64,000 nucleotides of DNA from Stylophora pistillata (taxonomy: Eukaryota): contig NW_019218038.1 of assembly GCF_002571385.2 (NCBI RefSeq), positions 251,274-315,273 on the forward strand, read 5' to 3'. This document shows positions 1 to 64,000 of the stretch, piece by piece. Every line of letters begins with the position of its first letter. The first letter of the stretch is position 1. A program made the translations under genes and the position numbers. Below the pieces are notes generated by a model. It had not been told where the DNA came from. It saw only the letters and a program-made list of their open reading frames with translations, and ran no database searches.

Positions 1-154
1 TATGGATGCACTTGGGAGGTTTGCTAAGCACTCAAGAAGCTAGAGTCGCAGTCGGCTATCGCATCGGGCGACTCTTACGCTTCTTTCGTGCTTAGCAACC
101 TCTCGCATGCATCTATAACTCAATAGTACACGCATGGCGTTCACCATTTGTTAA
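1..154. mobile_element. Partial palindromic hairpin core, same family as 31215-31403 (Crypton-like non-autonomous element)
   Basis: TATGGATGCACTTGGGAGGTTTGCTAAGCAC...CCATTTGTT is a slightly diverged reverse complement of the core at 31215-31403; cut by the window edge. Confidence 0.75.
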
Positions 155-295
155 TTTGTCTTTGTCGTCGTCGTTTACCTTACCACAACCGTTATCTTTA
201 CCGTTACCGTTATCGATACCCTAATAGTTAGCTCATCTTTATCGTTATAGTCATTAGTTTTCTCATTCGTTTAAGTCCTTGACCAATTGAGCTAA

Positions 296-661
296 CCGCC
301 TCCCGGTTAGCTCAATTGGTAGAGCGCCGGACTGTTGTGCGGGAGGTCGTGAGTTCAAATCCGGCCGGACCAACACTCAGGGTCTTTAATTAACTGAGAA
401 GAAAGTGCTGCCTTTGTAATAATATCTGCAAATGGTTAGACTTTCTAGTCTTCTCGGATAGGGACGATAAATGGAGGTCCCGTCTCCTGCAGGGTTGGGG
501 TAGGAGACGTTAATTTCCCACACACGAGATTACTGTGTGATGGATGTCCTCTCCGGGGTGGGATGGGTGGGTAAAAAAGGGATTAGGTGTCAATTGGAAC
601 GAAAGTTCTGTTCCTTTCTCCTGCCATTCCTGTGGCGAACAAATTAAACTAAACTAAACTT
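296..661 (+). mobile_element. tRNA-derived SINE with Nin/Deu-like central domain
   Basis: A box TAGCTCAATTGG, B box-like GAGTTCAAATCC, central TCTTCTCGGATAGGGACG...GGAGGTCCCGTCTCCTGC...GACGTTAA shared with 43640-44054, (AAACT)n tail. Confidence 0.85.
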
Positions 662-1657
662 TCATAACTGCCAACACGGTCGGTTGAGTTCTGAACACAA
701 TGTCTAGAAATTGGAAAAAAAAAAAAAAAAGCGAAACGTCGGCGAGAAACAGGGCGAGCTCGAGGAAGCGAAATATAATATCAACTTGTGGCCTTAACTG
801 CAGCCAAAAGAGGTGAATAAACATCGAACTCTTTTTTCTTTTTAGATACGGAGGGTCAATCAATACAAGAGAATACATACTATATTCTCTTTGCCATGCA
901 CTTTAGTCGCACTTTTAATTTTGAGGAGTTTCACCTTTTGTTTAAAGATGGAAAGGAAAATTCCATCAAAAGACGGAAAATCCCACAAATATTGTCTCCT
1001 TGACATTACGTTGGTGAGTTTGATGCAATTCTCGACATAAGAGTGACTAGGCAACAAGTCGCTGGTACACTTCGGAGGAACAAGATGCATTGATGCTTCG
1101 CCTTGTGTGACGCGAAGAGGTTTCTGAAACTGTCTCTATGTCTATGTATGATTTTGTCGCTACGATCAGTGGCACGAATTCCGATTTTTGTAAATCGTGT
1201 AAATTGTAAATCGTGTCTTCGAAACAGTACTGACGGAGCGACTTGTCGCAAAGACTTTAAGCACATAATCTGACAGGAGCAGTTTCTTTAAAATTCTCCA
1301 ATTATGTTACCAAACACAGAGGCAACAGAGAAAAGTCAAGTTAAACTACATAATACGTGCAGCTGTATCAAAAACGTCGCGTCTTTAAACAGAACCTTAA
1401 CTTACGCGTAAAATGAAACACATGACTGGAAAGACAATGACAAATTACGTGAAAGACATCTCAGTTGAGCCTCTGTTATTGTTTTCCCACCAACAATTTA
1501 GCGACGGCTATCAAAATTACGGCCCTCGGCATGATTCCGTACAAGCCAGACATTTTCTTCAGAATACGCCTATATTAAACTGATAATCATGAATTTCCGC
1601 GTACAGATCCAAAATAAGTCTTTCAATAGAAAAGTAATTTAAGAGGAACCAACTGAC

Positions 1658-1964
1658 CTTTGGTTGATTTTGGCTTGTTTCCTTTGTCTACGTTTTGGGT
1701 TCTGTAGTTTATCTTTACCAGTCGAAAGATCTCTCTCTCCATCTTATCACAGAACTTTGCTGAGTGTGATATCAGCCGATGATTTTCTTGTATCTTAAGT
1801 TCTTGGTGAATCAGCGCAATGAAACACAAAAGAGATAACAGCAAGCCTGACCCGGAACACAGTCGGTCCAATGTTTGTCTTCTGTTCGTCTCCCGCCTTT
1901 GATTTGCCTTCTTTTGCATTTGTACAGGTTGCATCTTCTGTTGCATGCTTACAACTTTCTGCAT
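1658..1964 (-). CDS. Exon 1 of a type II TM collagen-Ig family gene (copy C); downstream exons not found in the window
   Basis: MQKVVS...LDRLCSGSGLLLSLLCFIALIHQELKIQENHRLISHS...STKG: signal-anchor plus coiled coil, AAAG|GTCAGT donor; paralogous to 9052-9322 and 10946-11214. Confidence 0.7.
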
Positions 1965-2062
1965 GTTCCACTCTTTTTTTTCCACGCAAATGTAAATCTT
2001 GGTTTGTGTCCCAAGGTTTTCAAGATGAAATGCAGATGTGGGTGTTGCGATCAAATGATAAA

Positions 2063-3060
2063 ATAATCTCAAAAGTGACTGATCAGTGGCATGTTGTTGA
2101 TCGGATTCAGTTTCACAAGGTCGAGGTATGACGGGTTCTCTGGGTGGCTGGAAAAACAGTGTAAACTAGTCTGAAACTGTCAGAAGTCTATTCTCAACTT
2201 TGCTCCGCAATGAAAACAAAAACAAAGGAAAGAGACCTTTTTTTTGTATTCTTACAGTTACCCCAGCTTCTAGACACCCATGCGGCTTTGCATTCGTACA
2301 ATCACATCAGCCTATGCACAAACGACACACATCTGTCGCATCAAATTTTCACAATCTTACATTTTAAGTGGGAGCTTCCCGTAGGAGAATATAATGATGT
2401 CTAGGCAGACATAATCTGTCCGTAAACGCCCACTAGAATATCAAATGAGGCTTCTCTTATAAGAGATATTTATTCAACTAAGATTTTCAGAAGCTAAATT
2501 TAGAATTCCCTGGTGTGTTTGGCAGATATTGGGTAGAATTCTTGTGCAAAGAATAGCTAGAAATTTTAAGNATAATCTCAAAAGTGACTGATCAGTGGCA
2601 TGTTGTTGATCGGATTCAGTTTCACAAGGTCGAGGTATGACGGGTTCTCTGGGTGGCTGGAAAAACAGTGTAAACTAGTCTGAAACTGTCAGAAGTCTAT
2701 TCTCAACTTTGCTCCGCAATGAAAACAAAAACAAAGGAAAGAGACCTTTTTTTTGTATTCTTACAGTTACCCCAGCTTCTAGACACCCATGCGGCTTTGC
2801 ATTCGTACAATCACATCAGCCTATGCACAAACGACACACATCTGTCGCATCAAATTTTCACAATCTTACATTTTAAGTGGGAGCTTCCCGTAGGAGAATA
2901 TAATGATGTCTAGGCAGACATAATCTGTCCGTAAACGCCCACTAGAATATCAAATGAGGCTTCTCTTATAAGAGATATTTATTCAACTAAGATTTTCAGA
3001 AGCTAAATTTAGAATTCCCTGGTGCGTTTGGCAGATATTGGGAAGAATTCTTGTGCAAAG
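2063..3060. repeat. ~490-bp near-identical direct duplication split by a single N (2571); probable assembly or haplotype artefact
   Basis: 2063-2550 matches 2572-3060; identical 64-aa ORFs at 2210 and 2719. Confidence 0.85.
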
Positions 3061-3487
3061 GGTGTGTACATTTATCCACAGACTTTTATTGTGCTAATAC
3101 AGGAAACGTTTTCAAATTGTGTTGCAAAAAAAGTGATTACAACGAATTTGGTATTTTTTAAATATAAAACTGATTTCAAACAACTTTTGATTTAATTTTT
3201 GTTTTAGTTTTGCTTTAGTTCATTTTAGTTCCTTGTAGTTTGACGTGTTCCTTTGTGCAAAATCGCCATCGTTTCCCTTGCTTTTTTTTCAATTTTAGCT
3301 TACATTACCCAACGCGCTCAGAAAAGAAAACTGACACAAATTCTACTTTAATTTTTTTGTTACATTTTTGACCTACATGCAGTGTTGCCAGCTGTATAAG
3401 TCCAGTCTTAGTGCCCAGTTCTACTTCACTATGACATCAAAATTATTAAATTTGATAGTTAGCATATTAAGTTCATTCAATTGACAG

Positions 3488-3662
3488 TATGGGTCGTGAA
3501 GAAAAATCCCAGCTTAGTTTCATTCTTTTAACTCGACCTAAAGCGCTAAACAAACACAGCACAATTGTTACTACGTAGACTCAAGCGCGTTTGATCCTCA
3601 TTCCCTGGTTTTAATTTCTGGTGGGACAAGATAATGTGTGACTTGAACAGCTTCCCATGGCC
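3488..3662 (+). pseudogene. Decayed copy of the PAN/apple exon of the 12948 gene
   Basis: GTCGTGAAGAAAAATCCCAGCT...TTGATCCTCA...TTTTAATTTCTGGTGGGACAAG aligns by eye to about 13018-13185; stops and indels. Confidence 0.75.
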
Positions 3663-4314
3663 AAAAGTGTTACAATACCTCTTTTTACTAACAAATGTTT
3701 ACAACAAGGCTTAAAACAAATTAGAGCGCAGCTAAAGCTGATTGACTCCACAGTCTGTCATAGCTAGAAATTTTAAGGAGACAGGCGAGAAAACTTTCGC
3801 TCTTACAACTCTATAAACTATTCAAGTAAGTTAGATGGAATGTGTTCCAAACGTTCGAAAAGTAATTGATCACAAGACAAATTTTGTGATGGGCCAAATT
3901 ATTTATTTATTTTGTATTTTTGTAATTTTCTATTTTATAATTATAGTGTTTTTTAATTCATAATGGGCGGTGCCTCGCATGGGACTTTACGTCCCGTTCG
4001 CGCCTTCCCTTTTGGGTGCAGTTTTATCACAGTTTCTCTTCTGTTTTCTATTTGTTATTGTATCATTGTACTTTTGCCTTGTTCAAATATTTATCTGATA
4101 TGCCCAATAAAGTCGTTTAAAAAAAAATAAATAAAAAATAAAAAATAGCTACACTACAGTCATAACCTCATCATTTTTACTTCGGTAATAAAAAGGAAAA
4201 TATTTTTAATAAATACTTCTTACATCACTATTGATCTAATGACTTAAAATTCTGACTTAGAAGCTCGAATTTTAACCTTTAAAGCCTTACCTTAATTGTT
4301 CCTAAGTAAAATCC

Positions 4315-6461
4315 TTATGCCATTCCAAAACATTTAATTTTCCCCAGAGTATGATATCCTTCCTCAGATCCTATAACGTCACCAAACCTGAGCTGTTTTA
4401 CTAGAAGAGTTGTCTTGTCAGTGCAAAGACCGCTGTCCTCACGCCATACTGCGTCATTCCTATCACAGTAGGGACTTAAAGATACAGGAACGCGGACGTC
4501 GCGAAAGAGAACCGGAAGTAAAATAACACCTGAGAGCTTCATTGCGCATGACCAAAAGTCAGATATGCTGCGTTGTTGCTGGCGACGGACGTCACTAGAG
4601 GGCTTTTCGCGTCGCTGATAACACGTGAGTAAATTGGTGGTCTTTTTGGTTTCTACAGACCTTTTAATTAACAGTACCTGTATTATTTTGGATGTTTAAG
4701 AATCTTCTTTGTTATTTTTTATTTAAAAAGTCGGTTGCTGAGTCATAATCATAAACAGCAGTGTAAATATAACACTGTAGTGTCAGTACAACCTAAACCA
4801 AAATGTGCAAAAATGGCTCAAATCTCGTTAAAACACAGCAGAATGGCAAGAAATTTAACACTAAGCAATCCCGGTAAAAACCTCTGTTCTGTGAATTAAT
4901 CATACATTGACTGATTTAATTTTCAGTTGCTGATCTCGGTTATAAATTACAGTTGGATCTAGCCGGGAATGGCTTCGAAGCCCAAGTAAAATCATGATCA
5001 TGTCAGAGTAGCGACAAGGGTAGGCAAATCGCTTGAGAAGGATACAAAGGCCTTCGGTTCCAGGACATACTGTTCCTTGATCTTATTTAAATATAGCAGG
5101 AATTTGCAGTGCATCTTCAAGGCAAGATGTGTGATGCTTCTCTACCCTTAAATTGGCTAAACACTCGGCTCCATTTTGGTCCCGGCAAAGAAAATTTCGA
5201 ATACTCTTGGTAAGGAAAGTCCAAATTATCCGACTTGTTCTCCTCATAAAGCAGCAAGAATTCTGCATCAGTAATAAAGCCCATTGCACGACTTATACAC
5301 AGCAGTTCTCGAGTTTCCCTGAAAGAAGCCATATTAAACTCGAAAAAATCGCCGCGTCGCTCGCAAACTGAAGAACCTTAACTTAATTTTCTCGCCACGA
5401 ACGCGGTGCACTCGACCCAGGCTCTCTTCGACGGTCGCGTACTTCAAGGCGTCCGCGTCCCCGTATCTTAAAGTCCCTAGTTACAGTGAAACCTGGCGTC
5501 TGCACAGGAGTTAGTCATCCCGCATGCGCACTTACCACTGATAGGTGATGCTCCACCCTAGTACGTCATCTTAGCAGAGTCACGTGACACCCACCATGCG
5601 TATCCTCCTCCCATCCCTCATAATAGCACTGAATGATGACATTCATATTTGATAAACTGTTCACAGTGTGAGGAGGCTCTGGTGAGACTCGCCAGCTGAG
5701 ACAGACTCGTTCCGGTGTAATGAATGTCACGTGAATAACACCCTCGATTATCACATCCTTTACACGCGTTCTACTTTCACTGTCGTGACCGATGACTGTT
5801 ACGCCAACTCTATTCCTCTCACTCATGTCGCAGTATACTGTGAAAGGTGCCAGTCCTCCGATCCAACGCCGTCCGGATCAATGACGTAATTTCTACTGAC
5901 TCTACTGACGTACTTTCTTATCACAAAACAAGACGTTGCAATAAAGGGAGAATTCATTTTGACTTTGGCTTCTAATGCTGTCAGACCATTGGTCGCTTTA
6001 CAAGTGTAAGATCTTTGCTGTGATTTCTTGCTGTTATTTACAATCCGAGTTCCTTTTTGTAGAACTGTGGCCTCAACAACAAGTGAAGACATGCCATCCA
6101 TTGTCCAGGTGACTGTAGTCACTAGATCACTCTCGGCCTGAAAATGAAAACGAACACTTGAACCAATCACAGGAGTGATTTCTTGAAGAGGACGGGCTTT
6201 GAACTTCAGAGGAGAAAATACCATGAGATGAGCAGTGTCTGTCGCTGATCCCAAAATATTCTCTGCCTTACAGATGTATATTCCACCATCCTTTCTCACC
6301 AAACTGTAGATCTTCCATGTTCCATTCCTCACTTCAGTCCTTTATTCTGGCAAACTACCCATTGACTTAGACCACGTGACTATTGGCCAAGTCTGACCAA
6401 CAGTATTGCCGGCAATGGTGACGTTTTGTTTCACTGGATGAATACAAAAGTTTAGGGAAGA
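4315..6461 (-). pseudogene. Ig-Ig + Caspr-type fibrinogen-like terminal exon, disrupted by stops, frameshifts and a Harbinger insertion
   Basis: CCACAG acceptor at 6462; Ig motifs DGGIYICKAEN and SYTCKATN; YVIDPDG, GVTVIGHDSE, WREDSG..TDKT.L.VKQLRFGD..EEGYHTLGKIKCFGMA*; in-frame TAA near 6342 and frameshifts. Confidence 0.8.
4470..5478 (-). mobile_element. Internally deleted PIF/Harbinger DNA transposon
   Basis: ~30-bp imperfect TIRs AGGGACTT(A/T)AAGATAC..., 3-bp TSD AGT (4467-4469 and 5479-5481); removal restores C-N-C-D codons. Transposase N-terminal relic MASFRETRELL...EFLLLYEENKSDNLDFPY...EGLCILLKRFAYPCRYSDMI at about 4990-5332. Confidence 0.85.
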
Positions 6462-6665
6462 CTGTGGAAAAATGGAAAATTCAATTTATCTCTAAGATCT
6501 GTAAACACTGGAATCTACATTACTATTATAAGTATCATGACACCCAATATCTAGCCTAAATTAATAGATCAAATAAAAAAAACAGGAATTTCATCTTTTA
6601 TGAATCGTGGTTCAGCTTTGGAAGCTTCAATTTGCTTCTGGCAAGCAATGTCTCACAGTGTCTCN

Positions 6666-7143
6666 GCAGTCGGTCTCTTTGAATTATTCAATCACTTGAT
6701 AATCAAACCATGCACCCTATGGGAGAAATAACTTAAACTACATAAATATATATAATAGAACGGTTCATACTGTAGATTAAACGCAAAATTTAGCCCTAAC
6801 ATGCTTTTTCACGCAAAACTTAGACGGGTATATTCGCTTGGTCATGCTTGCATGCTCCCATTCTCGTAGACACAGAGACAAATGCATTAATTCTAAGTAG
6901 TGAATTAGACTTATATCACTCCGTTTAAAAATGATAACAATAAACGAAAGCTAAATCCTTGAATTACGGAAAGGATGGTTATTATCAAAGTTGATGCGGG
7001 AAATTCGTAATTCCTGACCTTCATTGTTGACTTTGTTGAGATAGCAAACCCTGCTCAAGTTTTCCCCCCTAACTCCTTGCGCTCTTTTCGCATTTGATAT
7101 ACATCAATCATTTTGACTTACATGCAGCGTTTCCATTTATATC
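6666..7143. repeat. ~480-bp segment duplicated at 9820-10296
   Basis: GCAGTCGGTCTCTTTG...CATTTATATC with few differences; this copy starts right after a single N (6665). Confidence 0.85.
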
Positions 7144-7689
7144 AGTCCAATCCTAGTACCCAGTTCTACTTCGCTGTGGCATTAAAATATTAAATTTGAC
7201 ATTTAGTTGATCTTTCCTTAGAGTAATTTTTCAATCCAATAAAACCAAGCCTCTTGCTATTTCCTCAACTGCCAGAGGATGGTTTCTGATTAGGCAATTG
7301 AGGTAATGTGTTGAGCAAAAAATTCTATAATTAAAAGAAAATAAAGTTTTTTTACACCAAGCACTATGAAGGAATATTGCCTATGAAAAAAAAAATTAAA
7401 ACTGTTTAGCTTCTCACCATACTAAAAAATGATCCGTTGAGTTGATAATAGAGCCCTAATATGTAAAAGTTTGTAGTAAGATAAAGGTTGATTTCACAGA
7501 GGATCGAGGTACAATACTTAATTCAAAATGAGTGATGCAAGATCTTATTAGTTTTTGCCATAACATTTTAATTTTCCTAAAGTGTGATATCTTATGTCTC
7601 CCGACGAATATCCAGTTTCTCCAAGGCTAAGCAGTTTAAATTTTTTGTGTATAATTTCTTGTTACTCAAGACACTCTATATTCACCTTT

Positions 7690-8165
7690 TTCAAGTCAGG
7701 AAGAGTCGTCTTGTCAGTGAGATGACCGCTGTCCTCACTGCGATAGGAATGACACATTGTCATTCCTATCGCAGTTGCAACCATACCTGGAGTCTGCGCA
7801 TGAGTTGGTCATCCCGCATGCGCACTTAACACTGCCAGGTGACGCTCCGCCCCAGTACAACATCTTAGTCGAGTCACGTTACACCCACCAACCGTAAACC
7901 CCGTGCCCCAACAGCACTGAATATTTACACTCGTACCTAATGAATTGTTCACAGTGAGAGGAGACTTTGGTGAGACTCGCTAACTGGGACAGACTCGCTC
8001 CGGTGTAATGAATGTGACGTGAGTGACTTCCCGGATATTTATAACCATCAACAAGCGTTCTACCTTCACTGTCGTGACCAATGAATGTCACGCCAACTCC
8101 ATTCTCGTCTTTCATGTCGCAGTATACTGTATATACATGTAGCAGTATACTGTAAAAGGTGACAA
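7690..8165 (-). pseudogene. Caspr-type fibrinogen-like domain fragment
   Basis: YCDMKDENGVGVTFIGHDSEGRT...CEQFIRYECKYS...GWWV* with a stop, small duplications, and a SINE at its 5' side. Confidence 0.75.
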
Positions 8166-8168
8166 TTC

Positions 8169-8275
8169 TGAGCTCCCGATTAGCTCAATGGATAGAGCGC
8201 TGGACTGTTGTGTGGGAGGTCGAGGGTTCGAGCCCCGGCCGGAACAACACTAAGGGTCTTAAAATAATTTAGAAG
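8169..8275 (+). mobile_element. 5' part of a tRNA-SINE (same family as 296-661)
   Basis: TAGCTCAATGG...GGTTCGAGCCC...AACACTAAGGGTCTTAAAATAA; ends near the N at 8281. Confidence 0.8.
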
Positions 8276-8281
8276 AATTTN

Positions 8282-8846
8282 TCCTTTAAAATCAGTGCAC
8301 CATTAGACTCTACCACGTGACGTCCAATAGGAAGCACTGAGTTCACCTTTTCCCACAAGACTTTTGGGCTTGGACTACCAACCGCTGTACATTTTAACAT
8401 GGCTGTCTGACTTTCATTGACTGTCATTCCAACAGGACGCTCTATCAGAGATGGCGCTGAGATGGACTTACCCGGCTCACCCTTGGCTCCCTTAACTCCC
8501 GGCGGTCCTGACGGTCCAAAGGCACCGGGATTCCCCGGTAATCCGACATCTCCCTTTATTCCCATCGGTCCTGCAGATCCAATAGGTCCATGTTTACCAG
8601 GAGGTCCCTCTAAACCAGTTCTCCCGGGAGGACCTGGTTTCCCTCGGAGTCCCGGTCTTCCTCGTCGTCCCTTGTTACCTTTCGGTCCTGGACGGCATAG
8701 AGTGTGATCTTTAGCACAGACTTGGTTTTGCAACAAATTAAATTCTTGTTTTATCAGAGTTATTACTACGGAGGATGTCAGGGAGGACTTTTGTTTAAGA
8801 TTTTCGACTGAAGAACGCTTTTGTCTTGATATGATCTCTTCGTGAC
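8282..8846 (-). CDS. Exon 2 of collagen-Ig gene copy B: furin site, coiled coil, Gly-X-Y collagen, first Ig domain
   Basis: TTCCAG acceptor, phase-compatible with exon 1; RQKR; ~25 uninterrupted GXY triplets; Ig start SAPSLIERP...[17 protein letters not shown]. Frame is open up to the gap, but exon 1 carries a stop. Confidence 0.75.
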
Positions 8847-9051
8847 CTGGAATCAAAATTGAAAATAATTAAGTACATTATAAGTCAGTCACGTCACTCG
8901 TGGGTTGATTCGGGCACATGAACCACTTTGCTGGGCTGCAATAAGATTGTAATTAGGTAAAGGTAAGTCAGATACCCAATTTTGAAATATCTGATCATTG
9001 CAATGACCTAGATTGCATTAGACTTAAACAATGGAAAATTGATTCTGTTAC

Positions 9052-9322
9052 CTTTGGTCGCATGCCAATGGCTTTTCGTGGCAACAGCTTGCTTTCGTAT
9101 AATACTCTCCTGAACGTTTAGCAAGATTTCTCTCTCCACCTTATCCTACGAATCTCGTGTGAATAATATCAGACGATGATTTTCTTGTATTCTGAGTTCT
9201 TGGTGAATTAGCACGATGCAACAGACAAAAGACAGCAGTAGACCTGACCCCGAACATATGCGGTCCAGCGTTTGTCGTGAAGTTCTCTTTGACTGCTTCC
9301 ACTCTTTATCTTCGCGTTTCAT
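9052..9322 (-). pseudogene. Exon 1 of collagen-Ig gene copy B (type II TM) with an in-frame TAG
   Basis: MKREDKEW...LDRICSGSGLLLSFVCCIVLIHQELRIQENHRL...DS*DKVEREIL...TKG then GTAAC donor. Confidence 0.75.
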
Positions 9323-10296
9323 TATTACGACCCCTGTAATTAGTTCTTAAGGTACTGTAGCTTAAGATCATAGATTTGATCAGTAAATAAATGTTGTTCC
9401 TTTAGTCTTGTAGCGACCAACACGTAAACTCAATCAGAAAGTTCCTGTTTAGTAGCTGTGTGGAAAACAGCTGGGTGTAAATTGACCCTCTTTCGAGGTA
9501 AAGATGACAGACTTGCCTGTGCTTGTTATAAAGGGAGTTTCAGTTTCGCAAGTATATTTAAGTATATAATTAGCACCACTGGTCAAAGGAGTTAATATCC
9601 CAGACAACTCCCTGATTAAATATCTTGTGTTCATACATAGCTGTAGAAAAAGAGAGGTGAGCAGTCGAGTCAGTATTAGCGTCATTCACCTCAAAAGCAC
9701 TCCACTTTCTTATCCTTAATTCACTTAACCTGCTTTCGCAAAACTGGAGGCCAGTAATTTAGGCTAACACATAACAGCCACAAGTTGCACTTAGCTGATC
9801 TCTGTTAGGCGCCTTACTCGCAGTCGGTCTCTTTGAATTATTCACTCACTTGATAATAAAACCATGCACCCTATGGGAGAAATAACTTAAACTACATAAA
9901 TATATATAATAGAACGGTTCATACTGTAGATTAAACGCAAAATTTAGCCCTAACATGCTTTTTCACGCAAAACTTAGACGGGTATATTCGCTTGGTCATG
10001 CTTGCATGCTCCCATTCTCGTAGACACAGAGACAAATGCATTAATTCTAAGTAGTGAATTAGACTTATATCACTCTGTTTAAAAATGATAACAATAAACG
10101 AAAACTAAATCCTTGAATTACGGAAAGGACGGTTATTATTAAAGTTGATGCGGGAAATTCGTAATTCTTGAACTTCATTGCTGACTTTGTTGAGATGGCA
10201 AACCCTGCTCAAGTTTCCCCCATAACTCCTTGCGCTCTTTTCGCATTTGATATACATCAATCATTTTGACTTACATGCAGCGTTTCCATTTATATC

Positions 10297-11214
10297 GGAC
10301 GACCACGGCGACGACCACGTGATGTTTGGCCTTGGGTTACCATTCGCAGTACATTTCAACATGGCTGTCTGACTTTCATCGACGGTCATTTCAACAGGTT
10401 ACTCTATCAGAGTTGGTGTTGAGAGAGAGTGGCCCGGCTTACCTTTAGCTCCCTTCTCTCCCGGTGGCCCTTGCAGTCCCATCGGACCAGGGTTACACGG
10501 TAATCCGACATCCCCCTTTATTCCCATCGACCAATAAGGTCCTATTGGTCCACGTTTACCAGGTAGCCCTCCTAGACCAGTTCTTCCGGGAGGACCCAGT
10601 CTCCCTCGGGTTCCTGGTCTTCTTCATCTTCCTCTGTTACCTTTTGGTCCTGCGCGGCAAAGTGTATAATTTTTCGCACAGATTTGGTTTTGTAGCAGAG
10701 TAAGCTCTAGTTTGATCAGCCTTTGTACAACAGAAGATGTTGGGGAAGAGTTTTGTTGTAAATTATCCCGTGTAAAGCGTTTCTTTCTCAATATGGCGTC
10801 CTGTCCGTCTGAAGATATCAAAGATTGGCAGTTTCCCATGTTCATTGGCATCATCATGTGTCATTTGAACAAAAACGCGCCTTAAACACTGATATAACCG
10901 ACTGGGAACGCGAGAATAGATGATTGGTAACATAGCTAAACTTACCACTGGTAACTTCTTCCTTTAGCTTCCTCGTATCGTCAAGTCGCCTACGAGCGTA
11001 ATTCTTTTATACCTTCCGTATGATCTCTGTCCCTATCTTATCACAGAACTTTGCTGAGTGCGATATCAGTAGATGATGTTTTATTTTTAGTTCCACGTTA
11101 ATCCACGCGACACAGCACTGACAAAAGAGACAACAGCAAGCGCCACCCGGAACACAAGCGCTCTAACAGCTGTGTTCTGTTCATTTGCTTTTGTGTTTTT
11201 CCATGTTGTTTCAT
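10297..11214 (-). pseudogene. Collagen-Ig gene copy A (exon 1 10946-11214; exon 2 about 10297-10810), frameshifted and truncated
   Basis: LERLCSGWRLLLSLL; GTAAG donor; RKKR furin site, LLQNQICAKNYTLCRAGPKG, degraded GXY, Ig start cut off at the 9820-10296 duplication. Confidence 0.75.
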
Positions 11215-12947
11215 TGTAACAGCATCCAGAAAGATATCTCAAATTCATAGACATACATCGACCAATGTATGTTAACTTTTGTGGAGACGATCAGCCGGCC
11301 CATGTAGAAGCTAGTACTTAGTTCAACTTAAGAGGCTCGTTCTGTTGTATGTGCTTCGATCGCCAATATAGTTACGCCAGTATACTTATACCTCGCGTAC
11401 TCGAGGGACTTTGGTTATTACGATGCCGATGTATTTTTCTGAGCAAACGTGAAACAGCAGTAAAGGCGGAAACGAGTCAATGCTTTAGTGTTACGGAAGG
11501 CTGATAATCATTTTAAAATCTTGCAGGGTCGGGTAAAGCAAAAATATATTTAATATATATAATTTATATAATATAATAATATATAATATATATTAATAAT
11601 ATATAAAAATATGATAATCAATAATAATATAATAATATATTTTTTGTGAACCTTTGACCTGCACGTCTCCAGAACTATTTTGACTGTTGTTCTTCATCTA
11701 CATTATTTCAAGGACTCTTTTCGATTCACCTGCTGCCAGCCTACGCGCATGACTTGAGGAAATCAGCTCCCCAGTTTCATGCAGTTGATTGTAAAGGATT
11801 ATTTGATTTAACTGATTTGAGCGGAACGTGACTGTATGGCAGACTTCTAATGTCATTCCATTTAGCGCTCCCTCCGATAAGTGTCCTCTTGTTTCGCTGA
11901 TACACACATACTTGAGTAATAAACATCTACAACCTAATGTGAGAGTCGAGAGACCCTCTAGAATGTAGGAAAATGACGCTTTGTAAAAATTAACAAGATT
12001 TTCTAATACGCGTTTATTTGATAGCGTTGGCTTGTTTGCTTCGTTTCCGCGTCAAAAAAGAACTCGCTACCCGGTAAATTTCTTATCATTCTAATTTCCT
12101 CCTCTTCTCGATAGAATTCAGACATTTTTGACCACTGGCCCGGAGAACAAAAGCTTTTTCTCTCGCGTACTGATCTTTTCAAAGTTATCGTAGACACTTT
12201 TAAGTATGCACTAAGTGGTGATCATGTCCTATGTCAAAGGACAATCTCACGAAAACTTTTCCACTGCGAGTTTGAAGTGATTAATTTTGAAATCAATTGT
12301 TTTAAAATTTCTAACAATTCAACTTCTCTCAATGTGAATTTTAGCACCTCTCTTGTTTTTATTTATTTTTTAGATGTTACATTTTTTTTATCCGTTGTGT
12401 TTATCTCAACCCTCGGCGATACAAGGAATGTGGATTTTTAATGATTTTACATAAATATCTGTCCTCTATGTATATTCCATGGTGTGCATATGTGATGAAT
12501 TTGGAAAACTGTAAATACTGGCACTTTCTCCCTATATACCCCGCGGAGAGGGAAAGTTTAGTCAAATGGCGATTCTCAGAACCCACAACCAACGTTCGGG
12601 ACTTTTCAAAGTTTGTTTATGCTGATACGTACTGATTAACACTGCCTAAGCATATACAGAAAATTGGTAGAAAAGATTATTAATACAATGCCAATTCATT
12701 AACTTGTCGTTTCGTACACCTTTTATTCAAGGTGTACCAGATGAAAATCTAATGAATACGATCGAACTAAAAGGTTTTCATACAAAAGAGGACCAGCCTC
12801 AGGGTTTTAGTCACTAAGCAACACTTACAAGTAAAATCAATATCGTGCAACGCATTATCAAGATTTCCAGCTGTGAAAAACAGGTGAATAGGCTATTTTC
12901 CAAACGGTCTGTAAAACTTATAATTAAGACTTTCTGGCTGCAGAAAA

Positions 12948-15903
12948 ATGTATCTAAACCGTGTTTTTCTAGCGTTTCTGTGTCTACACCTTCAATTTTT
13001 GGCTTCAAATGGTGGTATGTGTCGTGAAGAGAAATCCCAGCTCGGTTTCGCCCTTCTGAACTCTTCCTACAGCACTAAACAATCACCGCGCTACTCTGAC
13101 TGCGTAGAATCATGCGCGCTTGATCCTCAGTGCATGAGTTTTAATTTCTGGTGGGATAAGAAAATGTGTGATTTGAACGGTAAAGCTAGGGAACATAGTT
13201 GTTTGGCCTGCTTTGTGACCGATAAGTCATCCACTTACATGGGAATGGCGAGGTATCCAGGCTACCCAGGTAAAGTCAAAATTTTGAAAATAGTTAATCA
13301 CAAGATAAAGTATGCAACTCTATCAGAAACCATTGCGTTTCCCTATGTATCGTTAAACTAAACCATGCAGGTATTCTAATAAGCTAGATAAACATCTACG
13401 GTAACAACTTTGCTTTGGATCGGAGCCAACGCTTGACAGAGTCTCATTAGGGTGAAGGCTTTTACGGCTTGCGGTTAAAGTTTTGGCCAATTTACGGCCG
13501 TAACAGTTAACACCTTTCCTTTGGGATCACCAGAAACAATTTTACGGTTAATGTTTTTATAACTAACGGTTCAAAATTGTCAGTTTTTACACGTAACGGC
13601 TAAATCGCTTGGCTGTTTCATAATTACGGCTATCGGATAATCCCATTTGAGACCCAGGTATCAATATATCAGTATCAAGCGGAAAGCAAAACATTAATTT
13701 CAGATGAATAACCTTAAGTTGAAACGTTTTATGAACAAAATGACCCTAGTTGATGGGCAAGGATGGGGGATCTTTTTTATTCGCAAGTTTAATTCCCTGA
13801 AAATGAATCTGTTTTTTTTAGGAAACTTGTTAAAGGTTAAAAATCTCTCAAAGTTGATATCAAGTTCTAAATCGTAAACAGATATTAAAAGTAACTGACA
13901 TCAACTGGGAGATGTCACGTGTGTTGTTAGTTTCTCGGTCTTGGTATTACTATCAAGCTGTTGGTTGGAGCCTTATTTGAAAGGCTGGGATCTGAAATTA
14001 ATTTTTTTTCAATGTTTACCTGTAAAGAGTGATTCTCGGCGTCAATTGCATCGAAATAGCTCAACAGAGTAAACGAATAAACCCTAGCTAATATAACATC
14101 AAGCGATAACTCTTAAAACTAGACTTTTGTATCTGTGCCATCTAGCTCCATTCTAAATGAGTTAATTATTCAGTCATAGTTTGCTGATAAATTTTTTGCA
14201 ATTGTTCGTTAATCCGCGGGCAGTCGGCGCACACCGGCTATCAATAATTCTGCGCCTTTCGTTGCCGAGATCTCGATTGAAAAATGCCTTACATTTCCCT
14301 TTTAACTCAGTTGGGGAAAGAAGACGGTTTGATATCAGTTCAAGATACAACCCTCAACCTGATTGGTTGTAGTCAATGTGGCTGTTTGTTTGATAATGTC
14401 GTAATATGATAGAGAGAAGCTTAATAATAACCACCAATAAGGTCTCTCGGAACAAAAGCTCTCATGGGTGTCACAATACTCATCATGACAAACATTGAAA
14501 AGTGTAATAAACACGATTAGTTTTAGAAGTTGTTGTTCAAACAACGTCTATCACTAACGTGGCTTATTTTACACGGCCAGTGATCTTCCGCAAAAATTAA
14601 ATCATTACAAAATTAAGGGTCGACATTTTGAATATTTGGCGGTGAAAAATATCGTTCCTACATGCGCTACTCAACTTATAAAACACTAAGATGCCTACTG
14701 ATCTTAAATGATTAATGACTCGGGAATCCATAAATTCGTTAAGAGTTTAAACGACGCTTCTTTCAATGATAGATACTGCATTTTATCAGAAAATCCTAAT
14801 CCTGAGTTTCTAGAGTAAACACCACCGGCCAGGTACTTTAACACAGTTTGGCCATTAGCTCTGAGAAACAGTCTTTATAACCATTTCCAATTTAACCTGA
14901 GGTTTTTAACTAACATCCCAAGAGGCTTTATCGCATCATAGAGCCAGAAAAATGCATTCTATTGCTTTTATGACATAAGCAGTTGCATGCGGGCTCCATA
15001 ACCTGCTAAAGCATCCGCTTGAAAACTGAATAGACCAATCAGATGATGCGCACTATAATCATTATGTTAAAAAGATAAATATAAATGTCAAGTAGAAAGA
15101 TGTTTGGAGTTGCATTGTTTCGCTCTTTTCCTTAGATGGATTTGTAGTTGTTTGGATGTTCACCAACAGAATTATGTAGCTTACCAGGTTTTAACGTTGC
15201 AATGAATTTTTTATTCTAATCATCCTCTGATACACGCTAGTAAATTTTAAAATTAATGAAAAATATTCAATCCCCAGCGTTAGCGAGGTCCTGTAGCGCC
15301 TTGAAACAGGTAGACCCCTCAGCACAAACTGGCTTGTACGTGATTGACCCTGATGGCGAAGGAGGCTTCCCGCCTTTACTTAACGTCACCTGTGACATGG
15401 GTGACAAGAATGGAGTTGGCGTGACAGTCGTCAGTCACGACAGTGAAAGCAGAATGCTAGTGAAAGGATGTAATGGCCCAGGATGTCATTCGCGTGACAT
15501 TCAATACATAGGAGCGAGTCTGTCCCAGCTGGTGAGTCTAACTAGAGTCTCCTTACATTGTGAACAGTTTATCAAGTACGAGTGCCAATATTCGTCCATC
15601 GTATGGGAAAACAGAACATTCGCATGGTGGGTATCACGCGATGACATCAAGATGAATTACTGGGGAGGAGCCTCGCCTGGAAGAGGAGACCAAATCTGCG
15701 CATGCGGAATGAACAACACGTGTTCAAAACCCAACACTGTTTGTAACTGTGACAAAAATGACGGTGTTTTACGAGAAGACAGCGGACTCCTCACAGACAA
15801 GACAAGTCTTCCGGTTAAACAGCTGAGGTTTGGGGATACTGGAGAGGAAAACGAGAGAGGCTTCCATACATTAGGAAAGTTTAAGTGCTATGGCATGACT
15901 TAG
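12948..15903 (+). CDS. Two-exon secreted protein: signal peptide + PAN/apple + Caspr-type fibrinogen-like domain (exons 12948-13269 and 15278-15903, ~315 aa)
   Basis: Hydrophobic N-terminus; PAN pattern CVESCALDPQCMSFNF...CDLN; CCAG|GTAAAG donor and CCCCAG acceptor, both phase 1; YVIDPDG, VSHDSE, CEQFIKYEC, WWVSRD, YWGGA, CNCDKND, EDSG, LRFGD, GKFKCYG*. Confidence 0.85.
13438..13655. mobile_element. MITE-like element in the intron with TACGG(T/C)TA subrepeats
   Basis: Imperfect terminal IR GTCTCATTAGGG / CCCATTTGAGAC and internal repeated ACGG motifs. Confidence 0.45.
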
Positions 15904-17415
15904 ACGCTTTCTAATTTAATCTACACGATAATCAGTTCTGATATATGGTAGACTCGAATTCCGCGCAATCGCGCAAATACTATGCAGTTTAATTTACCCT
16001 GCACCGCACTACCAAAAAGGGTCTCCACAGTCCATAAATTGTCGTTTAATGTTGTAACGTACATCAAGTATGTACACCGGTACATACTTGAAAGTTTAAC
16101 TAAAAAGTCAAATGTGCTAGTATAAGGTACTACTATAAGTCCGGCTAAAAATTCAAATTATAAAGAAAGTCATGAACAAAAATGATTGAAAACCGTGGCG
16201 CTACAGGTCGTTATTAAAACGATAGAGTCACTGTTCACGGACATAAATATATGTTGGGCCTAACTCAGAGTCTTTATTTTAGCCCGAGGCACTTGATGAG
16301 GCCTAGGGTCAAAATGACTCTGGGAGGGCCAAACATATTCACACCCAAGAATATACATTATTACTGTTATTAACACTTTGGAGGGAATTTGTTAGAATCA
16401 GTAAAAAACTGAAGAATTTTTAAAAAATAATATTCAAGCGAGCGTTTAAGCGGGCTAAACAACCTTTTTTTATCCTGCTAATGTATCAATTTTAGCCAGC
16501 AAAATGCGCCACAGTGCGCGACGAAGTGACCATATATAATGAGTTCTCATGGAACTTGATGCAAACTCGGAACATGCACTTAAGTGAGCGATGAGTTGAA
16601 GTGGGATGTTGGAACCAACTCATGTAATGACTTTGCAGTAAATGAGCTTGTTCAACGCGGAAATCATTAATTATTAATCATTAATTTCTTTGAGACTCTT
16701 TCAAATATCTAATAGGCCTCAATATAAATATAGAGTAATTTTATAGATACAGTCCACTCACCACCATTCACGTTATATAATTAATTTGATAACTGGAATG
16801 CTAGAGGAATTTTTATTTCAGCATGGTTTAAATTTGTACATGGACAAAGGAAAGTAGTGGAGGTCTAACTCAAGTGTTTATTTCTTCGCTCTTTTTTGTC
16901 AAGCCTGTTTATCTTGGATTTTGATCATTACAATAATGTTTCACTTCTGATTCAACTTGAACAGATTTCCCGTCACGTAATGACCGCTGTATTGAGCATC
17001 ATTTACGACCGTTGAAATATTACATGCATTAGAAGAAGTTAGCTATAATCAATGTAACAATTAGCGTTTCAGTAATAACCCTTGTTTTAAAAGTGTGCAA
17101 TCATGATCAAGAAGTTCTTTACTGTAATCATTAAATAAATAAGTCTTAAAATATTATTTATCGAAGTGATTAATTAATAACAAATTTATTGCAAGCAGGC
17201 CGCAGTCAGTTGAATATCATGTACGAGATTAAATCAAATCTCAATGTCTTCATAAAATGTTTCCTTTGTTGCTTTCTGAAAATAAGCGCAAATAAAGATT
17301 TTGGAGGGTGTTCGTGTCGTTTCCTCTTCTCTCATTGATTAAGTCTCATTGATTCAAAAGAAGAAAACGTTAACCCCCCTTCGGTTCCTTAAATGTCAAA
17401 CTGAGTTCTTTTAAT

Positions 17416-18990
17416 TTATACGACTATCTCCTCTTCTGGTGATTGTGATAAGTAGACGAGCACGACACTGGGTCTGCGTACTTCACTTGTCGCCGCTAGC
17501 GGTACCGGTGTTTCGGTTTTATTGTTCTCATTTCCTTCCTGATTGTCTTCAGTAGTTTCTTGTATTGGGGAAGGAGGACGGTTTGACGTAAGCGAAAGCC
17601 GCCGAGACGTGCTTTCTGGAGCAGCTAAAGATAATACAGGACGAGCAAATGGTAAATGTGCTGTAGGATATGACGGTGAAACAGGCTGTCGTGTTGGACT
17701 TGATGGGGGGCCCCGTGCAAGGGGCGAAAGTGATGTCGAATTCGATAAATGGGGGGATACATGGTAATTTGGAGGTGGTAGTGATCTGTGGTGTGGCTGA
17801 TGGTAGGGTGCCATTGATGTGATCGCCGTAGCTTGTATTGCAGGAGGTGAAACTCGCCTGGCACGTGATGGAACAGGATAAATGGCGTTTTCTGATAAAA
17901 TTCTGCCAGTGGCTGGTAGAGATAATTGTTGACGTGGTTGGCTCGTCGCTACTTCATAACGTCTTATATTTTCAACGGGAAATTGCATTGCAACAGGGCG
18001 ACCAACCACCAGTCTCGGTACGTTAAGGTTCATGTTGTTGGTATCTCCCCCCGCTGATATCCCACCTGATGGGGATGGGGGACGAGACTGGTAAGCAGGG
18101 GGGCTCAGACATTGGCTGTCCTCTGACGCCGTCGATTCACGTCGGTTCCTTCTACCAAATACTCTGTCGTAAGCAGGTGGCGGGGTACCTCCGGGTAAAC
18201 TTGCTGATGGCCTATATGACTGGATTATCTGTCGTTGATATGGTGGAAGCATGGGAACTGAGTGCCGATCATGTTGACGAGGAGGAGCACGATTGGGGTC
18301 GAGTATAGTTCGTGGGAGTTCGGCTTCACTTCGTTGACGTTCGGGAGGATGAGTTGCATGTGATCTCCCAACAAGAGCAAGTTGGCGGTCGATGTATTCT
18401 CGCGTCATTCTAGACGAACTTAGAACCGAAGTTACTGGCGTTTCCAAGGCTTGATCGATAACTCGCCGTTCATCGTTGTAATGTCGCTCGCCGTCGCAAC
18501 GTCGTTCGCGATATATAATACGTTGAGGATTAATCCTTTCGCCTGAACTATTAGTAGATCGACTGAACGTTGCAGAATTATTTGTAGAGATCGTTGAACT
18601 AACTCCTCTTGAAAAAATCTCTGACGAGGCAAAGGCTAAAAACTCTTCTCGGCTAGGTCTGCATTGTTGCGGATCCCTTCTCGATTTCGAACGGTAGAAC
18701 TTGAAGTAAACTACACCCGACCACAAAAGCACAAAAATAAGCAATACTCCGAACCCAATTAGAGCGCCAGCACTCATCTGATCAGTGTCGCTTTTAGAGT
18801 TTTGAAAGTGTACAACAGCTATGATAATTATAGCAGTTACACACAAAATCATCAGCCAGCACACGATACAAACCCAGAAGATCTTTCTCCTTCGCATTGA
18901 GGCTAGTTCAGTAGAGTTTCGCCTGTCTGACAGTTCATTCCGTGCTTGAATTGAAGGCCCATCCTGGCCAGAAGATTGTCCAGTGCTCAT
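17416..18990 (-). CDS. Intronless two-TM protein with a long Pro/Ser/Arg-rich tail and PY motifs (524 aa)
   Basis: TM1 about aa 37-62, TM2 about aa 76-99; LPPY, PPAY twice, PPNY; 1.57-kb open frame; AGAAATG start context. Confidence 0.85.
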   Translation of the reverse strand: MSTGQSSGQDGPSIQARNELSDRRNSTELASMRRRKIFWVCIVCWLMILCVTAIIIIAVVHFQNSKSDTDQMSAGALIGFGVLLIFVLLWSGVVYFKFYRSKSRRDPQQCRPSREEFLAFASSEIFSRGVSSTISTNNSATFSRSTNSSGERINPQRIIYRERRCDGERHYNDERRVIDQALETPVTSVLSSSRMTREYIDRQLALVGRSHATHPPERQRSEAELPRTILDPNRAPPRQHDRHSVPMLPPYQRQIIQSYRPSASLPGGTPPPAYDRVFGRRNRRESTASEDSQCLSPPAYQSRPPSPSGGISAGGDTNNMNLNVPRLVVGRPVAMQFPVENIRRYEVATSQPRQQLSLPATGRILSENAIYPVPSRARRVSPPAIQATAITSMAPYHQPHHRSLPPPNYHVSPHLSNSTSLSPLARGPPSSPTRQPVSPSYPTAHLPFARPVLSLAAPESTSRRLSLTSNRPPSPIQETTEDNQEGNENNKTETPVPLAATSEVRRPSVVLVYLSQSPEEEIVV

Positions 18991-21865
18991 TTCTATCTTG
19001 AATCGCTAATCGTGTTTCACCCAGACTTGATCAACCGACTAAAAAGCTGTTTTTGCTCTCACTGAGGCTACGCGACCATTAATGCCGAAACAATGTCGGC
19101 AATTGTTTCTAGTTTGAAAGAACAACAGCTCCACCAATATTGCCCTCCTGTGAAAAACCAACTCACAAAACATCATTCTTGTGGCCAGCCCTTTTCTCGA
19201 TCATGTCCGGTGACGTGACAAGTAATTGAGCCCGCTATATATTGCAGTTTGCGTGCAACTTTATGGAGTCTCGAAAAACCTGGATTCATTCAACGATTTA
19301 CAGCCGACGTCATTTTATATGTTTGTGTTTTCTGATGTGACTGTTTAGCCTGTGTGAAAGAGCTTAACAGTCTAAAGAAATATTTCAAAATAAGCTGAGA
19401 CAAGAATCATTGTACCGAAATATTGGATCTGTGGTTAAGTTCAAGCCTCGGTGCTCCTGCAGTAAATTTTTAAATTCCTTTTGTTCCTTGACTAATCTAA
19501 TTCAATATCGTACCATTAAATTTATTGCTGTCTTTTCTAAAGATGGTTTCATCGTAAAATAGCACTCATCACGAAACGTATAGGTAGATGAAAAGAGAAA
19601 CTGGTCTAGAGCTTAGAGCTGTTCTTGATTACGATCTAAAATATGTCAAGACTTTAGTTTTTATCTGATTCAAAATATTGACAAATATTATATTGTTCTT
19701 GGGGGAAAAGAAGTTTTACTCGGTTAGTTTGCGTGTCTGGAATTATAACAACTTCCCGTGGTCCACTATGTGCAAGGCATCACCTTTATTCTCGTTACAA
19801 AAATGTGAATAATGAAAATTTTTCTTAAAGTAATTGATATAAAGAGAATGAAAAGGCAATTTAGCGAAAATTAAGAGCACTCAAAAGATCGAAGGGCACA
19901 GTTTTTCTAATGTATTTCAACACGTCAGTATTATCGTATATTCCGTTTTGAGGTTTGTTTTTTTATAAATGTTGGTTTAGCTGTTTCCTTGTCTTTCTTT
20001 TAAAACATTTCCTCTAGATTACAGCTTCTATACTGTTTTTGTCCAGTCGGACACGCCGTCAGTCACATGAAAGAGAACTTGTCAATCACTCGTATTGTAA
20101 AATGTCTAGTCGTCTTTTTATTCATGAACATAAAATAATTTATTCCGAAATTCCTTGGAAACTGATAAAATATCCTGGTTAGATTAATAGTAGTTAAAAG
20201 GTTTTCTTTCTGAAAACAGAAGACAATTAGTCTCATCTCAAAAGTGTAGAGATAAAAAGAAACCATAAGTAAATTACCTCAATAATTGGTTATCATTAAG
20301 ATTAGACATGTGTGTCTTTCTTGCGTCTAGTTAACAAGTTGCCTTAGTCTGATAGCTATAGTGGACAGCTTGTTCTCAGCCTTGCTCGAAAGCTGACAAG
20401 GGCGCTTGCATTGGTGAAAGACGCAAATGGAAAGAAAACATGAAGGGAAAAAACGTCCAATTTTTGTATCAGTCCTCTTCGCTATCATGGAGAGATAAAA
20501 AGTACTTTTCAGCCCAGAAGAAGTTCAACAGGATAGCATGACTCCTTGACTAGATTTTTTTTCCAAAGAAAAAACACACTGGTGCCTAATTGATCGATAA
20601 TGTCTAAGCACCATGTAATGATGATTTGGTTCAAGTGAGTGTGGACTTGTCCTCAGTAACGTCACTCACGACATCATCTCTACCGTTGTTTTGTCTCAAG
20701 TCCAAGAAAAATCTCAAGCTTGCGGTTTCAGTTTTAGATCGGTCCAAGATTCCTACTTTCTAATTGTAGTGTTTAAAGATGATGAGACAAATAAGAGCAC
20801 AGTTGATATTTCAAGAGAATTTTTGCATCATTTTGATGCTTGACCCTAGTTCCAACCTCAAGCAAAATTTCCTATCTACACTGAGAAATTTGCTGATAAA
20901 TAAAGAGTCGAGGATGTAGATTTTGCACACTACGGTACTTATAAACTGAATTTTGACCCCATAAATGACAGAATTCCCATTAAGGATAATCAGTAGCGAT
21001 GATGAGTCTAAATGGCGTACAATACGAAAGTAAAACTTTCTTTTGTGACTCCCGGGCTCCTTTGAGGTTTGAATCGTTAACAGGTTTTAATCTGGATTGT
21101 CTGGAATTCTTTACATTTCCTTTTTTCATTTGCGTGGGACTCAAAAACGTTCTAGACTATGTCTGTGTCTCTTTAGTATTGCCGTCTGGCGACAGAGTGA
21201 TATTGATTGTAGATTTTAAAATTGCGCGTTTCTAACACCGAAAACAATCATGATACTTGACAATGAGATATTTTTAGCCTCACAGAAACTGACAATGGAC
21301 GGAAGAGGGTCAAACTGAAAGGGCAGCGCGCGACAAACTGATTCTAGCCGCTCCTCCATTCCCTTCACATCCCCGCCCTTTTTATAGTAAACATAAAATC
21401 AATAATAAATTGGAAGGACCACACTTTTGTTATGAAGCTTTCTTCAGTTAGGAACTAAAAATAACGAATTACTCTCTCTCTCTCTCTCTCTCTTCTCCCC
21501 CCCCCCTACTCTCCCCTTCCCGTCGTTCTATCAACTCCTCCCTTCCCCTCCCCCCCAACATTCCGTCTAGACCTCGCTGAGCAATTAGCACGTAAGATTT
21601 TAGAATTACGCCTGATTACTGTTATTCTTCTTAAATTTCAAGTTCTTTATAAGCGAAAGTTAACAGAGACACAAAGAAGCATTAATCTTTCATCTGCCGG
21701 CCGCCTTACCATTAGTTTATTTCTTAAGGGCAAACTAGAATGTCGGAAAACATGGAAAATGATGTTGCTTTGATGAAGTGAGTGTTATCACCTTAAGCTG
21801 GCCACTGGTCTAAGTTTTAACCCATGGATGGTCTTGGTGATTGAATACTTGAATTGGTTGTTATC

Positions 21866-21870
<5 letters not shown>

Positions 21871-21924
<54 letters not shown>
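21871..21924 (+). repeat. (TAA)n microsatellite
   Basis: About 18 perfect units. Confidence 0.95.
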
Positions 21925-21926
<2 letters not shown>

Positions 21927-22987
21927 GACAAGTGAATTAGGAACACGTTATAAAAGTTTCGAGATTAACTTGACTAGTGACAGTTGTGGGAGAAGATCTT
22001 TCCAGGCTTAACATCCTTCGTTGCTAGTATACTCGGTGGTATTGTTCTAGGTGACAAATTACTCACAACAGATTCAACATAGGCGAGGCGGAACGCAACT
22101 TTGTTTTTGCGGTTTCAAAAGTCGGCTTATTTCCGTCACATGTGCGAAGGGGCCGCTAGCCGGTCCTTGAGTTGAAAAGCCGTAAGCTATTTGAAGCAAT
22201 CCACCGTGCCTTCATCTCCAGATTTTTGACAGGGAAATGGGAACTATAACTAAATGATAAACTGACAGAGTCATTTCAAAAAGGCCCTCTGACCTTTTGA
22301 TACCGAGAAACAAACGATTGGAAACATTTGAGACAAGATTTGATAGTGTGAAATATTGAGCAATATCACCCTGTGTACCAACTAAGAAATGAATTCAATT
22401 AGAAAAATGAAGAACCTTCAAATGACCTCATTTTAATCTTAAAAGCCGATTCTGCCCCTTAGCGAAGTGTGCAGGAAAAAACAAAGAACTTGAGAGGAGA
22501 ATTGGTAGGGATTTTGCTTCTCTATCATGCTCAGTCACATGATATCATTAGAATATGAGGAGGACTGGTAAAGAGATCACCCTGCCAAAAAGACTATGAA
22601 ATCGAAGTGAACTCTGTTCAGTGGCTCTTTTTTTTTTTTTTTTAAGCAAGCAGCATTTATTTGTCCATGGTTCACTTTTGAGGTGGAGGAAAATCTAGAT
22701 GGGGCACAGCTGGAGGCAGCCTTCCATTAAGAATTCTAGAATAAAACTTAAAGGGTAAATGATCAGGTATATATGAGAATACTGAGAAACACTTATCTGT
22801 TATAGTCATAATTGCTGAATCTAAACTTTGGTGAGATTATTCATTTATTCCATTACCTCTGAAAAAAAGTAGAAAAATACATATAACCAAATGTCAACAA
22901 ATGCACAAAAAATTCAAGCTCAAAGGTTGAGTCAAAAAAGTGCCTACAGCACAAAGCTAAGGATACACCTGGTATCTAGTACATATT

Positions 22988-23355
22988 ATTATATATTAGA
23001 CTTATGAAAACTCTGATTGGTCGAGAGCATACAGTCAATATGCAATAGTGTTTGAAGTTGACATGATAACCCAACATGTGCAGATGGGTGTCCATGTCGA
23101 GTTCAAAGTCTGCCTAGTTTCCAAGCCCCCAGTCCATTTAGTGTTCTTAAACTTTCGCAAACTCAGCAAGAAGTGTCTTCTTTTGCTGATTGTTTACAAA
23201 ATGTGAAATAAAACAATTATTTAATTTTGTTTTTGCACGATGTCATGAATTATTAAACCTTGTGTCTGTTTTATCTTCTTCAGCCTTTGGCCTTGCAGAT
23301 AACCCAGACCTCTGCATTTATAATCCATGATATCATGCTCAACCTAGTAACTACT
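22988..23355. mobile_element. Degenerate Crypton-like arm + hairpin element
   Basis: CTCTGATTGG near one end followed by an imperfect hairpin (CATGAATTAT...ATAATCCATG); same layout as the 31215 and 56490 elements. Confidence 0.45.
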
Positions 23356-24142
23356 TAATACTAACCTGCCATTGTGTCTGTTTTGTTCAGACATGATTTT
23401 TCCTTAATAAGGAAATGCCCAATCTTTAACGCAGTTTTCCTAGTACTAAATAAATAAATACATATATATATATATATATATAAATTTTAAAAATTTGCGA
23501 GGATGGACAACTTCTGACGTAAAACGTCTTTGCTCAGAAGAAAATCTTGGTTATTTAATCAATCAACCAAGCTTTCTCTGAACATTTTACATAATTAAAA
23601 TGAGCCACAAGACTCAGCCCTATGGTTATGTTGGTAACAAATATATAAACATCCTAACCTTTACAATGAAATACCCTATTCAAAATACGACCTTATCTAA
23701 ATATCTTTGTTACAATTGCCACTTAACAAAGTAGATATCAATTATGTCACATGTTTAACAGGAAGTCTTCCTTATGAATTTTCCACAAATTGTTTCATAA
23801 TTATCTTTGTCTTGTTGAGGTTGTTTCAAGGCCAATACTCAGTCTGCACTGCTTAATCTGACTGGCATGGAATGGCCCACAAAAGTATTTAAATCAGTTG
23901 AAAAGTTAACTGACAGCAAAACTCAGACATGTTTATGTCCTAAAGGATTGGTTTAAAAAAATCATAATCTAAGTAAAATTCCATTATGTAATATTATGCT
24001 GACAATTTAAGATTACAGTTGAGATTTGTTACCTGAAAGTAAAGTACCCAGAGCAATTAGTTCCCTGATCCTTTCTTCCATTAATTGTAATTTCTAGGGG
24101 AAAAAAACTAAGAAAACTACCCCACACTTTCAAGATGTGATT

Positions 24143-61576: not shown

Positions 61577-62155
61577 TCACACTTCACTTGATACTGTTCC
61601 TGATGCGACAGTTTCGTAAGATGGCGGCGATAAGTTAGCATCCGCTAACATTTCGTCATCTGTGTAACATGGCGGTGGGTCACACTGAGCCTGTGTCCTG
61701 GTGTCATGCGTATCATTCGTTGTTACCTCCTCATAAGAAGGAGGGTAACCTAAGATTCTCGTCAAAAGAAAGTTTAATTCTCTTCTTGATGTCGATAAAC
61801 CTCTTGTTTGAGCCTCGCTGTTATCCATCTGTCCCTCGCGAAGCAGCAACTCGATGTATTCGACACTGCGTGTCAATGGACTTTCGTTTCCTTCCGTTGT
61901 ATTCTCTAACCCACTTGCTCTCTTTTTAATGTAACGTATACCAATAAAACAAAGTCCAGCCAACAATCCGAAACAACACATTGTATAACCTCCTGTTTTC
62001 ATATGCGAGCTGTTATTTGTCACTCCAACTACAACCATAAGGATTCCGCATAGAATGAAAACAACGATAGCAACTGCTGTCTTATACAGGCGGGACGAGC
62101 CTATCAATGACCGCCTATGGTAGCCGTGGTACCAAACTTCACTGAGTTCTTGCAT
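61577..62155 (-). CDS. Intronless two-TM hairpin protein with PY motifs and a PDZ-type end (~192 aa)
   Basis: TM1 AVAIVVFILCGILMVVVG, TM2 GGYTMCCFGLLAGLCFIGI, YIKKR; PPSYEEV, PPCY, PPSYETV; C-terminal SEV. Confidence 0.85.
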   Translation of the reverse strand: MQELSEVWYHGYHRRSLIGSSRLYKTAVAIVVFILCGILMVVVGVTNNSSHMKTGGYTMCCFGLLAGLCFIGIRYIKKRASGLENTTEGNESPLTRSVEYIELLLREGQMDNSEAQTRGLSTSRRELNFLLTRILGYPPSYEEVTTNDTHDTRTQAQCDPPPCYTDDEMLADANLSPPSYETVASGTVSSEV

Positions 62156-63817
62156 TTGCGCCTGTTGTATCAAACCAGCCTCTACAATGATTTGAGTTAT
62201 TCTGAGAATTTTATCGTGATGGTAACGTTTTTAACCAGACGGTCGTGATTTGAATTTTATGCCTGATCAACCACGCATGCTGAACAAAGCAAACGATAAT
62301 TTGTTTACTAAAAATATCTAGGACGAATTTTTTATATCAGGAAAGCCGCCAAGTTAATCGCGTCAACAGTATCAGAATTTCAAAACATGCTGTTACACTA
62401 ATAATATAAACTAATCAAAGTTTTAGGACTGTTTTTTCTGACTTCACAATCATTAAGAAAGCTCTTTTTCGAATTAGCTTGTCAATTTGCTCTGCTTTGA
62501 TTATGTAAAAGCTAACCAAAACTGATAAAACCTATCGCTGCGGTCAAACGTTTTCAGAAAGACGTCATTTGGAGCCGTTGGCCTCAGGCAAAGAATTGAT
62601 TAAACATCAAAGAAATCAAAGGAATCGCCTGGTTATGGAGATAAATTCCTTATCCCTGATAATCTTCACGTTTGTTTTTCTTTACCTGAAAGAATATCGT
62701 AAAGGCCTGTGCTTGATCAACTGGCGAATATGTAAATGCAGGATTTTATCCTGTGTTAAAATTTAAGATTCGATAGCTCCCTCGTGATTCAAAGCATCAC
62801 AAATATCCTCGACGACAACTCATGTGATATTCTTATGTTTTGCATAAGACAACCAAGCTAAGATAACTTAAGTTCTCAAGTTATTTTCGCAGCACACGAA
62901 CAAGGCCGAATATTAATGAATCATAGTTTTCCTGCGTTTAATGGTCTTAAACTAGTATATTTTAGCTGCGATATATATTCTATGTGAATGTATCTCATGA
63001 TCATTTGGAAAAATAGGCAAGTTCAAATTCGTTGTAAGTATTACATTACGGATATGTGAGCAGATTTAATTTTACTGAGCCAAGTCAAAAGTGAAGCCTC
63101 TTTATATATGGTAAGGAGAAGTTCCTTGCAAATCAATTTTTCGAACAGGGTTCAGTTAAATATTAATTGCTTGAAGCCAACAAAAGAATTCGCTAGATCG
63201 TCGGGTGAAGATCATGTAGCGAGGTAATATTTTCACTCCCCCTCACCAAGTTTCTCTGCTTTCCTCACTGATCGAACCGGAAGACCCATATTAACATTGA
63301 AGATCAAGGCTAAACTTGATAATGGGATAGGTGTACAGAAAATGAAGTGCCAAAGATTTTACTCAAAGTCATAAATGGTAGGTATTAAACTCGTACCCAG
63401 ATACTACCATGAAATTGAAAAGTGGAATTGCCTATTCGTGGAATGTCTGGTACGAGACTAAGTAGGTGTTACCAGGCCCTTGGTTGTGAAACTTAACGTT
63501 TCAAGATGTACTGTGCCAGAGTTTACCTTCCTTTGTCAACTTATCCGCAGCCAACTTATCGTTTAGTACAGGCTTAATTAAACATAAATAAATTTTGTAT
63601 TAAAAAAAAAGAATTGAAAAGAAACTAATAATAGCATGTGAACACGATTGATTCGTAACTGACGGAACTCAAACAATGTATACCTAGCTCCTAGTGCATT
63701 TGAACATTTCGCGAATAACTATTATATTTATTGCGTCCCTTGTCACGCAGTACACTTTTTTTAAGATATTCACTAAGGGCTAGTTGACTCCAAAAAAAAA
63801 AAAAAAATTTGGCAATA

Positions 63818-63997
63818 GACCACTTTCATAAATGGCTGCCGGATTAATATTCTTTTGTTTAAATTTAAATTAGCCCTTCTTGCCTCGCTTGAGATAATGT
63901 ATTCTTTTGAGTTTTGAACTGGAGAACGCGGCCAGAAAGGCTAATTCAAATTTAAACAAAATAATATTGATCCAGCAGCCATTTATGAAAGTGGTCT
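63818..63997. mobile_element. Palindromic MITE
   Basis: AGACCACTTTCATAAATGGCTGC ... GCAGCCATTTATGAAAGTGGTCT, ~65-bp IR arms. Confidence 0.8.
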
Positions 63998-64000
63998 GTG

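What the first reader, a model, noticed from the sequence alone, without database searches (positions are those of the whole stretch)
17416..62155. Cluster of seven intronless two-TM hairpin membrane-adaptor genes
Seen: seven single-exon ORFs (17416-, 33360-, 37501+, 40324+, 42603-, 48158-, 61577-) share one plan: short N-terminus, no signal peptide, two closely spaced hydrophobic helices, juxtamembrane Cys or basic residues, and a disordered tail. All have intact frames although the DNA between them is full of decayed repeats, and they show no obvious nucleotide similarity to each other. Inference: an old, selected paralog array of small membrane adaptors that annotation would probably call unrelated uncharacterized proteins.
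Basis: partly seen in the sequence, partly recalled or inferred. Interest (0 to 1): 0.85.

Follow-up and report, generated by a model that had tools for sequence, protein, structure and literature searches.

The report
Conserved coral two-pass membrane gene cluster
Seven small intron-free genes for two-helix membrane proteins lie side by side in a stony-coral genome and keep their order in other corals; four carry conserved PPxY tags of the kind that recruit NEDD4-type ubiquitin ligases, but they form at least two old orphan families, not one proven family.

Summary
All seven ORFs exist at the stated places, and each has two hydrophobic helices joined by a 6-16 residue loop. About 0.01 such ORFs are expected by chance per window. 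None touches an assembly gap.

They are real genes. Each has orthologs in other scleractinians. One gap-free foreign contig keeps the order G-F-E-D-C-B-A. dN/dS is 0.1-0.5 for six of them and 0.4-0.8 for D. Stranded RNA reads cover C and E on the correct strand, with no splice joints.

"One paralog array" is only partly supported. Profile comparisons link B-D (90% probability) and, more weakly, B-C, E-F, E-G and A-F. The B/C/D group and the A/E/F/G group match each other no better than reversed controls.

A, E, F and G have disordered cytosolic tails. Their [P/L]PxY motifs are invariant in every ortholog examined. The best reading is that they are membrane adaptors that recruit WW-domain (NEDD4-type) ligases. 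This is inferred, not shown.

B, C and D lack PY motifs. They have invariant cysteines next to the membrane, acidic tails, and in C and D a C-terminal valine. Their role is unknown.

No member reaches a Pfam threshold. The resemblance to TMEM252/TMEM51-type proteins is one of architecture only. Interest is moderate.

The parts
17416..18990 (-). Gene A: 524-aa two-pass membrane protein with a 430-residue disordered cytosolic tail. It has three invariant PY motifs (window residues 248, 271, 297) and an invariant C-terminal E-I-[IV]-V.
   Evidence: ORF. Helices at about residues 41-60 and 75-94. 25 orthologs at 38-85% identity, including Oculina, Desmophyllum, Montipora and Acropora. PY motifs kept in 25/25. 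C-terminal Val in 25/25.
33360..33812 (-). Gene B: 150-aa two-pass protein with no PY motif. The second helix plus an N-F-C-D-A-C-G-x-x-C stretch is invariant. The acidic tail has an invariant F-x-D-L-x-x-L-G-P motif.
   Evidence: ORF. 19 orthologs, mean column identity 62%. dN/dS 0.13-0.22. AF2 helices 15-56 and 62-89. Single copy in its own genome.
37501..37860 (+). Gene C: 119-aa two-pass protein with no PY motif. It has a C-L-L-C-G-H-x-C-D stretch at the end of helix 2, a short basic tail and a hydrophobic C-terminus ending in Val.
   Evidence: ORF. Orthologs in 5 foreign loci at 46-73%. dN/dS 0.25-0.5. Stranded RNA reads and polyA contigs run colinear over 37400-39150 on the gene's strand without joints.
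40324..40722 (+). Gene D: 132-aa two-pass protein with no PY motif, paralog of B. It has an acidic tail and C-terminal T-x-V in 3 of 4 complete orthologs. It evolves fastest of the seven.
   Evidence: ORF. Orthologs in 5 foreign loci at 38-49%. hhalign B-D probability 90%, reversed control 0.2%. Core permutation z 5.7. dN/dS 0.4-0.8. Its own-strand expression is not shown.
42603..43139 (-). Gene E: 178-aa two-pass protein. It has G-x6-G in helix 1, an R-rich stretch after helix 2, and an invariant P-P-S-Y-E-E-A near the C-terminus.
   Evidence: ORF. Orthologs L002 and L005 at 40-44%. PY kept in 3/3. Minus-strand RNA covers 41340-43112 without canonical joints. Single copy.
48158..48868 (-). 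Gene F: 236-aa two-pass protein (251 aa if the TTG at 48913 is used). An invariant C-D-L-L-R-R-x-G-C-G-W follows helix 2. It has one LPxY and three PPxY motifs and a C-terminal [DE]-F-V.
   Evidence: ORF. 23 homologs at 41-99%. Alignment invariants. All 4 motifs kept in 20/20. AF2 helices 18-45 and 49-76. Single copy.
61577..62155 (-). Gene G: 192-aa two-pass protein. It has G-x6-G in helix 1, a basic stretch after helix 2, and three invariant PY motifs (PPSY, PPCY, PPSY) in the tail.
   Evidence: ORF. Orthologs L005 and L003 at 58-62%. PY kept in 3/3. A profile search of 1.84 billion representatives found only 10 hits. Sub-threshold TMEM252 tail hits in 4/4 orthologs. Single copy.
37400..39150 (+). 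Transcribed span of gene C: CDS plus a 3' UTR of about 1.3 kb. The RNA contigs extend about 780 nt further upstream of 37400, which was not examined.
   Evidence: X22 stranded reads (first mate on the minus strand only) and X5 and X12 polyA contigs (tables 2 and 8).
41340..43150 (-). Transcribed span of gene E: CDS plus a 3' UTR of about 1.2 kb that contains a roughly 350-bp interspersed repeat at 41774-42123.
   Evidence: X22 reads with first mate on the plus strand, and X5 and X12 contigs. Repeat copy number.

Best explanation
The window holds a microsyntenic cluster of seven real, single-coding-exon genes. By what these searches could see, it is restricted to scleractinian corals. Each gene encodes a small two-pass (helical hairpin) membrane protein with both ends in the cytosol.

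The genes fall into at least two old paralog groups.

Group 1 is A, E, F and G. A G-x6-G packing motif lies in helix 1 of E, F and G, and a basic stretch follows helix 2. The tail is long and disordered. Its only strongly conserved elements are [P/L]PxY motifs, mostly in the extended form PPxYxx-hydrophobic. A and F also have a C-terminal valine. The most likely mechanism has three parts. The hairpin anchors the protein and probably contacts a client membrane protein through its conserved small-residue faces. The PY motifs dock the WW domains of NEDD4-family HECT ligases, which the genome encodes. The ligase then ubiquitinates the adaptor or its client and directs endocytic or lysosomal sorting. 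This is how NDFIP1/2, Bsd2, Rcr1, Commissureless and LAPTM4/5 work.

Group 2 is B, C and D. It has a conserved proline in helix 1, G-x6-G in helix 2, an [N/H]-x-[C/A]-[D/N] stretch with nearby cysteines (probable palmitoylation sites), and short acidic or basic tails without PY motifs. C and D often end in valine. The role of this group is unknown. The near-invariant helices of B point to a specific partner inside the membrane.

Shown: the ORFs, the topology plan, conservation, synteny, purifying selection, transcription of C and E, motif conservation.

Inferred: cytosolic orientation, WW/NEDD4 binding, client recognition, palmitoylation.
For: - Non-chance: 0.01 hairpin ORFs expected against 6-7 seen.
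- Orthologs of every gene exist in other corals. The order G-F-E-D-C-B-A is kept on one foreign contig (L005 plus L008). Partial orders are kept in L002, L003 (Desmophyllum) and L010.
- dN/dS is below 1 for all seven.
- Stranded RNA covers C and E without joints.
- Group links: hhalign B-D 90% against 0.2% reversed, C against B+D 28% against 0.5%, E-F 67% against 29%. Within-segment permutation z: B-D 5.7, E-F 5.2, B-C 4.1, E-G 3.3, A-F 3.1, F-G 2.6.
- PY motifs: A has 3 motifs in 25/25 orthologs, F 4 in 20/20, E 1 in 3/3, G 3 in 3/3. They are enriched over shuffled tails (P 0.02 to below 0.0002).
- K+R residues are concentrated on the N-flank and after helix 2 and are sparse in the loop, which supports N-in/C-in.
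- The genome encodes WW+HECT ligases, for example five WW exons next to HECT exons on contig C595.
- Tails are disordered in the AF2 models.
- C-terminal Val: A 25/25, F 19/20, C 5/6, D 3/4 complete tails.
- That PY motifs bind NEDD4-family WW domains, and that small membrane PY adaptors work this way, is established knowledge (e.g. PMC2824488, PMC12101832, PMC7401822, PMC2064599).
Against: - No binding evidence: the one complex prediction gave no verdict.
- PY motifs also bind other WW proteins (YAP, WWOX). Most of them here also fit YxxPhi endocytic signals or, when phosphorylated, SH2 sites, so the reader of the motif is not settled.
- B, C and D have no PY motif, so 'adaptor' is unsupported for three of the seven.
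- Group 1 links are modest. Reversed-profile controls reach 29-43% probability. The permutation null destroys helix periodicity and may inflate z.
- E and G profiles rest on only three sequences each.
- D's own-strand transcription is not shown, and its dN/dS reaches 0.8.
- Topology rests on hydropathy, charge bias and AF2 helices, not on a dedicated predictor.
- The restriction to Scleractinia rests on searches of limited sensitivity. Only G had an exhaustive HMMER search.
Confidence: 0.55

Rival explanations
1. One reading: all seven genes, and possibly an eighth just outside the window, descend from one ancestral hairpin gene by tandem duplication. Groups 1 and 2 would then be ancient branches of a single family that have diverged beyond sequence recognition.
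For: Seven adjacent genes share the same plan where 0.01 is expected. All have a single coding exon. N-terminal lengths (22-44 residues) and loop lengths (6-16) are similar. A G-x6-G motif occurs in one helix of B, C, D, E, F and G. There are cross-group hints: C-G z 3.7 and D-E z 2.6. C-terminal Val recurs in both groups. An eighth two-pass ORF with a PPSY tail and a C-terminal V-V lies 13 kb past G.
Against: The merged B/C/D profile against A/E/F/G scores 53% against 49% for the reversed control, and 59% against 67% when A is left out. 13 of 21 pairs are not above the permutation null. The G-x6-G motif sits in different helices in the two groups. Own-genome profile searches retrieve only the query gene itself.
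Confidence: 0.35
2. The PY-like motifs are not NEDD4-docking sites. They would act mainly as tyrosine-based sorting signals (YxxPhi, bound by AP-2) or as phosphotyrosine docking sites of the Y-E-E-[VI] type for SH2 domains. Group 1 would then be palmitoylated scaffold adaptors of the LAT/PAG kind, or simply cargo with endocytic signals.
For: Most motifs read PPxY followed by x-x-V/F/I, for example Y-E-E-V, Y-D-F-V, Y-A-E-F, Y-D-R-V and Y-E-T-V. F has invariant cysteines next to the membrane. That YxxPhi and pYEEI are recognised motifs is my own background knowledge, not tested here.
Against: The prolines at -3 and -2 are as invariant as the tyrosine (PPPY in 20/20 F and 24/25 A orthologs). Neither YxxPhi nor SH2 binding requires them; class I WW binding does. 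Two to four PY motifs per tail is typical of ligands for multi-WW ligases. The readings do not exclude each other: the ENaC-type PPxYxxL motif does both.
Confidence: 0.2
3. The ORFs are not independent genes. They would be chance ORFs, pseudogenes, or exons of larger multi-pass membrane genes.
For: D has weak, ambiguous expression and dN/dS up to 0.8. In one polyA library a single 5.2-kb contig spans C and D. The Desmophyllum annotation fuses the G tail to F.
Against: Every ORF runs Met-to-stop colinear with its orthologs across species whose synonymous sites are saturated. Strands differ within the cluster. There are no canonical splice joints in 37400-43300. Chance expectation is 0.01. The Desmophyllum fusion is a gene-model artefact: complete separate G and F ORFs exist in L003 and L005.
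Confidence: 0.03

Closest known systems
NDFIP1/NDFIP2 (and yeast Bsd2): small multi-pass membrane adaptors and activators of NEDD4-family ligases
   Same: They are small integral membrane proteins. Their only conserved cytosolic elements are two or three PPxY/LPxY motifs, with no other domain. The proposed logic is the same: anchor in the membrane, dock WW domains, ubiquitinate a client.
   Different: NDFIPs have three helices and carry their PY motifs in the N-terminal cytosolic part. A, E, F and G have two helices and C-terminal PY tails. There is no sequence match in the Pfam scan. Ligase binding is not shown here.
Vertebrate two-pass orphan families TMEM252 (PF15664), TMEM51 (PF15345), TMEM139, TMEM61 and TMEM174
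   Same: They share the overall plan of a short N-terminus, a two-helix hairpin and a disordered C-tail. The language-model atlas places G nearest to clusters of these families (scores 0.80-0.95). The G tail gives a sub-threshold match to the tail half of the TMEM252 profile in 4 of 4 orthologs.
   Different: All Pfam scores are below the gathering threshold (13.6-23.2 bits against 27) and cover only profile positions 69-128, not the hairpin. An exhaustive HMMER search with the G profile found no such protein at E 0.001 or better. The vertebrate genes are not known to be clustered; that is my own knowledge, not tested. The resemblance is one of architecture or motifs, and homology is not shown.
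Single-pass or four-pass PY adaptors: Commissureless/PRRG4, yeast Rcr1/Rcr2, LAPTM4/LAPTM5
   Same: They are membrane-anchored with cytosolic PY motifs that recruit NEDD4/Rsp5 to sort the adaptor and its client to endosomes or lysosomes (PMC12101832, PMC7401822, PMC2064599, PMC3214061).
   Different: The number of helices differs (1 or 4) and the sequences are unrelated. Only a chance-level Pfam RCR hit was seen for G (E 0.2).
Two-pass hairpin regulators with a C-terminal PDZ ligand (TMEM88 type) and PIRT, TMEM230/134, TMEM72: a comparison for B, C and D
   Same: They are small two-helix hairpins with short cytosolic tails. C and D mostly end in hydrophobic-x-V or T-x-V, which fits PDZ ligands or C-terminal-valine ER-export signals. 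Weak Pfam hits point to these families (B to TMEM230/134 at E 0.035, C to PIRT at 0.089, D to TMEM72 at 0.007).
   Different: All hits are far below threshold and differ for each gene. The atlas gave nothing above chance for B. The TMEM88 comparison is from memory and was not tested.

Membership tests
   Only B-D is clear (90% against 0.2%). B-C, E-F, E-G, A-F, F-G, C-G and D-E exceed a permutation null (z 2.6-5.2); 13 of 21 pairs do not. B/C/D against A/E/F/G is equal to the reversed control.
   Order G-F-E-D-C-B-A on foreign contig ctg21012 (L005 plus L008). Partial orders in L002, L003 and L010.
   Nei-Gojobori dN/dS, in pairs with dS below about 1.1 for most genes (above that for some E and F pairs): B 0.13-0.22, C 0.25-0.49, D 0.37-0.79, E 0.2-0.5, F 0.28-0.41, G 0.24-0.37.
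   C and E: strand-consistent RNA reads and polyA contigs. D: low coverage and ambiguous strand.
Membrane PY-motif adaptors of NEDD4-family ligases (functional class) | One or more [P/L]PxY motifs conserved across orthologs in an otherwise variable region | tested here: met
   A 3 motifs in 25/25, F 4 in 20/20, E 1 in 3/3, G 3 in 3/3. Enriched over shuffled tails. Not met for B, C and D, which have none.
Membrane PY-motif adaptors of NEDD4-family ligases (functional class) | Motifs face the cytosol | tested here: inconclusive
   The positive-inside charge bias favours N-in/C-in. No dedicated topology predictor or experiment was available.
Membrane PY-motif adaptors of NEDD4-family ligases (functional class) | Physical binding to WW domains of a NEDD4-family ligase | tested here: inconclusive
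   The genome encodes WW+HECT genes. A complex prediction of one WW exon with the F tail gave no verdict. Biochemistry is needed.
NDFIP family | Three transmembrane helices with PY motifs in the N-terminal cytosolic region, and a sequence match to the family | tested here: not met
   There are two helices and the PY motifs are C-terminal. No NDFIP hit in Pfam-A scans at E 1 or better.
TMEM252 (PF15664) | Whole-protein score at or above Pfam's gathering threshold (27 bits) | tested here: not met
   G and its orthologs score 19.8, 13.6, 23.2 and 16.2 bits.
TMEM252 (PF15664) | Match extends over the two-helix hairpin | tested here: not met
   The matches cover profile positions 69-128 of 139, the tail only.
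TMEM252 (PF15664) | Reverse search with the G profile retrieves family members | tested here: not met
   10 hits in 1.84 billion representatives. Nine are G-like sequences or fragments. One is a 1,246-aa protein with no Pfam family.

The most novel reading that the evidence does not exclude
The locus would be a coral-lineage invention. One ancestral hairpin gene expanded hundreds of millions of years ago into a fixed array of seven or eight single-exon adaptors. Each hairpin would recognise a different client membrane protein, for example ion transporters used in calcification or at the symbiosome. The PY members would deliver clients to NEDD4-type ligases. The PY-less members (B, C, D) would act as competing or protecting partners. 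The whole locus would then be a dedicated, co-inherited surface-protein turnover toolkit with no counterpart outside stony corals.
Probability: 0.1. Interest if true: 0.7.

Novelty: new variant of a known kind. Interest (0 to 1): 0.4.

Why it matters
Coral genomes hold many 'dark' genes that respond to stress but have no assignable function. This work gives seven of them, in one conserved locus, a concrete anatomy. For four it gives a directly testable mechanism: PPxY tails that should bind the WW domains of coral NEDD4/ITCH-type ligases. If confirmed, the cluster would show that corals evolved their own set of membrane ubiquitin-ligase adaptors, parallel to NDFIP, Commissureless and Rcr1. It would also offer handles for asking which transporters or receptors corals regulate by ubiquitin-dependent sorting. 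The negative result matters too. The shared two-helix plan does not prove a single family, so annotation pipelines should not merge the seven on architecture alone.

Tried and rejected
1. Complex prediction of a single-exon WW domain from the ITCH-like gene on G000:C595 (L021:328-432:-) with F residues 196-236. The score was 0.04 against a mark of 0.34, so no verdict. It is not evidence either way.
2. Own-genome searches with F (sequence and profile) and with the B, G and E profiles. Each found only itself. The tool's first-look filter is too coarse to test weak paralogy, so the result shows only that each gene is single copy.
3. Atlas search for B: best score 0.83, at chance level.
4. Scan of JGI metagenome contigs with the E alignment: 553 pattern matches, none confirmed.
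5. Literature searches for TMEM252/TMEM51 with PPxY, for a coral-specific transmembrane tandem cluster, and a text search of PMC8509885 for TMEM proteins. Nothing relevant to these genes.
6. Look-up of the Oculina F ortholog P0005: not on record.
7. The Acropora-type locus of A plus or minus 10 kb (L022): no B, C or D within reach, so synteny at A's end is unverified there.
8. Raw pairwise BLAST and phmmer among the seven: weak hits only, against a 7-sequence database, so the E-values mean little.
9. Eighth ORF H against each family by hhalign: nothing above the reversed control.
10. Fold searches were not run. A two-helix hairpin with pLDDT 55 or lower would give meaningless matches.

No contig looked human, no N run was filled, and read laying was given 5,901 letters.

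Full report
WHAT IS THERE. The window is part of a 440-kb contig of a 398-Mb stony-coral assembly (G000:C254:251274-315273). The named homologs are all scleractinian: Oculina, Desmophyllum, Montipora and Acropora. Each has a hydrophilic N-terminus of 22-44 residues, two strongly hydrophobic 19-21 residue segments separated by 6-16 residues, and a tail of 29-430 residues. AlphaFold2 models built on ortholog alignments show two long helices in B (15-56, 62-89) and in F (18-45, 49-76), with pLDDT 70-83 in the helices and below 50 in the tails.

CHANCE AND GAPS. In 200 Markov simulations of the window, the mean number of ATG-ORFs of 100 aa or more with such a hairpin was 0.01 (maximum 1), against 6-7 observed. 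The N runs flagged by the scan (31603-31634, 58637-58712) and a further one at 46678-46683 are intergenic. No frame of the seven depends on them, and I did not fill them. Two ORFs that read through N runs (46465-46938, 58545-58997) are artefacts. The two intergenic stretches I sampled (56900-57700, 41700-42150) are interspersed repeats with at least 40 copies each. Within 40 kb on either side there is no further hairpin ORF of this kind except one described under 'seen in passing'.

THEY ARE REAL, OLD, SELECTED GENES.
- F has 23 homologs at 41-99% identity, B has 19 and A has 25.
- C, D, E and G orthologs were found by tblastn in the DNA around foreign F and B orthologs.
- One foreign contig (ctg21012; loci L005 plus L008, with no N in the stretches checked) carries G, F, E, D, C, B and A in the window's order.
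- L002 carries F, a recent F duplicate, E, D and C.
- The Desmophyllum scaffold (L003) carries G, F, a broken E and D.
- L010 carries D, C, B and then the same Kelch gene as the window.
- A, B and F orthologs also share contigs in three further assemblies.
- D lies on the opposite relative strand in some species, so there was at least one local inversion.
- Nei-Gojobori dN/dS, mostly from pairs with unsaturated dS, is 0.13-0.22 (B), 0.25-0.49 (C), 0.37-0.79 (D), 0.2-0.5 (E), 0.28-0.41 (F) and 0.24-0.37 (G).
- Each of B, E, F and G is single copy in its own genome.

TRANSCRIPTION. Twelve polyA RNA-seq runs from several studies hold about half the sampled words of 37400-43300. I laid one stranded raw-read run and three contig sets on the 5,901 bases.
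- Gene C: reads with the first mate on the minus strand cover 37400-39150 continuously. PolyA contigs are colinear there, giving a 3' UTR of about 1.3 kb. The contigs extend about 780 nt upstream of the stretch laid.
- Gene E: reads with the first mate on the plus strand cover 41340-43112.
- No canonical splice joint was found in the stretch. The single listed skip (42666-42805) has non-canonical ends, one low-depth contig and a 28-base side.
- Gene D: only one or two raw reads, in the orientation of E rather than of D, plus low-depth contigs of unknown strand. D's own expression is therefore not shown.

ONE FAMILY OR SEVERAL?
- Raw pairwise comparisons are weak, and there is no DNA similarity.
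- With ortholog alignments, full-length hhalign gives B-D 90% probability (E 1.4e-6) against 0.2% for a reversed-profile control.
- Next are E-F 67% (control 29%), A-F 51% (8%), B-C 20% (1%) and E-G 18% (0.4%).
- Reversed controls reach 43% elsewhere, so only B-D is safe by that test.
- On the hairpin core I used a null that shuffles columns within each helix, loop and flank. Against it, B-D (z 5.7), E-F (5.2), B-C (4.1), C-G (3.7), E-G (3.3), A-F (3.1), F-G (2.6) and D-E (2.6) stand out. Thirteen pairs do not.
- C against the merged B+D profile gives 28% against 0.5% reversed. Merged B/C/D against merged A/E/F/G gives 53% against 49% reversed.
- The aligned cores make the groups visible. B, C and D share a proline in helix 1, a G-x6-G in helix 2 and an [N/H]-x-[C/A]-[D/N] stretch with nearby cysteines. 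B and D also share an acidic tail motif of the type T-x-[FV]-x-D-L-x-E.
- E, F and G share G-x6-G at the end of helix 1, a polar loop and a basic stretch after helix 2.
- I conclude there are two paralog groups, B/C/D and A/E/F/G, with A the least secure member. A common origin of the two groups is plausible from the shared plan and position but is not shown.

WHAT THE TAILS SAY.
- In otherwise poorly conserved, disordered tails these motifs are invariant. Three of A's four are kept in 25/25 orthologs, all four of F's in 20/20, E's in 3/3 and G's three in 3/3.
- They are enriched over shuffled tails (P from 0.02 to below 0.0002).
- Most have the extended form PPxY-x-x-hydrophobic.
- Lysine and arginine concentrate before helix 1 and after helix 2 and are rare in the loop. 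This places both ends in the cytosol.
- PY motifs are the standard ligands of the WW domains of NEDD4-family HECT ligases (PMC2824488). Small membrane proteins whose only conserved cytosolic feature is a set of PY motifs act as ligase adaptors: NDFIP (PMC12720080), Commissureless (PMC12101832), Rcr1 (PMC7401822) and LAPTM5 (PMC2064599).
- The genome encodes such ligases. For example, five WW exons lie next to HECT exons on contig C595, and there are further WW+HECT pairs on C71 and C126.
- My best explanation is therefore that A, E, F and G are membrane PY adaptors. The binding itself is inferred. The one complex prediction I ran returned no verdict.
- A further shared feature is a C-terminal valine: A 25/25 (E-I-[IV]-V), F 19/20 ([DE]-F-V), C 5/6 and D 3 of 4 complete tails (T-x-V). 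It fits a PDZ ligand or a C-terminal-valine ER-export signal. That reading is from general knowledge and is untested.
- B, C and D have no PY motif. B's second helix and the following cysteine-rich stretch are invariant in 19 orthologs, which points to a specific partner in the membrane and probable palmitoylation.

COMPARISON WITH KNOWN FAMILIES.
- No protein reaches any Pfam gathering threshold.
- G and three orthologs give sub-threshold hits (13.6-23.2 bits against 27) to the tail half (positions 69-128 of 139) of TMEM252.
- The language-model atlas places G near clusters labelled TMEM252, TMEM51/TMEM139, TMEM61 and TMEM174, all two-pass orphans.
- An exhaustive HMMER search of 1.84 billion representatives with the G profile returned only ten proteins. 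Nine are G-like sequences or fragments. The tenth is a 1,246-aa protein with no Pfam family.
- The resemblance to TMEM252-type proteins is therefore one of plan and motifs, and membership is not met.
- NDFIP membership is not met either: NDFIPs have three helices and N-terminal PY motifs, and no sequence match was found.
- B has no atlas neighbour above chance.

VERDICT. It is right in spirit about 'adaptors' for four genes. It is unproven for 'one paralog array'. I rate the finding a new variant of a known kind: membrane PY-motif adaptors here take a two-pass, C-tail form, in a conserved, apparently coral-restricted locus with a PY-less sister group. Interest is moderate.

SEEN IN PASSING.
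- An eighth single-ORF two-pass gene lies 13 kb beyond the window's right end. It has a Pro/Gln/Tyr-rich tail, a P-P-S-Y-E motif and a C-terminal V-V.
- A single-exon BTB-BACK-Kelch gene with a neighbouring decayed fragment lies inside the cluster.
- One polyA library has a 5.2-kb contig spanning C and D.

Noticed in passing
outside the window: L019:1292-1978 (+) = G000:C254:326565-327251, about 13 kb past gene G: An eighth ORF (228 aa) with the same general plan. It has two hydrophobic helices with a longer, cysteine-bearing loop of about 33 residues. Its tail is rich in Pro, Gln and Tyr, carries a P-P-S-Y-E motif near the end, and finishes in V-V. It gives a sub-threshold Pfam Neurensin/TMEM74 hit (23.6 bits against 27.7). 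It shows no profile similarity to A-G above the reversed control.
   Followed up: partly
window 24143-25867 (-) and 26451-26852 (-): A single-ORF BTB-BACK-Kelch (KLHL-type, Cullin-3 adaptor-like) gene of 574 aa sits between A and B. A decayed fragment of a second copy, with the BACK domain only, lies 600 bp away. The same gene follows B in the closer relative L010. It is absent from the B-A interval of L008, so it looks like a lineage-specific insertion into the cluster.
   Followed up: partly
window 37400-41803: In one polyA RNA-seq run (X1) a single 5,183-nt contig of mean word depth 203 is colinear with the genome across C, the C-D spacer and D, and ends at a repeat. The cause could be read-through transcription, DNA carry-over or an assembly effect; this is unexplained.
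   Followed up: no
window 41774-42123 and 39828-39860: A roughly 350-bp interspersed element with at least 40 genomic copies at 87-94% identity and internal inverted segments lies in the 3' UTR region of gene E. It is very deeply covered in RNA libraries, with many reads running off into unlike sequence. A second short multi-copy patch lies at 39828-39860.
   Followed up: partly
window 56900-57700 (also 50966-51289, 30592-30927, 58545-58997): Fragments of retrotransposon-like ORFs. Two hit Pfam ALKBH8_N near or at its cut-off (20.3 and 21.8 bits against 21). The 56900-57700 stretch has many partial copies at 80-99% identity across the genome.
   Followed up: partly
L002:699-1469 and L002:5645-6415: In one other coral, F is tandemly duplicated: two 256-aa copies 4.9 kb apart, with dS 0.13 and dN/dS 0.41. 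The locus therefore still duplicates occasionally.
   Followed up: partly
L003 (Desmophyllum pertusum MU827309), 9707-14102 and 18680-19354: The deposited gene model OS493_015695 joins the tail of the G ortholog to the F ortholog. F there changes frame about residue 129, and the E ortholog is split over three frames. These are either real decay or assembly errors.
   Followed up: no
window 5823-6224 (-), 12948-13361 (+), 15256-15903 (+): To the left of the cluster are exon-like ORFs with an Ig I-set domain, a PAN domain and a weak fibrillar-collagen C-terminal match. A collagen-like G-x-y ORF lies just upstream of the window. These mark the cluster's left boundary.
   Followed up: no
outside the window: window+66636 to +67406 (L015): A 256-aa ORF with six hydrophobic segments, resembling a rhodopsin-type GPCR exon, lies between G and the eighth two-pass ORF. 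Solute-carrier-like exons follow at +89 to +98 kb.
   Followed up: no
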